The position numbers and the translations under genes were made by a program. Below the pieces are notes generated by a model that saw only the letters and a program-made list of their open reading frames with translations, did not search any database and had not been told where the DNA came from. Shown here piece by piece: positions 1 to 64,000 of a stretch of 64,000 bases of DNA. This DNA is from an uncultured Clostridia bacterium (GTDB lineage: Bacteria > Bacillota > Clostridia > Christensenellales > UBA3700), in assembly GCA_947174325.1 (NCBI GenBank), contig CAMWIL010000002.1, forward strand, positions 4,485 through 68,484, in the 5' to 3' direction. Position 1 is the stretch's first letter. Every line of letters begins with the position of its first letter.

Positions 1-139
1 TAGCCAAGCCCGATTCTTCCGCAGTTTTGTCGATTATTTCACGATCGTAATAAGGTATTCCCAGTCTGCTTGCAACCGTCTTTCCGATAGTGCGTCCACC
101 GCTGCCGAGCTCTCTTCCTATGGCGATAATTTTACTCAT
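1..139 (-). CDS. Cytidylate kinase-like (P-loop) family protein, first 46 codons only; rest of gene lies beyond window start
   Basis: Reverse strand from ATG 139..137 reads MSKIIAIGRELGSGGRTIGKTVASRLGIPYYDREIIDKTAEESGLA, a GSGG P-loop N-terminus typical of cytidylate-kinase-like proteins. GGAG lies 8 nt upstream. Confidence 0.55.
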   Translation of the reverse strand, partial: MSKIIAIGRELGSGGRTIGKTVASRLGIPYYDREIIDKTAEESGLA

Positions 140-301
140 ACTCACATCTCCGTTTTAGTATTTTTGTAACATTATAATAGCATAAAAATACGGAAAAAGT
201 CAAGTCGAAATTTTATCGAGAATACGTATAAGACGTTATCTCTACAACGTCAAAAGAGATTTATAAACTCGCAAAATCAACCCATATCGTACAAAATTAT
301 T

Positions 302-1633
302 TTATTTCTCATAACCGACCAAAGTCATTTTGTAGTTGACGACTCTGGTATAATCCGTCCGTCTATAGCCCAAACTTTCGTACATAAGGCGAAGACTTTT
401 TTCTTGTAAAATCGTATCTAATTCCCACCCTGTTGAGCCGTGAATATTCTCCGCTCGTCTTATCGCAGAATATGCGTATCCTTTGCGTCTGAATTCAGGC
501 AAAATCAAAATTTGCGAAAGCTTTTTATTCTCTTCCGACTTTCTATCGATAATTCGTAATGCTCCGACTATTTGATTCTCTGCCTCAATAAAATAATGAT
601 AAGTGTAAGGATCTTCAAACCTTGATTTAACCTTGTCAAGCGTCTCGTTTGCGGGAGAGGTGTCGTAATCTTCATACTTTTCCAACAAATCGGCAAAAGC
701 GACTTTCTGCATTTCCCAAATAAGTTCCGCGTCGCTTTCGCTTGCCTCTGTTATCGTCACGTTTGTCGACATAGCTTTGTCTTGCAGAATCGACGCCCAT
801 TTTACGTTAGGTTTAGTCACAACCCTAACGATATCTCCCTCATTGTAAAACTTTTTACTGAAAGCCGTCTTTTCTTCTCCGTCTACGTCGACAATTACCC
901 TATACGTCGTTGAAAGTATTTTCGTGCGTTCATTATAGTAGCGATTTGCCGCTCCTCCGCTGGAAAAACTGCTCTCGCTTGATAATATACAGCCAATTAC
1001 CTTAGCGGCCTTCTCTTCGCAATCGCTCATTTTGCCATTCAATATCTCTCTTTTATATCTAACTCCTCTTGATATCGATTTCTTTTCAATAATTGAGTTT
1101 ATGATAGCCGAAGTAATAAATATGGCAAAAAAACTTCCGAGAACTATTAAAGCTGCTACCGTTTTGCCAAACGCGAACAACGGTACTATAGATACGGCAA
1201 GAAGCGCGCATACGGTTATCATAATTCCGCCTAATATCCTGCTTTTATTTGAAAAATACTTTATATTCTTTTTGGCATTACCCAAATGAAATAACCACCT
1301 AACCGCAATTCTTTTCTTATGCTCTTCTCCATATCCGGTGTCATTGATAAATTCTATAGACTCTTCTTCCCAAGCCGATTTATCTTCTTCGTATCTTTCT
1401 CGTTGTTTATTCTTTTCTTCTTTAATTCTTTTTATCAGGTGTTTACTATTAATCAATCCGCCCGCTATACCAAGCAAAAAAGCTAAACCAAACAGAGAAA
1501 AACCTAAAATCCGTAACACCATTTCCGCAGATTCATTTTTTTGATAAATGCTTATCAAACAAGATACAAACCCTGCAACGGCTGTAAAAACCACTATTCT
1601 CTTTATCCACTTCATTACTTTTCTGTCATTCAT
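302..1633 (-). CDS. Multi-pass membrane protein with C-terminal GNAT N-acetyltransferase domain (possible DUF3592-like beta domain in the middle)
   Basis: Tracked ORF 302..1639 begins with TTG; the first ATG is at 1633. N-terminal half has several hydrophobic helices. C-terminal ~150 aa has GNAT features (QIVGALRI...ILPEFRRKGYAYSAI). Start overlaps the upstream gene stop by 8 nt. Confidence 0.7.
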   Translation of the reverse strand: MNDRKVMKWIKRIVVFTAVAGFVSCLISIYQKNESAEMVLRILGFSLFGLAFLLGIAGGLINSKHLIKRIKEEKNKQRERYEEDKSAWEEESIEFINDTGYGEEHKKRIAVRWLFHLGNAKKNIKYFSNKSRILGGIMITVCALLAVSIVPLFAFGKTVAALIVLGSFFAIFITSAIINSIIEKKSISRGVRYKREILNGKMSDCEEKAAKVIGCILSSESSFSSGGAANRYYNERTKILSTTYRVIVDVDGEEKTAFSKKFYNEGDIVRVVTKPNVKWASILQDKAMSTNVTITEASESDAELIWEMQKVAFADLLEKYEDYDTSPANETLDKVKSRFEDPYTYHYFIEAENQIVGALRIIDRKSEENKKLSQILILPEFRRKGYAYSAIRRAENIHGSTGWELDTILQEKSLRLMYESLGYRRTDYTRVVNYKMTLVGYEK

Positions 1634-2489
1634 TTCCAACGCATTTATCCTTATTGATAATTCCTATACCCATTCCAAATCTACCGCCGTCTAGCAAATA
1701 ATTCTTTGCCGACCTTTGAAGCGACGTGTTTTCCGAAAGGCAAGATATTTCCGCTTTTCTCTTTTCCTCATCGTTACCGAAAATCGGAGATTTTGAATTC
1801 ATATCAATACCAAATATTCTTTCAAACGTCTGTTTTTCGTACGGTATATTACAACGTATATCAAATAAATTCATAAACTTTACAATGTTTGAGTTCTCGT
1901 CCATAAATTTACGGTTGTTTTCGCAAAGCAACCAACTCTCACAAAAATAATAACCGTATTTAAATTGGGGAAAATACTCTTTGAAAAATTCATTTGCTTT
2001 GCAAAGCGATTTTTTACACTCGTCGATATTCAACTTCTCTCCTTGCGGGATATGAATATTTATCACCTTTTCTCCTCTTGAAAAAGGCTGTTTAGAAAAA
2101 TCTAAAAAACGCGATCTGCACTTGAAAAATTGAAATTGCAATCTTCCTATTTTAAACAGTTTGAAATTTATATGATTTTTTATCCAACCTATATTATCTA
2201 AGCCTTTGTTGTCGAAATTTTCGCACCAAATTCTTATATCGTCAAACGTAGATCTAAAAATATCTTCGCTTATACCGTATTTTTTATATATTGACAACGT
2301 CTTTTCTGCAGACTTCAACGAAGCCGCTAATTTTATCATAGGCTCTTTCTTAGATAAACAATTCGCATTCCCTTTGCTTAATTTCTTGCTCAATCGCAAC
2401 GCCTCGGACTGCTGCTTTTTGTCCAAGTTTTCAAGGGCTTTTATCAATCCTCTATCCAAAGAAACGTAATTCAAAATTTTGTAGATCAT
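1626..2489 (-). CDS. Putative acyltransferase-like protein (NAT_N/GNAT_C, DUF5596-like); function uncertain
   Basis: 287-aa ORF co-oriented and overlapping with the GNAT fusion gene. The motif IGWIKNHINFKLFKIGRLQF recalls the GNAT-like C-terminal domain family. Assignment is from memory only. Confidence 0.45.
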   Translation of the reverse strand: MIYKILNYVSLDRGLIKALENLDKKQQSEALRLSKKLSKGNANCLSKKEPMIKLAASLKSAEKTLSIYKKYGISEDIFRSTFDDIRIWCENFDNKGLDNIGWIKNHINFKLFKIGRLQFQFFKCRSRFLDFSKQPFSRGEKVINIHIPQGEKLNIDECKKSLCKANEFFKEYFPQFKYGYYFCESWLLCENNRKFMDENSNIVKFMNLFDIRCNIPYEKQTFERIFGIDMNSKSPIFGNDEEKRKAEISCLSENTSLQRSAKNYLLDGGRFGMGIGIINKDKCVGNE

Positions 2490-2690
2490 TTTTATATTTA
2501 TAATTTAATTTATTTTTTGTATTATAACATACATTTTATACAAAATCAAGAACGAACAAATCAAGCTCTTTCTTTTTATCGTATAAAATTAATAAAATTT
2601 ATTTAGATTTAAGCATATGCGATAAATTAATTGCATAATATGATAATTTTTGATATTATTTAATCAAAATAAAATATAGAGGTGTCAACT

Positions 2691-3554
2691 ATGACTTATT
2701 TAATGTCCGTGACGTTTTCGGAAATAGTAACAACGGTTTGTAACTGGCTTGTTACAGAAGGCTTGAAAATAGTCATTGCCTTGATAGTATTCGCTATATA
2801 TTGCGCAATTATCAAGATGATTTGCAAAAAAATCAACAAAAGACTGCAAAAGAAAAACGTAGACGAAACTTTGAGAAAGGTATCTATTCCCTGGTTGAAA
2901 AGAATACTTGTCTTTATAGGCTTTGCTTGCGTACTCGCATATTTGGGAATTGAAACTTCTAGTATCGCCGCGGCTATCACTTCGATAGGTTTGACTATAG
3001 GTCTTGCTTTGCAAGGTTCGTTGGCAAACTTCGCAGGCGGCGTTATAATAATCGTTATGCGTCCGTATAAAATCGGCGATTTTATAGAATGCGCCGGCAA
3101 CAGCGGTACGGTCGAAGATATAAAACTCTTCTACACTTATCTGCGCACAGGCGACAATAAAGTAGTCGTTATCCCCAACGGCGTAGCGGGCAACAGCACG
3201 GTTACCAATTACAGCGTCAAAGATACCAGAAGAAACGATCTAGTGTTTAGCGTATCATACGATTGCGACTTTGAAAAAGCTAAAGAGCTTATTAAAGAAT
3301 GTATGGACAAAAACGAACTTATTCTCAAAGATCCTGCTCCATTTATCAATATCAAAGAACATTCGGCAAATTCTATTGATATTCTTGCAAGATACTTTAC
3401 CAAAAGCGACGATTACTGGACAGCTCATTGGTATATGTTGGAGGCTGTGAAAAAGACGTTTGACGAAAATGGAATTTCCATCCCATATCCTCAACTTGAC
3501 GTTCACGTCAAAACAGACGTCGAAAACGCTCCAAAAGAAAAAGCGAAGAAGTAA
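2691..3554 (+). CDS. mscS: Small-conductance mechanosensitive channel, MscS family
   Basis: TM helices followed by the MscS beta-domain signature (GDFIECAGNSGTVEDIKLFYTYLRTGDNKVVVIPNG). ATG 2691 is preceded by AGAGG; tracked GTG 2682 is less likely. Confidence 0.85.
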   Translation: MTYLMSVTFSEIVTTVCNWLVTEGLKIVIALIVFAIYCAIIKMICKKINKRLQKKNVDETLRKVSIPWLKRILVFIGFACVLAYLGIETSSIAAAITSIGLTIGLALQGSLANFAGGVIIIVMRPYKIGDFIECAGNSGTVEDIKLFYTYLRTGDNKVVVIPNGVAGNSTVTNYSVKDTRRNDLVFSVSYDCDFEKAKELIKECMDKNELILKDPAPFINIKEHSANSIDILARYFTKSDDYWTAHWYMLEAVKKTFDENGISIPYPQLDVHVKTDVENAPKEKAKK

Positions 3555-3571
3555 TGAATTAACAAACGTAT

Positions 3572-3603
3572 AAAAAGTCGGTGCTCATCACCGACTTTTT
3601 TAC
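3572..3603. terminator. Bidirectional intrinsic terminator between convergent mscS and coaE
   Basis: AAAAA-GTCGGTG(3577-3583)-CTCAT-CACCGAC(3589-3595)-TTTTTTT. Confidence 0.8.
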
Positions 3604-3681
3604 GTTCTCACATCTAAGATGCGAATATAATTTTTGTCCCATTTTATACATATTAATAAATTTTGATTTTTTACTCATTCG

Positions 3682-4245
3682 TCAGCCTTGCAGCCATTGC
3701 AATATCCATTCGACTTGACTCTCCAAAGCTTGCAGACTTCCGTCGTTGACAATGACAAAATCGGCGACGCTTTCCATTTCTTCTGCGCTCATCTGCCTAG
3801 ACATCACGGATAGTATACGTTCCTCTTCATGCCCGTCTCTTTTCTTTACCCTATCAACTCTGGTAGATTTTTCGCTTCTGACAAAAACGACTTCGTCAAA
3901 ATAACTTTTCATCTCAACGCTAAACGCCGATACCTCTACGAACAGATTACTATCGTTTTTCTTGTATATCTTATCTATTTCGGCAAAGACTAAATGATGC
4001 GACAAAGAATTAAGTAAACTCAATTTTTCCTTGTCCGAGAATACTATTTTCGCAAGCTTTGTCTTGTCTATCTTGCCGTCCTTGACTGCGTCAAATTCCT
4101 TTTCTATTTGCGCAATATACATAGGCAATTCGCATATTTTCCTATAAATTTCATCGCAATCGCATACTCTTTCGCCATAACTTGCCAGCAGAGAAAGTAC
4201 GCTGCTCTTTCCGCTCCCTATACCGCCGATGATAGCGATCTTCAT
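3682..4245 (-). CDS. coaE: Dephospho-CoA kinase
   Basis: MKIAIIGGIGSGKSSV P-loop, ~190 aa, directly downstream of polA with a 1-nt overlap. This is the classic polA-coaE arrangement. Confidence 0.9.
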   Translation of the reverse strand: MKIAIIGGIGSGKSSVLSLLASYGERVCDCDEIYRKICELPMYIAQIEKEFDAVKDGKIDKTKLAKIVFSDKEKLSLLNSLSHHLVFAEIDKIYKKNDSNLFVEVSAFSVEMKSYFDEVVFVRSEKSTRVDRVKKRDGHEEERILSVMSRQMSAEEMESVADFVIVNDGSLQALESQVEWILQWLQG

Positions 4246-6818
4246 TATTTAGCCTCCAACCAACTTCTGCCTGAGTTGCAATCCGCAACGAGTTTTACGT
4301 CAAAGTCAGTCGTTATGTTTTCCATATTCTCTACAAGCAACTTCTTTACCTTCTCGCACTCTTCGATTGGAGAGTCGATTATCAATTCGTCGTGGACTTG
4401 CATAATAAGTTTTGCCTTAAATCCGCCCTCTTTGAGCGCTTTATGGACTTTGAGCATTGCGACCTTTATTATATCGCTTGCGCTTCCCTGCAAAGGCATA
4501 TTCATTGCTACGCGTTCGCCGAAGTTTCTCAAATTGTAATTTGAAGATTTGAGTTCGGGTATCTCTCTTCTTCTGTTCATATAAGTAGTAACGTAGCCCT
4601 TTTCCTTAGCGATCTCTACGCATTTGTCCATATATTCTTTTACCTTTGGATACGTAGCAAAATACCCCGCAATAAAATCTCTCGCCTTATAAACGGGTAT
4701 ACCCAAATCTTCGGAAAGACCGAAATCGCTTATACCGTAAATTATACCGAAATTAACGGCTTTTGCCTGTCTGCGCATATCCGGCGTTACCATTTCGAGC
4801 GGTATGCCGAATACTTTTGACGCCGTGATCGCGTGTATGTCGGCATTGTTGTTAAAAGCGTGTATCATAGTTTCGTCGCCGCTGAACTGCGCCATAAGTC
4901 GCAATTCTATCTGCGAATAATCGGCGCAAACCAAAACGTTATCTTCGCTTGCGATAAACATTTTGCGTATTTGCTTGCCTTCCGTCTTTCTAATAGGTAT
5001 ATTCTGCAAATTAGGCTCGGTAGACGAAAGTCTGCCGGTAGCGGTAACCGTCTGCTTAAATATCGTGTGTATCTTACGTTTGCTGTCTATAAGAGGCAAC
5101 ATTCCGTCAAGATACGTCGACTTTAATTTTGACAACTCTCTCTGTCTAAGAATAAGCGGTACGATAGGATGTTGATTTTTTATCGAATTTAGAACCTCGA
5201 CGTTTGTAGAATATCCCGTTTTCGTCTTCTTTCCGCTCTTCAAACCCAAATCTTCAAAAAGTACGCTCGCAAGCTGTTTCGTCGAATTGACGTTGAAAGG
5301 TTTCCCTGCAAGCTCAACGATCTGCCTTATCAAAGAATCGAGTTCTTTGGAATACTTATCGTTTAATTCGTTGAGAATATCAAGATCTATTTTGAAGCCC
5401 TCTTTTTCCATATCAAAAAGAACTTCGACAAGCGGTAGCTCTAAGTCCGCGTATAATTTTTCAAGCCCTTTTTCCTTTAATTCCTTATCAAGTACGCCGT
5501 CTATATATGCTATCAGAGCGCTCTCTTCGCCGTCAGGCAAATTGTATGCGTTGAACAATTCCTGCTCTGACTTATAGTTCCTATTAGCGTCTATCAAGTA
5601 AGCTTTAAGCAAAACGTCGTTTTCCACTCCGCATAGCGCGATACCGTCTTTTGCAAGAACGTGAAGATTGTTTTTATAATCAAAACAAGTCTTTATTATA
5701 TTCTTGCTTTCAAATACGCTTTTGCAAGCGTCAAGAAAATCGCCGTAACTGATCCCCTCTCCCAAAAGGTTATCGGCAATAACGATATTATAACACTCGT
5801 CGTCTACGGAAAAAGTTATCCGTCCAGAAATCGAAAACGCAAATTTTCCATGCAAAATAATATTTGACAATACCTCGCTCAATCCTTCCAAAGTGTCTAT
5901 ATCCTGCGCCGTTGGAATAAGTACGTCATTCTTTACCGTTGTTTCTTGAGCGTCGAAATTCATTCTGTCAACGATTTTTGTAAGTTCGAGTTTTTTGAGC
6001 AAAGATCTTACTTCGCCCGAAAAAGTCGTGTTTAATTTGGCTTTTTCCAAATCGTCAAACTCTATAGGCGAATTGACGTTTATCGTAGCCAAATCATAAG
6101 ATAGATAAGCCATATCCTTGCTTTGTATAAGCTTCTCCTGCAACTTACCTTTGATTTCGTCGATATGTTGATATACGCCGTCCAAGGTAGTATATTTGGC
6201 AAGCAAATCGCGCGCCGTTTTTTCTCCTACGCCGGCAACGCCGGGTATATTGTCCGAAGAATCGCCCATAAGCGATTTGAGATCTATTATCTGCGACGGA
6301 ACAAGCCCCTCGCTTTGTAGCATGGCCTCGTCATAATAAGCGATTTCGCTTATTCCCTTCTTTGTCAAAAGTACGGTAGTCGTGTCGTCGATAAGTTGAA
6401 GCGAATCCTTATCTCCCGTCACGATAAAAGTCTGCGTACCGTATTTTTTTGCGATCGTGCCTATTATATCGTCGGCTTCGTAACCGTCCATTTCCAAAAT
6501 AGGAATTTCCATTGCGCTCAAAATTTCTTTGAGCGGCGCAAGTTGACTTGCAAGTTCGTGAGGCATGGGCTTTCTCGTAGCCTTATAGCCGTCGTACATT
6601 GCTTTTCTGAAAGTAGGCGCTTTTCTGTCAAACGTAGCAATGACGTGCGTAGGCTTATAAGTATCTATTATTTTGATAAGCATATTGAGATATCCGAAAA
6701 TAGCTCCCGTATACTGTCCGTCGTGATTTGTCAGATTAGGCAACGCATAGTACGCCCTGTTTATCAAACTGTTGGAATCCAAAAGAATTAGTCTGTCCAT
6801 ATTTACCTCGTATATCAA
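4245..6818 (-). CDS. polA: DNA polymerase I
   Basis: 857 aa. Has the 5'-3' exonuclease N-terminus (DGYKATRKPMP, GVAGVGEKTA) and family A polymerase motifs (DYSQIELR, RRQAKAVNFGIIYG, QVHDEL). Confidence 0.97.
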   Translation of the reverse strand: MIYEVNMDRLILLDSNSLINRAYYALPNLTNHDGQYTGAIFGYLNMLIKIIDTYKPTHVIATFDRKAPTFRKAMYDGYKATRKPMPHELASQLAPLKEILSAMEIPILEMDGYEADDIIGTIAKKYGTQTFIVTGDKDSLQLIDDTTTVLLTKKGISEIAYYDEAMLQSEGLVPSQIIDLKSLMGDSSDNIPGVAGVGEKTARDLLAKYTTLDGVYQHIDEIKGKLQEKLIQSKDMAYLSYDLATINVNSPIEFDDLEKAKLNTTFSGEVRSLLKKLELTKIVDRMNFDAQETTVKNDVLIPTAQDIDTLEGLSEVLSNIILHGKFAFSISGRITFSVDDECYNIVIADNLLGEGISYGDFLDACKSVFESKNIIKTCFDYKNNLHVLAKDGIALCGVENDVLLKAYLIDANRNYKSEQELFNAYNLPDGEESALIAYIDGVLDKELKEKGLEKLYADLELPLVEVLFDMEKEGFKIDLDILNELNDKYSKELDSLIRQIVELAGKPFNVNSTKQLASVLFEDLGLKSGKKTKTGYSTNVEVLNSIKNQHPIVPLILRQRELSKLKSTYLDGMLPLIDSKRKIHTIFKQTVTATGRLSSTEPNLQNIPIRKTEGKQIRKMFIASEDNVLVCADYSQIELRLMAQFSGDETMIHAFNNNADIHAITASKVFGIPLEMVTPDMRRQAKAVNFGIIYGISDFGLSEDLGIPVYKARDFIAGYFATYPKVKEYMDKCVEIAKEKGYVTTYMNRRREIPELKSSNYNLRNFGERVAMNMPLQGSASDIIKVAMLKVHKALKEGGFKAKLIMQVHDELIIDSPIEECEKVKKLLVENMENITTDFDVKLVADCNSGRSWLEAK

Positions 6819-6846
6819 TTATATCTTATAAAAGATTTAAATTCAA
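6818..6846 (-). promoter_or_regulatory. Putative sigma-A promoter of polA
   Basis: Minus strand TTGAAT (6846-6841), 17 nt, TATAAT (6823-6818). GAGGT SD precedes ATG 6818. Confidence 0.6.
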
Positions 6847-6861
6847 TTATAATTGTGATTA

Positions 6862-6891
6862 TTGATAAAAGTTTTTGCATATAGATATAAT
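6862..6891 (+). promoter_or_regulatory. Putative sigma-A promoter ~230 nt upstream of the Na/Pi transporter gene
   Basis: TTGATA (6862-6867), 18 nt, TATAAT (6886-6891). Confidence 0.45.
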
Positions 6892-7104
6892 AATCAAAAC
6901 ACGCGCGACTCATTCGCTATGACAAAATTTTATCGCTCTATCATATGAACCGTGTGCCGGATAGATACACGCAACCGACTAATAATTTATGGACAAATCG
7001 GTAGCCTTATTTGTTTGTGAAGGTAAAATTTATGGATATAATAAATAAAATATGGATTATTTTATATTTTCCCCTATAATTCGCGTGCGTTTTTGAAATA
7101 TATG

Positions 7105-7113
7105 TGATATAAT
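7105..7113 (+). promoter_or_regulatory. Extended -10 element (TGaTATAAT) 9 nt upstream of ATG 7123; implies a leaderless or near-leaderless mRNA
   Basis: TG 7105-7106, TATAAT 7108-7113, then GTCGACGAT, then ATG. No Shine-Dalgarno sequence in between. Confidence 0.45.
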
Positions 7114-7122
7114 GTCGACGAT

Positions 7123-8949
7123 ATGTTTGCATCAATACTTTTACTCCTAGGAGGATTGGGTACTTTCCTCATCGGTCTTAAAATGATGGGCGATAATCTG
7201 CAAAACATTGCAGGCGACCGTCTTAAACTTCTTTTTAACAAAGTCAGCAACAATAAATTCATGGGTATAGCGACCGGCGCAGGTATTACAGCCGTGATAC
7301 AATCGTCATCGGCGACGACCGTAATGATAGTCGGTTTTGTAAACGCCGGAATGATGACGCTCAAACAAGCCACGAGCATTATCATGGGCGCAAATATAGG
7401 CACTACCATTACTGCGCAGATCACTGCGTTGCAAAGTTTGCCGATTACCCCGTTCTTGACCGCGTTTGCGTGCGTGGGCGCTTTTATGGCGATGTTCGGC
7501 AAGGACAAAATCGCCAAAGCGGGTATGCTTATCAGCGGTATAGGTATAATCTTCGTAGGTATGAGAGTAATGAGCACCTCTATGGACGACGTAAGCAAAA
7601 GTCCGGAGGTAATAAATCTTCTCGCTTCCGTGACGCATCCATTATTGCTTATGCTCATAGGTTTGGTATTCACCGCGGTATTCCAATCTTCGGCGGCTAC
7701 TACCTCAATATTGATTACGCTCTGCTCCGTATCCTTAGACGAAGGCGGACAGCTTATGACGTTGCAAAGCGCTATATTCGTCACTTTAGGTATAAATATA
7801 GGTACGTGCGTTACGGCAATGCTCGCATCGATCGGCGCTAATACAAACGCTAAACGCGCTTCCGTAATTCACTTGCTATTCAACGTGTTCGGTACGGCAA
7901 TATTCTTGATATTCATATTTATCGCTCCACTTATCAGCGAAAAACTTGCAATACATTACTGGCTTGCCAAAGTATTCCCTAACGTTGTCAGCACGCAAAT
8001 TGCAATGTTCCACACAATATTCAATATACTTTCTACTTTGATACTTCTCCCCTTTACCGGCGGTCTTACAAAGTTGGCGACAATACTTGTGCGCGAAAAG
8101 AAAAATAATCAAGAAGAAGAGAAAGACAAAATTGTCGCTTACATCGACGAAAGAATTCTTAAATCCCCCTCTATCGCTCTTATGGTGTTGAGAAAGGAAT
8201 TGCTTTCTATGGCTTTTCTTGCAAAAACCAACTTCGACCTTTCGATAGAAACTTTGGCAAACCTCAACTTTGACAAATCCAAAGAATTCGAAGAAAGAGA
8301 AAAAAGAATTGACTACCTCAACAAAAAACTTACCAAATTCGCCGTTAAGATCTCGGCAAAAGATATTTCTTATAAAGAAGAAAAGGAAATCGCGTCATTC
8401 TATCACGTTATTTCGGATATCGAGAGAGTTGGCGACTATGCGGAAAATATTTGCGAATCGGCTCACGAACTCGTAGACAACAATCTCACCTTCTCCGATA
8501 CGGCTATCGAAGAGATAAAGATGATGAAAGGAGCGATCGACAAACTCTATGAATTCGTAATGCAAGCGTTTGAACAAAAGAGCATGTCGCTTAAAGACGA
8601 AGTAAACGGATATGAAGATTTGGTCGATACGTATGAAGAAAACTTGTCAAAAAATCATATAGTAAGATTACATAACAACGATTGCAGCGCAGAAAGCGGC
8701 GGGATTTTCCTCTCTATCATAAGCAATATGGAAAGAGTCGCGGATCACTTCCGCAACGTCTTCACAAGTATGTCAACTTACGTTACTCCGATAAAGACGA
8801 AAGCCAACATCAAGGAAGAAACTCCCCTAGCCGACATCGATAACAATGACAACGTAAGAATATTGCCATCGGCAAACGTTCAACCGAATACCGAAGAAAA
8901 TAAAGAAGTAACCGCGCAAGTCAGTACCAACGAAAAAGAAGATAAATAG
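7123..8949 (+). CDS. Na+/phosphate cotransporter family protein with C-terminal PhoU-like repeats
   Basis: N-terminus LLGGLGTFLIGLKMMGDNLQ and repeated QSSSATT/QSSAATT motifs typical of NptA/YjbB-type Na/Pi cotransporters. C-terminal helical region has ERVGDYAENI and ERVADHFRNV, which are PhoU-like. Confidence 0.85.
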   Translation: MFASILLLLGGLGTFLIGLKMMGDNLQNIAGDRLKLLFNKVSNNKFMGIATGAGITAVIQSSSATTVMIVGFVNAGMMTLKQATSIIMGANIGTTITAQITALQSLPITPFLTAFACVGAFMAMFGKDKIAKAGMLISGIGIIFVGMRVMSTSMDDVSKSPEVINLLASVTHPLLLMLIGLVFTAVFQSSAATTSILITLCSVSLDEGGQLMTLQSAIFVTLGINIGTCVTAMLASIGANTNAKRASVIHLLFNVFGTAIFLIFIFIAPLISEKLAIHYWLAKVFPNVVSTQIAMFHTIFNILSTLILLPFTGGLTKLATILVREKKNNQEEEKDKIVAYIDERILKSPSIALMVLRKELLSMAFLAKTNFDLSIETLANLNFDKSKEFEEREKRIDYLNKKLTKFAVKISAKDISYKEEKEIASFYHVISDIERVGDYAENICESAHELVDNNLTFSDTAIEEIKMMKGAIDKLYEFVMQAFEQKSMSLKDEVNGYEDLVDTYEENLSKNHIVRLHNNDCSAESGGIFLSIISNMERVADHFRNVFTSMSTYVTPIKTKANIKEETPLADIDNNDNVRILPSANVQPNTEENKEVTAQVSTNEKEDK

Positions 8950-8994
8950 TAAGTTTATATCAATTTTGAAAAAATTTAGGTATTATATAGTAAA

Positions 8995-9020
8995 ACGGCA
9001 ATTTCAATTGCCGTTTTTTA
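8995..9020. terminator. Bidirectional intrinsic terminator between convergent Na/Pi transporter and rluA-family genes
   Basis: ACGGCAATT(8995-9003)-TC-AATTGCCGT(9006-9014)-TTTTTT, preceded by AAAA. Confidence 0.8.
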
Positions 9021-9031
9021 TTTGCCGTTTG

Positions 9032-9823
9032 CTACTTCTTCGCATCGTTCTTTACGTCGTCCAACTTATTGTAATTCGCTAAGTCGTCGTAAGAATTCGT
9101 TGCGATACCTACGTTGAGAAATCTTGAAATATCATACGCTCTCCAAGGCACTTCGTCCTTTGGCGGATGTACTATAAACGTCATTTTCTCTTTTGTAGTA
9201 GGATGCGTAAATCTTATTTGAGTTGCCCAAAGTCCAAGATTGTGCTTAAACGTAGCCGGATTTGCCCCGTACTTACTGTCTCCGAAAAGCGGAAGACCTT
9301 GCGACGCCATTTGAACTCTGATTTGATGCGAACGTCCCGTCTGCAAATCTATTTTGAAAAGACTGAACCCGTTGACTTCCTGAATAAAAGAATAATCAAG
9401 TTCGGCAAGTTTTGCGCCGTCTGTTGCTTGCGGAACGATCTGCACGAGATTTTTCGCTTGGTTCTTTTTAAGATAGTGTTTCAAATGCGCGTTTCGCTCC
9501 TTAGGCACGCCGCATGATACGCATAGATACTGCTTTTCAAATTCGTGATTTTTGATTTGTTCGCTCAATCTCGCAGCCGACTTGGACGTACGCGCGAATA
9601 CCATTACTCCGCCCGTAGGTCTGTCAAGTCTATGTACCAAGCCTACGTACGCTTCGCCCTCTTTATTGTACTTGTCTACCACGTACTCTTTGACCAACGT
9701 AAGCATATCCTTGTCGTTGGAAGAATCTGACTGCGAAGGTATATTGCAAGGCTTGACAACTACGATAACGTGATTGTCTTCGTAAATTACCGCTAAATCT
9801 TTGTATGTAAATTCCTGTGCCAT
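9032..9823 (-). CDS. RluA-family pseudouridine synthase
   Basis: HRLDRPTGGVMVFARTSKSAARL catalytic-Asp motif. ATG 9823 (MAQEFTYKDLAVIYED...) fits the family N-terminus. The tracked TTG 9901 extension overlaps the upstream gene by 40 nt. Confidence 0.85.
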   Translation of the reverse strand: MAQEFTYKDLAVIYEDNHVIVVVKPCNIPSQSDSSNDKDMLTLVKEYVVDKYNKEGEAYVGLVHRLDRPTGGVMVFARTSKSAARLSEQIKNHEFEKQYLCVSCGVPKERNAHLKHYLKKNQAKNLVQIVPQATDGAKLAELDYSFIQEVNGFSLFKIDLQTGRSHQIRVQMASQGLPLFGDSKYGANPATFKHNLGLWATQIRFTHPTTKEKMTFIVHPPKDEVPWRAYDISRFLNVGIATNSYDDLANYNKLDDVKNDAKK

Positions 9824-9861
9824 AGTTTTCTCTTTTGACGAGGCAACGGCCCCGCACGCCT

Positions 9862-10749
9862 TTATTTCTTCTTTGTTGAGTTTGTTTTTCCGCCTTTCCA
9901 AAGTCCGCTACACCCGCACGGCAGTATTATTCCCTCGTCCGTAGGCAATCCTACTTCGTACGCTTCGCTCGATCCCTTAAAATCGGCTAGACAAAGTCTT
10001 AATATGTTGTCTATTACTTGCGGTTGAAGCCCCGTAGTATACGAATTGATAAGAAAGAACAACGGATCGTCCGACAATACCTTCGTACACTCTTTGACAA
10101 GGTCGAAAATACAGTCTTCAAGTTTCCATACTTCCCCGTTTGCGCCTCTTCCATAAGACGGCGGATCCATAATTATCGCGTCATACTTATTGCCGCGGCG
10201 AATCTCTCTTGCAATAAACTTCTGACAGTCGTCTACTATATATCTGACTGCGTCATGCTCAATACCGCTTAGCGTTGCGTTTGTCTTGGCTCTATCTACC
10301 ATTGCTTTTGCCGCGTCAACGTGTGTTACGAAAGCGCCGGCCTTTGCGCAAGCGACAGTCGCGCCTCCCGTATATGCAAACAGATTGAGGACTTTTATCT
10401 TTCTACCGCTAGAGCGTATCAACTCTTGCATAATATCCCAGTTGACTGCCTGCTCCGGAAAAAGTCCGGTGTGCTTGAATCCCATGAGTTTGAGCGAGAA
10501 AGTAAGCCCCTTTCTCTCAACGGTAAAGTTTTCGGGAACGTTGCCTTTATACTCCCATCTTCCGCCGCCTTGATTTGAGCGAATATACTTAGCATTTATT
10601 GACTTATCCTTATCCAAAGGACGCAAGCTTTTCCAAATTATCTGCGGATCGGGTCGGAGCAAAACGAGTTTGCCCCAACGTTCCAATTTCTGACCGTCGC
10701 CCGTTGCTATTATCTGATAGTCTTTCCACTCGCGCGCTACTTTTATCAT
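9862..10749 (-). CDS. Class I SAM-dependent methyltransferase (RlmI/YwbD-like rRNA methyltransferase core)
   Basis: SAM-binding LNLFAYTGGATVACAKAG and IMDPPSYGRG motifs. Substrate not assignable from sequence alone. Confidence 0.7.
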   Translation of the reverse strand: MIKVAREWKDYQIIATGDGQKLERWGKLVLLRPDPQIIWKSLRPLDKDKSINAKYIRSNQGGGRWEYKGNVPENFTVERKGLTFSLKLMGFKHTGLFPEQAVNWDIMQELIRSSGRKIKVLNLFAYTGGATVACAKAGAFVTHVDAAKAMVDRAKTNATLSGIEHDAVRYIVDDCQKFIAREIRRGNKYDAIIMDPPSYGRGANGEVWKLEDCIFDLVKECTKVLSDDPLFFLINSYTTGLQPQVIDNILRLCLADFKGSSEAYEVGLPTDEGIILPCGCSGLWKGGKTNSTKKK

Positions 10750-10754
10750 TATTC

Positions 10755-13700
10755 TTAAATCTTCGCTACCGTTACGACGATAGTCTCGCCGTTGATATCA
10801 AGTTCCTTTTTATATCCGTCGATCGCGCCTTCGAAGAGTTGATCGCACAAAACTCCTTCGCAAATACTCTTATCATCTTTAAGCACTTGCGCGCACTTGC
10901 CTTTGCCCTCGAACGCGACTTTGATATGATCCACAACTTCAAAGCCCGCTTCCTTACGCATAGTCTGTATTTTTGACGTAAGCTCTCTTGCGATACCGGC
11001 ATTGATAAGCTCTTCGGTAAGATTGGTATCTATAACGACCGTCATTGTGTTGTCGTTTTCAAGCGCGTAACCGCTTTTGTTGACAGGCGTTATAAGCAAG
11101 TCTTCCAAGCTCAATTCCACTTGTCCTCCGTCAACGTCAAACTTGTATACTCCTCCGCCGTTGACGCAATCGACGATCTCGCTCGCGTTGTCGCAAGTAG
11201 CAAGGTACTGTCTTATCGCGCCCAACTGTTTGCCGTATTTAGGTCCAAGCGTTTTGAGTTGAGGTTTTAGTTCGTAAGTCATAAACTTGGACTTATCTGC
11301 AACTATCTCGCAGTTGTTGACGTTTATCTCGTCGGCAACAAGGCTCAAAATATTCTTATCGTTGACTTTCTTGTCAGTCAAAATATAGAGATTACCGAGC
11401 GGTTGTCTGTTCTTGATATTAGCCTTATTTCTTGCCGATCTGCCAAGCACTACCGCTTGCAATACGAAGTCCATATCAGCCTCCAACTTCTTGTCTACCA
11501 TAGACATATCAGCCGTCGGGAACTCGCAAAGGTGTACGCTCTCAGGCGCGTCTTTGAAGAAATTGACTACCAAGTTTTGATATATGCTCTCCGACATAAA
11601 CGGAGTGTAAGGCGCAGTGATCTTTGCAAGCGTAACGAGCACCGTATACAGCGTCGTATACGCCGCGATCTTGTCGTCGTTCATATCGCTTGCCCAATAC
11701 CTCTCTCTTCCTCGACGAACGTACCAGTTGGAGAGTATATCCGCAAAGTCCTGAATAGCTCTTGCGCTCTCTGTGATCTTGTAAGCGTCCAAGCACTTAT
11801 CTACGTAATCAACCAGCGTATTCAAGTTGGAAAGTATCCACTTGTCCATATGAGAAAGTTTGCAATTTTTAAGCTCGTATTTGCTTGGATCGTACTTATC
11901 TATATTAGCGTACAGCACGAAGAAGGAATAGGTATTCCATAGCGTACCCATATACTTTCTTTGACACTCGGATACGTTGTCAGCCGAAAATCTTGACGGC
12001 AACCAAGGCGCGGACGAAGAATAGAAATACCATCTTACGGCGTCTGCTCCCTGCACGTCGAGCACCGACCACGGATCGACTACGTTGCCCTTATGCTTGG
12101 ACATCTTGATACCGTTTTTATCATTGACGTGACCTAGTACGATACAGTTCTTGAACGGCGCTTTGTCAAACAAAAGCGTGGATATTGCCAAAAGCGTATA
12201 GAACCAACCTCGCGTTTGATCGACCGCTTCGCTTATAAAGTTTGCAGGAAACTGTTCTTCAAATATTTCTTTATTCTCAAACGGATAATGAAGCTGCGCG
12301 AACGGCATACTACCGCTATCGAACCAGCAGTCCATAACTTCCGGCGTACGCTTCATCTCTCCGCCGCATTCGCATTTGAACGTAACTTTGTCAATATAAG
12401 GTTTATGAAGTTCTATATCCTCTTTCAAACCGCCAAGCGATTTGAGTTCCGCCTTACTGCCTACGACTTTTATCTTACCGCAATCTTGACATACCCAAAT
12501 TGGAAGAGGCGTACCCCAATATCTTTCGCGTGATATTCCCCAGTCGATGACGTTTTCAAGGAAGTTGCCCATACGTCCCGTGCCGATCGTTGGCGGCATC
12601 CAGTTGACGGTTGCGTTGTTTTTGAGAAGTTTGTCCCTCACTTCCGTCATTTTGATAAACCAACTTGATCTTGCGTAATACAAAAGCGGAGTGTCGCATC
12701 TCCAACAGAACGGATAACTGTGCTCAAACAAAAGCTCTTTGAACAAAAGTCCTCTTTCCGCCAAATCTTTGATTATCAATTTGTCGCCGTCTTTTACGAA
12801 TACGCCTTGCAAGTCTCCCATTGCAGCAATAAATCTGCCTCTATCGTCTACCATTTGCACAAAAGGAAGATCGTATTTTCTGCCGACTTTGGAGTCGTCT
12901 TCACCGAAAGCGGGAGCTATATGTACTATACCCGTACCGTCCGTCAACGTAACGTAAGAGTCGTTGGTAACGTAATAAGATTTCTTCTTCGTATCGTTTG
13001 TATCATAAAGCGGTAAATACTCTTCGTATTCGTATTCTTTACCCAGCTTTAAGCTAAGCACTTCGTATTCCTCGAAAAGCGACGGCGCAAGCGCTTCGGC
13101 AAGAACGAAAATCTCATCGCCGACTTTGATCTCGACGTAATTTTCCTCTCCGTTCATACAAAGAGCTACGTTTGACGGCAGCGTCCAAGGCGTAGTCGTC
13201 CAAGCAAGGAAGTAACCTTCGTTGTTCTTTCTCTTGAATTTGACGAATACGGATTTTTCTTTGACATCTTTATATCCCTGCGCTACTTCGTGAGAAGAAA
13301 GAGCCGTTCCGCATCTCGGGCAGTACGGTACTATCTTGTGACCTTTGTAGATCAATCCCTTGTCTGCGATCGTCTTTACCGCCCACCATACGGATTCGAT
13401 ATAGTTGTCGTCATAAGTGATATAAGGGTTGTCCATATCCACCCAATATCCCACTCTGTCGGACATTCTCTCCCATTCGCCTTTATATTTCCATACGCTT
13501 TCTTTGCATTTCTTGATAAAAGGCTCGATGCCGTACTTCTCTATTTCAGGCTTGCCGTCTATACCCAAAAGTTTCTCGACTTCGAGTTCTACGGGCAGAC
13601 CGTGAGTATCCCAACCGGCTTTTCTCGCGACGTAATACCCTTTCATGGTCTTGTATCTTGGAATAATGTCTTTCATAACTCTGGTCAAGATATGACCGAT

Positions 13701-13865
13701 ATGCGGCTTGCCGTTTGCCGTCGGCGGACCGTCATAGAAAGAAAAAGACTCTTTCCCCTTATTCTTTTCTACGCTCTTTTCAAAAATTCTGTTTTGTTTC
13801 CAGAATGCGATGACGTCTTTTTCTCTCTCGCAAAAGTTCATTCCGGAATCGACCTTTTTGTACAT
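10755..13865 (-). CDS. ileS: Isoleucine--tRNA ligase, type 2 (eukaryote-like form)
   Basis: 1036 aa. FSFYDGPPTANGKPHIGH (HIGH), KMSKHKGN (KMSKS) and an editing domain. AGGAGG SD upstream of ATG 13865. Confidence 0.97.
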   Translation of the reverse strand: MYKKVDSGMNFCEREKDVIAFWKQNRIFEKSVEKNKGKESFSFYDGPPTANGKPHIGHILTRVMKDIIPRYKTMKGYYVARKAGWDTHGLPVELEVEKLLGIDGKPEIEKYGIEPFIKKCKESVWKYKGEWERMSDRVGYWVDMDNPYITYDDNYIESVWWAVKTIADKGLIYKGHKIVPYCPRCGTALSSHEVAQGYKDVKEKSVFVKFKRKNNEGYFLAWTTTPWTLPSNVALCMNGEENYVEIKVGDEIFVLAEALAPSLFEEYEVLSLKLGKEYEYEEYLPLYDTNDTKKKSYYVTNDSYVTLTDGTGIVHIAPAFGEDDSKVGRKYDLPFVQMVDDRGRFIAAMGDLQGVFVKDGDKLIIKDLAERGLLFKELLFEHSYPFCWRCDTPLLYYARSSWFIKMTEVRDKLLKNNATVNWMPPTIGTGRMGNFLENVIDWGISRERYWGTPLPIWVCQDCGKIKVVGSKAELKSLGGLKEDIELHKPYIDKVTFKCECGGEMKRTPEVMDCWFDSGSMPFAQLHYPFENKEIFEEQFPANFISEAVDQTRGWFYTLLAISTLLFDKAPFKNCIVLGHVNDKNGIKMSKHKGNVVDPWSVLDVQGADAVRWYFYSSSAPWLPSRFSADNVSECQRKYMGTLWNTYSFFVLYANIDKYDPSKYELKNCKLSHMDKWILSNLNTLVDYVDKCLDAYKITESARAIQDFADILSNWYVRRGRERYWASDMNDDKIAAYTTLYTVLVTLAKITAPYTPFMSESIYQNLVVNFFKDAPESVHLCEFPTADMSMVDKKLEADMDFVLQAVVLGRSARNKANIKNRQPLGNLYILTDKKVNDKNILSLVADEINVNNCEIVADKSKFMTYELKPQLKTLGPKYGKQLGAIRQYLATCDNASEIVDCVNGGGVYKFDVDGGQVELSLEDLLITPVNKSGYALENDNTMTVVIDTNLTEELINAGIARELTSKIQTMRKEAGFEVVDHIKVAFEGKGKCAQVLKDDKSICEGVLCDQLFEGAIDGYKKELDINGETIVVTVAKI

Positions 13866-13906
13866 TTCTGCCTCCTGATAATTTATACGTTTAAAAAATT
13901 TCTAGA

Positions 13907-15217
13907 TTATTCTTCTTCGCTCTCTGATTCTTCGTTGATGACGACTTCCGCCTTTTCCACTACGGTGTTGTCCATCTTCTTTACGGTAATAGCTAGTTTT
14001 TCAAAGTTGACTATATCCCCAACCTGCGGCATTCTGCCGAGAGCAAATGCGATATATCCGCTGAGTGTGACCGTATCGAATTCTTCGTTTTTCTCATTGA
14101 CGTGGAAATATTCGAAAAATTCTTCAAGATTCGTTTCTCCGAGAACCAAATATTTGTCGTCGGTCAATTTGACTATAGGCTCTACTATTTCGTCTCTTTC
14201 GTCGTAAATCTCGCCTACAAGTTGTTCCAATATATCTTCCAACGTAACTATTCCCATAGTTCCGCCGAATTCGTCGGCTACTATGGCAAGGTGCATCTTG
14301 GCTATTTGAAGTTTTCTCAGCACGTCGCTGATCTTCATGGTATCAGGAACGTAAATAACGTTTTTAGCGACTAAACGCGAGAATTTGCTCTCCCCGTCGA
14401 TATACGCTTCATAAAAGTCTTTGAGATTGAGCACTCCGACTATCGTATCGACGTTATCTTTATAGACCGGCAATCTCGTATAACCGCTCTCTCTGAATAC
14501 TTTCATTACGTCGGACATTGAATCGCCTATCTCTATCGCCTCGACGTCTACTCTGGGGGTAAATACGTCTTTGACCGTCATATTGTCAAACTCTATTGCC
14601 GAACGAATGAGATCGCCCTCGTATTCGTCGAGTCCGCCTTCGGTCTGCGCCTCGTCGACGTAAGTGATAAGTTCTTCATCTGTGATATTTTCGTTACCTT
14701 TCTTTTTGAATACCTTTGATATGAGCTTTTGCAAAAGTCCCATCAACCATACCAGCGGATAAAGTATATAATAAAGCGCCAATACCAACGGCGCGGTCAG
14801 TCTTGCGAAATACTCGGGACTGCGTTTTGCCATAGTCTTTGGCATCACTTCTCCAAATATTAACACTACGATAGTGATAACTGCGGTGGACACGACGCCG
14901 GCAACGTCTTGATTGCTTATCAAAGCCGTAAACATTATTGTAGCAAGCGTAGTAGCGGTGATATTGACGATATTGTTTCCTATCAATATCGTTGAGATAA
15001 GTCCGTCAAAATGTTCGCTTAGAAAATAAACCTTAGAGTATTTTTTCTTGTCTGTGGAAACGAGGTTTTTAAGTCTTATTCTGTTGAGAGAGGAAAAAGC
15101 CGTCTCCGTGGAAGAAAAGTACCCCGATAAAAAAATTAGTATTACGATTGCGATGATATAACCCGACAATCGCGACGCTCCCAAGTCAGACGCAGCAGAC
15201 AGTAATGGAACAACCAT
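13907..15217 (-). CDS. CNNM / HlyC-CorC family transporter (DUF21 - CBS pair - CorC_HlyC)
   Basis: N-terminal TM DUF21 region, a CBS pair (VPDTMKISDVLRKL..., IVADEFGGTMGIVTLEDILE) and a C-terminal transporter-associated domain. Confidence 0.85.
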   Translation of the reverse strand: MVVPLLSAASDLGASRLSGYIIAIVILIFLSGYFSSTETAFSSLNRIRLKNLVSTDKKKYSKVYFLSEHFDGLISTILIGNNIVNITATTLATIMFTALISNQDVAGVVSTAVITIVVLIFGEVMPKTMAKRSPEYFARLTAPLVLALYYILYPLVWLMGLLQKLISKVFKKKGNENITDEELITYVDEAQTEGGLDEYEGDLIRSAIEFDNMTVKDVFTPRVDVEAIEIGDSMSDVMKVFRESGYTRLPVYKDNVDTIVGVLNLKDFYEAYIDGESKFSRLVAKNVIYVPDTMKISDVLRKLQIAKMHLAIVADEFGGTMGIVTLEDILEQLVGEIYDERDEIVEPIVKLTDDKYLVLGETNLEEFFEYFHVNEKNEEFDTVTLSGYIAFALGRMPQVGDIVNFEKLAITVKKMDNTVVEKAEVVINEESESEEE

Positions 15218-15258
15218 AGTTTGATCAAATCTCCTTAAATATAAATAAAATATAATTT

Positions 15259-15287
15259 ATTATAATACACTTACGCTATTTTGTAAA
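15259..15287 (-). promoter_or_regulatory. Putative sigma-A promoter of the CNNM-ileS transcription unit
   Basis: Minus strand TTTACA (15287-15282), 17 nt, TATAAT (15264-15259). Confidence 0.55.
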
Positions 15288-15360
15288 GTGATATAAGTAA
15301 TCTTATTGCCATATTACGATAAAAATACTCAAATTTTAGGCAAATTTTGCCTACTACGGT

Positions 15361-15397
15361 AAAAAAACGAAAAATAAGGGACTGATGACAGTCCCTT
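15361..15397 (-). terminator. Intrinsic terminator downstream of the DUF3343 gene
   Basis: AAGGGACTG(15376-15384)-ATGA-CAGTCCCTT(15389-15397). On the minus strand it is followed by ATTTTTCGTTTTTTT. Confidence 0.8.
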
Positions 15398-15417
15398 TTG
15401 TATAGATGATTTATGCG

Positions 15418-15678
15418 CTAACGGATCAGCCTATATCCTATGCCTCCCTGCTCTGCGTATACCGCGTATACGGTATATTGAACCTTGGTCGGAGAAGATT
15501 TCATCAGGTTTGACAGCGTAAGCGGCGATATGTTGTTGATTTTCAACGCAATTCCGCAAGAATGCGTGATACTTCGCGGCGCGTTTATGATAGCGCAAGA
15601 AACGCCTCGGCTACCTAAGTAACTTCGCATTGTCAAAGCGTCGTTGCGGGAGCGAAAAACTATTACAAGATAATTCAT
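15418..15678 (-). CDS. DUF3343 / putative Se-S carrier-like small protein
   Basis: 86 aa, VIVFRSRNDALTMRSYLGSRGVSCAIINAPRSITHSCGIAL pattern. AAGGAG SD. Divergent from a cysteine desulfurase gene. Confidence 0.6.
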   Translation of the reverse strand: MNYLVIVFRSRNDALTMRSYLGSRGVSCAIINAPRSITHSCGIALKINNISPLTLSNLMKSSPTKVQYTVYAVYAEQGGIGYRLIR

Positions 15679-15754
15679 GACTTTCTCCTTGGTATTTATG
15701 TACCTCGCTCCTAATACAATATATTAGAAAAACATATAAACTGTGAGGGAAAAA

Positions 15755-16885
15755 ATGATATATTTAGACAATGCCGCAACTTCAAGATTCAAACCGCGTA
15801 GAATGTTTGACGAGATATTCAAACAACTCTCCTACTCTTCCAATCCGGGACGCGGCGGACACAATGATTCGATCGATACCGCAATAAAAATTTATGACGT
15901 GCGTCAATCGCTAAAATCACTGCTTTCATGCGACGACAGATACGAACTGATCTTTACGCAAAACTGTACCGAAGCTTGCAATCTTGCAATAATAGGTTAT
16001 TTGCTGAACTTTAAAAATCAACACGTAAACGTTATTTTTACGTCAAACGAGCACAATTCGGTTGCGCGTCCGCTATATTATCTCAAAGAAGTTCTCGACG
16101 TAGATCTTATCGAGATCACACCTGATGAAAACGGAGCGATATCCCCCGTTGCGGTAGCCAACGCAATTACCGACGATACAAAACTCATTTGCGTCAACCA
16201 TATCTCCAACGTTACCGGCAACGCTACCGACATTTTCCAAATAGGCAGAACGGCGAAAAAACACGGGATACCTTTTTTTGTCGACGGAGCGCAGTCGCTC
16301 GGTCACGTCGCGATGCACGTTCCCGACAACAACATTGATTTTTTAGCCGCAGCCGGTCATAAAGGGCTGCACGGCGCGCAAGGCACTGGTTTTTTGGTCT
16401 ACAATACAGAACTCAAAATATTCCCAATACGCTTTGGCGGAACGGGTACTCACAGCGAAAGCCTTTCCCAGCCTACCGTACCTCCCGAAGCTTACGAATC
16501 CGGCACGCTCAACAGCGCGGGCATTATCGGTTTGGGCGCAAGCGCGGAATGGACGTATCAAAATCTTGCCAAGATAAGTCTCAATACTCGATATTTGACA
16601 AGCGAACTGCTGTACGGATTAAAACAAATCAAAAACGTAAAACTCTACTCCTCTCAAAATACGGGCGTAGTGTCGTTTAATTTCAAAGATTACTCATCCA
16701 CCGATATCGGCGATTATCTTAATGAAAAAGATATCGCCGTCAGATGCGGTCTGCACTGCGCACCGCTGATACATACGAGACTGGGAACGTTGGAAAGCGG
16801 TACGGTACGCGTAAGCGTGGGATATAACAACTCTATCGGCGATATCCATACTTTATTGAGATGCGTCGATATGCTAAACAAATAA
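15755..16885 (+). CDS. Cysteine desulfurase family protein (class V aminotransferase fold, PLP-dependent)
   Basis: IYLDNAATS N-terminus, FLAAAGHKGLHG (PLP lysine motif), RCGLHCAP near the C-terminus. ATG 15755 follows GAGGG; tracked GTG 15743 is less likely. Confidence 0.85.
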   Translation: MIYLDNAATSRFKPRRMFDEIFKQLSYSSNPGRGGHNDSIDTAIKIYDVRQSLKSLLSCDDRYELIFTQNCTEACNLAIIGYLLNFKNQHVNVIFTSNEHNSVARPLYYLKEVLDVDLIEITPDENGAISPVAVANAITDDTKLICVNHISNVTGNATDIFQIGRTAKKHGIPFFVDGAQSLGHVAMHVPDNNIDFLAAAGHKGLHGAQGTGFLVYNTELKIFPIRFGGTGTHSESLSQPTVPPEAYESGTLNSAGIIGLGASAEWTYQNLAKISLNTRYLTSELLYGLKQIKNVKLYSSQNTGVVSFNFKDYSSTDIGDYLNEKDIAVRCGLHCAPLIHTRLGTLESGTVRVSVGYNNSIGDIHTLLRCVDMLNK

Positions 16886-16942
16886 AACAAGTTGCGGTAA
16901 CTGCAATTAAAATTATGACATATTATAGTATGAGGTGAATTT

Positions 16943-17146
16943 ATGGACATGGACTTTGCAAAGATCATGCAAATGATGAACGCGGGAGGAGGCGGAGGCA
17001 ATAAAGATATGTCAATGCTTATGCAGTTGCTTCCCCAACTTATGAACAACAGCAATCAAAACAAACAGTCTGCTCCCGCTCAAATCAATCTAAATCCCGA
17101 TGAGATAAATAAGACAATAAACAAACTCTACAACGATAACGAATAA
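16943..17146 (+). CDS. Hypothetical small Met/Asn/Gln/Gly-rich protein
   Basis: 67-aa ORF with GAGGTG SD 5 nt upstream, tightly followed by the next ORF. No family recognised. Confidence 0.45.
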   Translation: MDMDFAKIMQMMNAGGGGGNKDMSMLMQLLPQLMNNSNQNKQSAPAQINLNPDEINKTINKLYNDNE

Positions 17147-17156
17147 AAGGAAAATT

Positions 17157-17483
17157 ATGAAAAAAAACAATTTCAGACCGTCGTCAAACAATTTAAATAA
17201 CAATATTTTTAATAAAAATACAGATTTCAACGCCTTTGGCAATATGCCAATAGACGACAACGCCTCACAGCAGGGATCGCTGGAAGAAGAATTAAATAAA
17301 TACTCGCATATGTCCGAAGAAAGGTTGATGCAAGAGATGTTTACGCTTGTAGACAACGGAAGAAAAAACGGTACGCTTGACAATGAAAAACTTGAAGCGT
17401 TTTTCAATTCGGCAAGCTGTATGCTCAACAACGAGCAGATAACAAAATTAAGATATTTGGTAGATATGGCAAAAAACAGTTGA
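17157..17483 (+). CDS. Hypothetical Asn-rich protein
   Basis: 108-aa ORF, 10 nt after the previous stop, AAAGGAAAA upstream. Low-complexity N-terminus and a helical C-terminal half. No family recognised. Confidence 0.5.
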   Translation: MKKNNFRPSSNNLNNNIFNKNTDFNAFGNMPIDDNASQQGSLEEELNKYSHMSEERLMQEMFTLVDNGRKNGTLDNEKLEAFFNSASCMLNNEQITKLRYLVDMAKNS

Positions 17484-17501
17484 TAAATTAGCCATTGTAT
17501 T

Positions 17502-18236
17502 TTACTTCTTTACGTCGGTAAGCAAGCGATATATATTTTGTCTTGTAGTATTGAGTTGATCGGAATATATATCGCGGTCTTCGCGCGGTTGGCTAACGTC
17601 CTCTTTACCGACGATTTTTACTCCCGCGCCGTCAACTCTGTCCAAGACGTATACGCTATCCGCCATCAACAACGCCTCTTCTATATCATGAGTAACAAAT
17701 ACGACCGTCTTTCCTTTAATGAGCGGCGTTAACGTTTCCAAAATCTGTCTTTTCAATTTTATATCTAGTCCCTTAAACGGCTCGTCCATCAACAAAATAT
17801 CGCTCTCAAATACCAACGCTCTTGCCAAAGACGCTCGACTCGCCTGCCCTCCGCTGATATAACGAGGATAAGAACCCGCGCAGTCAGATAATTGCATTTT
17901 CTCAATAAATTCTTTTACCCTCGTCCGTCTTTGTTCCTTGGGCATACTGCTAGGCAAGACGTATTCTATGTTTTTCTCTACCGTCATAGAAGGAATGAGT
18001 CTAGGTTGCTGAAAAACGTATGAGATGCTTTTTTGCTTAATATCATTTTGACCGTTTTGTCCATATAAAATTTGACCTTCAAAATCAAGTTGACCGCTGA
18101 TACAGTTAAGCAACGTAGTCTTTCCTCCGCCTGAAGATCCCATTATGCACGTTACTTTGCCGTTTGGCGCATCCAAGTAGAAATCTTTGAAAATCACCTT
18201 TTCTCCGTATGAGAAGGACAATCCGTTTACCTTCAT
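17502..18236 (-). CDS. ABC transporter ATP-binding protein (NitT/TauT-type)
   Basis: Walker A GSSGGGKTT, signature ISGGQASRASLARAL, Walker B ILLMDEPF, H-loop VTHD. Confidence 0.9.
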   Translation of the reverse strand: MKVNGLSFSYGEKVIFKDFYLDAPNGKVTCIMGSSGGGKTTLLNCISGQLDFEGQILYGQNGQNDIKQKSISYVFQQPRLIPSMTVEKNIEYVLPSSMPKEQRRTRVKEFIEKMQLSDCAGSYPRYISGGQASRASLARALVFESDILLMDEPFKGLDIKLKRQILETLTPLIKGKTVVFVTHDIEEALLMADSVYVLDRVDGAGVKIVGKEDVSQPREDRDIYSDQLNTTRQNIYRLLTDVKK

Positions 18237-19006
18237 CTTCCTTTCACCGCCTTTTTCTCAATAACGATCACGATCAACTCAAATATGCCCCCCAAAATTA
18301 TTGCGACCGCAGTCCAAGCAAGCAAAGTAGAAGTGTCAAGTATTATCTTTGACAGTTGCATATACACTCCGATACTGTCAGCCGTTTGAGCCAATACTTC
18401 CGCAGCAATGACAAGTTTGAGATTAAGCCCTATGGAGCTTTTAATGCCCGTAAAAGCTACTGGCAAAGCCTGCGGCAAATACATTTTGAATATCATTCTT
18501 TTCCTATCTATTTTGTACGTCTTCGACATCTCTATCAAGTCTTTATCCACGCTTTCTATAGCGTCGCAAAAACTTGTATAGAGCATGGGGAAAATTACAC
18601 AGAACGCTACCAATATAGTCGATTGGAAAGAATTAAACCAAATCAACGCGATCAGTATTATCGACATAGTCGGCATTATCCTTACAAGCAATATTATAGG
18701 AGATAACGCGCGCCTTAAATACGGACACATCTTTGTAGCTACAGCCAAAATAATCGCAAACGCAAAAGACAAAAAGTAAGATAATGCCGCCCTGCCCACC
18801 GTACCTGCCACAGCCTTATAAAAACTTGATTGAGCAAACAGCAAAAAGAATTTTTTAATAATGTTGGGAATTGACGGAACAAGCAATTCTATACCTACCG
18901 CTTTGCTGACGATCGCATAAACCGCAAGCGCGACGACCAACGTCGCAATAGGTATAGTTAGGTTAAGCAATAAATATAGTTTTTTTCTGTTCTCTTTCCC
19001 CGTCAT
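18233..19006 (-). CDS. ABC transporter permease (NitT/TauT-type, BPD_transp_1)
   Basis: Six-TM permease with an EAA-like loop (DKDLIEMSKTYKIDRKRMIFKMYLPQALP). 4-nt overlap with the ATPase gene. Confidence 0.85.
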   Translation of the reverse strand: MTGKENRKKLYLLLNLTIPIATLVVALAVYAIVSKAVGIELLVPSIPNIIKKFFLLFAQSSFYKAVAGTVGRAALSYFLSFAFAIILAVATKMCPYLRRALSPIILLVRIMPTMSIILIALIWFNSFQSTILVAFCVIFPMLYTSFCDAIESVDKDLIEMSKTYKIDRKRMIFKMYLPQALPVAFTGIKSSIGLNLKLVIAAEVLAQTADSIGVYMQLSKIILDTSTLLAWTAVAIILGGIFELIVIVIEKKAVKGR

Positions 19007-19049
19007 TTGCTCCCTTAATCTATTCTCTTATTTTACGAATTAGATTTGA

Positions 19050-20057
19050 TCATTTACTGATATAGTAAAATTCGTCGCTCGGCATCTTTCCACCAATAAG
19101 ATTAGCGTTTATCGCCATTACAGCTTTTAGCGTATTTTCGTAATACTCCCTGCCGTTCTCCATAGATATAGTATCTATGTTGCATCGCGCAATCACTTGC
19201 GAGCTTAGATTGTTTTGCAAAGAAGTTTGGGGATACAGAGCTTTGATATTATTCTCGGCAAGTTCCGCATTTTCAAGCAAAACCGTTTTGTTTTTTGCAA
19301 ATTCTTCCAACAGTTTTTTGACAAATTTCTCGTCTTCGCAAACGTTCGACTTTGCTATCAAGACGGCTTGAGCATATCCCGCATACCCATCCGAGTTGTA
19401 TTCGGACCACAACTCTTGCAAATTGAAAATCTCGTAAAGTCCCTCGCTAATACCCGTTTGAACGTCAGGCTCTGCAAGTACTCCGTATACTTGTTCTCCA
19501 CTTTTATTCGCCGCCAAAAGTCGCGCGTTAACTTCGCTTCCATTTGCAAAATACTTTATCGTTACAACGCCGTCTTGAGCTTGTTCGCCCGTCTTAAACG
19601 CAACGTTTTTATTATTCAACAGCGTCTTGAATATCATATCCGGAACACTGTTTTGTCCAATCGAATATACGAGTTTTCCAACAAGTCCCTCAATACCGTC
19701 TACGCTCTTTTCTTGAGATGAACAAACGAAAAGATTACCGTTTGTCACGACCGCCAATATTTTCACGTCGTTGCCGCCGTTGAATAATATCGACGCAAGA
19801 TTTGCAGGGACTATAGCAAGATCGCTATTCGACGCTTCTGTCTGTATTGCGGAAGCGGCTACGATTTTTTTATTCAATTTATATACCGTATCGCTTGTCG
19901 TGACTTCGTCTGAAAGACATGCGATAGACAACGCAGGCGCGCCGTCGGGAACTACCAAAACGTACCCTTCTTCGTCCTTTTGACAAGCGGCTAACAAAGC
20001 TATTCCCAACAAAAGCGTAACGATCAACAACAAAGCTAAGAATTTTTTGCTCTTCAT
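19050..20057 (-). CDS. ABC transporter substrate-binding lipoprotein (NMT1/THI5-like, NitT/TauT family)
   Basis: Lipoprotein signal peptide with lipobox LLAAC. ~310-aa periplasmic-binding-type body. AAGGAG SD. Confidence 0.7.
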   Translation of the reverse strand: MKSKKFLALLLIVTLLLGIALLAACQKDEEGYVLVVPDGAPALSIACLSDEVTTSDTVYKLNKKIVAASAIQTEASNSDLAIVPANLASILFNGGNDVKILAVVTNGNLFVCSSQEKSVDGIEGLVGKLVYSIGQNSVPDMIFKTLLNNKNVAFKTGEQAQDGVVTIKYFANGSEVNARLLAANKSGEQVYGVLAEPDVQTGISEGLYEIFNLQELWSEYNSDGYAGYAQAVLIAKSNVCEDEKFVKKLLEEFAKNKTVLLENAELAENNIKALYPQTSLQNNLSSQVIARCNIDTISMENGREYYENTLKAVMAINANLIGGKMPSDEFYYISK

Positions 20058-20114
20058 ATTTATCTCCTTTTATGATAATAAAAATTTAACGTTTCTATAC
20101 GAAAGCCCGAAAAA

Positions 20115-20375
20115 TCAAGCTTCCTCGATTTCAAATGAAGTCACTGCCGATTTGACGTATACTTCGTTGAGCTTTCCTAGTTTACCGCAAAGAGCGGAAA
20201 TCTGTTCGTTTGTTCCCTTTACAATTACGCTGATAGTGCTTATACCGGTTTCTTTATCAGGCACGCCCATTCTTCCGATTATTATTTCACTGAACGTCGA
20301 AAGTAAATTCTGTATAGCCAAAGCGGTATCTTTGTCTTTTCTAAGCACTATGCCTATTACGCCTATTCTCTTCAT
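20115..20375 (-). CDS. TM1266-family small ACT-like protein (family annotated as putative iron-only hydrogenase system regulator)
   Basis: MKRIGVIGIVLRKDKDTALAIQNLLSTFSEIIIGRMGVPDKETGISTISVIVKGTNEQISALCGKLGKL matches my memory of the TIGR03959 pattern. ATG 20375 follows AAGGAG; tracked start 20393 lies inside the terminator T-tract. Confidence 0.65.
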   Translation of the reverse strand: MKRIGVIGIVLRKDKDTALAIQNLLSTFSEIIIGRMGVPDKETGISTISVIVKGTNEQISALCGKLGKLNEVYVKSAVTSFEIEEA

Positions 20376-20390
20376 AATTCTCCTTTTGAG

Positions 20391-20420
20391 CAAATAAAAA
20401 ACTCCGCAAAAATGCGGAGC
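20391..20420 (-). terminator. Intrinsic terminator inside the 5' leader of the TM1266-like/ABC operon (attenuator)
   Basis: Minus strand G-CTCCGCA-TTTT-TGCGGAG-TTTTTTATTTG. Stem arms are 20419-20413 and 20408-20402. It ends 6 nt before the SD. Confidence 0.7.
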
Positions 20421-20456
20421 ATAAGTAAATGCGTTATACTTTCTTTCTTACTCTCC
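20416..20456 (-). promoter_or_regulatory. Candidate antiterminator helix competing with the leader terminator
   Basis: GGAGAGTAAG (20456-20447) is complementary to CTTATGCTCC (20425-20416), with 1 mismatch and 1 G-U. It overlaps the terminator 5' arm at 20419-20416. Confidence 0.45.
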
Positions 20457-20534
20457 GATTTGCTCATCGATTTGGATATAAATTTATATTTCCGGATCGG
20501 CGAGAAAGTTCACCGACCAGGAATTATCTCTGTT

Positions 20535-20563
20535 ATTATAGTCTTTTTATAGAGTATTGTCAA
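20535..20563 (-). promoter_or_regulatory. Consensus sigma-A promoter of the TM1266-like/ABC operon
   Basis: Minus strand TTGACA (20563-20558), exactly 17 nt, TATAAT (20540-20535). Confidence 0.7.
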
Positions 20564-20566
20564 GGA

Positions 20567-21988
20567 TCAGTATCCAAAAATCTCCATCGCCCTTGCGACG
20601 CATTTGTCGATACTGTAATCGGCTATTCTGTCCTCAACTACGTTTTCAGGCAACGGCGTAAATCCTTTTTCGTGAATGGTGACCGTCCATTCCAACGCGC
20701 CGTTCGCGTCCCTTGTCGGAATAAAATATCTTCCGTTTGTGACGTATAGCAGCTGTCCGTTAGACAACTCAAAAGTTCTTTGCGCAACGCCTTTTCCATA
20801 AGTCGTAGTACCTACTATTTGCGTGCCGTTGTAATATTGCAACGCTCCTATCAATCCCTCCGAAGCCGAAGCTGTATTTCCGTTGGTCAAAACGACTATC
20901 TCAAATCCATCTACCGACTTGCATATTGGGAAAGCGTACGGCAACGATTCATTGAGAACGTTGGTAGAATTTGACGTGACGATATCCGACTGCTCTTTTC
21001 CGTATCCGACGTTGCTTATCAAATTCATAATCGGCAGTTGACTTGCAGTTGGGTTGTTGAGCAAATACTGCGAAACGTATTCAAGACTGGTAAGCTGACC
21101 GCCGCCGTTGTCGCGCAGGTCGAGAATAAGCTTCTTCTTTTTATCTTTGATAAATTGAGATACGCAATCAGCAAAGTCTGCATCTGCTTCACTGTCAAAC
21201 ATTGTCATTCTTATTATCGCAGTATCGCCTTCATAAGGATAGTAATATGCGTATTTCATTGTATCTTCATACGTCTTAGTGATTTCAAAAGCATAATAGC
21301 CGTCGGTATAACCACCGTTGCCGTCGTACTTTTGAATAATATACACTACGTCTTTGAAATCCGAAAATTGATTGAGTACGCTTCTAAAATAGGTATAAGT
21401 CAAATTTTCCACTCTTTGCGTAATATATTTTTCGTTGCCTTCTTTATCTACGAATTTATATCCGATACGTACTATCTTATCCCCTTCCCTCATCTTTACG
21501 TCTGCGCCAACAGGATCAAAAGACGTATCCAAATTATTGTCTTCGTCATATCTGTTTACAGCTCTTGCACTGTAAGCGGGCATATTCGGCGCAACCAAAG
21601 TAATGATCTGCTCGTTGTAAATAGAACTTGAGATTTGTATACCTATTGATCCGGATGAGCCGGTTGGGTCGTCAGACGATACGATTCCCGAAAATGCGTC
21701 GAGAGAACCGGCAAAACCTGCCGCTGCCATTTCTTGGAACGTCTCCCAAGATATATCCTTGTAATAATACTTTTTGATCAATTCGTACGTCTCGATCATC
21801 AACGGCATATCTTCATTTATTCCGCTATTGCGACCTACTACCATACCGCCTATAAAAGCGCAAGCAGAAATCACTATGACTATTACCGTCACCAACGCAA
21901 TAACTTTTATGGAAACTTTGCCGCTCTTCTTTTCATTGAGCGTACTCGTAGAGTCCTCCGCAAAAATATCCTTCAATCTATCGTCCAA
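20567..21988 (-). CDS. S41 family C-terminal processing peptidase, N-terminally membrane-anchored
   Basis: N-terminal TM helix. LILDLRDNGGGQL, NGNTASASE (catalytic Ser) and TTYGKG (catalytic Lys) motifs. Confidence 0.85.
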   Translation of the reverse strand: MDDRLKDIFAEDSTSTLNEKKSGKVSIKVIALVTVIVIVISACAFIGGMVVGRNSGINEDMPLMIETYELIKKYYYKDISWETFQEMAAAGFAGSLDAFSGIVSSDDPTGSSGSIGIQISSSIYNEQIITLVAPNMPAYSARAVNRYDEDNNLDTSFDPVGADVKMREGDKIVRIGYKFVDKEGNEKYITQRVENLTYTYFRSVLNQFSDFKDVVYIIQKYDGNGGYTDGYYAFEITKTYEDTMKYAYYYPYEGDTAIIRMTMFDSEADADFADCVSQFIKDKKKKLILDLRDNGGGQLTSLEYVSQYLLNNPTASQLPIMNLISNVGYGKEQSDIVTSNSTNVLNESLPYAFPICKSVDGFEIVVLTNGNTASASEGLIGALQYYNGTQIVGTTTYGKGVAQRTFELSNGQLLYVTNGRYFIPTRDANGALEWTVTIHEKGFTPLPENVVEDRIADYSIDKCVARAMEIFGY

Positions 21989-22037
21989 TTCAACACCTCT
22001 CTATCGATCTCGCAAATTTTGCAAACCGATCTCCCTA

Positions 22038-22946
22038 TTATTTATTTTCTTGCGAAATTATTTTCTCGCAATCTTTATCGTAGTAAAAACCTTTTGCTCC
22101 TATTCCTTCCTTGAAAGCAAAACAAACTTTCTTCCCGACGTAAATATCGCTTAAAGGCTTATTGACTGAATAAAATTTCCCGTCTATGTTTGCATAATAT
22201 CCTTGTTCATTTTTTCCCAAAACGTCCATATATATCGAATATCCGCAAACTATCGCGCTTTCTATATTTTCCGGACGTAGCGCAGCGTTCTCCAACGAAC
22301 GGTTACTCGTACATTCTCCGTTTGCAACAACGGCGATATTACGCTTGCCTAATTTTCTTGCAAAGTTTACGTCCTGCGTGGCGATGACAACGCTTTTATT
22401 CAACACGACGTCTTGCAATATATCGGCGATCTCCTCTTGCTTCTCTTGTTGCAAATCTTTCCACACGTCGTCAACTAAATACAGTCGCCTTGGTATACAA
22501 AACAATCTTGCTAGCAACAATTTGACTTTGTCAAAATCGCTCATTCCATTGACGTTTTCTTCTTTGTTTAAAGAAAACGCATTTACAACGTTATTTATAC
22601 AGTCTTCAATGCGCTCATCGTCGTAATTTCTCAAGCGCATAGGATATTCCAATATCTGTCCTACGGTCTGGTTTTTGTTCAAAGACGAAAAATCAAACGT
22701 AAATCCGATATCTCTGTCTTTGAAATCTATCTCGCCCAACTCATTACCGTCAAGCAATATCTTTCCGGATTTGATCTCCTCCAATCCCGCAACGCAGCGC
22801 AACAACAATGTCTTTCCGCTTCCTTCTCTTCCGTAAAGCGTCAAAACCTCGCCTTTATCCATCGCCAGAGAGATATGGCTTATGGAAAAATCGCTTCCGA
22901 TATACGCGGTCTCAACGTCGTCAAGAGCAAGAAGTCTTTTTGTCAT
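22038..22946 (-). CDS. Orphan ABC ATPase-like protein with degenerate catalytic motifs and a MalK/TOBE-like C-terminal extension
   Basis: Walker A GREGSGKT is intact. Q-loop Q->D (TFDFSS), signature LSGGQ->MSDFD, Walker B LYLVDDV (no catalytic Glu), H-loop THD->TQD. No permease gene adjacent. Confidence 0.7.
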   Translation of the reverse strand: MTKRLLALDDVETAYIGSDFSISHISLAMDKGEVLTLYGREGSGKTLLLRCVAGLEEIKSGKILLDGNELGEIDFKDRDIGFTFDFSSLNKNQTVGQILEYPMRLRNYDDERIEDCINNVVNAFSLNKEENVNGMSDFDKVKLLLARLFCIPRRLYLVDDVWKDLQQEKQEEIADILQDVVLNKSVVIATQDVNFARKLGKRNIAVVANGECTSNRSLENAALRPENIESAIVCGYSIYMDVLGKNEQGYYANIDGKFYSVNKPLSDIYVGKKVCFAFKEGIGAKGFYYDKDCEKIISQENK

Positions 22947-22952
22947 ATTTAT

Positions 22953-22981
22953 ATTATATTACTAATTATGGCTAATTACAA
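22953..22981 (-). promoter_or_regulatory. Putative sigma-A promoter placed for a leaderless transcript of the degenerate ABC ATPase gene
   Basis: Minus strand TTGTAA (22981-22976), 17 nt, TATAAT (22958-22953), 6 nt (ATAAAT), ATG 22946. No SD. Confidence 0.5.
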
Positions 22982-23149
22982 GTAAAATATTTTTAACTTA
23001 ACAAATAAAAAGTCGTTGACTCAACTCAAATTCAAATTGTGTTTTTTACGATAATGACATCATCAACAGCATAATTCACCATTAAATGCTGAAAATTGTC
23101 GGATATGTGTAGATTATATCGAATATTTGAACATAATTCAAAACATTGT

Positions 23150-23836
23150 TCAATTTTGATCGCTTATAAATTCAAGTAAAATCGAGTAGCTTTGAATGTA
23201 GTTTTTGCACAAAGCGGAAAAATCCTTTTCGCTATTAGAGTATTTATCATATACTCCGCAGGTCAAAAAACCGCCCGCGCTCGCGCCTTCGATAGCAAGA
23301 GGGATATCTTCAAATACCATACACTCGCTTGGCTTGATTCCAATCTTTTCCGCAGCTTTAAGATAGATATCGGGAAATCCTTTTCCCCTTGATACCTCTT
23401 CAATTGAAGTAAGAGGACAATATACGCCTAATTTGCGATATGACAAACCGTTTCTGTCTAGACAGATTTCGGCAACGTCTCTAAACAGCGTCGTAGCAAA
23501 AGCTACCTTTACGCCTTTTGACAATAGTTTTCGAATAAAATCATATGCGCCGTCTTTTAACTTTATATTATTCGCATACTCTTCTTTCACCATCTCAACC
23601 CATCTGTTTTTTATTTGTTCGGTAGTCAAAGGCAGAGAAAAGCGCGTTTTCGTATACAAAGCCAACTCTTCAAAATGCATTTGCTTTACAGCTTCGGTAT
23701 AGTCGCTTGTGACAGTCAAGCCGTTTTCGGCAAGAAATTCCCTATCGACCTTTTCCCAAACCCACATAGAATCAAGCAACGTTCCGTCAAGATCGAATAT
23801 CACGCCTTTGATTTCTTCTCCAAATAATTTTACCAT
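23150..23836 (-). CDS. HAD-IA family hydrolase (beta-phosphoglucomutase / sugar-phosphatase-like)
   Basis: Motif I IFDLDGTLLDS and a C-terminal FEDIPLAIEGASAGG motif. Confidence 0.85.
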   Translation of the reverse strand: MVKLFGEEIKGVIFDLDGTLLDSMWVWEKVDREFLAENGLTVTSDYTEAVKQMHFEELALYTKTRFSLPLTTEQIKNRWVEMVKEEYANNIKLKDGAYDFIRKLLSKGVKVAFATTLFRDVAEICLDRNGLSYRKLGVYCPLTSIEEVSRGKGFPDIYLKAAEKIGIKPSECMVFEDIPLAIEGASAGGFLTCGVYDKYSNSEKDFSALCKNYIQSYSILLEFISDQN

Positions 23837-23899
23837 TTTCGCCTCTTATACATATATTTTATGCAAAATACGGATTTAATGCCCTAAATTAGATAGATC

Positions 23900-23926
23900 G
23901 AGCCGTCTGATAATCTCGGACGGCTC
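23900..23926 (-). terminator. Stem-loop downstream of pgi (possible terminator, weak U-tract)
   Basis: GAGCCGTC (23900-23907) pairs with GACGGCTC (23919-23926). On the minus strand it is followed by GATCTATCTAATTT. Confidence 0.4.
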
Positions 23927-23948
23927 TTAATTGGATTACTATCTATTA

Positions 23949-25364
23949 TTAGATAACGTATTTATTTTGTTTTTGAGGAGCGTTCGCAAGTTCCGTTCTC
24001 TTCTCGTCGTATCCCGGTCTTCCCAAAAGCGCGTAAGTCGCATTTTTACCTTCCTCAACGCCGGGCTGATTAAACGTATCGATATTCAAAAGTGCGCCGG
24101 CATAAGCGGTCTGCAACATAAAGTACATCAAAAGCTGTCCCAATGTATACTCGTTGAGCACGGGCAACATTATTGTGTAATTGAGTTTACCCGCCTTTGT
24201 CACAGCATACTCGGTTGCCACACGTTCAGCTTGAATAAGCTCGTTCATAGAATGTCCGCAGAGGAAATTAACGTTTGGATATTCTTCGCAACCGTTGGGG
24301 ATCGTAACGTCAGCGCGATACTCGTCGACGCCTATAAACGTGATGACCTTATCAAACGGTCCTTCAGCGTAAAGTTGTACCTGCGAGTGCTGATCGGTCA
24401 CGCCCAAAGACTTGACGGGCGTTTGACCGACGTTACAGTTCTTACCGTCCAAAGTCTTGTTTTTGCCCAAAGACTCTGCCCAAAGTTGCGCGTACCAATC
24501 TGCAATGAACTTCAATCCGTCCGCATAAGGCATCATAACTCCTATATTCTTGCCGTTTTGCATAGCCAAATGTTGAAGAGCAGCCGCCATCAAAGCCGGA
24601 TTTTTCTTTGCGTTGTCGCTATCGCACTGTTCCATCATAAATTTTGCGCCTGCAAGCATTGCCTTGATATCAATGCCTACCACAGCGGCAGGAAGCAAAC
24701 CGACCGGACATAGTTCGCTAAATCTTCCGCCTACGCCGTCAGGGATATAAAACGTCTTATAGTTTTCTTTTACTGCAATCTTTATCAAATTACCCGCGCT
24801 CTTAGAAGTCGTAGCGATGATATGATCTTTCGCCTTATCTCCGAGTTTTGATCTTAAAATATCGTTTATTATAAGATACTGAGTCATCGTTTCTGACGTA
24901 GAACCTGACTTTGTGATCACGTTGAACATAGTCTTTTCCACTTCGATGACGTCCAAAAGAGCAAGCATTCTCTCCGGATCTACGTTATCTTCAACGTAGA
25001 ATTTAGGTCCTTTACGCTTGCGCTTAGGCAAATCATTATAATGCAAATGACAAATAGCTTGAAAAGCCGCAATAGGTCCGAGAGCGCTTCCGCCGATACC
25101 AAGAACAACAAAATATTCGTAATTCTTGCGAATATCTTTTGCCGTTTCGAGAATATCTTCGACAATTTCGTCCTGATTATAAGGCAAATCTGCCCATCCC
25201 ATCATACCCTTGCCTTTGCCTTGCTCGACTGCATTGAAAGCCTTCGTCAAATCGCCGCCGAGATCTGCGAGATTTTTATCCGAAAATCCTTCTTTGCCGA
25301 GTACGGATGACATCATATTGTTGTAATCCATTCTGATTTTCATAGTTTTTTTGCTATAACGCAT
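23949..25364 (-). CDS. pgi: Glucose-6-phosphate isomerase
   Basis: 471 aa with SIS-domain motifs (VVLGIGGSALGP, ITKSGSTSET, DGVGGRFS). AGGAG SD 6 nt before ATG 25364. Confidence 0.95.
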   Translation of the reverse strand: MRYSKKTMKIRMDYNNMMSSVLGKEGFSDKNLADLGGDLTKAFNAVEQGKGKGMMGWADLPYNQDEIVEDILETAKDIRKNYEYFVVLGIGGSALGPIAAFQAICHLHYNDLPKRKRKGPKFYVEDNVDPERMLALLDVIEVEKTMFNVITKSGSTSETMTQYLIINDILRSKLGDKAKDHIIATTSKSAGNLIKIAVKENYKTFYIPDGVGGRFSELCPVGLLPAAVVGIDIKAMLAGAKFMMEQCDSDNAKKNPALMAAALQHLAMQNGKNIGVMMPYADGLKFIADWYAQLWAESLGKNKTLDGKNCNVGQTPVKSLGVTDQHSQVQLYAEGPFDKVITFIGVDEYRADVTIPNGCEEYPNVNFLCGHSMNELIQAERVATEYAVTKAGKLNYTIMLPVLNEYTLGQLLMYFMLQTAYAGALLNIDTFNQPGVEEGKNATYALLGRPGYDEKRTELANAPQKQNKYVI

Positions 25365-25429
25365 ATTTTTCTCCTATCGACCGTTAGGTCTGAATATTTT
25401 GTCTTTATTATAATATATCAATTTATCCG

Positions 25430-26245
25430 TCAAGTCAAAGACCTTTCCAAACAATCTTTAAGAAATTCATACGAATTTTTTAAATCGTCGTCATTTTTAT
25501 AATCTTTTGCATATACCTCCAAAAGACATACGCCGTCATAACCTATATCGCGCAATCTTTTGAAAAAAGTGACAAAATCGAAACTTCCTCTGCCAGGAAT
25601 GGCAGTCTTACCTTCCTCGTCATAATCGCACAAATGCACGGTCTGCAGCCTATCTTTCATAACGTCGAGATACTCGGTATAATCTATTCCCGATTGTCTA
25701 GCCTGTTTAATATCCAAAGTGCAGCCAAGATCCGGACACAAATCTTTGAGCGCGGCAAAATAACTCGGATGCGAAAAATAAGTCCAATGCACGTTCTCAT
25801 AGCAAAATTTCACTCCGCGCACTCCTGCCAATTCAACAAGACGATTTACTCTTTTTGAAATATGATCAAAATCAAAATTGTATTTTACCGCCCGTTTGAG
25901 CATTGTTGCGCCGTGGAAAGTATAATGGGTAGCGCCTATATTTTGAGCGACTTTCAAAACCTCAACAAACGTTTCCAAAGCATCGGCATACGCCCTGTCA
26001 TTGCGAGAAAAAAGTTCCGGCTCAAACTGATTTGTCAGCGCGTGCACCGAGTGTATCCTTAACGGAGTTATTTCATTTGCCTTTTTCAATTCGCCAAGCA
26101 ACACGTTTGAAAACTCGTCAGTATACTCGCTGCGCGTAGCCAAAAAAACTTCACAAACGCTTGCTCCTAATTTAGCTATAGGTATAAGCGCCTGTTCTGT
26201 ATACATTCTTGTAAAATACGAAGCCGTGGATATTCCTAATTCCAT
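25430..26245 (-). CDS. Sugar phosphate isomerase/epimerase (xylose isomerase-like TIM barrel)
   Basis: 271 aa with a typical AP_endonuc_2 / TIM-barrel pattern (YTFHG, CYENVHW, VHLCDYD, LEVY). Confidence 0.8.
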   Translation of the reverse strand: MELGISTASYFTRMYTEQALIPIAKLGASVCEVFLATRSEYTDEFSNVLLGELKKANEITPLRIHSVHALTNQFEPELFSRNDRAYADALETFVEVLKVAQNIGATHYTFHGATMLKRAVKYNFDFDHISKRVNRLVELAGVRGVKFCYENVHWTYFSHPSYFAALKDLCPDLGCTLDIKQARQSGIDYTEYLDVMKDRLQTVHLCDYDEEGKTAIPGRGSFDFVTFFKRLRDIGYDGVCLLEVYAKDYKNDDDLKNSYEFLKDCLERSLT

Positions 26246-26389
26246 AGATATTATTATATCAAAATATTATTGCCATTCAAAACGTTTTAGAGCAATTTAT
26301 TTAATTTACATTTCGCTCCGATACGATAGATCAAATGAGTAAGCCGAATATAACCAATTAGAAAAATGTGTAATTGCAATGTAAAATCT

Positions 26390-26454
26390 ATGCAAAATCA
26401 ACACGCAAGCAATATTTTTAATTTTGCTCCAAATGCAAAATCCAACACTTGCAT
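26390..26454 (+). promoter_or_regulatory. Repeated ATGCAAAATC(C)AACAC boxes upstream of the MMPL gene; the second forms ATGCAA-N10-TTGCAT
   Basis: Copies at 26390-26404 and 26433-26448. TTGCAT at 26449-26454 is the inverse of ATGCAA. A TTGCTA-17-TATATT promoter candidate lies downstream. Confidence 0.35.
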
Positions 26455-26546
26455 TGGTTTTTGTATGAAAATATTTTGCCATAATCGTTGCTAAATATAG
26501 CTTATTTTGTTATATTATAATTAGAATAATTTTGAGGAGATCAAAA

Positions 26547-29330
26547 ATGCAAAAATTATCGCAATGGATAATGTCTCATAGAAAGACGTTGATCATAATT
26601 TTTGTCGTTGCAATCGTACTTTCGATCGTCGGAACTCTATTTGTTCAAAAAGAAAGCGATCTGATTTCTTATTTGGATAAAGACACCGACACAATAGTAT
26701 CAAAGAAAATTCTTGAAAACGAATATGGAATCATAGGCGACTGTAACCTTGCCATATCCTACGTCGATAAAGATACGGTACAAAAAATAGTAGACGCTAT
26801 AAGCAATGACAGTACTATCAAAAAGTATTTGACAAAAATCGCGTGGGTCGGAACTTTTGACCAACTCGACGAAATCAATGAAAACACCGCTCTGGGACTT
26901 CCTCAAAACAGAGTCGATACCGAAGAAGCGCAGAAAAAAGCCGCTGAAAAATTCGTAAAGACAAAAACGGTAAGATTTAAGACTACGTTAGACGGCGTTG
27001 AACAAGAGATTGAAAGAAGCGTCGATACTTATATTGTATCATTATATTTTGAGACCGCAGGCGGATCTGACGAAACTATCGCCTGCCTCGACAGAATGGA
27101 TGAAATCATTCCCGAAGTACTTAAAAACGCACAAACAGAAAATCCTACGTTGGGTCCTGATAGCGTGGAAGAATGGTATTACATCGGCGGTAACGCTCAA
27201 AACGCGCGTACCCTCCTCAAATCCTCGCTTGGCGATATGCCGAAATTCTTCATCGTAGCAGTTGCCGTATGTTTGGTGATCCTTATGCTTACGACGCAAA
27301 GCTGGCTTGAGCCGTTCATTTTCCTTGCAACGCTTGGTATTTCAATATTGCTCAATATGGGTACTAATATAATTGCCGGCAATCCAATGGGTAGGATATC
27401 ATCAATAACGTCTTCGTGCGCGACTATACTCCAACTTGCCATAGCAATGGACTACTCTATATTCCTCATGCACACTTATTATGAGGAACTCAAAATTCAC
27501 CCGCGCCCCCAAGACGCTCTTACTGCCGCTCTTCCGAAGACTATTACCGCTATATCGTCGAGTATGTTGACGACCGTAGGCGGATTTATCGCGCTATTCT
27601 TTATGGACTACGGAATAGGCTACGATCTTGGCTTTGTGCTTGCAAAGGGCGTAATACTATCCTTGCTTTCTACGGTATTCTTGCAACCCATCCTTATAAT
27701 GATATTGAGCAAAGGTATTGCGAAGACAAAACACAAATGGATCGTCGCTCCGAAACTCAAATTCGTATCAAAGAATATTACAAAGCCCGTGGTTGCGGCA
27801 ATCGTAATAGTAATAGTCTTGGGACTCGCGCTCCCCTGCGCGTATTTCCAACTTAAAGTACCGCTCAACTATATATCTACTACAAAAGACAACCCCAACC
27901 CGACTCTTCCCGAAGAAACGGCTATGCTTGTCAACAATCAAGCGATTTTAATACTGCCATACGATGGAGCGGATTCAATGCCCAACCACTATGAGTTTAT
28001 CGAAAAGGTAAAGAAAGTAGGTTATGAACTAGACAGCGACGGTAATATTAAGTATGACGAAAATGGCAAAGCGGTAGTATCAAAAGACGTAAATTACGTC
28101 ACGGAAGTGTTCTCTTTGGCGACAATCATTACGCAAGACGATTTTGATAATATAGAAAGCACTATCGCGCCGTCGTTAAAAGGCGTCGTATACAACCAGC
28201 TCCACGGTAGCTTTATAGCAAATATAAACAGTACGAGTAGTACAAAAAATAAATATATACTATATACTATCACGCTGAGCAACCAAGATGAAAACGGCAG
28301 TTTTGCAAATATGATAGAGACTGAATATACCTACTCCGCTCTTAAAGAAATCAAATATTTGGCGGTAGAGACATTCGGACTTTACAAAAATAGCGAAGAA
28401 ACTCAAACTGCTTTCCTTAATTTGACGAATATCAAAAACGAACACGGATCTTCGTCCGAACAATATTTGAGCGCTCTTGCAGACTATAAAGAGTCTGTAA
28501 TGAACAACGCCAAAGATTACAACGTATACGTGACAGGTCTTGCGCAAGGCGCTTACGAGTTGGATAGAGTCACGCCAAACGACTTCTTGCTCGTAACTCT
28601 CCTCTCTGCGGCTATCGTCTTGATAATCTTGCTCTTTACGTTCAAGAACGTCAAGCTCTCGATCATCTTGATGCTTGTCATTGAATCGGGTATTTGGATA
28701 AATCTCTCATTCGTATACTTTGCGTCAGTGTTCAACCCTGCCAACAAAATCAACTTTGTCGCATATCTAATAGTTACGGCAATAGAACTCGGAGCTACGG
28801 TCGACTACGCGATAATGCTCACGACTAAATATCTTGAAGAAAAGAAAGACGGAGTAAAATCCATCGCGGCAGTCAAAAACGCTATCAACCGCGCCGCTCC
28901 GGGCGTAACGACGTCAGCGTTTATACTTATCGGCGTATGCGCATGCGTGCATTTGATAACTACCAATATGATAGTCGCGCAAATCACAAGACTGCTTGCA
29001 ATAGGCACGTCAATGAGTTACGTATTCGTATTTACTCTGCTCCCTGCGATACTCTCGTTTGACGAAAGACTCAAACGCAGATTAAGCATCAAGAAAGGCA
29101 AAGGCGATCCGGACGTAGGCAGATTTGACTACAATCCGAATTACTACAACGAAGACGGCACTCCAATTTCGGAAGAGACCGTACCCGTTGTTGAGAACGT
29201 TTCCGAATTGGCTTACGCAGTTGAGGGCGAAAGTCAATTAGACGACGCGCAAGAACAAAACGCGACAAGCGATATTGTAACTGGCGAAGAAAAAGAAGTC
29301 GTCATAGATGACAACTCAACCGTTGAGTAA
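26547..29330 (+). CDS. MMPL / RND-superfamily membrane transporter
   Basis: Two 6-TM bundles, each preceded by a large extracytoplasmic domain. MDYSIFLMHTY and VDYAIMLTTKY are MMPL-type motifs. ATG 26547 follows GAGGAG; tracked TTG 26532 is less likely. Confidence 0.85.
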   Translation: MQKLSQWIMSHRKTLIIIFVVAIVLSIVGTLFVQKESDLISYLDKDTDTIVSKKILENEYGIIGDCNLAISYVDKDTVQKIVDAISNDSTIKKYLTKIAWVGTFDQLDEINENTALGLPQNRVDTEEAQKKAAEKFVKTKTVRFKTTLDGVEQEIERSVDTYIVSLYFETAGGSDETIACLDRMDEIIPEVLKNAQTENPTLGPDSVEEWYYIGGNAQNARTLLKSSLGDMPKFFIVAVAVCLVILMLTTQSWLEPFIFLATLGISILLNMGTNIIAGNPMGRISSITSSCATILQLAIAMDYSIFLMHTYYEELKIHPRPQDALTAALPKTITAISSSMLTTVGGFIALFFMDYGIGYDLGFVLAKGVILSLLSTVFLQPILIMILSKGIAKTKHKWIVAPKLKFVSKNITKPVVAAIVIVIVLGLALPCAYFQLKVPLNYISTTKDNPNPTLPEETAMLVNNQAILILPYDGADSMPNHYEFIEKVKKVGYELDSDGNIKYDENGKAVVSKDVNYVTEVFSLATIITQDDFDNIESTIAPSLKGVVYNQLHGSFIANINSTSSTKNKYILYTITLSNQDENGSFANMIETEYTYSALKEIKYLAVETFGLYKNSEETQTAFLNLTNIKNEHGSSSEQYLSALADYKESVMNNAKDYNVYVTGLAQGAYELDRVTPNDFLLVTLLSAAIVLIILLFTFKNVKLSIILMLVIESGIWINLSFVYFASVFNPANKINFVAYLIVTAIELGATVDYAIMLTTKYLEEKKDGVKSIAAVKNAINRAAPGVTTSAFILIGVCACVHLITTNMIVAQITRLLAIGTSMSYVFVFTLLPAILSFDERLKRRLSIKKGKGDPDVGRFDYNPNYYNEDGTPISEETVPVVENVSELAYAVEGESQLDDAQEQNATSDIVTGEEKEVVIDDNSTVE

Positions 29331-29345
29331 AAATCAAATAAACAA

Positions 29346-29382
29346 TAAAAAATAACGGAGTTTATGCTCCGTTATTTTTTAT
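29346..29382. terminator. Bidirectional intrinsic terminator between convergent MMPL and ridA genes
   Basis: AAAAA-AATAACGGAG(29351-29360)-TTTATG-CTCCGTTATT(29367-29376)-TTTTT. Confidence 0.85.
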
Positions 29383-29430
29383 CCTAATATCTTTAAATTA
29401 AAGATCTCTTAGTTTGCTTTGTAGAAAAAT

Positions 29431-29805
29431 TTAGTCAGCTTGCGCAATCGCGTCGATTTCTACCAAAACGTTCTTTGGCAACGTCTTTACCGCTACGCAA
29501 GAGCGAGCAGGCTTTGACGTGAAATACTCTGCGTATATTGAATTGAACGTAGCAAAATCGTTCATATCCGCAAGAAAACAAACCGTCTTGACAACCTTAT
29601 CCAAAGACGAACCGCTTGCCTCTAAAACAGCTTTAAGGTTTTTGCATACTTGATGCGTTTGCTCTTCTATAGTAGTCGCTTCGATATTACCGTTAGCGGG
29701 ATTGATAGCTATCTGTCCCGACGTGTATACAATTCCGTTGTGCGCAATAGCCTGCGAATAAGGTCCGATTGCCGACGGAGCGTTTGGCGTGCTTATTATC
29801 TTCAT
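29431..29805 (-). CDS. ridA: RidA family reactive enamine/imine deaminase
   Basis: 124 aa. APSAIGPYSQAI...SGQI N-terminus and a C-terminal ARSCVAVKTLPKNVLVEIDAIA, the YjgF/RidA signature. Confidence 0.9.
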   Translation of the reverse strand: MKIISTPNAPSAIGPYSQAIAHNGIVYTSGQIAINPANGNIEATTIEEQTHQVCKNLKAVLEASGSSLDKVVKTVCFLADMNDFATFNSIYAEYFTSKPARSCVAVKTLPKNVLVEIDAIAQAD

Positions 29806-29820
29806 ATTTCTATCCTCCGA

Positions 29821-31014
29821 TCAAATTATTTTGAACCCTGCTTTTGTGAGTTCCTTTTCTATTTCTTTGATATGCTCAAAGTTTCTTGTCTCTATTTGAA
29901 TTCTCAAAAAACAGCCGTTGACGTCGCTTCCCTCATTTGAACGCTCGTGATGTATGGAAATAACGTTTCCGCCAAGATTAGAGATAATATTGGACACTTG
30001 CGTAAGTTGTCCGGGCTTGTCTACAAGCTCCAACGTGACGAGATAATTACGTCCGCTCATCTGCAAACCTCTCTTGATAACTCTTGAAAGAATTGTAACG
30101 TCAATATTACCGCCTGATACCAAACAACAAACCTTTTTTCCGTCTGTAGGTATTTTACCGAACATTGTTGCCGCAACCGATACCGCGCCTGCGCCCTCGG
30201 CTACCATCTTATGCTGTTCTATAAGCGCCAAAATAGCTGCGGATATCTCGTCGTCATTAACGGTAACGATATCGTCAACGTACTTGGAAATCAAATCAAA
30301 AGTAAGATCCCCCGGCTCTTTTACCGCTATTCCGTCGGCGATTGTATGTACGCTGTCAAGTTTGACAATCTTATGCTCTTTGAAAGACTTCTCCATACTC
30401 GGCGCGCCGCTCGCCTGTACGCCGTAAACTTTGACTGACGGTTTGAGCGATTTGACAGCAAAAGCTACGCCTGCTATAAGACCGCCGCCTCCGATAGGCA
30501 CTACTACCGCATCGATATTATCAATTTGATTGATTATTTCTAGTCCTATCGTTCCCTGTCCGGCAATTACGTCGGGATCGTTGAAAGGATGAATAAACGT
30601 ATAACCTTTCTCGTCTTTGAGTTGGATAGCCTTGTTATAGGCGTCGTCATAAACGCCTTGAACAAGACAAATATCCGCGCCGTAACTTCTTGTCGCCTCA
30701 ACTTTGGATATAGGCGCGCCGTCTGGCAAACATATCAATGACTTGATACCGTTCTTTCTTGCCGCCAAAGCAACGCCTTGCGCGTGATTTCCCGCCGAGC
30801 AGGCTATTACGCCTTTTTTCTTTTCCTCTTCGGAAAGTTGGGATATCTTATAATACGCTCCTCTCACTTTGAACGAACCGGTCACTTGCAAGTTCTCCGT
30901 CTTCAAATATACTTCCGCGCCTGGTTTGATCTTAGGCGCATAGATAATATCCGTTTCTCTTATCGCCTCTTTGAGAACGTAAGAGGCGTGATATACTTTG
31001 TCTAACGTCAACAT
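29821..31014 (-). CDS. ilvA: Threonine ammonia-lyase (short form with one C-terminal ACT-like domain)
   Basis: PLP motif LQVTGSFKVRGA, GGGGLIAG loop and a C-terminal regulatory domain. Confidence 0.9.
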   Translation of the reverse strand: MLTLDKVYHASYVLKEAIRETDIIYAPKIKPGAEVYLKTENLQVTGSFKVRGAYYKISQLSEEEKKKGVIACSAGNHAQGVALAARKNGIKSLICLPDGAPISKVEATRSYGADICLVQGVYDDAYNKAIQLKDEKGYTFIHPFNDPDVIAGQGTIGLEIINQIDNIDAVVVPIGGGGLIAGVAFAVKSLKPSVKVYGVQASGAPSMEKSFKEHKIVKLDSVHTIADGIAVKEPGDLTFDLISKYVDDIVTVNDDEISAAILALIEQHKMVAEGAGAVSVAATMFGKIPTDGKKVCCLVSGGNIDVTILSRVIKRGLQMSGRNYLVTLELVDKPGQLTQVSNIISNLGGNVISIHHERSNEGSDVNGCFLRIQIETRNFEHIKEIEKELTKAGFKII

Positions 31015-31033
31015 AATAATTCCTTCTTCCTGA

Positions 31034-32698
31034 TTATTTGAGCACTGCGCCTTTATCCGCGCCTGTGACCAATCTCGAATATCTCGACAGCCATCCCGTC
31101 TTGATATTCGGCTCTTTTTCTTTCAAATCGGCTCTTCTTGCCTGCAACTGCTTTTCTTCTACTCTCACGTTTACGCTATTGGCAGGGATATCTATATCTA
31201 TGATATCTCCCTCTTTGATAAGCGCGATCTCTCCTCCGTCGGCAGCTTCGGGAGCAACGTGCCCGATAGACGCGCCTCTGGACGCGCCTGAAAATCTTCC
31301 GTCAGTGATAAGCGCAACGCACTTATCAAGCTTCATACCCGCCAAAGCCGAAGTAGGATTGAGCATTTCCCTCATACCGGGACCGCCTTTCGGTCCTTCG
31401 TATCTGATAACTACTACGTCGCCCGCGTGTATTTCTCCGCCGTAAATCGCCTTAATAGCGTCGTCTTCACAGTCGAATACTCTTGCCGGTCCAGAATGTT
31501 TGAGCATTTCGGGCGCAACCGCGCTTCTCTTGACTACGCAGCCGTTTTTAGCAATATTTCCCCAAAGGATGGCGATGCCTCCCGTTTCGCTGTAAGGTTT
31601 TTCTATCGGCTTGATGGTTTCGTAATCTTTGACAAAAGCGCCTTTGATATTTTCGCCGACCGTTTTACCGGTAGCGGTAATGGCCGTCGTGTCGATCAAA
31701 CCTTTCTTAGCAAGTTCGCTCAACACTGCCTGAACGCCGCCCGCCGCGTCAAGATCTTGCATATGCGTAGGTCCTGCAGGAGCAAGATGACACAAATTCG
31801 GAGTCTTTGCGCTGACTTGATTGATAATTTCAAGATCAAGCGGAAAGCCTGCTTCGTTGGCAATAGCGAGCAAATGCAAAACGCTGTTGCTTGAACAGCC
31901 CAGAGCCATATCGCAAGCCAAAGCGTTGCGAATAGATTTTTCGTTTATGATGTCTCTTGCCTTGATACCTCTTTTAACAAGATCCATTATAGCCATACCG
32001 GCGTGCTTTGCAAGCGCAATTCTTCCGCTCATTACGGCAGGGATAGTTCCGTTGCCAGGAAGAGCGATACCTATAGCTTCGCAAAGACAGTTCATTGAAT
32101 TCGCGGTATACATACCCGAACAAGATCCGCAAGTCGGACAGCAGTTTTCTTCGTATTCGAGAAGTTGTTTGTCGTCGATAATATTCGCCTTTCTTGCGCC
32201 TACCGCTTCAAACATTTTTGACAACGAAGTCTCGCAACCCGCTACCGTGCCTGCCATCATAGGTCCGCCGCTGACAACGACAGCCGGAACGTTCATTCTA
32301 ACAGCGGACATTACCATACCGGGAACAATCTTGTCGCAGTTGGGAACAAGTACCAAACCGTCAAAACAATGCGCCATCGTCATAGTTTCTACACTGTCGG
32401 CTATCAATTCTCTTGAAGCCAACGAATACTTCATTCCTACGTGTCCCATAGCAATACCGTCGCATACTCCGATAGACGGTACCATTATCGGCGTACCGCC
32501 CGCAAGTCTTATGCCTGCCTTGACCGCTTCTGCGATCTTATCAAGATGCATATGTCCGGGTACTATCTCACTGTGCGCAGACACTACTCCGATAAGCGGT
32601 CTTTCCAATTCTTCTTTGGTATAACCGCAAGCGTAAAGCAATGATCTCTGCGGCGCTGTCTCTATTCCTTTTGTCAAATATTCACTTCTCAAAGCCAT
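31034..32698 (-). CDS. ilvD: Dihydroxy-acid dehydratase
   Basis: 554 aa. [35 protein letters not shown] and [14 protein letters not shown] motifs. Confidence 0.97.
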
Positions 32699-32806
32699 AT
32701 TTTCTCTCCTTTAAATAGGATATTTTTTATTATTTATTATAAATAAGCCATTTATCATGATAAACGGCTCTTTTGCGATAATTAGAATATTCTTCTGCTA
32801 TTGTTA

Positions 32807-32837
32807 TTAAGTCGTCTTGCGTTGCAAGACGACTTAA
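32807..32837 (-). other. Perfect 14-bp stem / 3-nt loop hairpin 10 nt after the ilvC stop, without a U-tract
   Basis: TTAAGTCGTCTTGC (32807-32820) - GTT - GCAAGACGACTTAA (32824-32837). Confidence 0.5.
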
Positions 32838-32847
32838 ACAAACATTA

Positions 32848-33891
<1,044 letters not shown>

Positions 33892-33902
33892 CTAAACATT
33901 GA

Positions 33903-35561
33903 TTACATTATTATTTCGTCGATGCTGTGTCCCGCGGGGATCATCGGCAAAACCTTTTCGTCTCTGTCAATAACCGCTTCAATAATACAAGGCTTACCCG
34001 TAGCGTACGCGTCTTTGAGCGCCTTTTTCAACTCGTCAAGCGTCGTCGCTCTAAAACCTACTCCGCCGAAAGCCTCTGCCAATTTAACGTAGTCCGTCGC
34101 CCTTTCGAGAGTCGTCTGCGAATATCTCTTGCCGTAGAACTGAGTCTGCCACTGTCTTACCATACCAAGTACGTTGTTGTTGATAACTACGCTTACGATA
34201 GGAAGTCCGTAACTAACGCTCGTGCAAAGTTCGTTGAGGTTCATATGGAAAGAACCGTCGCCCGTGATATGAGCTACTTTGCGATTAGGATAGGCTTTTT
34301 GCGCGCCGATAGAAGCTCCGTAACCGTAACCCATAGTTCCGAGTCCGCCCGAAGTGAGGAAACTTCTGCATTTCGTACGCTTGCTGTACTGAGCCGCCCA
34401 CATTTGGTGCTGTCCTACGTCGGTAACTATTATGCCGTCTTCTCCGATCTCGTCGGAAATAGCTTGAATGATTTGATGAGGTCTTAGTACGCCGTCTTTA
34501 TCAACGGGCTTGTAATCGTACTTCTTCCAATCCTCGATTTGAGCAAGCCATTCGTCGTGCTTTGCTTTTTTTATCAAAGGTAAGATCGCCGTCAAAACTT
34601 CTTTTACGTCACCCACGACGCTTAGATCGCATGCGATATTTTTGTTTATCTCTGCCGCGTCTATATCTATATGAATAACTTTTGCCTCTCTTATAAACTT
34701 ATGCTTGTCCGTCGCTACTCTGTCGGAAAATCTCGTGCCGACAGCTATGAGAAGATCGCTGTTTGCAATACTTCTTCCCGCCGACATACTTCCATGCATT
34801 CCGACAAGTCCCAAATTGAGTTTTTCACCCCAACCGAGCACTCCCGCGCCCATAAGCGTATGCGTAGCGGGTATCTGCGCTTTTGTCATAAGTTCTAGCA
34901 ATTCCTTTTCGCCTTGCGAAATCAAAACTCCGCCGCCGAAAAGAATACAAGGCTTTTTGGACGCGTTGATAAGCGCCGCAGCCTCTTCTATAGCTTTTTT
35001 GTCAGCCTTGACGTATTCGTCGACAACCGACGCGCCCTTTGCTGAAAATTCGCATATGCTTGAAGTAACGTCCTTAGGAATATCGACAAGTACAGGACCG
35101 GGTCTTCCGCTCTTTGCAATTCTGAAAGCTTCACGGATAACGTCGTGCAATTCTTCTACTTTACGCACTACGAAATTGTGTTTCGTGATAGGCATTGTGA
35201 TCCCTGCAATATAAACTTCTTGGAAAGAATCGAGACCTATTAGGTCGGTACCTACGTTGCCCGTGATAGCAACCATCGGCACGCTGTCCATAAACGCAGT
35301 CGCGATACCCGTGATTAGATTAGTCGCGCCGGGACCAGACGTAGCCAAAACGACTCCGACTTTACCCGTCGCTCTCGCATAACCGTCTGCAGCATGCGCA
35401 GCTCCTTGTTCGTGCGCCGTGAGAACGTGCGTAAGCTTGTCCTGATAAGCGTAAATAGCATCGTAGATATTCAAAACTGCTCCGCCCGGATAACCGAAAA
35501 TCGTATCAACTCCCTGTTCGAGCAGTGACTCAATTAAAATTTGTGAACCGTTTAACTTCAT
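33903..35561 (-). CDS. ilvB: Acetolactate synthase large (catalytic) subunit, biosynthetic type
   Basis: TPP-enzyme motifs (HEQGAAHAADGYARATGKVGVVLATSGPGATNL; GLGTMGYGYGASIGAQ...GDGSFHMN). Confidence 0.93.
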   Translation of the reverse strand: MKLNGSQILIESLLEQGVDTIFGYPGGAVLNIYDAIYAYQDKLTHVLTAHEQGAAHAADGYARATGKVGVVLATSGPGATNLITGIATAFMDSVPMVAITGNVGTDLIGLDSFQEVYIAGITMPITKHNFVVRKVEELHDVIREAFRIAKSGRPGPVLVDIPKDVTSSICEFSAKGASVVDEYVKADKKAIEEAAALINASKKPCILFGGGVLISQGEKELLELMTKAQIPATHTLMGAGVLGWGEKLNLGLVGMHGSMSAGRSIANSDLLIAVGTRFSDRVATDKHKFIREAKVIHIDIDAAEINKNIACDLSVVGDVKEVLTAILPLIKKAKHDEWLAQIEDWKKYDYKPVDKDGVLRPHQIIQAISDEIGEDGIIVTDVGQHQMWAAQYSKRTKCRSFLTSGGLGTMGYGYGASIGAQKAYPNRKVAHITGDGSFHMNLNELCTSVSYGLPIVSVVINNNVLGMVRQWQTQFYGKRYSQTTLERATDYVKLAEAFGGVGFRATTLDELKKALKDAYATGKPCIIEAVIDRDEKVLPMIPAGHSIDEIIM

Positions 35562-35584
35562 AACAACTCCGTATACTTTTATAT

Positions 35585-35613
35585 ATATTAAAATATTTAT
35601 TACAAATTGTCAA
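35585..35613 (-). promoter_or_regulatory. Putative sigma-A promoter of the ilvB operon
   Basis: Minus strand TTGACA (35613-35608), 17 nt, TAATAT (35590-35585). A short ~20-nt 5' UTR with a GGAG SD. Confidence 0.6.
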
Positions 35614-35804
35614 GTGTTTTTTCTTTGTTAGGCTGAAAGACAGGCAAGGCAGAGTAAAAAAAGTATCTTTTTCTTCTCTGCCTGTCCGTATTAGCTGAAA
35701 ACTATGCTGATCTGCTATTCTTTTGCCGACTACAAAATCTAAAATCATTCATATCTTATTAATCGGAAAAAATAATATCCTTTATGCTTCTTAGAATAGA
35801 TTCA

Positions 35805-36776
35805 TTATTCCAATCCCATAAGTTCGAGATAGATATCCGCATAATCTTTACGATTTTTCTTTATACAATCGATCGCTCCCGACGGATGTCTGTCGAGCAC
35901 GCCCGTGATAAGGTACGGGATGTCATAGCCCCATACAAGACCGCTCTCTTTGAGTTTGAGCATTTCATCCTCAATAAATTTGAGTACGGGATGCAACTTG
36001 TATTTTGGATTTTTCAAAAAGCCGAGCAAGAGTTCGAGCGGACAGTTGCCTGCTCCTCTGCCAAGCGAATTGACCGTAGCGTCAAGATAGTTGACTCCGC
36101 AAGCAACAGAGTCAATAGTATTTGCAAAAGCAAGTTGTTGGTTGTTATGCGCATGGATACCGACAAATTTATTGTACTTCGCAGCCATATTAAGATACTT
36201 ATCCGAAAGTCTTCTTATCTGTTCGGGATAGAGCGAACCGTAACTGTCTACAAGGTATACTCCGTTGGCAGACGAATTTCCGATGAGTTCCAACGCTTCT
36301 TCCAGATCGCTGTCGTTTGCATGCGAAATAGCCATTATGTTTACAGTAGTTTCATAACCCTTTTTAGCGCAGTATTCGACCATATCTATAGCTGCGGGAA
36401 TCGTATTGATATAACTGGCTACGCGCACCATATCGATTACGCTTTCGTCTTTGGGGATAATATCCTTTTCAACGTCCGTTCTGCCGACGTCTGCCATTAC
36501 GGCGATTTTAAGGTCAGTGTTATTGTCTCCTACGATATCTCTTATATCTTTTTCATCGCAGAACTTCCATTTTCCAAACTTCGTCTTGTCGAAAATCTCT
36601 TTGGAAGCCTTATACCCAAACTCCATATAATCCACACCGGCTTGCAAATTCATTTGATACAGTTTCTTTACAAAGTCGTCTTCAAAATAGAAATTGTTGA
36701 CTAAGCCTCCGTCTCTGAGCGTAGCGTCGATGACTTTGATTTGCGGAGTAAATGATAATAACGTTCTTTTTGCCAT
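35805..36776 (-). CDS. DRE-TIM metallolyase (HMGL-like / pyruvate carboxyltransferase-type aldolase catalytic domain) protein
   Basis: IDATLRDGG near the N-terminus, HAHNNQQLAFANT, and GRGAGNCPLE. Only 323 aa, so it lacks a LeuA-type regulatory or dimerisation domain. Confidence 0.6.
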   Translation of the reverse strand: MAKRTLLSFTPQIKVIDATLRDGGLVNNFYFEDDFVKKLYQMNLQAGVDYMEFGYKASKEIFDKTKFGKWKFCDEKDIRDIVGDNNTDLKIAVMADVGRTDVEKDIIPKDESVIDMVRVASYINTIPAAIDMVEYCAKKGYETTVNIMAISHANDSDLEEALELIGNSSANGVYLVDSYGSLYPEQIRRLSDKYLNMAAKYNKFVGIHAHNNQQLAFANTIDSVACGVNYLDATVNSLGRGAGNCPLELLLGFLKNPKYKLHPVLKFIEDEMLKLKESGLVWGYDIPYLITGVLDRHPSGAIDCIKKNRKDYADIYLELMGLE

Positions 36777-36830
36777 AAATTGTTCCTCTTTTTCTGTATT
36801 TATATATAAACTATCAGTATTATATAATAA

Positions 36831-37514
36831 TTATTTTTCTTGTTTTATCTTATCCGTATTGGACTCGATCTTATCTTCGCCGTATTTTGGATTGGGCGCT
36901 TTGCCTTTTCTTGCCATCACTTCTTGGAAGACGTCTTGCACGGATATTCCGCTTGCCTCAGCAAGTACCAAGCAGTGATAAAGCAAATCAGATAATTCCC
37001 CGACCAATTCGCCTTTCTTTCCGGCGACTGCGGCGATGACCGTTTCGGTAGCTTCCTCGCCCACCTTTTTGCATATCTTTTCAATTCCTTTGTCAAAAAG
37101 ATAATTTGTATACGAACCTTCTACAGGTTTTTCTTTTCTTTCCTTTATCGTTTTTACGTCTTCAAAAACTACCTTATAATCGGGTACGAATTCAAACTCT
37201 TTCAGCGTACGGTAAAAACAACTTCTATTGCCCGTATGACACGCCGCGCCTTCTTGTTCTATCAACAAAAGCAAGCAATCGCAATCGCAATCGTAAAGTA
37301 TCTTTTTGACTTTTTGCAAATGCCCGGAAGTTTCGCCTTTCTTCCAAAGGCATTTTCTTGAACGGCTGTAATAGTGCGCGTAACCGCTTTCCAACGTCTT
37401 GTCTATAGCCTCTTGATTCATATACGCCTGCATAAGCACTTCACCCGTATAAACGTCCTGCGCTATCGCGCAGATAAGTCCGTTGCCGTCAAATTTGAAT
37501 TGTATTTCTTGCAT
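36831..37514 (-). CDS. hisIE: Bifunctional phosphoribosyl-AMP cyclohydrolase / phosphoribosyl-ATP diphosphatase
   Basis: The HisI part has [11 protein letters not shown] and CDCDCLLL...GAACHTG. The HisE part has TNYLFDKG...KVGEEATE. Confidence 0.92.
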
Positions 37515-37616
37515 ATTATTCTCCGTCGTCTTTATGTTATAATTTACATCGTCTATTTATCAAAAGCAAATCGTGATTACTTCTTTTCCTCTTCACTTTT
37601 CGCTCTTTGTTCTTCG

Positions 37617-38378
37617 CTACTTTCTTACCGCAATTCCTTCGCCTTCCAAATATTCTTTGAGAGCCTTGATCTCCAACTCCTTGAAATGGAAAAGCGATGC
37701 AGCCAAAGCGGCGTCAGCGCCTACGCTATCGTCCAATACGTCTTTGAAGTGACGCATTTCGCCCGCGCCTCCGCTTGCGATAACGGGGATATTGACAGCT
37801 TCGCATACGCGCTTCGTCAAGTCGAGATCGTATCCCGCTTTTGTACCGTCGCAATCCATTGATGTCAAGAGTATTTCGCCCGCGCCTCTCTTCTCCGCCT
37901 GAATTGCCCAGTCGATCGCGTCTATACCTGTGTTTATTCTTCCGCCGTTGAGATAGACGTCGAAACTTCCTTTGTCATTACGCTTTGCGTCTATAGCGAC
38001 TACAACGCACTGTCTTCCGAACTTCAAAGCGGCGTCCGTTATCAAATCGGGATTCCTGACAGCAGACGAATTGATACTTATCTTGTCTGCGCCTAAGTTA
38101 AGCAACGTCCTGAAATGTTCAACGCTTGATATACCGCCCCCTACGGTCAGAGGTATAAATACCTGTTCCGCCGCCCTTGCGATAACGTCGTACAACGTTG
38201 CTCTTCCCTCGTGCGTCGCTGTGATATCCAAAAATACTATCTCGTCGGCGCGCATAGCGTTGTACGCTTTTGCGACCTCGACAGGATCCCCGGCATCTAT
38301 TAAGTTTACAAAATTCACACCCTTGACGACTCTTCCGTTTTTAATGTCAAGACATGGAATGATTCTTTTGTTAAGCAT
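37617..38378 (-). CDS. hisF: Imidazole glycerol phosphate synthase, cyclase subunit
   Basis: [20 protein letters not shown] start at ATG 38378 (tracked TTG 38393 is possible). Motifs [11 protein letters not shown] and IASGGAG. Confidence 0.95.
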
Positions 38379-38394
38379 CTGTTTCTCTCTCAAT

Positions 38395-39111
38395 TTATTG
38401 TTTGCTCAATTCCAACGCCTTTTTGAAATCTATACTTCCGCTATATATCGACTTGCCCAAAATCGCGCCGTATATTCCTCTTTCTTTGACAGCCTTAACG
38501 TCTTCGTAAGTAGCCATTCCTCCGCTTGCGATAACCTTCATACCGCTATCTGTCGTCAACTTTTGAGTAGCGTCGACGTTTACTCCGCAGAGCGCGCCGT
38601 CGCGGTTTATGTCAGTATATATCACGGTATCGACGCCTCTGGATTTCATATCCAACGCGACGTCCAACGGCTTAAGCGAACTCTTTTCCACCCAGCCTTT
38701 AATAGCTACAAAACCGTCTTTCGCATCTATTCCGCTAGCTATCTTATTGCCATACTTTGCGCAAGCCGCATCCATAAGCGCCGGATCGGTTACGCACGCC
38801 GTACCTACTATTACTCTGCTTGCGCCCACTTCGTCAAGATAGAATTTGATTTTATCAAAGGACTTAATTCCGCCCCCTATTTGGACGGGTACGTTAACTT
38901 TCTTTATCAATTCTACCAAAGTCTTTTTATTTTCGAGCGAATCGTCAAACGCGCCGTTGAGATCGACAATATGCAGATATTCCGCTCCTGCCTGCTGCCA
39001 TCTCAAAGCCATATCGACAGGCGCGCCGTAATCAGTAACCTGATCGCGTTTGCCGTAAAGAAGGCGCACCGCTCTGTTGTCCAATACATCTACCGCCGGA
39101 AATAAAATCAT
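38395..39111 (-). CDS. hisA: 1-(5-phosphoribosyl)-5-[(5-phosphoribosylamino)methylideneamino]imidazole-4-carboxamide isomerase
   Basis: [32 protein letters not shown] and VIASGG motifs. Confidence 0.93.
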
Positions 39112-39146
39112 AATTCTATCCTCTTTTTATTTTCAACTATCATAAC

Positions 39147-39746
39147 TCACTTGATTTTAGCAAAGTTGGTCAAGAGTTTTAGCCCCGTATCTCCGCTTTT
39201 TTCAGGATGGAACTGCACTCCCCAAATATTGTCCTTGTTTACTGAAGCGGTAAACTCATAGCCGTATTCGCAAGACGTTTCTATATCCTCGGTCTTACAA
39301 CCGCTCGCGTGATACGAGTGGACGAAATAGAAGTTCAAATCTTCAATCCCGTCAAATAGAGGCGTACGTTTTTTGATCGTCAGCTTATTCCATCCGATAT
39401 GAGGAACTTTGAGCTTTGTTTCAAATCTTGTTACCTCGCCGTTCACTAGTCCCAAACCTTTGAATTCGCCGTCTTCGAAACTCTTCTCAAACAGCATTTG
39501 CATACCAAGACAAATCCCCAAAAAAGGCTTACCCTTGGCGATCTCGCTTTTGAGTATATCGCTTAATCCGCCGCTATTCAACGCGTCTATCGCATCCTTA
39601 AACGCTCCCACGCCCGGCAATACGATATGACTTGCGGCTTGCAAATCCGTAGCCTTATCGGTAATGATCGCATCGTATCCTATATACTCAAAAGCCTTTT
39701 GAACGCTTCTGAGATTGCCCATACCGTAATCGACTATCGCAATCAT
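39147..39746 (-). CDS. hisH: Imidazole glycerol phosphate synthase, glutamine amidotransferase subunit
   Basis: MIAIVDYGMGNLRSV, GICLGMQ (catalytic Cys) and FHPEKS. Confidence 0.93.
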   Translation of the reverse strand: MIAIVDYGMGNLRSVQKAFEYIGYDAIITDKATDLQAASHIVLPGVGAFKDAIDALNSGGLSDILKSEIAKGKPFLGICLGMQMLFEKSFEDGEFKGLGLVNGEVTRFETKLKVPHIGWNKLTIKKRTPLFDGIEDLNFYFVHSYHASGCKTEDIETSCEYGYEFTASVNKDNIWGVQFHPEKSGDTGLKLLTNFAKIK

Positions 39747-40324
39747 TCAAGCACGCCCTTTGACGAAGGAAGAGTATTTCCCACGATCTTGACCGCTTCA
39801 CCGAGCGCTCTTGCAAACGCCTTGAATATCGCCTCGATCTTGTGATGCGAGTTGCTACCGTAATGCAAATTTATATGCAAGGTAATTCCGCCGTAATTTG
39901 CTACCGCTCTGAAAAATTCCTCAACGAGTTCTATATCGAAATCTCCTACTTTTCCGCTCATACCCTCCGCGTTGAAAACGAGGAAAGGTCTTCCGCTTAC
40001 GTCTATCGTGACACTCGCCAAACTTTCGTCCATAGGAATAGTCACGGACGCATATCTTTTGATACCCACTTTATCTCCCAAAGATTGGACTATCGCCTTG
40101 CCCAAAACAATGCCGATATCCTCAACCGAGTGGTGTCCGTCTACTCTGGTATCGCCCTCGCAACGCACGGTAAAATCAAACCCTGAGTGACATGCAAAAA
40201 GCGTCATCATATGGTCAAAAAAGCCTATTCCCGTATCAACAGAGTAATTACCCTTTCCGTCAATATCGAGCGCAAGTCTTATCTTGGTCTCTTTGGTGTC
40301 TCTCACAATTTCTGCCTGTCTCAT
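39743..40324 (-). CDS. hisB: Imidazoleglycerol-phosphate dehydratase
   Basis: MRQAEIVRDTKETKIRLALDIDG start at ATG 40324 forms an ATGA overlap with the hisD stop. HHSVEDIGI and NSHHKIEA motifs. The 318-nt 5' extension in the ORF track is out-of-frame overlap with hisD. Confidence 0.93.
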   Translation of the reverse strand: MRQAEIVRDTKETKIRLALDIDGKGNYSVDTGIGFFDHMMTLFACHSGFDFTVRCEGDTRVDGHHSVEDIGIVLGKAIVQSLGDKVGIKRYASVTIPMDESLASVTIDVSGRPFLVFNAEGMSGKVGDFDIELVEEFFRAVANYGGITLHINLHYGSNSHHKIEAIFKAFARALGEAVKIVGNTLPSSKGVLE

Positions 40325-41628
40325 TTTGTCTCCTTGTCGCCAAATTCGGCTTTTCTTATTTTTATTGTATTGGCATGCGCGCCGAAGCCCTCGCTCTCTG
40401 CGATAGATATTATATCGTCCGCAGCAGATAGCAAATCGTCTTTTGAATAATTGATATAACTTATCTTCTTCATAAACGTATCTACTGAAAGCACCGACGA
40501 ATATCTCGCGCTTCCGCTCGTCGGCAGGACGTGGGACGGACCTGCAAAATAATCTCCCAAAGGTTCTGGCGAAAAATTGCCTACGAATATCGCTCCCGCG
40601 TTGGAGAGTTTCATCGCCACGTCGTGCGCATTGCGAGCGCATACTTCCAAATGTTCAGGCGCAACTTCGTCGGCTATCTTGATAGCCTCGTCAATATTGT
40701 CTGCGACGATTATCGCTCCGTTAGCGTTTAAAGATTTTGTTATTATCTCTTTTCTTGCCAAAAGTTCCGTCTGCCTGTCGAGCTCATCCCTGACCTGCTC
40801 GGCTATTTTTTCACTGGTTGTGACGAGTATACTTGCCGCCAATTCATCGTGTTCCGCCTGAGAAAGCAAATCGCTTGCCAAAAGTTTTGGATCTGCGCTA
40901 TCATCGGCTATGACCAATATTTCGCTCGGTCCGGCTATCATATCTATCGCGACGTGACCGAATACTTGTTTCTTTGCCAAAGTCACAAAGACGTTTCCCG
41001 GTCCTGCAATCAAATCTACTCTCGGCAAAGACTTCGTACCGTAGGCCATTGCGGCAATCGCCTGCGCTCCCCCTACTTTGTATATCTTATCTATTCCGCA
41101 CTCTTTACAAGCGACTAAAATCGCAGGGTTGTTGATATTCGGCGTTGTGACTATTACTTCTCCTACTCCCGCAGCTATGGCAGGCAGCGCCGTCATAAGC
41201 ACCGTTGACGGATAACTCGCTTTGCCTCCCGGCACGTAAAGTCCCACCCTAGCCAAAGGACGGTATATCCATCCCAAAGTACTCGTCTTGTTTACTCCTG
41301 CCGAGAAGAATTCGTTGGAAAACTTATCTCTCTGTCTTGAATGATACTCAAGTATGCTTTGCTTTGCTCTTCTTATGCTCTCGACCAAAGACTTGTCCAC
41401 TTTTTTATAAGCGTCGTCGATCTCGTCGTCGCTTACTAGTATACTAGTCTCGTCGATAACTTGCCTGTCGAATTTTAACGCGTAATCAAACAGAGCTTTA
41501 TCGCCGCGATTTCTTACGTCTTCGATAATGGCGTTGACGGTAGAAATATATTCTGAATTGTCAAGCTGAGTTCTGCCGAATACTCTGCTCATATCGTCTT
41601 TTCCGTATTTCAAAATAGGTACTGACAT
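40321..41628 (-). CDS. hisD: Histidinol dehydrogenase
   Basis: 435 aa. GGKASYPSTVLM, GPSEILVIAD, QAEHD and GDYFAGPSHVLPT motifs. Confidence 0.95.
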   Translation of the reverse strand: MSVPILKYGKDDMSRVFGRTQLDNSEYISTVNAIIEDVRNRGDKALFDYALKFDRQVIDETSILVSDDEIDDAYKKVDKSLVESIRRAKQSILEYHSRQRDKFSNEFFSAGVNKTSTLGWIYRPLARVGLYVPGGKASYPSTVLMTALPAIAAGVGEVIVTTPNINNPAILVACKECGIDKIYKVGGAQAIAAMAYGTKSLPRVDLIAGPGNVFVTLAKKQVFGHVAIDMIAGPSEILVIADDSADPKLLASDLLSQAEHDELAASILVTTSEKIAEQVRDELDRQTELLARKEIITKSLNANGAIIVADNIDEAIKIADEVAPEHLEVCARNAHDVAMKLSNAGAIFVGNFSPEPLGDYFAGPSHVLPTSGSARYSSVLSVDTFMKKISYINYSKDDLLSAADDIISIAESEGFGAHANTIKIRKAEFGDKETK

Positions 41629-41658
41629 AATATCCTCTTTTTGTATATCGCCTTAGCT

Positions 41659-42300
41659 TCAATTTTGCGATTTGATTATTTGGTCTATCTTGCCGACGAG
41701 CGGTTTTATCTCTTCCGCCTTCGTCTTCAAACTGACTTTGTTGACGATAAGTCTTGCCGAACACTTTGCTATCTCTTCCAATACGCATAGATCGTTTTCT
41801 TGCAAAGTCTTTCCGCTCTCTACTATATCAAGTATGATATCGCTAAGCCCTACGATCGGTCCGAGCTCTATCGAACCGTGCAATGGAATGATTTCGACGT
41901 TCTGACCTTTCGAATCAAAATAGTCTTTCGCTACGCTTGCGTACTTCGTTGCGACTTTAAGCGAATTCCTATAATTCGACAAGTCCGTATTTTTATATCC
42001 CGCTAGGCATAGTCTGCATTTTGCAAAGCCTAAATCTATCAGCTCGTATACGTCTCTTCCCTCTTCAAGCAACGTATCTTTTCCCACTACGCCGATATCT
42101 GCGACTCCGTGCTCGACGTATATAGGCACGTCGCTGGGTTTGACAAAGATAAATTCGTATTTGCCGCTTACGTCGCTCATTACGAGTTTTCTAGACGGCT
42201 CCAAAATACATCTGCAATCAATACCGCATTTTTCCAATATATCCACGGACTTTTCAGCCAAGCGCCCTTTTGCCAAAGCAAATTTAATTTTCTCTTGCAT
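41659..42300 (-). CDS. hisG: ATP phosphoribosyltransferase, short (HisZ-dependent) form
   Basis: 213 aa. FALAKGRL and DIVESGKTLQEN motifs. It lacks the long-form C-terminal regulatory domain. Confidence 0.93.
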   Translation of the reverse strand: MQEKIKFALAKGRLAEKSVDILEKCGIDCRCILEPSRKLVMSDVSGKYEFIFVKPSDVPIYVEHGVADIGVVGKDTLLEEGRDVYELIDLGFAKCRLCLAGYKNTDLSNYRNSLKVATKYASVAKDYFDSKGQNVEIIPLHGSIELGPIVGLSDIILDIVESGKTLQENDLCVLEEIAKCSARLIVNKVSLKTKAEEIKPLVGKIDQIIKSQN

Positions 42301-42301
42301 T

Positions 42302-43480
42302 TCAAATCTCCTCTTCGCCGTCTTTGTCCAGATATACCGCGCGCTTTGCGCCGAGAACTATTTTGCTGTTTTGCAAACTTTTTTTATCTGTCGAAAACGA
42401 ACAGATCGCATTGATTCCCGTACTTCTCAACTTGTCTACGTACTTTTCCGCTTCTCTCATAAATTTCGGAGCGTAACCGACGATAACTTCGATCGCGGGC
42501 AACTTTTGTAATTTGTTTTGGTTATCAAGCGCGGTAACAAGATATCCTATCCCTATAGCAAAACCTACCGCTGGGATATGCTTGCCGAAAGCGTCGCAGA
42601 GCTCGTCGTATCTTCCGCCGGAGAGGATAGGTCTGCCGAGATTTTTATTGATACCTCTCATTACCATACCCGAATAATACTTCATCTTTCCTACGCTGCT
42701 CATATCAAAACAAACGTATTTTTCATAGCCGAGTTTCTTAACGCCATCGTATACGGCTTTGAGATTTTCGACCGCCCTCTTCATCTCTTCGTTGAGACAC
42801 ATCTTCTCCGCCGCGTCGAGAACTTCCACTCCTCCGAAAAGCATCGGAAGTCTTGACAGCGTGTCGGGCAAAAGCTTGTCCATCTCATGCGATAAATTGT
42901 AAAGTTTAATTCCGTTTTTGGATTCGATAGAATTTATCAAAACCTCTCTGTCTTCTTCGCAAATCTTGAACGCGTCCAAAAGACCTTTGAAAAATCCTAC
43001 GTGTCCAATCTCGATCTGGAAATCTTCAAGTCCTACCGCGATCAGACTCTTTATCGCCAACATAACGATCTCTATATCAACGTCGTTGCCTTGCGCGCCC
43101 ATTATTTCCACGCCTGCCTGAGTAAATTCTCTCAACTTGCCTTCATTTTCCAGCGCGCTGAAAGACTTGCCCAAATAGCAAAGTTTTGTACTTCCCTCAG
43201 AAAGTTTTGTACACACTATACGCGAGATAGGCATAGTGATATCGGGACGCAAAATAAGCAGATCGCCGTCAACGTCGGTAACTTTGAAAAGCTTGTTGAG
43301 CTCTACTTTTCCTACTCCGCTGTCAAAGAGTTCGTATCTCTCCAAAACCGGCGTTTCTATCTCGCTATATCCGTAATATTTGAAACACTCCAGCAATTTA
43401 CCCTCGACTATTCTTCTCGAATAACAGTCAATAGGCAAATGGTCGTGTATTCCGCTCGGCAGCTTAAACTTCTTTATCAT
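42302..43480 (-). CDS. hisZ: ATP phosphoribosyltransferase regulatory subunit (HisRS paralogue)
   Basis: 392-aa class II aaRS-like protein (LPSGIHD, LRPDITMPI, GGRYD) directly upstream of short hisG. Confidence 0.85.
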   Translation of the reverse strand: MIKKFKLPSGIHDHLPIDCYSRRIVEGKLLECFKYYGYSEIETPVLERYELFDSGVGKVELNKLFKVTDVDGDLLILRPDITMPISRIVCTKLSEGSTKLCYLGKSFSALENEGKLREFTQAGVEIMGAQGNDVDIEIVMLAIKSLIAVGLEDFQIEIGHVGFFKGLLDAFKICEEDREVLINSIESKNGIKLYNLSHEMDKLLPDTLSRLPMLFGGVEVLDAAEKMCLNEEMKRAVENLKAVYDGVKKLGYEKYVCFDMSSVGKMKYYSGMVMRGINKNLGRPILSGGRYDELCDAFGKHIPAVGFAIGIGYLVTALDNQNKLQKLPAIEVIVGYAPKFMREAEKYVDKLRSTGINAICSFSTDKKSLQNSKIVLGAKRAVYLDKDGEEEI

Positions 43481-43591
43481 AATCTCTCTAAACCTTTTAC
43501 GATTTTACAATTATAGTAAAATAATACGCATATATTATAATACTATAAATTAGGTTTTGTCTATGAATAAACAATAAAAATTTTCTGCGAA

Positions 43592-43617
43592 CAAAAAAAG
43601 CGGACGATAAGTCCGCA
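43592..43617 (-). terminator. Intrinsic terminator downstream of recG
   Basis: Minus strand GCGGAC-TTATC-GTCCGC-TTTTTTTG. Stem arms are 43616-43611 and 43605-43600. Confidence 0.8.
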
Positions 43618-43658
43618 AAATTAAAGAATTTTTCTTAATTCAATCGACGCGCCCGACG

Positions 43659-45653
43659 TCAATTAAGCGATACGCCCTGCATCACGGCAAGATATTTGGC
43701 AAGCATTTCGTCATACTCGGTGAAAATACCGCCCTCTTCCATAAGCGAATCGGCAATGTATTTGCACTCTTCTATAATTTTTTTGTTGATGAATACTCCT
43801 ATCTTTCCGCTTCCGCCGCTTTGATTTATACCCAAGAAATCCCCATAACCGCGCATATCGGCGTCGATCTCGGCAATCTTCAAGCCGTCTTTGTTGTCTC
43901 GCAACGCTTCAAGCCGCAAATTCTCTTCTTGCTTGGAAGTATGCAAAAAGCAATAAGACTTGATCTGCGGATTTCTTCCCACTCTTCCTCTCAACTGGTG
44001 CAGTCCCGCCAAACCAAACCTGTCGCTGTTGAGAACCGCCATAACGCTTGCTCTTTGAGAATCTATACCGACTTCTATGACTGAAGTCGCTACAAGCGCG
44101 TCAATGTCGCCTGCGTAAAATCTTGACATGATCTCGCTTTTGTCTTTTTCTTTCATACTTCCGTATATAAGACCCACGTTGATGTCGGATAATTCCTTTT
44201 TGACAAGTTGTTTGTATAACATCTTTGCAGAAAAGACTTCAAGTCCTTCGCTGTCCTCGACTAGCGGACAAACGATATAAGCCTGCTCTCCATAGGACAC
44301 TCGTTCTTTAATAAATTTGTAAAGTCCTTTGAGCTTATCGTCGCCCATAACGAAAGTAGTGATATTGTCGCCCGTACCCTCGCGAGGTTGAAGCGTAGAC
44401 ATATCCAAATCGCCGTATAGCGACAGCGCAAGCGCTCTCGGTATCGGAGTTGCGCTCATAACTATAACGTCCACGCCTATCGCCTTATCTTCAAGCTTAC
44501 TCTTTTGTCTTACGCCGAATCTGTGCAATTCGTCTATTACTATAAGCCCTAAATTGTCAAATTTGACCTTATCATTGAGTACCGCGTGAGTACCGACGAC
44601 CAGATCGATCTCACCCTTTTGCAATTTAGATATTATATCTTTCTTTTCTTGCGCGGGTGTCGACGCAGTAAGCAAAGCGACCTGCATAGCGTCCCCAAAT
44701 AACGTTAGGGCGGTCTTATAATGTTGCCTTGCCAATATCTCGGTCGGAGCCATAATCGAAGACTGTTTGCCGCACTTTTTGGCAAACAAACACGATAAAA
44801 GCGCAATTACCGTTTTGCCCGAACCTACGTCCCCCATCAACATTCTATTCGTATGTTTTTCGCCTTTGAGATCGGCGATTATTTCTCTTATCGCTTTATC
44901 TTGCGAAGGAGTAAGCGCATACGGCAAAGCGGCTATCTCATTTTCTATCGAAGAAAGATCCTGCAAATACGGATGCGGCTTTTTGTTGTCGCTGTTGTTC
45001 TTGACTACTCTATACGCAATGATTTGATAAACCAATTCCTCAATCGCTATACGCTTTCTGGCAACGTTACAATCGGCAATATCCAACGGCTCGTGAACTA
45101 TCCGAAACGCGCTGTCCAAAGACATATCCGTATAGTCGTCCAGTTTGCTGACTACCTTATACGAATCAAGACAACTCTTTACGATATTTCTGAAAAGTTG
45201 CTGACCGACAACGTCTTTAAGCGGATAAATAGGAACGATGCCTTGAAGTCTCTTATTTTCCTCGGCGCGCTCAAAACTCGGATTGGACATCTCGATCTTT
45301 TTTCCGTTGAGTCTTGCCTTGCCCCAAAACAAGAATTCGCCTCCCTGTTTGATAAGCGGCAGGACAAACGGCGAATTAAACCACGTGAGTTTTATCTTCT
45401 TTCCTTGCGTATTTAGCGTAGCCGTGCAAAAAGTCAAACCTCTCTTAGCTCTTATCAGTCCGCTTATAGAAGTAAGAGTTCCGCGCAATAAAACGTAATC
45501 TCCGCTTTCTATTTCGTCCAAAACTGTTTCTTTGGTCATATCCCAATAGAATTTCGGATAGAAATATATCGCGTCTCTTACGCTTTCTATACCCAACTTT
45601 TTAAGTTTTTCGAGAGTTTTCTCTCCCACGCCTTTAATATCGATCAGTTCCAT
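43659..45653 (-). CDS. recG: ATP-dependent DNA helicase RecG
   Basis: 664 aa with a wedge domain plus SF2 helicase motifs (GDVGSGKT, DELHRFG, SATPIPR, QLRGRVGR). Confidence 0.95.
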   Translation of the reverse strand: MELIDIKGVGEKTLEKLKKLGIESVRDAIYFYPKFYWDMTKETVLDEIESGDYVLLRGTLTSISGLIRAKRGLTFCTATLNTQGKKIKLTWFNSPFVLPLIKQGGEFLFWGKARLNGKKIEMSNPSFERAEENKRLQGIVPIYPLKDVVGQQLFRNIVKSCLDSYKVVSKLDDYTDMSLDSAFRIVHEPLDIADCNVARKRIAIEELVYQIIAYRVVKNNSDNKKPHPYLQDLSSIENEIAALPYALTPSQDKAIREIIADLKGEKHTNRMLMGDVGSGKTVIALLSCLFAKKCGKQSSIMAPTEILARQHYKTALTLFGDAMQVALLTASTPAQEKKDIISKLQKGEIDLVVGTHAVLNDKVKFDNLGLIVIDELHRFGVRQKSKLEDKAIGVDVIVMSATPIPRALALSLYGDLDMSTLQPREGTGDNITTFVMGDDKLKGLYKFIKERVSYGEQAYIVCPLVEDSEGLEVFSAKMLYKQLVKKELSDINVGLIYGSMKEKDKSEIMSRFYAGDIDALVATSVIEVGIDSQRASVMAVLNSDRFGLAGLHQLRGRVGRNPQIKSYCFLHTSKQEENLRLEALRDNKDGLKIAEIDADMRGYGDFLGINQSGGSGKIGVFINKKIIEECKYIADSLMEEGGIFTEYDEMLAKYLAVMQGVSLN

Positions 45654-45770
45654 AGCAATAGTATATATCCTATATAATTAAAAAGACAAGCAATTTTTCA
45701 GCTTATTAAAAGATTAGAATTCAAAAGAATTATCGCAATATGCTATCATTTTAAAATCGCCACAAAGTTT

Positions 45771-45786
45771 TTGAACACAGTTCAGT
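45771..45786. repeat. Copy A of 16-bp motif TTGAACA-N-WGTTCAGT
   Basis: TTGAACACAGTTCAGT, in the yloV-recG intergenic region. Confidence 0.6.
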
Positions 45787-45884
45787 TATTCGGTCGACTC
45801 AATTTAAACGGAAAATTTCAGATATAAAAACTACGACGACGAGCGACACGAAATTATGAATAAATTAAATTATATAGTTGTGAT

Positions 45885-45935
45885 AAAAATTATATATCCT
45901 ATATCGCAAAACTAACAAAATTTTACGATATAGGA
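45885..45935 (-). terminator. Stem-loop downstream of yloV (possible terminator)
   Basis: TCCTATATCG (45897-45906) pairs with CGATATAGGA (45926-45935), with a 19-nt loop. On the minus strand it is followed by TATATAATTTTTATC. Confidence 0.4.
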
Positions 45936-45949
45936 CGATAAATACGATA

Positions 45950-45965
45950 TTGAACAAAGTTCAGT
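45950..45965. repeat. Copy B of 16-bp motif TTGAACA-N-WGTTCAGT
   Basis: TTGAACAAAGTTCAGT, 18 nt from the yloV stop codon. Confidence 0.6.
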
Positions 45966-45982
45966 TTGGATAAATATCCGAA

Positions 45983-47617
45983 TTATTCTACTGAGATCAA
46001 ATAGTAGTAATGAGGTTGACCGCCGAAATAACTTACAACGTCAAAGCCTTCATATTTTTCTTTGAGTTTTTTGACGAGTTTATCAACGTCTTTCTTGCTC
46101 ACGCCCTCTCCGTAATAGAGAGTGATCACCTCGCTCCATTCGTCAACGAGCTTTTCAACAACGGCAAGCGAAGTTTCTTCTACGCTTTTACTATCGGCTA
46201 TAATAAGTTTGCCGTCTAGACCTATAATATCGCCTTCTGTGATCTCAAAACCATCTAAATTGGTATTTCTGACTGCATTTGTAACCTGTCCGCACTTCAA
46301 ATCTTCATAAGAAGCGGTCATTTCTGCAACGTTGACGTCTATAGGTTGATTGATATCGAACGCAAACGCCGCTCTAATACCCTGCGCAACTTCGACAGTA
46401 GGTATGACAAATATATTCTTTTTGGTCAATTCTTTGACTTTTTCCGCAGCCATTATGATATTTTTGTTGTTTGGCAGGATAATTATGTTGTCCGAATTGA
46501 TTTTTTCTACCGCATTGAGAATATCCTCAACGCTCGGATTCATTGTTTGTCCGCCCTCGATAACCTCATCAATGGTCAATTCTTTGAAAATATTAGCAAT
46601 TCCTTCGCCTGCGCAGATAGAAATCACGCCGATTTCTTTCTTAGTATGCTCTTTCTCTCTGATCAACTCGCGATGTTGCTCCAACATATTCTCGATTTTG
46701 ACCTTGCCGAGCTCTCCAAGTTGCAAAGCGTAATACAACGCCCTGTTAGGCTGATTGGTATGAACGTGAACTTTAATCAAAGACACGTCGCCGATCACTA
46801 TTACGCAATCGCCGATAGCCATCAACTTATCTCTAAGCTTTTCAACATCTTCTTCGGTTATATGTTTTTTGAGATTTATAACAAAATATTCTGTACAATA
46901 AGCATACTTTATATTATCAAGGTCATGTTCGTCATTTCCAAACGCGTCAAGCGTCGGCGCAGGTACTACGGCATTTTCGCTTTCTTCGATTATTTCAGGG
47001 ATATCTATGCCTGCCAAAGCATTGTAATAGCCTTGCAATACGCACATAAGTCCCTTACCGCCGGCGTCCACAACTCCCGCTTGTTTCAATACAGGCAACA
47101 TATCAGGCGTTTTTTGAAGAATTTCCTCGCCTTTTTTAATAAGCTGTTCGAAAAAATTGATAAAAGAAGCGTTTTTGCTTGCAATCGACGGCGCGTTTTC
47201 AGCCAAATATCTGATAACAGTCAACACCGTGCCTTCTTTTGGCTTTGTAACTGCGTTGTAGGCTATTTCTCTCGAATGTCTCAACGCGTTGGCAAACGCT
47301 TTTGTCGTGATAGATTTCTCATCGGAAAGCACTACCGCCAAACCTTTGATTATCTGTGATAATATTACTCCCGAGTTACCTCTAGCGCCTTTGAGCGCGC
47401 CCCTTGAGTATGCTGTCAAAATTTCTCTTATATCGTCAGTCTCTACGGACTTTACTTCCTTTATTGCCGACTCCATTGTCAGCGACATATTCGTTCCCGT
47501 ATCGCCATCGGGAACCGGAAAGACATTCAGAGCGTCAACCATTGCTTTATTGGCTTTCAAATATCTGTAGCCGCCGTCGAGCATCTGCAATATCTTGGCA
47601 CTATCCAAAACTTTCAT
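45983..47617 (-). CDS. DAK2 domain-containing protein (YloV-like)
   Basis: 544 aa. N-terminal Dak2 motif (PVPDGDTGTNM) and a DegV-like C-terminal half. Sits in the position of B. subtilis yloV. Confidence 0.85.
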   Translation of the reverse strand: MKVLDSAKILQMLDGGYRYLKANKAMVDALNVFPVPDGDTGTNMSLTMESAIKEVKSVETDDIREILTAYSRGALKGARGNSGVILSQIIKGLAVVLSDEKSITTKAFANALRHSREIAYNAVTKPKEGTVLTVIRYLAENAPSIASKNASFINFFEQLIKKGEEILQKTPDMLPVLKQAGVVDAGGKGLMCVLQGYYNALAGIDIPEIIEESENAVVPAPTLDAFGNDEHDLDNIKYAYCTEYFVINLKKHITEEDVEKLRDKLMAIGDCVIVIGDVSLIKVHVHTNQPNRALYYALQLGELGKVKIENMLEQHRELIREKEHTKKEIGVISICAGEGIANIFKELTIDEVIEGGQTMNPSVEDILNAVEKINSDNIIILPNNKNIIMAAEKVKELTKKNIFVIPTVEVAQGIRAAFAFDINQPIDVNVAEMTASYEDLKCGQVTNAVRNTNLDGFEITEGDIIGLDGKLIIADSKSVEETSLAVVEKLVDEWSEVITLYYGEGVSKKDVDKLVKKLKEKYEGFDVVSYFGGQPHYYYLISVE

Positions 47618-47629
47618 TTTAGTCTCCGA

Positions 47630-47980
47630 TCAAACTTTTACACCCACTACGTTGACGATCACACCGTCAACTCTCATGCCGGTATACGTTTCTACGTTAT
47701 ACTTTACCGTACTTTTTATAGAATCGGTAACGGCATCTATATTTACGCCCTCTCTGAGGACAACGAAAAGTTCAATATTAATCTTATTTTTTATTGTGAC
47801 AATTTTTACGCCCTTTCCCTGTGGGCTCTTATTAAAAAACTCGCTTATACTGTCACTTAATTTGCGCGACACAAGATCGACGACTCCATAACAATCAGCC
47901 GCCGCAAAATGCGCCACCATAGATATGGCTTTATCAGTTATGATTATTCTTCCATAATAATTTGATGTCTTAACTGCCAT
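47630..47980 (-). CDS. Asp23/Gls24 family (alkaline shock protein-like) protein, YloU-like
   Basis: MAVKTSNYYGRIIITDKAISMVAHFAAADCYGVVDL fits Asp23 family N-termini. The tracked ORF starts at TTG 47998. Neither start has a strong SD. Confidence 0.8.
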   Translation of the reverse strand: MAVKTSNYYGRIIITDKAISMVAHFAAADCYGVVDLVSRKLSDSISEFFNKSPQGKGVKIVTIKNKINIELFVVLREGVNIDAVTDSIKSTVKYNVETYTGMRVDGVIVNVVGVKV

Positions 47981-48109
47981 ATATTGTAATTTTAACAAAA
48001 AAATATGCCTTATGCAAGCATTTTGAATATATTTTAGACGCCCGCATATTCTAATATAAGCAAAATCAGATTATTTTATGAAATTTTTTGAAAAAATTGC
48101 GCTATTTTC

Positions 48110-48138
48110 TTGCTTTTATTTAGATTGAGTGCTATTAT
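48110..48138 (+). promoter_or_regulatory. Putative sigma-A promoter of rpmB
   Basis: TTGCTT (48110-48115), 17 nt, TATTAT (48133-48138). GGAGG SD precedes ATG 48172. Confidence 0.6.
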
Positions 48139-48171
48139 ATTTAGGCAATATGTCAATGGAGGTATTCAAGT

Positions 48172-48363
48172 ATGTCTAAAGTATGTGCTATCTGCGGTAA
48201 AGGACAACAAAGCGGAAATAAGGTAAGCCACTCCAACCGTAAATACAGAAGAAGTTGGGGCGCAAACGTTCAAAAAGTTAAAGTTGTCAACAACAACGGC
48301 TCGACACAAAGTTTGTATGTATGCACCAGATGTCTTCGCAGTGGTGCCGTAGAGCGTGCTTAA
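48172..48363 (+). CDS. rpmB: 50S ribosomal protein L28
   Basis: MSKVCAICGKGQQSGNKVSHSNRKYRRSWGANVQKVKV..., 63 aa. Confidence 0.95.
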   Translation: MSKVCAICGKGQQSGNKVSHSNRKYRRSWGANVQKVKVVNNNGSTQSLYVCTRCLRSGAVERA

Positions 48364-48384
48364 TCTATAAACTTTAAATAAACT

Positions 48385-48413
48385 TCACTCTGCTTTGCGG
48401 AGTGATTTTTTTT
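48385..48413 (+). terminator. Intrinsic terminator of rpmB
   Basis: TCACTCTGC(48385-48393)-TTT-GCGGAGTGA(48397-48405)-TTTTTTTT. Confidence 0.85.
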
Positions 48414-48459
48414 GCAAAAATTCACTGATATCGCCCTATTTTGAATAAATTTACACAAA

Positions 48460-48475
48460 TTGAACATTGTTCAGT
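48460..48475. repeat. Copy C of 16-bp motif TTGAACA-N-WGTTCAGT (perfect TGAACA-T-TGTTCA palindrome)
   Basis: TTGAACATTGTTCAGT, between the convergent rpmB and spoVM terminators. Confidence 0.6.
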
Positions 48476-48488
48476 CGATTTTTGACAG

Positions 48489-48523
48489 ATAAAAAATACG
48501 CCCTATTCTATTGCGGACGCATT
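48489..48523 (-). terminator. Candidate terminator downstream of the spoVM-like micro-ORF
   Basis: Minus strand ATGCGTCC-(11 nt)-GGGCGTAT-TTTTTATC. 8-bp stem with two G-U pairs. Confidence 0.45.
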
Positions 48524-48552
48524 TTTATACGATATTAATCGTGATTATCAAT

Positions 48553-48624
48553 TCAGTTTTTTCTTTTGAACACCCTCAGTATCATTTTGATAAATTTAGG
48601 CGGATTGATACAAATTATTCTCAT
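48553..48624 (-). CDS. spoVM: Stage V sporulation protein M-like micro-protein (23 aa; 25 aa if started at ATG 48630)
   Basis: Not in the ORF track (<60 aa). AAGGAGG at 48640-48634, then ATG 48630 and ATG 48624. Product (MA)MRIICINPPKFIKMILRVFKRKN aligns with B. subtilis SpoVM MKFYTIKLPKFLGGIVRAMLGSFRKD (I-x-x-PKF[LI]-x-x-I-[VL]-R). Same position as spoVM in B. subtilis, between rpe and a convergent rpmB. Confidence 0.6.
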   Translation of the reverse strand: MRIICINPPKFIKMILRVFKRKN

Positions 48625-48651
48625 AGCCATATGCCTCCTTCTGGATAATGC

Positions 48652-48678
48652 AGTATATGAAAATAATAAATATATGGT
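48652..48678 (-). promoter_or_regulatory. Weak candidate mother-cell sigma (sigK/sigE-type) promoter for spoVM
   Basis: Minus strand AC (48678-48677), 17 nt, CATATACT (48659-48652). Resembles AC-N17-CATAnnnTA. Match is partial. Confidence 0.25.
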
Positions 48679-48693
48679 TACACCTAAAATTTA

Positions 48694-49338
48694 TCAAAAT
48701 TCTTTCAACGTTCTTATTGCCTTTGCAGGATCTTGCGCGCCAAAGACGTAGCTTCCGCTCACAGCAATATCCAAACCTCTTTTTGCCATTTCTTGGATAT
48801 TATCTACGCTTACTCCGCCGTCAAATTCAATCATAACGTTTCTTTCGCCTATCAACGCTTTTAATTGAGATATCTTATCCATAGTGCTTTCTATAAATTT
48901 CTGCGCCGAAAAACCAGGATAAACGCCCATAAGCATAACCAAATCGATCATATCTATATACTTTTCTATGCTTTTCACCTCGATATTGGGATTTAATACA
49001 AGTCCTACGAGTTTTCCGTGTCTATGAACGGTATCAACGATAGTTTCCACACTTTCGCTTACCTCGGGATGAAAAGTAATTATATCCGCTCCTGCGTCAA
49101 GAAATTTATCTACGTATCTTTCCGGCTTAACTATCATCAAATGAACGTCTAGAGGCAAGTCCGTATATTTGCGAATCGCCTTGATCATAGGTATTCCAAA
49201 CGTGATGTTAGGACAGAACACGCCGTCCATAACGTCGCAATGAACCCAATCAGCGCCCCATTTTGATAATTTTGCTACGTCTTCTCCCATTTTTGCAAAA
49301 TCCGCCGACAGTATTGACGGAGAAATTTTTATACTCAT
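48694..49338 (-). CDS. rpe: Ribulose-phosphate 3-epimerase
   Basis: 214 aa. PSILSADF, HCDVMDG, VDVHLM and EFDGG motifs. Confidence 0.95.
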   Translation of the reverse strand: MSIKISPSILSADFAKMGEDVAKLSKWGADWVHCDVMDGVFCPNITFGIPMIKAIRKYTDLPLDVHLMIVKPERYVDKFLDAGADIITFHPEVSESVETIVDTVHRHGKLVGLVLNPNIEVKSIEKYIDMIDLVMLMGVYPGFSAQKFIESTMDKISQLKALIGERNVMIEFDGGVSVDNIQEMAKRGLDIAVSGSYVFGAQDPAKAIRTLKEF

Positions 49339-49412
49339 ACTACTCGCTCCTATTATATCTTTTGTTTTTCTTAAATGTATAATCGATTTAATTATATTAC
49401 AGCGATAATGAA

Positions 49413-49428
49413 TTGAACAATGTTCAGT
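49413..49428. repeat. Copy D of 16-bp motif TTGAACA-N-WGTTCAGT (perfect TGAACA-A-TGTTCA palindrome)
   Basis: TTGAACAATGTTCAGT, abutting the rsgA stop codon and upstream of rpe. Confidence 0.6.
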
Positions 49429-50309
49429 TAATCATATCGCTTATTCCAACGCTTTTCCACATGAGAAAACAAGCGCAAATACCTGTCGTATCTGCTTTGA
49501 GCAATCTTGCCTTGCTCTACCGCCCGCTTAACTGCGCAATCGCTTTCTTTATAGTGATTGCAACATCTAAACTTGCAGTTGACTGCATATTCATCAAAAT
49601 CGGTATAATACGTCGAAAGCCGAGCGGGATCGAACAAAGGTATTTCCAATTTACTGAATCCGCAAGTATCCGCTATCTTCGTACCGTCGTTCAACGTTAT
49701 TATCTCAATGTGGCGTGTAGTATTTTTACCTCTTTCGCTTTTTTTGCTCAATTCACCTATCTTCATCTTATCTTCGCCTATAATAAAATTGATAAGAGAT
49801 GATTTTCCGACAGCCGATTGACCTGCTAAGCAAACGTATTTTCCGCGTATCAACCTCATAAGTTCATCAATACCTTGTCCGGTCTGCGTAGATATGACCA
49901 AAATATCGGCAATATCTTTGTAGTCGCTCGCAACATCGTTTGCGATTTGATCCGCGCCTTGCATATCCGCCTTATTGACGCAGATTATCGGCTGAATACC
50001 GTTTTCAGTCGCGCCTATGATCAATTTATCTACAAGCATCATATCAGGTTTCGGCAAAGGCGCAAGTACAATAACTATTCCATCCATATTGCTGACAAAC
50101 GGTCTTACGAGTTGAGTTTTACGTTCATGAACGCTTTCTATAATACCTTCCTTATCAACGGCAATATCCACAATATCGCCGATAAACAATTCGCCGATAT
50201 TTTTGAGTTTTCCCCTTGGAAAGCATTTTACGCTTTCGCCGTCTTCGGTCACAACGGTATATATGCCGCCTATTCCCTTGATTATCTGTCCGCTTTTTTT
50301 GACTTTGAT
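49428..50309 (-). CDS. rsgA: Ribosome small-subunit-dependent GTPase A (RsgA/YloQ/CpgA), probably initiated at a non-canonical ATC codon
   Basis: Circularly permuted GTPase motifs (NKADM, LAGQSAVGKSSLIN, DTCGF) and a C-terminal Zn knuckle (CKFRCCNHYKESDCAV). The tracked ORF starts at GTG 50252. The conserved N-terminus (GQIIKGIGGIYTV) is encoded in frame upstream of it. AAGGAG 50321-50316 lies 6 nt before ATC 50309. Confidence 0.85.
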   Translation of the reverse strand: MKVKKSGQIIKGIGGIYTVVTEDGESVKCFPRGKLKNIGELFIGDIVDIAVDKEGIIESVHERKTQLVRPFVSNMDGIVIVLAPLPKPDMMLVDKLIIGATENGIQPIICVNKADMQGADQIANDVASDYKDIADILVISTQTGQGIDELMRLIRGKYVCLAGQSAVGKSSLINFIIGEDKMKIGELSKKSERGKNTTRHIEIITLNDGTKIADTCGFSKLEIPLFDPARLSTYYTDFDEYAVNCKFRCCNHYKESDCAVKRAVEQGKIAQSRYDRYLRLFSHVEKRWNKRYD

Positions 50310-50342
50310 AGTTATCTCCTTTGCAAAAACAAGTTTGCGTTA

Positions 50343-50849
50343 TTATATTATATCTTTATATATACTTGCTATCTCATTTAAGGCAAGATTCTCGCGATAA
50401 TGACAGCCGTATAATTCTTCGTCACCGTCCTCGTATTCTTTCATAAGCGCTTTGATTTGCCTTATTATCTCTTCGCAATCTTGCCACTTGCATACAAGAT
50501 TCAAAGATATTTCATTATCCGTATAAGATTTTTCACATTCGCCGACTATTCCGCACAAAGTATACGTACTGAAAAATACAACGTCATGATAGTATTCTCT
50601 TATCGCAAAAAGTTCCTTTATAGGCTCTACGACAAATCCGCATTCTTCTTTACACTCGCGGACAATACACTCGTCGTTACTCTCATTGCCTTCAACTCCG
50701 CCGCCCGGCAGCATAACCATCTTAGGCGCAGACGCGTGCTCGACAAATAATTTACCGTTATTTACGATAACGGCGCGGACGGCATAGCGAGTAAAATCGT
50801 ACGCTTTATCTTTTGAGTAGTTGCCGTCGAAAATCTCAATAATTTTCAT
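50343..50849 (-). CDS. NUDIX hydrolase
   Basis: Nudix box GGGVEGNESNDECIVRECKEECGF. Confidence 0.85.
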   Translation of the reverse strand: MKIIEIFDGNYSKDKAYDFTRYAVRAVIVNNGKLFVEHASAPKMVMLPGGGVEGNESNDECIVRECKEECGFVVEPIKELFAIREYYHDVVFFSTYTLCGIVGECEKSYTDNEISLNLVCKWQDCEEIIRQIKALMKEYEDGDEELYGCHYRENLALNEIASIYKDII

Positions 50850-51888
50850 CTTTGAGTACCTTTCTTCTAAGCTGTCCGCATGCGCCTTCGATATCGCCGC
50901 CCATACTTCTGCGCACGGTTACGCTTATTCCTTGCTTTTCAAGCTGCGCCATAAATCGGTATATATTCTTTTTACTGCTGCCGTCTAAGCCTCTTTCCTT
51001 TACGTAATTCAAAGGAATAAGATTAATATGACAAGCCAGTCCCTTGACCACTTCCGCAAGTTGCTTTGCGCAAATCTCCGTGTCATTTTTTCCTGCGATC
51101 ATAGAATACTCGAATATTATACGCCTGCCCGTCTTGTCAAAATAATACTTTACCGCTTTTATTATATCGGATATAGAATATTTCTTGGCTATCGGCATTA
51201 TCTCACGACGCATTTCATCGTTTGGCGCGTGCAAAGAAATTGTCATCGTCGGCGAAAATCCGTCGTCTGCCAAACGAACTATTTTATCGCAAAGCCCGCA
51301 GGTCGATAGCGATACGTTCCTTTTGGATAAATTCAAGCCTCGTTCGTCGCTAACCAACGTGAGAAATTTACAAACGTTGTCATAATTATCCAAAGGCTCG
51401 CCGCTTCCCATAAGTACTATATTTGTCACGCCTCGTTCATTGTCGACAGCGTTTTCACGGTTTACCGCGACGACTTGTCCCAGAATTTCGCCCGCAGATA
51501 AATTTCTTATCAGTCCGTCCAAACCGGAAGCGCAAAAGGCGCAGTTCATTCTACATCCCACTTGCGTTGACACGCACAAGGTATTGCCGTACTTGTACTT
51601 CATCAATACGCCTTCGATAATATTGCCGTCGCGTAACCGGTAAAGATATTTTATCGTTCCGTCAAGCGAAGATCTCAGTTCTTTTACAATCTCTATCCCT
51701 TGAGGATAATAACCGTCTTCGGAAAGCGCGTCCAACATAGATTTGGGAATATTCTTCATTCCGTCAAATGACGCGCCCTTATTGAGCCATTCGTAAAGCT
51801 GCTTAGCGCGGAATTTAGGCTGATGGATTTTTTCGACCAAAAGTTCCAATTCTTCAATAGAACGATCTGCAAGCAACTTACTTTCCAT
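50836..51888 (-). CDS. rlmN: 23S rRNA/tRNA (adenine-C2)-methyltransferase RlmN, radical SAM
   Basis: PKFRAKQLYEWL N-terminus, CVSTQVGCRMNCAFCASG radical-SAM cluster, GGDIEGACGQL C-terminus. Confidence 0.93.
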   Translation of the reverse strand: MESKLLADRSIEELELLVEKIHQPKFRAKQLYEWLNKGASFDGMKNIPKSMLDALSEDGYYPQGIEIVKELRSSLDGTIKYLYRLRDGNIIEGVLMKYKYGNTLCVSTQVGCRMNCAFCASGLDGLIRNLSAGEILGQVVAVNRENAVDNERGVTNIVLMGSGEPLDNYDNVCKFLTLVSDERGLNLSKRNVSLSTCGLCDKIVRLADDGFSPTMTISLHAPNDEMRREIMPIAKKYSISDIIKAVKYYFDKTGRRIIFEYSMIAGKNDTEICAKQLAEVVKGLACHINLIPLNYVKERGLDGSSKKNIYRFMAQLEKQGISVTVRRSMGGDIEGACGQLRRKVLKDENY

Positions 51889-53113
51889 TTCTTTTCTCCA
51901 AAACCGCTACAAAGAAACCGTCTTGTCCGTTGCCGTCGGGCAAATACTGATTACTCGACAAGACTTCCCAATCAGGATTATTCTTTACAAATTTTCCTAC
52001 GATATTATAATTCTCTTCGCGAAGCGTAGTACAAGTCGAATAGACGATCCTGCGTTTTGTATATTTGCTTGCGTTGGTCAATATCTTGTATTGAATTTCC
52101 GCAAGTTGATCGATTTTATCAGCCGAAGCGTTTAGATAAATATCCGGCTTCTTGCTCGCAACTCCAAAACCGCTACAAGGTACGTCGCAAAGCGTCTTGT
52201 CAAATTTTCCTTCAAAAGCGTCATTAAATACGCAAGCGTCATTCAATATTATATCAATATTATTTGCGCCCATTCTGTTGGCATAAGCGCGGATAAGTTC
52301 CAACCTATGCTCATGTATATCGCACGCGACTATTTTCACGTTTGCCGACTCGCTCATATATACGGTTTTTCCGCCCGGCGCGCTGCACAGGTCGAGTACG
52401 TTTTCTCCATCTTTTAATTCCATAGCCTTGACTGCCAGCATAGAAGTCAAAGACTGGAACATCGCCATACCTTTCTCGCAAAGTCCTTTGACGAAAGCGC
52501 AGTTATCAACAAAAAGTCCGTCCGCTTGACTTTGAACGTATTCGACGTGACGTTCGGCAAGTTTATTTTCAAGTTGCGATAGCGAAAGTCTTTTTGAATT
52601 GTTACGCAAATGCTCCTTTGTAAAAGTCGGCGCGCTTAGAAAACTTTCGCTCCTTTCAAATCCATACTGCTTGACGTACTTTTTTACCAACCACAACGGA
52701 ACGCTTGCCGTTACGCTCAAACGCTCGATTTTATCGCTAGGCAATTCTATCTTATTAACGTCAAAATTTTTGAGCGTAGCGTTGACAAATCCTTTGAGCT
52801 GTCTTTTCCCATACTTTTCGCATATTGACACGATACTGTTGACCAATGCGTAATCGGGTATGGAATCAATATATAAAAGACAATACAAGCCTAGTTTTAT
52901 TAACACGGCAATCGTCTTCGACGGTCTTTTCGCAGTGATCTTGCTTAGATAGTATTCAAGTTGAACGTCTTTTTGCAATACGCCGTATACAATACGCGTT
53001 ACGATAGCCTGATTGCTTGCACCGTTTACTCTTTTATTCAGTTCTATCGTGCTATACGCGCCGTCTTTGTACACGCTAAGCAATACTTCAAAAGCCAAAA
53101 TCAAATCGTTCAT
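51878..53113 (-). CDS. rsmB: 16S rRNA (cytosine967-C5)-methyltransferase RsmB-like
   Basis: NusB-like N-terminal domain. LDLCSAPGGKT, DVPCSGFG and YSTCT motifs. Confidence 0.85.
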   Translation of the reverse strand: MNDLILAFEVLLSVYKDGAYSTIELNKRVNGASNQAIVTRIVYGVLQKDVQLEYYLSKITAKRPSKTIAVLIKLGLYCLLYIDSIPDYALVNSIVSICEKYGKRQLKGFVNATLKNFDVNKIELPSDKIERLSVTASVPLWLVKKYVKQYGFERSESFLSAPTFTKEHLRNNSKRLSLSQLENKLAERHVEYVQSQADGLFVDNCAFVKGLCEKGMAMFQSLTSMLAVKAMELKDGENVLDLCSAPGGKTVYMSESANVKIVACDIHEHRLELIRAYANRMGANNIDIILNDACVFNDAFEGKFDKTLCDVPCSGFGVASKKPDIYLNASADKIDQLAEIQYKILTNASKYTKRRIVYSTCTTLREENYNIVGKFVKNNPDWEVLSSNQYLPDGNGQDGFFVAVLEKRNGK

Positions 53114-54051
53114 CAGCCTAAAATCACTCCGCTTTTCAGTTTGCCTCCCGTTAAGAACGAAACGATATCCATAGACTTTTTGCCCTCGATTTGAACCTGC
53201 AAAAGTTCTATTATTCCATCGCCTGTCTTTGCGAACGCGCTGTTTTTAGTTGCGTAAACCTCTCCAATGGCATAGTCTTTCATTGTACCTATTACTTCCT
53301 TACTCTCGCCTACCTTACACTTTGAAATCTTAAACATCTTTCCGTCTAAATAGGTGTAAGCCGACGGCCAAGGCGTAAATCCTCTCATCTTATTGAAGAT
53401 ACTAATCGCAGACTGCGACCAATCAATCCTGCCGTCTTCTTTGTTTATCATTGGATAATGCGTAGCCGACTTCTCGTCCTGAGGCGTATAGACGGCTTTT
53501 CCGTCGGCAATCAATTTCAAAGCCTCTACGATAGATTTTCCGCCCAATTCCGCAAGCCTATCAAACAGCTCTCCGGCATTTTCTTCGGGTAGCACGTCGA
53601 GTGTCTTTTGAAGTAAAATATCACCGCTATCCACAGCAAGAGCTGTGCGCATGATAGTAATTCCCGTCTGCGTTTCGCCGTTTACAAGACACCATTGTAT
53701 CGGACTGCTTCCCCTATATTTAGGCAAAAGCGATGCGTGAATATTTATCACTCCGTATTTGGGAATATCCAAAATCTCTTGACTTATGATCTGTCCGAAA
53801 GCGCAAGTAACCATTATGTCGGGATTAATACGTTTTACGTCGTCTACCCCTTCTTTGCGAATACTTTCATACTGATAGACGTTGATACCCCGCTCGATTG
53901 CATACGCTTTTACAGGACAAAACGACTCTTCGCCTCTGTTGCGTTTTCTGTCAGGTTGCGTCACTACGCCGACAACGTCAAAACCGCTGTCGAGTATCGC
54001 GCTCAATGCGTGAACGGCAAAATCGGGCGTTCCCAAAAAAAGTATCCTCAT
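53113..54051 (-). CDS. fmt: Methionyl-tRNA formyltransferase
   Basis: MRILFLGTPDFA at ATG 54051, 6 nt after GGAGG (tracked TTG 54054 is less likely). HASLLPKYRG motif. Confidence 0.95.
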   Translation of the reverse strand: MRILFLGTPDFAVHALSAILDSGFDVVGVVTQPDRKRNRGEESFCPVKAYAIERGINVYQYESIRKEGVDDVKRINPDIMVTCAFGQIISQEILDIPKYGVINIHASLLPKYRGSSPIQWCLVNGETQTGITIMRTALAVDSGDILLQKTLDVLPEENAGELFDRLAELGGKSIVEALKLIADGKAVYTPQDEKSATHYPMINKEDGRIDWSQSAISIFNKMRGFTPWPSAYTYLDGKMFKISKCKVGESKEVIGTMKDYAIGEVYATKNSAFAKTGDGIIELLQVQIEGKKSMDIVSFLTGGKLKSGVILG

Positions 54052-54101
54052 CAATTACCTCCTGACTTTATAAAACGCGTTTCTCTTTTTTATACAGATT
54101 A

Positions 54102-54551
54102 TTACTCTCTTCCTTCTTTCGCGCGGTCGTAAAACAAAATTCCGTCCAAGTGGTCGATCTCGTGACAAAAGGCTCTAGCAATAAATCCTTCCGCAGTAAC
54201 CGTCATTGCCTTGCCCGTCCTATCCTGATAATCAACGGTGACCTTATACGGTCTTTTTACGTTTGCGCTTTTCTCCGGCACGCTCAAACACGCTTCTCCG
54301 CCGTCCTGCTCTCCCTTCGTCTTTACAATGACGGGATTGACAAACTCAATATAAAAATCGTCTACTTCTACGACTGCAATTCTTCTCAATATTCCGATTT
54401 GAGGACCGGCAAGCCCAACGCCGTCGGCGTGTCGCATAGTCTCTCGCATATCGTCGAGAAGTCTTCCGAGTTTTTCGTCAAAGACTTCGACTTGACGACA
54501 CTTTTTTCTCAAAGTAGGATTTGGATCTGTCACAATATCTCTTAATGCCAT
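54102..54551 (-). CDS. def: Peptide deformylase
   Basis: GVGLAGPQIG, EACLSVP and HEIDHLDG motifs. Confidence 0.95.
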   Translation of the reverse strand: MALRDIVTDPNPTLRKKCRQVEVFDEKLGRLLDDMRETMRHADGVGLAGPQIGILRRIAVVEVDDFYIEFVNPVIVKTKGEQDGGEACLSVPEKSANVKRPYKVTVDYQDRTGKAMTVTAEGFIARAFCHEIDHLDGILFYDRAKEGRE

Positions 54552-54562
54552 TCTTAATCTCC

Positions 54563-56758
54563 CTACGCCATATTCTGCGGATTGAGTTCTGCAAACACAG
54601 AAACTTGTCTGAATTTGTTTCGCTCGATCGTGTCATAGAATTCGGCGATTATTTCTCTTTCTTTTTCTCTTTTTATTCTCGCTATTATTTGATAGCGGTA
54701 TTTGTTTTGAATTCGTCCCAGCGGCGAACGCATAGCCTGCATATACAAAAATTCATTGGAGTTGCGACCTGCAAAATCCATAAGCTGTCTGTATATCGTC
54801 TTGGCGCACTCTATCACCTTGTCTTCGTTCTCAGAGGTCATAAGCACTCTTATTATCGTGGTATACGGCGGAAACTTCGTCGTATACCGCACGTTATTTT
54901 CCTTTTCAAAGAAACCGCTGTAATCGTATTTAGAAGCAAATCGATACACGTAGTGATTAGGCGCGTAAGTCTGCAAAATGACTTTGCCGCCCTTATTGCT
55001 TCTGCCTGCTCTACCTGCAACTTGAGTGACAAGTTGGAAAGTACGCTCGTTGGAACGGTAGTCCTGATGATACAAACTCATATCTGCGTCCAATATCCCA
55101 ACAAGAGTAACGTCAGGAAAATCGTGTCCTTTGGCTATCATCTGCGTACCTACAAGCACTTGCGCTTCTTTTGCCGCAAACGCTCCGAGAATATCCAAAT
55201 ACGCTGATTTCGTAGTTGTGGTCTCATTGTCCATACGCAAGACCTTGACGTTGGGAATAAGCCTCTCGATCTCTTCAACTACTCTCTGCGTGCCTAATTT
55301 GCCGTATTTGATATTGACGCTTCCGCAATCCGGACAGCAAGAGAGCATCTTAAATCTCTTACCGCAGTAATGACATTTGAGCATATTGTCAAACGAATGA
55401 TACGTCAACGACACGTCGCAATCTGTACATTTAGCTATGTAACCGCACTTTCGGCACATCACAAACGAAGAGTGTCCGCGACGGTTGAGAAATATCATCA
55501 CTTGTTCGCCCTTTTTGACGGTGTCTTTGATACTCTCTTCGAGTTTTGCTGAAAACATACTCGTGTTGCCCATCAGCAATTCGTGCGACATATTGACAAC
55601 GTCTATATTAGGCATACCCTTGTCGGATATTCTTTCATCCATTACCGCCAACGCATAATCGCCGCGTTTTGCCAAAAGATAACTTTCTATCGACGGCGTT
55701 GCGCTACCCAACACGACTTTTGCTTTGTTATGATTTGCTCTGAAAAGCGCAACGTCGACAGTGCGGTATCTCGGATTCGATTCGCTGACGTAACTTGCGT
55801 CATGCTCCTCGTCAACTATTATCAGCCCCAAATCTTTTACAGGCGCAAAGATTGCCGAACGCGCGCCTACCACTATCCTAGCTTCGCCTTTTAGAAGCCT
55901 TTTCCATTCGTCAAAGCGCTCGCCGTCGCTTAGCCCGCTGTGCAGCATAGCCACGTTATCTCCAAAATAGCCTCTGAAATTCCTTAACATTTGCGGAGTC
56001 AAGGATATTTCGGGCACTAGCATAATCGCCGTTTTTCCCTCGTCGAGAACTCTCTTGATAGCGTTCATATAAACGAGAGTTTTTCCGCTTCCCGTAACGC
56101 CGTGTAAAAGCACTGCCGTCTGCTCCGCGGAAAAAATACTTTCTAGCGCGCTCTGTTGTTGAGGACGAAGTTTTACCTTTGCTTCCGCGCCTTTGACGGA
56201 CACCATAGGTTTTCGACCTACTTGCTCGGACGTCTTTACTACAAGACCTTTTGACACCAACGCATTTATTGCGGCAACCGAATACTCGTTTGAAATAACG
56301 CTCAAATACTCGCCGCCTTCTTTTAATCTTTCTATCAAAGCGATTTGACTTTTTGCCCTTGCAGGCACGGCGTCCAAAATTTCCTCGACAGTAAAGGCTG
56401 GATTGAGAGTAACGTAAAGTCTAGTCAATTCCTTTACTCTTCCGCCGCGAAGTTTGGACGGAATAAACAATCTTAGACTGTCGACGTAACGAACGTAAAA
56501 CCTGTCTTTCATATACCGCATAAGCTCCAACATCTCCTCGCTTATGCATACGAATTCGTCAAGCACGCCCTCTACGCTCTTCAAAGTCGGAACGTCTGAA
56601 GTCGGCGCGATATCTATACAAAAACCCTCGATCCTCTGCGTACCGAAAGGCACGATAACTCTGCTGCCTTTTTGCACGTTGAGATTTGAGGGAATTTCAT
56701 AGTCGAATATCTTGTCCGTCTCGCTGTTGCTTATGTCTACGATAACCTTTGCTATCAT
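54563..56758 (-). CDS. priA: Primosomal replication protein N' (PriA helicase)
   Basis: HGVTGSGKT, DEEHD, a Cys-rich zinc region (CRKCGYIAKCTDCDVSLTYH...CHYCG...CPDCGS) and QVAGRAGR. Confidence 0.95.
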   Translation of the reverse strand: MIAKVIVDISNSETDKIFDYEIPSNLNVQKGSRVIVPFGTQRIEGFCIDIAPTSDVPTLKSVEGVLDEFVCISEEMLELMRYMKDRFYVRYVDSLRLFIPSKLRGGRVKELTRLYVTLNPAFTVEEILDAVPARAKSQIALIERLKEGGEYLSVISNEYSVAAINALVSKGLVVKTSEQVGRKPMVSVKGAEAKVKLRPQQQSALESIFSAEQTAVLLHGVTGSGKTLVYMNAIKRVLDEGKTAIMLVPEISLTPQMLRNFRGYFGDNVAMLHSGLSDGERFDEWKRLLKGEARIVVGARSAIFAPVKDLGLIIVDEEHDASYVSESNPRYRTVDVALFRANHNKAKVVLGSATPSIESYLLAKRGDYALAVMDERISDKGMPNIDVVNMSHELLMGNTSMFSAKLEESIKDTVKKGEQVMIFLNRRGHSSFVMCRKCGYIAKCTDCDVSLTYHSFDNMLKCHYCGKRFKMLSCCPDCGSVNIKYGKLGTQRVVEEIERLIPNVKVLRMDNETTTTKSAYLDILGAFAAKEAQVLVGTQMIAKGHDFPDVTLVGILDADMSLYHQDYRSNERTFQLVTQVAGRAGRSNKGGKVILQTYAPNHYVYRFASKYDYSGFFEKENNVRYTTKFPPYTTIIRVLMTSENEDKVIECAKTIYRQLMDFAGRNSNEFLYMQAMRSPLGRIQNKYRYQIIARIKREKEREIIAEFYDTIERNKFRQVSVFAELNPQNMA

Positions 56759-57936
56759 CTCAACGCCTCGTCAAGTATGACGTCAGCCACTTCCGCCTTT
56801 GTCATTTTAGGCAAAGATTTCGATTTGCCGTCGCGAGTAATGATAGTGACTATATTCGTATCGGTATCAAATCCCGCGCCTTCCAGCGTAACGTCGTTGG
56901 CTACGACGACGTCGGCGTTTTTGCTCTTCAACTTATCCTTTGCGCTCTCGATAAGGTTTTGAGTTTCCGCGCAGAATACCACAAGCTTTCTATCGCCTTT
57001 GACCTGCCCGACGGCTTTTGCTATATCGGGATTTTTGACAAGTTCCAACGACAACGTTTCGCCTTTGAGTTTGTTTTGTATTTTATCTTTAGGGCGGTAA
57101 TCGCTTGGCGCTGCCGCTTTTATTATGACGTCGCAGTCGCAATAATTTTCCATCACCGCATCGTACATTTGGCAAGTCGTTTCTACGTCTACTACTTTGT
57201 CTATATAGGACGGAGCGTCTATTTGCGTAAGCCCTTTGACAAGAACGACGCTACCTCCTCTCTTGACTACGGCTTTGGCGATTTCTATCCCCATTTTACC
57301 CGACGAGCGGTTGGTGATAAACCTTACTCCGTCGATATTCTCTCTTGTAGCTCCGGCGGTGACCAGCACCTTTTTGCCTGCGTAATCGCTTTTAGGACAA
57401 AGTACATCCAACGCTTTTGCAACAATGTCTACGGGCTCTGCCATCTTGCCTTTTCCGCTATCGCCGCACGCAAGTCTGCCCTCTACGCTGTCTATCACGA
57501 TCACACCGCGCGATTTAAGTTTGTTCAAATTCTCTTTAAACGCGACGTTCTCGTACATATTCGTATTCATTGCAGGCGCGACAATTATCGGACATTTGAG
57601 CGCAAGATACGTTGTGGTGAGCATATCGTCCGCTATACCGTCGGCAAACTTTGCTATCACGTTGGCTGTCGCCGGCGCGATTATGCACAAGTCCGCTTTT
57701 TTAGCAAGCGATATATGTTCCACTTCCCATTGCTTTTTGCGAGCAAACATATCGCTGACGACAGGTCTTGCCGACAGCGTTTCGAAAGTCAACGGCGAGA
57801 TAAACTCGGTAGCGTGTTCGGTCATTATCACGTCCACGCCCGCGCCGAGCTTTTTTAATCTCGATACTACTTCGCACGATTTATAGCAGGCTATTCCCCC
57901 GCTTACGCCCAAAAGTACGTTAAACCTTTCCAACAT
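56755..57936 (-). CDS. coaBC: Bifunctional phosphopantothenoylcysteine decarboxylase / phosphopantothenate-cysteine ligase
   Basis: GVSGGIACYK flavoprotein N-terminus, PAMNTNMY, and ITNRSSGKMG in the CoaB half. ATGA overlap with priA. Confidence 0.95.
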   Translation of the reverse strand: MLERFNVLLGVSGGIACYKSCEVVSRLKKLGAGVDVIMTEHATEFISPLTFETLSARPVVSDMFARKKQWEVEHISLAKKADLCIIAPATANVIAKFADGIADDMLTTTYLALKCPIIVAPAMNTNMYENVAFKENLNKLKSRGVIVIDSVEGRLACGDSGKGKMAEPVDIVAKALDVLCPKSDYAGKKVLVTAGATRENIDGVRFITNRSSGKMGIEIAKAVVKRGGSVVLVKGLTQIDAPSYIDKVVDVETTCQMYDAVMENYCDCDVIIKAAAPSDYRPKDKIQNKLKGETLSLELVKNPDIAKAVGQVKGDRKLVVFCAETQNLIESAKDKLKSKNADVVVANDVTLEGAGFDTDTNIVTIITRDGKSKSLPKMTKAEVADVILDEALR

Positions 57937-57953
57937 CCGCCCGATCTCCGTTA

Positions 57954-58154
57954 TTACTGATTGTCTCTCTTGATAATAACTTTGTCGTCGTATACTTCTT
58001 GAGCAGCATAACTTATCGCCTTGGTCTTCTTCTCATCGAGAAGTTCGGGATACTGCGTCTCTAACTGTCTTGCTCTTTTAGCCACGCCGCAAACCAATGC
58101 GTAACGACATTCCGCTTTCTTTATCAACTTGTCGATAGGTGGATCGATCATCAT
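57954..58154 (-). CDS. rpoZ: DNA-directed RNA polymerase subunit omega
   Basis: 66 aa. RYALVCGVAKRARQL motif. Conserved position after gmk. Confidence 0.85.
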   Translation of the reverse strand: MMIDPPIDKLIKKAECRYALVCGVAKRARQLETQYPELLDEKKTKAISYAAQEVYDDKVIIKRDNQ

Positions 58155-58156
58155 AA

Positions 58157-58774
58157 TTATTTACCTCCGTAGATTAAATCATCTATAAATTTTTTATTGT
58201 TTTTTACTTTGCATTTTTCCGCTTCGATAATGGATATGATATCCATAGCTCCTTGACGGGCGTCCTCGTTGACTACGATATAGTCGTAAAATACGGCTTG
58301 TTTGATCTCTTCGATCGCGCTGTCGGTACGCAATTTTAATTGCTCTTCGCTCTCCGTCGATCGACCTCTCAACCTCTCTTCTATCGTAGATCTCTTAGCC
58401 GGCGATATGAATATCATTACAGCGTCGGGATACCTGTTCTTCACGTCCAACGCGCCTTTGACGTCTATCTCCAAAACCACGTCGTATCCCGCGCTTAATT
58501 GTTCTTTGACTTTATCAACGGGCGTACCGTAATAGTTGTCGTATACTTTCTGATGCTCCAAAAATGCGTCCTTTTTGAGCATCTCGTTGAACTGTTCTAC
58601 CGTCTTGAAATAATAGTTTACGCCCTCGACTTCTCCTGCGCGCGGCGCTCTAGTCGTGACCGACACGGAATATTTCAGATTGGGATACTTTTCTACCGTA
58701 TGAGCCAAGATCGTGCCTTTACCTGCGCCAGACGGTCCCGATACGACTATCAACAAACCTTTTTTATTTTCCAT
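58157..58774 (-). CDS. gmk: Guanylate kinase
   Basis: GPSGAGKGT P-loop, TTRAPRAGEVEGVNYYF. Confidence 0.95.
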   Translation of the reverse strand: MENKKGLLIVVSGPSGAGKGTILAHTVEKYPNLKYSVSVTTRAPRAGEVEGVNYYFKTVEQFNEMLKKDAFLEHQKVYDNYYGTPVDKVKEQLSAGYDVVLEIDVKGALDVKNRYPDAVMIFISPAKRSTIEERLRGRSTESEEQLKLRTDSAIEEIKQAVFYDYIVVNEDARQGAMDIISIIEAEKCKVKNNKKFIDDLIYGGK

Positions 58775-58820
58775 TTTATCTCCGACATTTCCGCAGTGAT
58801 CGCGGAAAATAATTTTATCT

Positions 58821-59702
58821 CTACGCCAAATTCTGTATCTGCTCGCGAATCTTTTCTATTTCGCTTTTGAGATACACTACGTACTCTGTGATCGCCGCAT
58901 AATTGCATTTGCTTCCGATCGTATTGCTCTCTCTGTTCATTTCCTGAACGATAAAGTCCAATTTCTTGCCTATTGGTCCGCCCTCTTTGACAATGGACTC
59001 AAAATGAGAAATATGGGTATATAATCTCGTGATCTCTTCGTCCGTGCATATCTTGTCGCCGTAAAAAGCGATCTCGTTGATAAGTTTAACCTCGTCGATA
59101 GGAGTTTCTTTGAGATACTCCTCAACTCGCTCTCGAAGCTTTGTTCTATACTCGTTGATAGCAATAGGCGCAAGCTCTTGTATCTTAGGCAAAACGTTCT
59201 TTATTCCATCCAACTTGCTCATCAAATCTTTGATAAGCGCTTCGCCCTCGACAGCGCGCATAGCGTTGATATTTTCTATAGCCTGCAAGCAGGCTTCTTT
59301 TATAAGCGCCGACAAAGCTTCTTCGTCGGTTTCGTCCGCTACTTGCGTTACCACGTCAGATATACGCAATATCTCGTTGACGTGCAAATTGTTTTCTACT
59401 CCGAACTTTTCCTGAATTTGTTTTGCTATAAGTACGTACTGCTCAGCCAAATCAAAATCAACTGCGATTTTGCATTTATCCTTTCTTACGTCTTCGAAAT
59501 TGACGTAAACGTCGACGTGACCTCTGGCGATATTGGACTGCATCGTCTTCCTCAACCCGTCTTCCGCAAACGCCAACAACTTAGGAAGTTTGATATTCAG
59601 ATCAAGAAATCTGTGATTTACGGATTTAAGTTCTACCGTGATCTTCAATCCGTCCTTTTCAGCTATTCCTTTACCGTAACCCGTCATACTGTATATCGTC
59701 AT
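58821..59702 (-). CDS. yicC: YicC/YloC family endoribonuclease
   Basis: SMTGYGKG N-terminus, SVNHRFLD, and C-terminal QEMNRESNTIGSK. Confidence 0.85.
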   Translation of the reverse strand: MTIYSMTGYGKGIAEKDGLKITVELKSVNHRFLDLNIKLPKLLAFAEDGLRKTMQSNIARGHVDVYVNFEDVRKDKCKIAVDFDLAEQYVLIAKQIQEKFGVENNLHVNEILRISDVVTQVADETDEEALSALIKEACLQAIENINAMRAVEGEALIKDLMSKLDGIKNVLPKIQELAPIAINEYRTKLRERVEEYLKETPIDEVKLINEIAFYGDKICTDEEITRLYTHISHFESIVKEGGPIGKKLDFIVQEMNRESNTIGSKCNYAAITEYVVYLKSEIEKIREQIQNLA

Positions 59703-59742
59703 ACCAATCTTACCTCTTGTACTGTGTAATTATGTATATTAG

Positions 59743-59771
59743 ATAATAGCACAAAATAATAATTTTTACAA
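59743..59771 (-). promoter_or_regulatory. Putative sigma-A promoter of the yicC-gmk-rpoZ-coaBC-priA... gene string
   Basis: Minus strand TTGTAA (59771-59766), 17 nt, TATTAT (59748-59743). Confidence 0.55.
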
Positions 59772-59804
59772 GTAAATTAAATATTATTTATATATTATAT
59801 TAAA

Positions 59805-64000
<4,196 letters not shown>

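Follow-up and report, generated by a model that had tools for sequence, protein, structure and literature searches.

A compact conserved hairpin in the leader of TM1266-like/transporter operons of Christensenellales-like Clostridia: part of a probable transcription attenuator and a candidate orphan riboswitch

The leader of an operon encoding a TM1266-like protein and an ABC importer, on the minus strand of the window (the whole 64-kb stretch of DNA analysed here), carries an irregular hairpin of approximately 35 nt whose sequence and pairing are conserved in front of related operons of Christensenellales-like Clostridia. The comparative evidence lends good support to the view that this element represents a new sensor class inside a known kind of regulation. 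It is highly probable that the leader has the attenuator architecture described below, built from the hairpin, an antiterminator and an intrinsic terminator. The reading we prefer is that it acts in cis as an OFF transcription attenuator of the TM1266-like/transporter operon with a small molecule as its effector, in other words as an orphan riboswitch, and we give this reading about an even chance of being correct. The coordinates of all features are collected in Table 1.

Table 1. Features of the leader and of the operon downstream of it, in window coordinates; colons mark canonical pairs and dots predicted non-canonical or wobble pairs.
Feature	Positions	Strand	Details
Sigma-A-type promoter	20535..20563	-	TTGACA 20563-20558, 17-nt spacer, TATAAT 20540-20535; consensus score 12/12
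Accessory 5' hairpin	20490..20523	-	UUCC-U-GGUCGGUG / loop AACUUUCU / CGCCGAUC-C-GGAA
Conserved core motif (sensor hairpin)	20439..20479	-	Covariance model R1, 46.2 bits, E = 3.6e-10
Core, outer helix	U20476:A20446, C20475:G20447, C20474.A20448	-	C20475:G20447 invariant
Core, 3x3 internal loop	A20473-A20471 opposite G20451-U20450-A20449	-	Loop-E-like, NAA/GUA
Core, inner helix, lower part	U20470:A20452, C20469:G20453, G20468.A20454, A20467.G20455	-	
Core, inner helix, upper part	U20466.G20456, G20465:C20457, A20464:U20458	-	
Core, apical loop	20463-20459	-	Variable
Antiterminator	20415..20457	-	CGGAGAGUAAG (20457-20447) with CUUAUGCUCCG (20425-20415), 10/11 positions paired
Intrinsic terminator	20392..20420	-	Stem GCUCCGCA / UGCGGAGU (20420-20401), loop UUUU, U-tract UUUUUAUUU (20400-20392)
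Shine-Dalgarno (SD) sequence and TM1266-like stand-alone ACT/NikR_C-fold protein, first gene	20115..20385	-	SD 20385-20380, ATG 20375, 86 aa
Regulated ABC importer	17502..20057	-	Pfam and NCBIfam matches
NMT1/SsuA-type substrate-binding lipoprotein	20057-19050	-	
Permease, NitT/TauT-type	19006-18233	-	
ATPase	18236-17502	-	

A preliminary description of the locus had proposed a textbook sigma-A promoter 4 nt past the stop of an S41 peptidase gene and a leader of about 150 nt ending in the SD AAGGAG and the ATG, with a canonical intrinsic terminator closing the leader and a mutually exclusive antiterminator overlapping it; each of these elements was recovered. A consensus scan of positions 19000-22000 returned the listed promoter as the only perfect site, and the S41 peptidase reading frame ends at 20567 on the minus strand, so that the promoter begins 4 nt beyond the last base of the stop codon. 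Judged from the position of the promoter, transcription probably starts at about 20528 (minus strand), approximately 153 nt before the ATG. The fold of the whole leader was more stable than those of 200/200 dinucleotide shuffles (z = -3.9), and comparable promoters were seen at the equivalent place in most of the related loci.

The stem of the terminator in the window comprises eight pairs, five of them G-C, as returned by a terminator scan, and a terminator was found downstream of the motif in all 69 of the 69 loci examined. All components of a generic intrinsic-terminator attenuator are present: a promoter and a leader and, ahead of the first gene, a G+C-rich hairpin that runs into a U-tract. 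The 5' strand of the antiterminator, CGGAGAGUAAG, is the 3' strand of the sensor hairpin, and its partner CUUAUGCUCCG consists of the 5' arm of the terminator together with 5 nt upstream of that arm. When the transcript was truncated ahead of the 3' arm of the terminator, the minimum-free-energy fold was the antiterminator, at -11.8 kcal/mol; nearest-neighbour energies cannot score the non-canonical core, and the balance between hairpin and antiterminator therefore lies outside this figure. The complementarity seen in the window was enriched across the loci. Duplexes between the 3' strand of the motif and the 5' arm plus loop of the terminator had a mean energy of -12.7 kcal/mol, against -9.0 kcal/mol for shuffled arms, and the complementarity reached p<=0.05 in 27 of 56 leaders, where approximately three would be expected. 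It persists although the terminator sequences differ among lineages, and in this sense the mutually exclusive antiterminator is statistically conserved.

The occurrence of the motif was followed through 80 genome loci, each encoding a relative 53-95% identical to the TM1266-like protein; almost all come from metagenome-assembled genomes of Christensenellales or unclassified Clostridia. A covariance model, R1, was built from the motif sequences of these relatives, and in the 64-kb window it gave a single real match, the core listed in Table 1. R1 matched in 71 of the 80 loci, in each case in sense orientation and at a distance of 50-430 nt before the TM1266-like gene; no match comparable to the leader motif was found elsewhere in the flanks (+-4 kb) of these loci. 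Public metagenome contigs scanned with an exact pattern yielded 99 stretches, approximately 85 of which have a TM1266 homologue 90-330 nt downstream; among the remainder, contig ends intervene or the matches are non-covarying and due to chance. Further motif-positive loci (L180/L181 and L190-L192) bring the total to about 170 instances, all from related gut-bacterial sequences. Wherever the downstream gene could be read among these instances it was TM1266-like, and no other gene class was found behind the motif. The range of the motif is narrow, being confined to Christensenellales-like Clostridia. Within it, two operons with TM1266-like and ABC importer genes have no recognisable motif (L060 and L189), and the sole orthologous ABC operon that lacks the TM1266-like gene (L187/L188) lacks the motif as well. 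This joint absence carries little weight, as leader and gene are contiguous and a single deletion would suffice.

The element shared by the upstream regions of the relatives reads CC-N-AA-UCGAUGA-(variable loop)-UCGGAGAGUAAG, and its copy in the window (20479-20439, minus strand) consists of the small TCGAT/ATCGG hairpin together with GGAGAGUAAG. The small hairpin had already been pointed out in the preliminary description and is found as UCGAUGA...UCGGAGA at 20470-20452 (minus strand); the core also takes in GGAGAGTAAG, which that description had assigned to the antiterminator. The 48, and later 71, distinct motif sequences that were aligned have 11 invariant columns. In the set of 71, the inner helix is 98.6% paired, and three of its five pairs have changed on both sides: pair 11:31 is UA in 63 sequences, AU in seven and CG in one; pair 17:25 is AU in 65 and UA in three; and pair 15:27 is UG in 59, UA in four, AU in three and CG in three. 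The covariation score of the core was 0.222, compared to 0.100 after shuffling, and none of 500 shuffles scored as high. In a control in which the partner columns were slid, pairing fell from 80% to 35-49%, and RNAalifold, run independently, predicted the same five pairs of the inner helix. The outer helix is weaker (66% paired) yet widely varied, pair 7:35 being UA in 38 sequences, CG in ten and UG in one. The data show that the core motif is a genuine RNA-level structure. Its non-canonical pairs, including the tandem G.A/A.G, are predictions from the aligned sequences.

Three classes of leader can be told apart. In class A, to which the window and its close relatives belong, the promoter is followed by an extra 5' hairpin and then by the core; in class B, represented by many loci, 3-15 nt separate the end of the promoter from the core, whose outer helix is longer; and in class C, found at eight loci, two tandem cores precede one terminator. 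The layout of class B implies that the hairpin of about 40 nt is by itself the sensor. The 5' hairpin of class A is likewise a real structure: among 13 close relatives 91% of its cells are paired, seven of its 12 pairs have changed on both sides, its covariation score is 0.50 as opposed to 0.26 after shuffling (0/500 as high), and its loop is conserved. It is a lineage-specific accessory. As a sensor it was discarded, being absent from the leaders in which the promoter abuts the core; moreover, the complementarity of its loop to the core was not significant and its trend was flat in the 29/33 loci covered. Of the possible sensor region sketched earlier, the small hairpin is thus retained as the core of the conserved motif, and the 11-position hairpin 5' of it is not. 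In the tandem leaders the apical loops of the two cores are mutually complementary and their sequences differ by lineage (GUCGGC/GCCGAC, GCGGGC/GCCUGC, ACGCC/GGCGU and GUCGAAGCC/GGCUU..GAC), and loops that differ and yet remain complementary amount to covariation for a contact between the units.

The element is apparently new. The 4227 models of Rfam 15, which include TPP, SAM, preQ1, ZTP, guanidine, NMT1/xanthine-I, thiS/HMP-PP, T-box and PyrR, gave no match at the gathering threshold to the whole window or to five related loci. At E<=10, the leader and its tandem variant returned chance-level matches only, such as preQ1-II (18.7 bits against a threshold of 47) and the PyrG leader (19 against 65), and at E<=1 a single chance match was returned for the leader of L189, which lacks the motif. 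The preliminary description had not been able to match the leader to the conserved cores of the TPP, SAM, glycine, purine, ykkC, ZTP, fluoride or yybP classes, and the Rfam scan bears this out; a full-text literature search found no relevant paper linking TM1266, the iron-only hydrogenase system regulator or Christensenellales to a riboswitch, nor one describing the element.

Several known RNAs resemble it in part. The xanthine-I riboswitch (NMT1 motif), located ahead of NMT1/tauA-type transporters, is a genetic OFF switch formed by a small hairpin whose internal bulge is conserved (PMC7373994). The present element shares with it a small rod-like hairpin shape, conserved nucleotides in internal loops, a position before NMT1-type ABC transporter genes and, in the proposed mechanism, the OFF logic. 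Xanthine-I is proteobacterial, whereas the present motif is clostridial, differs in conserved sequence and loop layout and is joined to a terminator/antiterminator platform, and the Rfam model of xanthine-I did not match the leader even at E<=10. By these likenesses xanthine-I may be regarded as the nearest analogue in kind.

The attenuators of pyr operons controlled by PyrR work through an anti-antiterminator, an antiterminator and a terminator, and the regulator gene stands first after the attenuator with a transporter gene next. A comparable three-structure logic, in which a stabilised 5' hairpin prevents the antiterminator, and a comparable gene order, with a putative regulator followed by a transporter, are seen here. 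Unlike them, however, the present leaders have neither the PyrR binding-loop consensus nor an Rfam PyrR match, and no pyr genes are involved; in addition, PyrR has a PRTase fold, while the candidate TM1266-like protein has an ACT fold and its RNA binding is putative. Another parallel is offered by YkoF, an ACT-like protein that binds HMP/thiamin and is encoded in the ykoFEDC operon under the control of a TPP riboswitch. There too a small ACT-like protein stands first in a controlled uptake operon, a possible model for a TM1266-like protein beside a true riboswitch; protein family and RNA are different, and no TPP riboswitch match was obtained here. The tandem leaders recall the glycine riboswitch and other tandem aptamers, with two sensor units in series before one terminator and an inter-unit contact (eight loci), but the units are hairpins of about 40 nt rather than three-way junctions, and most leaders have a single one.

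In its internal loop the core resembles loop E of 5S rRNA, the L25 site: the 3' strand GAGAGUA(G/A)G and the 5' CC(G)A are the same as E. coli G98-G106 and C70-A73, and the 12-nt GAGAGUAGGGAA, present in L006 and L011, is identical to positions 98-109 of E. coli 5S rRNA. This likeness suggests the same submotif of a sheared G.A and a reverse-Hoogsteen A.U pair. The likeness extends to no more than half of loop E, though; the other half is replaced by two Watson-Crick pairs and the tandem G.A, and the context is an mRNA leader. With filters off, R1 did not match E. coli rrfB (5S rRNA), which argues for a common structural module and not for mimicry of the whole site. Mimicry of 5S rRNA was accordingly rejected, the strand segments alone being shared. 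A kink-turn was rejected as well: the tandem G20468.A20454 and A20467.G20455 is flanked symmetrically by Watson-Crick or wobble pairs, and there is no 3-nt bulge.

The first gene behind the leader encodes a protein that matched PF21699 (5.2e-26, 90.8 bits, cut-off 27), TIGR03959 (91.9 bits, cut-off 60.8) and PDB entry 2nzc (1.9e-14; TM-score 0.84-0.90 for the predicted model). The structures nearest to this model (pLDDT 89) are 2nzc, NikR C-domains, IlvN and other ACT domains; all of these nearest PDB structures are small-molecule or metal-binding regulatory domains, with no RNA binder among them. The TM1266 family, to which annotation assigns a putative role in regulating the iron-only hydrogenase system, is small (1188 clusters at 50% identity) and consists of a stand-alone domain of approximately 85 aa with no DNA-binding domain; domain fusions are essentially absent, and none is informative.

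The gene order of the window operon recurs in the related loci. As a single sequence, the substrate-binding protein had neither a Pfam nor a PDB sequence match; its confidently predicted model (pLDDT 93.9) places it in the NMT1/SsuA/ThiY class, with 3hn0 as the nearest structure and PqqT, SsuA, TauA, ThiY and a thiamin-binding protein next. Profile and fold searches gave no clue to the ligand, as both are topped by 3hn0, which has no assigned substrate, and the matches behind it are chemically diverse (PQQ, sulfonates, taurine, FAMP and thiamin). In one subclade (L037, L180 and L181) an ECF S-component takes the place of the ABC importer, and the motif and the TM1266-like gene are kept. The S-component is equally silent on the ligand, with a generic PF12822 match only and five close homologues. 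The exchange of transporter under a retained motif fits control of the uptake of one metabolite, and the displacement of an ABC by an ECF system points to a micronutrient-like compound.

In the mechanism that we propose, transcription of the leader would start at the consensus promoter, and the nascent RNA would fold into the irregular hairpin of about 35 nt, with its outer helix, loop-E-like 3x3 loop and inner helix containing the tandem G.A. As the 3' strand of this hairpin, CGGAGAGUAAG, would double as the 5' strand of the antiterminator, the hairpin would be an anti-antiterminator. Unless the hairpin is held, CGGAGAGUAAG would pair with the 5' arm of the terminator and RNA polymerase would read through (ON). 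If an effector stabilised it, no antiterminator would be formed, the terminator would fold, and transcription would stop before the TM1266-like gene (OFF). Stabilisation of the hairpin should thus favour termination, from which we infer the OFF logic of the attenuator. The effector would be a small molecule bound directly by the conserved non-canonical core, and what is sensed would be the compound taken up or one of its derivatives.

The preliminary description had seen in the leader either a transcription-attenuation riboswitch or a protein-dependent attenuator, and the conservation, the covariation and the antiterminator statistics support that pair of readings; conservation upstream of orthologous operons, one of the checks it had proposed, is borne out by a motif and downstream terminator kept in 71/80 loci with compensatory changes. 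Between the two, the evidence divides as follows. What a riboswitch presents, and what is seen here, is a covarying structure that is conserved ahead of functionally related genes and has invariant nucleotides left unpaired or in non-canonical pairs. The non-canonical core, the tandem arrangement of cores and the precedent of the NMT1 motif (xanthine-I; PMC7373994) all speak for a small-molecule effector. So does the constancy of the motif when the transporter type switches from ABC to an ECF S-component. On the other hand, 3hn0, the closest solved binding protein, yields no ligand candidate, and the aptamer would be a very simple one, a single hairpin in which no pseudoknot was detected. Simple single hairpins are likewise typical of protein-binding sites. 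The majority of validated riboswitch classes regulate genes of several types, and here the TM1266-like gene lies directly downstream in every readable case among the approximately 170 instances, in a narrow group of bacteria.

One possible explanation for that association is that the attenuator is the same and its effector is the co-encoded TM1266-like ACT protein, a reading that is possible but that we consider on balance doubtful. A ligand-loaded oligomer would bind the loop-E-like anti-antiterminator hairpin and cause termination, in a PyrR-like negative autoregulation. The first gene is indeed TM1266-like at every true and readable instance of the motif, whether an ABC or an ECF transporter follows, and the ABC operon without this gene (L187/L188) has no motif. 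A deletion of the contiguous leader and gene accounts for the joint loss in L187, however, and adjacency is trivial if the TM1266-like gene always heads the operon. An ACT-like domain of about 85 aa that is annotated as a regulator, has no DNA-binding domain and is essentially unfused would suit the part, although the protein is not notably basic in sequence and its ACT or NikR_C-fold neighbours in the PDB bind small molecules or metals and none of them RNA, which also counts in favour of a riboswitch. Irregular loop-E-type helices are classic platforms for proteins, and both the loop-E-like fold of the core, with the identity of GAGAGUAGGGAA to 5S rRNA, and the simplicity of the hairpin agree with such a use; tandem hairpins would suit an oligomeric binder. 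Operons with TM1266-like and ABC importer genes and no recognisable motif (L060 and L189) weigh against the protein and on the side of the riboswitch. The fuller proposal would make the TM1266-like protein an attenuation protein of a new kind, one that binds RNA in dependence on its ligand and has the half-loop-E hairpin as its operator; this is slightly more doubtful still.

An effector encoded elsewhere, be it a small RNA, a protein that binds loop E as L25/Ctc does, or some other RNA-binding protein, is unlikely. The simple sensor and the loop-E module common to 5S rRNA would fit it, but there is a single regulon, the motif occurring nowhere else in the 64 kb or in the flanks; the failure of R1 to score 5S rRNA speaks for likeness of a module instead of a whole site; and a link between L25 and a transporter operon has no biological rationale. 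It is very improbable that the conserved sequence is no sensor at all and serves instead as an operator in the DNA, encodes a leader peptide or acts constitutively on stability or termination. RNA pairing is kept by compensatory changes, the motif is strand-specific and, as DNA, non-palindromic, and the conserved overlap with the antiterminator argues for a switch. In the window the AUG within the conserved CGAUGA does open a frame of 33 codons that ends at the start of the TM1266-like gene; a leader peptide was nevertheless rejected, since the variants CGAAGA and CAACGU have no AUG, no SD precedes it, and the frame is not kept because the length of the apical loop varies by non-multiples of three.

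If the preferred reading of the element as a riboswitch is correct, it would constitute an orphan class whose aptamer, of approximately 35-40 nt, is very small. Its ligand would tell what is imported by a widespread uptake system of Christensenellales-type gut bacteria, in which the TM1266-like protein goes with either an NMT1-type ABC importer or an ECF S-component. Should the TM1266-like protein be the effector instead, it would define a new family of RNA-binding attenuation proteins and the first RNA-binding role for the ACT/NikR_C fold, and would give a function and a mechanism to the structural-genomics orphan 2nzc, which is linked by annotation to [FeFe]-hydrogenase systems. With either effector, the element is compact and well delimited and could serve as a small regulatory part.

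The order of genes around the operon was found to be kept between the window (15743-23836) and the related loci L001-L013, and the genes flanking the operon on both sides are listed in the table below. The binding protein of the window is 100% identical to P0121, a database protein from a 'Clostridia bacterium' MAG. When the whole 64-kb window (1-64000) was compared with the Rfam families, none was found at gathering score, and the window therefore contains no tRNA and no known riboswitch or leader. In L189, another related locus, the sequence UCAAUGUAUUUCGGCGAAACGG at ~212-238 is similar to a degenerate core motif and obtained no score with R1, the covariance model of that motif; it could be a product of chance or a divergent relative.

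Features in the window and in related loci (L-numbers; coordinates internal to each locus)
Feature	Location	Detail
Upstream genes in kept order	window vs L001-L013	HAD hydrolase, 302-aa ABC-ATPase-like protein, S41 peptidase
Downstream genes in kept order	window vs L001-L013	two small Met/Gly/Asn-rich ORFs (16943-17146, 17157-17483), NifS-like gene
ECF-type S-component	L037 4252-4800; L180 3001-3570; L181 471-1040	PF12822
G+C-rich hairpin array	last ~90 nt before TM1266 start, e.g. L071 3905-3990	

In one subclade (L037, L180 and L181), the ABC importer after the TM1266-like gene is replaced by an ECF-type S-component of ~185 aa, and the core RNA motif and terminator remain upstream without change. 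L014 carries a single core motif followed by two TM1266-like paralogues in tandem (3194-3448 and 3615-3869). The orthologous operon of L187 (2177-6005) and L188 retains synteny without either the leader or the TM1266-like gene; there, 28 nt lie between the S41 peptidase gene and the start of the binding-protein gene.

The spacer between terminator and TM1266 start is unusually long (300-430 nt) in L033, L035, L036, L071, L043 and L059, and is apparently non-coding. Immediately 5' of the start codon in L043, L047, L059, L060 and L071, two to three hairpins of ~15 nt, each preceded by AUAUCAC, form an array which is an element separate from the core motif.

An [FeFe]-hydrogenase-like gene (Fe_hyd_lg_C) is directly followed in L185 (1966-6039) by genes for a distant binding protein of the NMT1_2 type and for an ABC ATPase, and in L189 (4247-4747) a NuoE-like 2Fe-2S protein is encoded downstream of a TM1266 and ABC operon. 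These neighbours hint that the transporter family, as with TM1266, is tied to hydrogenase systems.

Follow-up and report, generated by a model that had tools for sequence, protein, structure and literature searches.

Is the short near-palindrome that recurs between the genes around recG, yloV, and rsgA the operator of a dimeric regulator, or is it a dispersed repeat? The sequence-only reading of this locus had left both options, and had drawn attention to a resemblance to the LexA box of Firmicutes.

Four extragenic copies of a palindrome

In the window (the whole 64-kb stretch of DNA analysed here), the pattern TTGAACANWGTTCAGT matched exactly four times, always on the plus strand, at 45771, 45950, 48460, and 49413 (sites A to D; Table 1). 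The expected count was 0 in 100 dinucleotide-preserving shuffles, and a looser core, GAACNNNGTTC, recovered the same four sites (0.93 expected). They were also the only strong sites in a position-weight scan of the 64 kb (21.6–26 bits). These repeats are genuine copies of a 17-base palindrome, and at sites C and D the symmetry, TGAACA-N-TGTTCA, is perfect.

All four copies are extragenic, with none inside the window's long ORFs, and the genes around them lie on the minus strand. Sites A and B share the 329-bp yloV-recG spacer, upstream of recG. Site A, which reads ACTGAACTGTGTTCAAA on the gene (minus) strand, is about 120–125 nt 5' of the recG ATG (45653); site B is 18 nt past the yloV/fakA stop (45983), between that stop and a terminator-like hairpin. 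Site C is flanked by convergent rpmB (terminator hairpin 48385–48405) and a SpoVM-like mini-ORF, and site D touches the stop codon of rsgA, about 80–82 nt 5' of the rpe ATG (49338). The rsgA frame is open 5' of the called start, and its true start may be further upstream. On all these points (the four copies, the two perfect palindromes, their non-coding location, and their placement), the sequence-only reading was borne out.

Two promoter-like hexamer pairs accompany the sites. One, TTCAAA-16-TAAAAT, had been noticed by eye on the minus strand and was recovered by our hexamer scan; its first hexamer shares bases with the half of site A nearer to the gene. The other, TATACA-18-TATAAT, is 32 nt downstream of site D. 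The earlier comment that site C is not a place to expect a promoter is fair. The hairpin that follows site B has an equivalent after the post-yloV site in two relatives (L082 and L087). A weak, split copy of the palindrome, TTGAACA-N13-TGTTCAA, lies between the stop of a HAD-hydrolase gene and an ABC-transporter gene.

Table 1. Palindrome copies, genes, and candidate expression signals in the window.
Feature	Position	Strand	Evidence
Site A, recG-proximal palindrome	45771..45786	.	exact match; 21.6 bits
Site B, palindrome after yloV/fakA stop	45950..45965	.	exact match; 26.0 bits
Site C, perfect 6-1-6 palindrome	48460..48475	.	exact match; 24.3 bits
Site D, perfect 6-1-6 palindrome	49413..49428	.	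exact match; 25.6 bits
Weak split copy	23127..23153	.	position-weight 13-14 bits (23124-23156); membership uncertain
recG	43659..45653	-	NCBIfam RecG models E about 1e-187, under curated cutoffs; Pfam RecG_wedge, DEAD, Helicase_C
yloV/fakA-like DAK2 gene	45983..47617	-	TIGR03599 YloV, 603 bits
SpoVM-like mini-ORF	48553-48624	-	
rpe, downstream of site D	48694..49338	-	TIGR01163, 254 bits
rsgA, stop touching site D	49428..50252	-	TIGR00157, 214 bits
Promoter-like TTCAAA-16-TAAAAT, candidate recG promoter	45748..45775	-	consensus scan, 9/12 matches
Promoter-like TATACA-18-TATAAT, candidate rpe promoter	49352..49381	-	consensus scan, 10/12 matches
18-pair hairpin with T-rich tail, probable yloV terminator	45896..45936	-	just past site B

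Sites are kept at orthologous junctions while their flanks diverge

We compared the locus with those of close relatives from five related lineages (L082–L090; YloV 85–95% identical). Each of these loci has four sites (23–30 bits) at orthologous junctions, and the TGAAC-N3-GTTCA core is invariant in every one. The junctions occupied in the clade are NUDIX/rsgA, rsgA/rpe, the rpe-spoVM/rpmB spacer, the DNA just past the yloV stop, and the region 5' of recG. Site D has kept its place in every one of the five lineages, and forms the sole invariant block of its spacer alignment (A2). Orthologues of site A were found in L082, L085, L086, L087, and L089; for site B, the distance from the yloV stop to the orthologue is 10–20 nt in L082, L085, and L087 and about 230 nt in L089. 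Site C also occurs in L082–L084 and is missing from L085–L089, which have the NUDIX/rsgA site instead. Where one lineage is represented by several independent assemblies (L082/83/84, L085/86, L087/88, and L089/90), these agree on every site position.

The spacers around the sites (54–200 nt and 289–765 nt) are unalignable between lineages; orthologous spacers retain every base of the palindrome while its flanks have diverged. The NUDIX/rsgA site overlaps the last NUDIX codons, which read LNIVQ in L085 and L087 and IIEHCSS in L089; two reading frames thus run over the same DNA, which points to selection on the DNA rather than on the peptide. Outside the clade, no site of at least 11 bits was found at the orthologous junctions of the sister lineages L211, L212, and L059 (YloV 66–72%), and L211 has one weak match (13 bits) elsewhere in that locus. 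Eighty more distant Clostridia loci (1.34 Mb) gave a single match, of 14.5 bits. The sites are real, symmetric, and specific to this clade, a genus-level group of uncultured, gut, Christensenellales-like Clostridia, and their pattern of conservation shows that they are under DNA-level selection.

Further sites came from a wider set of loci, whose assignment to the clade relies on nucleotide signature (r 0.96 and 0.91); the ntpB locus L326 is in addition linked by a shared 107,294-bp contig. The ntpB/ntpD spacer holds two sites each in L326 and L333, one in L335, and none in L334; spacers of 3, 37, 104, and 210 nt correspond to 0, 0, 1, and 2 sites, the spacer of the outgroup L336 being 3 nt long. 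Another two sites lie between ogg and an NYN gene in L245. No further sites turned up in the flanking DNA of each V-ATPase site (roughly 20 kb). Sites thus occur singly or as pairs 110–310 bp apart.

The motif that emerges is the symmetric wATTGAACA-w-TGTTCAATw (ATTGAACAwTGTTCAAT in the relatives). More than 40 sites all have N3 between GAAC and GTTC, and an alignment anchored on 24 sites has no conserved column beyond −8 to +7. The shared orientation and T...GT flanks noted earlier hold for the four copies of this genome and not for the element, which is symmetric in the relatives; judging by these alignments, the asymmetry is lineage-specific, one tolerated half-site transition.

The same palindrome adjoins TetR-like genes elsewhere

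Among 120 metagenome loci that contain the exact 17-mer, 22 carry a TetR-like gene with its 5' end at most 120 bp from the site. Conversely, 22 of the 25 TetR-like ORFs in these loci adjoin a site. The controls gave 0 of 120 viral loci and a single TetR-like ORF in 1.34 Mb of other Clostridia. The association is seen in unrelated bacterial phyla. Among the remaining 17-mer matches, no other regulator family is enriched; one match is upstream of a bioB-like gene. The site-adjacent proteins combine TetR_N with TetR_C_33. None reaches the cutoff of a named NCBIfam family, and the closest solved structure is 3cjd, an unnamed TetR. These uncharacterised loci (L223, L253, L274, L282, L299, L317, and others) have the same extended palindrome in their own promoters, with the same A/T flanks and the same tolerated CTGAAC/GTTCAG variants as in the window, and many have 2–3 sites. 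Their sites, however, are 17–100 bp apart at the regulator's own gene, whereas those of the present clade are single or more widely paired, at housekeeping junctions with no regulator gene nearby.

The core TGAAC-N3-GTTCA is also the motif of the TetR protein BioQ (PMC3398298), whose repressor function has been reviewed (PMC5640590). The BioQ operator, found at biotin genes of Actinobacteria, has the same half-sites, spacing, and two-fold symmetry, as befits a TetR-dimer site. It belongs to another phylum, however, and the present flanks are conserved to about 21 bp; no biotin genes occur at any of the clade's sites and no bioQ-like gene adjoins them. Across the window and the related 21-kb loci, no site has a TetR-family gene beside it. 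A single TetR gene is found in the neighbourhood (L087 15626–16195); it belongs to TetR_C_8, has a different recognition helix, and lacks an upstream site.

Discussion

The Firmicute LexA (Cheo) box is GAAC-N4-GTTC, with the consensus CGAAC-N4-GTTCG. Its half-sites are identical to those described here, and two DNA-repair genes, recG and ogg (L245), lie downstream of or next to sites. It is nonetheless very improbable that the LexA of this organism binds GAAC-N3-GTTC as a variant SOS box: the spacing is one base short in all of the more than 40 sites, the conserved ATT...AAT flanks are unlike the Cheo consensus, and SOS functions are missing from the remaining targets (rsgA, rpe, V-ATPase D, NYN, and the rpmB/spoVM spacer). 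The window contains no canonical N4 Cheo box, and TetR is the only regulator family found adjoining the sequence elsewhere. The comparison with LexA thus found no support, and it is the TetR/BioQ geometry that is matched exactly (PMC3398298). We give just as little credence to an RNA element, in which the palindrome would fold into a hairpin in the transcript and so stabilise or process the mRNA at gene junctions, even though sites just past stops and in operon spacers are where 3' stabilising hairpins occur. The predicted hairpin has 5 pairs (−2.7 kcal/mol) and is no better than shuffled sequence (z −1.4 to +0.2), the sequence is invariant rather than covarying, the asymmetric variants are mismatched (C.A or T.T) on the sense strand, and no Rfam family matches. 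Operators of the ArsR/SmtB family (CzrA, SmtB) are 12-2-12 repeats with similar, TGAACA...TGTTCA-type half-sites, but with two bases between them rather than one, and no ArsR-family gene adjoins the motif in any locus examined.

Of the two options, the comparisons with relatives favour the operator over the dispersed repeat. A REP- or MITE-like extragenic palindrome, spread by a RAYT/IS200-type transposase and then kept, for instance for a role at mRNA ends or in protein binding, appears unlikely. Like REP/REPIN elements, the sites are short, extragenic, and lineage-specific, often directly past stops or inside operons, single or paired, and a split copy exists. They also sit in spacers that outgroups lack or have only in very short form (rsgA and rpe overlap in L211/L212; ntpB/ntpD has grown from the 3 nt of L336), a point that counts against the operator reading, since arrival with inserted DNA fits too. 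Yet the copies are unlike beyond about 21 bp, without terminal repeats or target duplications; they are sparse (4 strong sites in 64 kb, none in the ~20 kb around the V-ATPase sites); no insertion polymorphism separates independent assemblies of one lineage; and the DNA examined contains no transposase or RAYT gene. The identical sequence is moreover TetR-gene-proximal in unrelated phyla. Finally, orthologous copies are identical despite saturated flanks, a pattern that copying does not account for and that requires each site to be under selection.

It is more doubtful still that a TetR-like protein of the SlmA/RefZ kind binds the clustered palindromes and thereby ties cell division or sporulation to chromosome position. 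The position of the sites is kept across the clade, some occupy places where a promoter would not be expected (site C and the post-stop sites), and the SpoVM-like gene suggests that the organism probably sporulates. SlmA and Noc sites, however, are mostly within genes, whereas the present ones are almost exclusively intergenic, near gene starts, and their presence at ntpB/ntpD differs among clade members. RefZ and SlmA are TetR-family proteins with conserved palindromic position-marking sites (PMC6657595); their RBMs and SBS resemble the present sites as palindromes for TetR-family dimers, kept in position genus-wide and apart from the regulator's gene, a likeness in how the sites are used.

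We favour, at a probability of roughly 55%, the reading of the four copies as putative operators of a homodimeric, probably TetR-family regulator with BioQ-like specificity, which would govern internal promoters or read-through. Base-for-base retention amid diverged flanks, symmetry, and TetR-gene-proximal use elsewhere all argue for it. The placements are odd for a TetR regulon (at stop codons, between convergent terminators, and inside housekeeping operons), with site C and the copies right after stop codons least well explained; the downstream genes have no obvious common function, the distance to −35/−10-like hexamers is not fixed, and no TetR-family gene adjoins the sites. The assignment of the family, by motif analogy, is indirect; other dimeric regulators, MarR or ArsR among them, could bind a palindrome like this one.

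The palindrome is a genuine element, of a fairly ordinary kind. From these comparisons we infer the regulator family in this clade, and repression or a roadblock as its output. A two-fold symmetric, sequence-specific protein would bind the 17–21 bp wwATTGAACA-w-TGTTCAATww, which purifying selection retains at particular gene junctions of the clade. Gene-proximal sites, 47–125 nt before start codons (197 in one lineage), would overlap or flank internal promoters, and distal sites right after the upstream stop codon may cooperate with them via looping or block read-through. With proximal and distal sites so arranged, ligand-controlled binding would switch rsgA, rpe, recG, ntpD, and other downstream genes separately from those upstream.

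The palindrome occurs at four intergenic positions with fixed half-site spacing

The sequence-only reading had described four intergenic copies of a near-palindrome in a single orientation, and a pattern search bore this out: TTGAACANWGTTCAGT matched four times in the window, always on the plus strand, with 0 matches expected in shuffled sequence. The bare core GAACNNNGTTC returned the identical four places and none besides, and sites A-D were also the only strong matches to a position-weight matrix in the 64 kb. The half-sites TGAAC and GTTCA are exactly 3 bases apart in 4/4 window copies and in every site from a related locus. Window gene annotation placed all of the copies in intergenic DNA and next to the genes previously named, within the minus-strand order priA, def, fmt, rsmB, rlmN, NUDIX, rsgA, rpe, SpoVM-like mini-ORF, (rpmB), asp23, yloV/fakA, recG, hisZGD, where rpmB lies on the plus strand amid minus-strand neighbours.

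The A/T-rich hairpin that follows site B is unusually long (18 pairs), and a counterpart of different sequence lies 3' of the site in the related loci L082 and L087. The window also holds a weak split palindrome (13-14 bits). Scanning the window for Rfam families and tRNAs gave no matches, and a full-text literature search for the palindrome sequence returned nothing relevant.

Positions of the palindromes and of neighbouring features in the window and in fetched loci
Feature	Source	Position	Strand	Placement
Site A	window	45771-45786	+	~125 nt 5' of recG
Site B	window	45950-45965	+	18 nt past the yloV stop, immediately ahead of a terminator-like hairpin
Site C	window	48460-48475	+	between rpmB and the SpoVM-like gene, which converge
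Site D	window	49413-49428	+	adjoins the rsgA stop, ~80 nt 5' of rpe
A/T-rich hairpin	window	45896-45936	-	3' of site B, after yloV
Split palindrome TTGAACA-N13-TGTTCAA	window	23127-23153 (matrix pair 23124-23156)		in the gap between a HAD-hydrolase gene's stop and an ABC-transporter gene
NUDIX gene	window	50343-50849		between rlmN and rsgA
SpoVM-like mini-ORF	window	48553-48624	gene strand
SpoVM-like mini-ORF	L082	8954-9025	gene strand
SpoVM-like mini-ORF	L087	9112-9180	gene strand
SpoVM-like mini-ORF	L089	9047-9121	gene strand
SpoVM-like mini-ORF	L085, L086 (91% lineage)	9034-9105	minus (reversed)
LRR_5 gene	L082-L084	14354-15961		between recG and hisZ
Two sites	L326, L333			at both ends of the 210-nt ntpB-ntpD spacer (V-ATPase)
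One site	L335			104-nt ntpB-ntpD spacer
No site	L334			37-nt ntpB-ntpD spacer
Outgroup spacer	L336			3-nt ntpB-ntpD spacer
Two sites, 111 nt apart	L245			one over an ogg-like gene's stop codon, the other 64 nt 5' of an NYN-domain gene
Eight "sites" in satellite	L250	1-1447

Sites are conserved at orthologous junctions in related lineages

The window YloV is identical to a protein of the uncultured Clostridia MAG GCA_029063125.1. A protein search yielded YloV homologues graded at 95, 91, 87, 85 and ~70% identity, and their loci were fetched. A reference-genome scan by YloV alignment found distant relatives only (best among the matches listed, 67%, labelled Christensenella sp.), and these distant loci (YloV ≤67% among the matches listed) were used solely as a negative control.

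Comparison of orthologous spacers, which had been proposed, showed the sites to be conserved at orthologous junctions in lineages with YloV 85-95% identical to that of the window. In these loci (L082-L090, the clade), each lineage carries four sites of 23-30 bits. Sites at the rsgA stop, shortly past the yloV stop and 5' of recG are present in every lineage; the fourth lies in the rpe/rpmB spacer in the window genome and L082-84, and at NUDIX|rsgA instead in L085-L089. Every L082-L090 site keeps the pentamers TGAAC and GTTCA unchanged. The surrounding spacers are unalignable and vary in length (rsgA|rpe 54-200 nt, yloV|recG 289-765 nt), and when the rsgA|rpe junction was aligned, the palindrome was the sole invariant non-coding block. 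When 24 sites were anchored on the palindrome, no informative column appeared outside -8 to +7 within 70 nt on each side, and this alignment contained no -10 box or other second conserved element at a fixed distance from the site. Among the relatives' sites, gene overlap was seen only at NUDIX|rsgA, where the site covers the last codons of the NUDIX gene; two lineages translate it as LNIVQ and a third as IIEHCSS. Thus, the constraint acts on DNA rather than on the peptide.

Site positions are identical within L082/83/84, L085/86, L087/88 and L089/90, which are independent assemblies, and differences appear between lineages only. The asymmetric T...GT flanks pointed out earlier hold for the window genome, but they are not a property of the element: the consensus in relatives is symmetric (ATTGAACAwTGTTCAAT with A/T flanks), and the window's T...GT is one tolerated transition in one half-site that occurs in either orientation among relatives. 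The orthologous junctions of the sister lineages L211, L212 and L059 (YloV 66-72%) lack the site, and their rsgA and rpe overlap without a spacer. Finally, 1.34 Mb of more distant Clostridial loci (matches listed) gave a single match, of 14.5 bits. The palindrome is a real cis-element maintained by selection.

Gene content near the sites also differs between lineages. The NUDIX gene is found in the clade and is absent from L211 and L212, in which rlmN is followed directly by rsgA, which overlaps rpe. The SpoVM-like mini-ORF (MRIICINPPKFIK...) has one orientation in the 91% lineage and the reverse in all other relatives, so a small rpe-rpmB segment has been inverted in the 91% lineage. An LRR_5 leucine-rich-repeat gene is inserted in the 95% lineage only, and in L087 and L088 acyltransferase, TetR_C_8 regulator and ABC-transporter genes follow recG in place of the his operon.

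The element extends beyond the yloV region

A metagenome scan with the perfect 17-mer (ATTGAACAwTGTTCAAT) returned at least 120 loci. Two among the 120 matches listed, the V-ATPase locus L326 and the ogg|NYN locus L245, share the nucleotide signature of the window (trinucleotide r 0.96 and 0.91, respectively), and one contig of 107,294 bp carries both a homologue of the L326 NtpB and a clade YloV homologue. The sites in L326, L333, L335 and L245 show that the element extends beyond the 3.7 kb of the window in which it was noticed. Sites usually fall ~50-125 nt 5' of a start codon or directly past the preceding stop codon, the spacers that bear them are missing in outgroups, and their density is about 1 per 16-30 kb in ~200 kb of clade DNA.

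The palindrome is probably read by a TetR-like dimer

Eighteen of the 120 metagenome loci (matches listed), from hosts with 26 to 65% G+C, hold at least two sites within 20-130 bp, and in these paired-site loci a protein of ~200 residues with a TetR-type N-terminus adjoins the sites. The 5' end of a TetR-like gene lies at most 120 bp from the 17-mer in 22/120 loci (matches listed), and 22 of the 25 TetR-like ORFs in the 120 listed loci are site-adjacent. In the controls, 0/120 viral loci had a site-adjacent TetR, and 1.34 Mb of other Clostridia held one TetR-like ORF; the 120 viral matches, obtained with the 14-base core, were single and chance-like and showed no TetR association. Pfam assigns the site-adjacent proteins TetR_N and TetR_C_33; they score below the cutoff of every named NCBIfam family, and the nearest solved structure is an unnamed TetR, 3cjd. 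The CTGAAC and GTTCAG variants of the window recur among the secondary sites of the TetR loci. In the remaining, non-TetR listed loci, 62 genes follow the 17-mer; no other regulator family was enriched among them, and one was bioB-like. We conclude from these sequence associations that the palindrome is probably an operator type of a TetR subgroup.

The same geometry, TGAAC-N3-GTTCA, has been published for BioQ, a TetR-family protein that represses biotin genes in Actinobacteria (PMC3398298, PMC5640590). The clade sites share the TGAAC/GTTCA half-sites and N3 spacing of the BioQ operator, but the genes downstream of them are rsgA, rpe, recG, ntpD and the NYN gene rather than genes for biotin synthesis or transport. 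Because biotin genes are missing at the clade sites, these do not form a BioQ regulon, and the operator type alone is shared.

By analogy with the metagenome loci, the protein that reads the sites in the clade of the window is most likely a TetR-like dimer. A search for the regulator gene through the 64-kb window and ~150 kb of clade loci found no TetR or other transcription factor for the role, and no TetR gene close to any of the sites. The TetR_C_8 gene beside recG in L087 and L088 was rejected as the regulator, as it lacks an upstream site and its recognition helix differs.

Two further observations concern possible targets. An RF-1 (peptide-chain-release-factor-like) domain occurs in 4 of the 62 downstream genes in non-TetR loci, and in such genes the same regulator family may have a second recurrent target. 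In L253, L260, L308 and L320 (62-64% G+C), a TetR_C_33 gene and two palindromes 31 bp apart are accompanied by a divergent neighbour gene, whose product starts MIKQLM.SRRFAPLFWAQF... and resembles a major-facilitator protein of the lysophospholipid-transporter type. This hints that the TetR_C_33 subgroup may control lipid-related transport.

Possible modes of action and alternative origins

Gene-proximal sites overlap or sit just upstream of promoter-like hexamers in no fixed register; at site A, a scan for such hexamers found again the TTCAAA-16-TAAAAT pair reported from the raw sequence. Promoter occlusion would be a plausible mode of action at these sites. A simple operator does not account for the distal sites past stop codons or for site C, which has a terminator on either side; these might act by looping with a proximal site or as a roadblock to read-through. 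A wider proposal, which we consider unlikely, is that, in place of a small local regulon, tens to about a hundred sites genome-wide for a TetR-like protein exist and were seeded together with new spacer DNA in housekeeping operons (translation, pentose phosphate, DNA repair, V-ATPase), where they would act as ligand-controlled roadblocks or insulators, or as position marks of the SlmA/RefZ kind.

The extragenic placement past stop codons, and the association with spacers that outgroups lack, would suit a dispersed repeat of REP- or MITE-like origin. Such an origin is nevertheless rather doubtful, as the copies have no similarity past 21 bp and neither terminal repeats nor target duplications, site density is low, close strains show no presence/absence polymorphism (positions are identical in each lineage's assemblies) and conservation at orthologous positions is strict. 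RefZ and SlmA are TetR-family proteins that use palindromes as chromosomal position marks (PMC6657595), and a comparable positional role would explain the sites that have no promoter; we regard it as improbable. A variant LexA/SOS box is far less credible, since every site has N3 spacing instead of the GAAC-N4-GTTC of the Cheo box, no canonical N4 Cheo box exists in the window, and the downstream genes include non-SOS genes. Equally hard to credit is a structured RNA element: the predicted hairpin is weak (-2.7 kcal/mol) and no better than those of shuffled sequences, the sequence is invariant, variants arise without compensation, and there is no Rfam match. The palindrome is thus best read as a candidate operator of a TetR-type regulator.

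Some further candidates were discarded. An invertible promoter made of paired sites disagrees with the existence of single sites, the same polarity of the window pair and the one orientation in three assemblies of one lineage. The data gave no support to a 7-1-7 reading of the SpoIIID or Fur type. The eight "sites" of L250 belong to a 22-bp tandem satellite (GTGAACAATGTTCAGTTTGTGA) that holds the palindrome core by chance and is unrelated; it is probably eukaryotic satellite DNA.

Significance

The palindrome is a clean, selection-backed cis-element, and its junctions form a first target set in an uncultured Christensenellales-like gut lineage in which, to our knowledge, no regulation is known. 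An uncharacterised TetR_C_33 subgroup appears to make wide use of TGAAC-N3-GTTCA, the operator type of actinobacterial BioQ. The unusual spread over housekeeping junctions would also admit a more interesting reading. A question that arises is why sites for such a regulator should adjoin stop codons and interrupt housekeeping operons, within spacers absent from sister lineages. If the wider proposal were true, a regulator-binding site would have spread in a REP-like manner and then been fixed by selection in one clade of gut Clostridia, and operon architecture would have been remodelled through inserted regulated boundaries.
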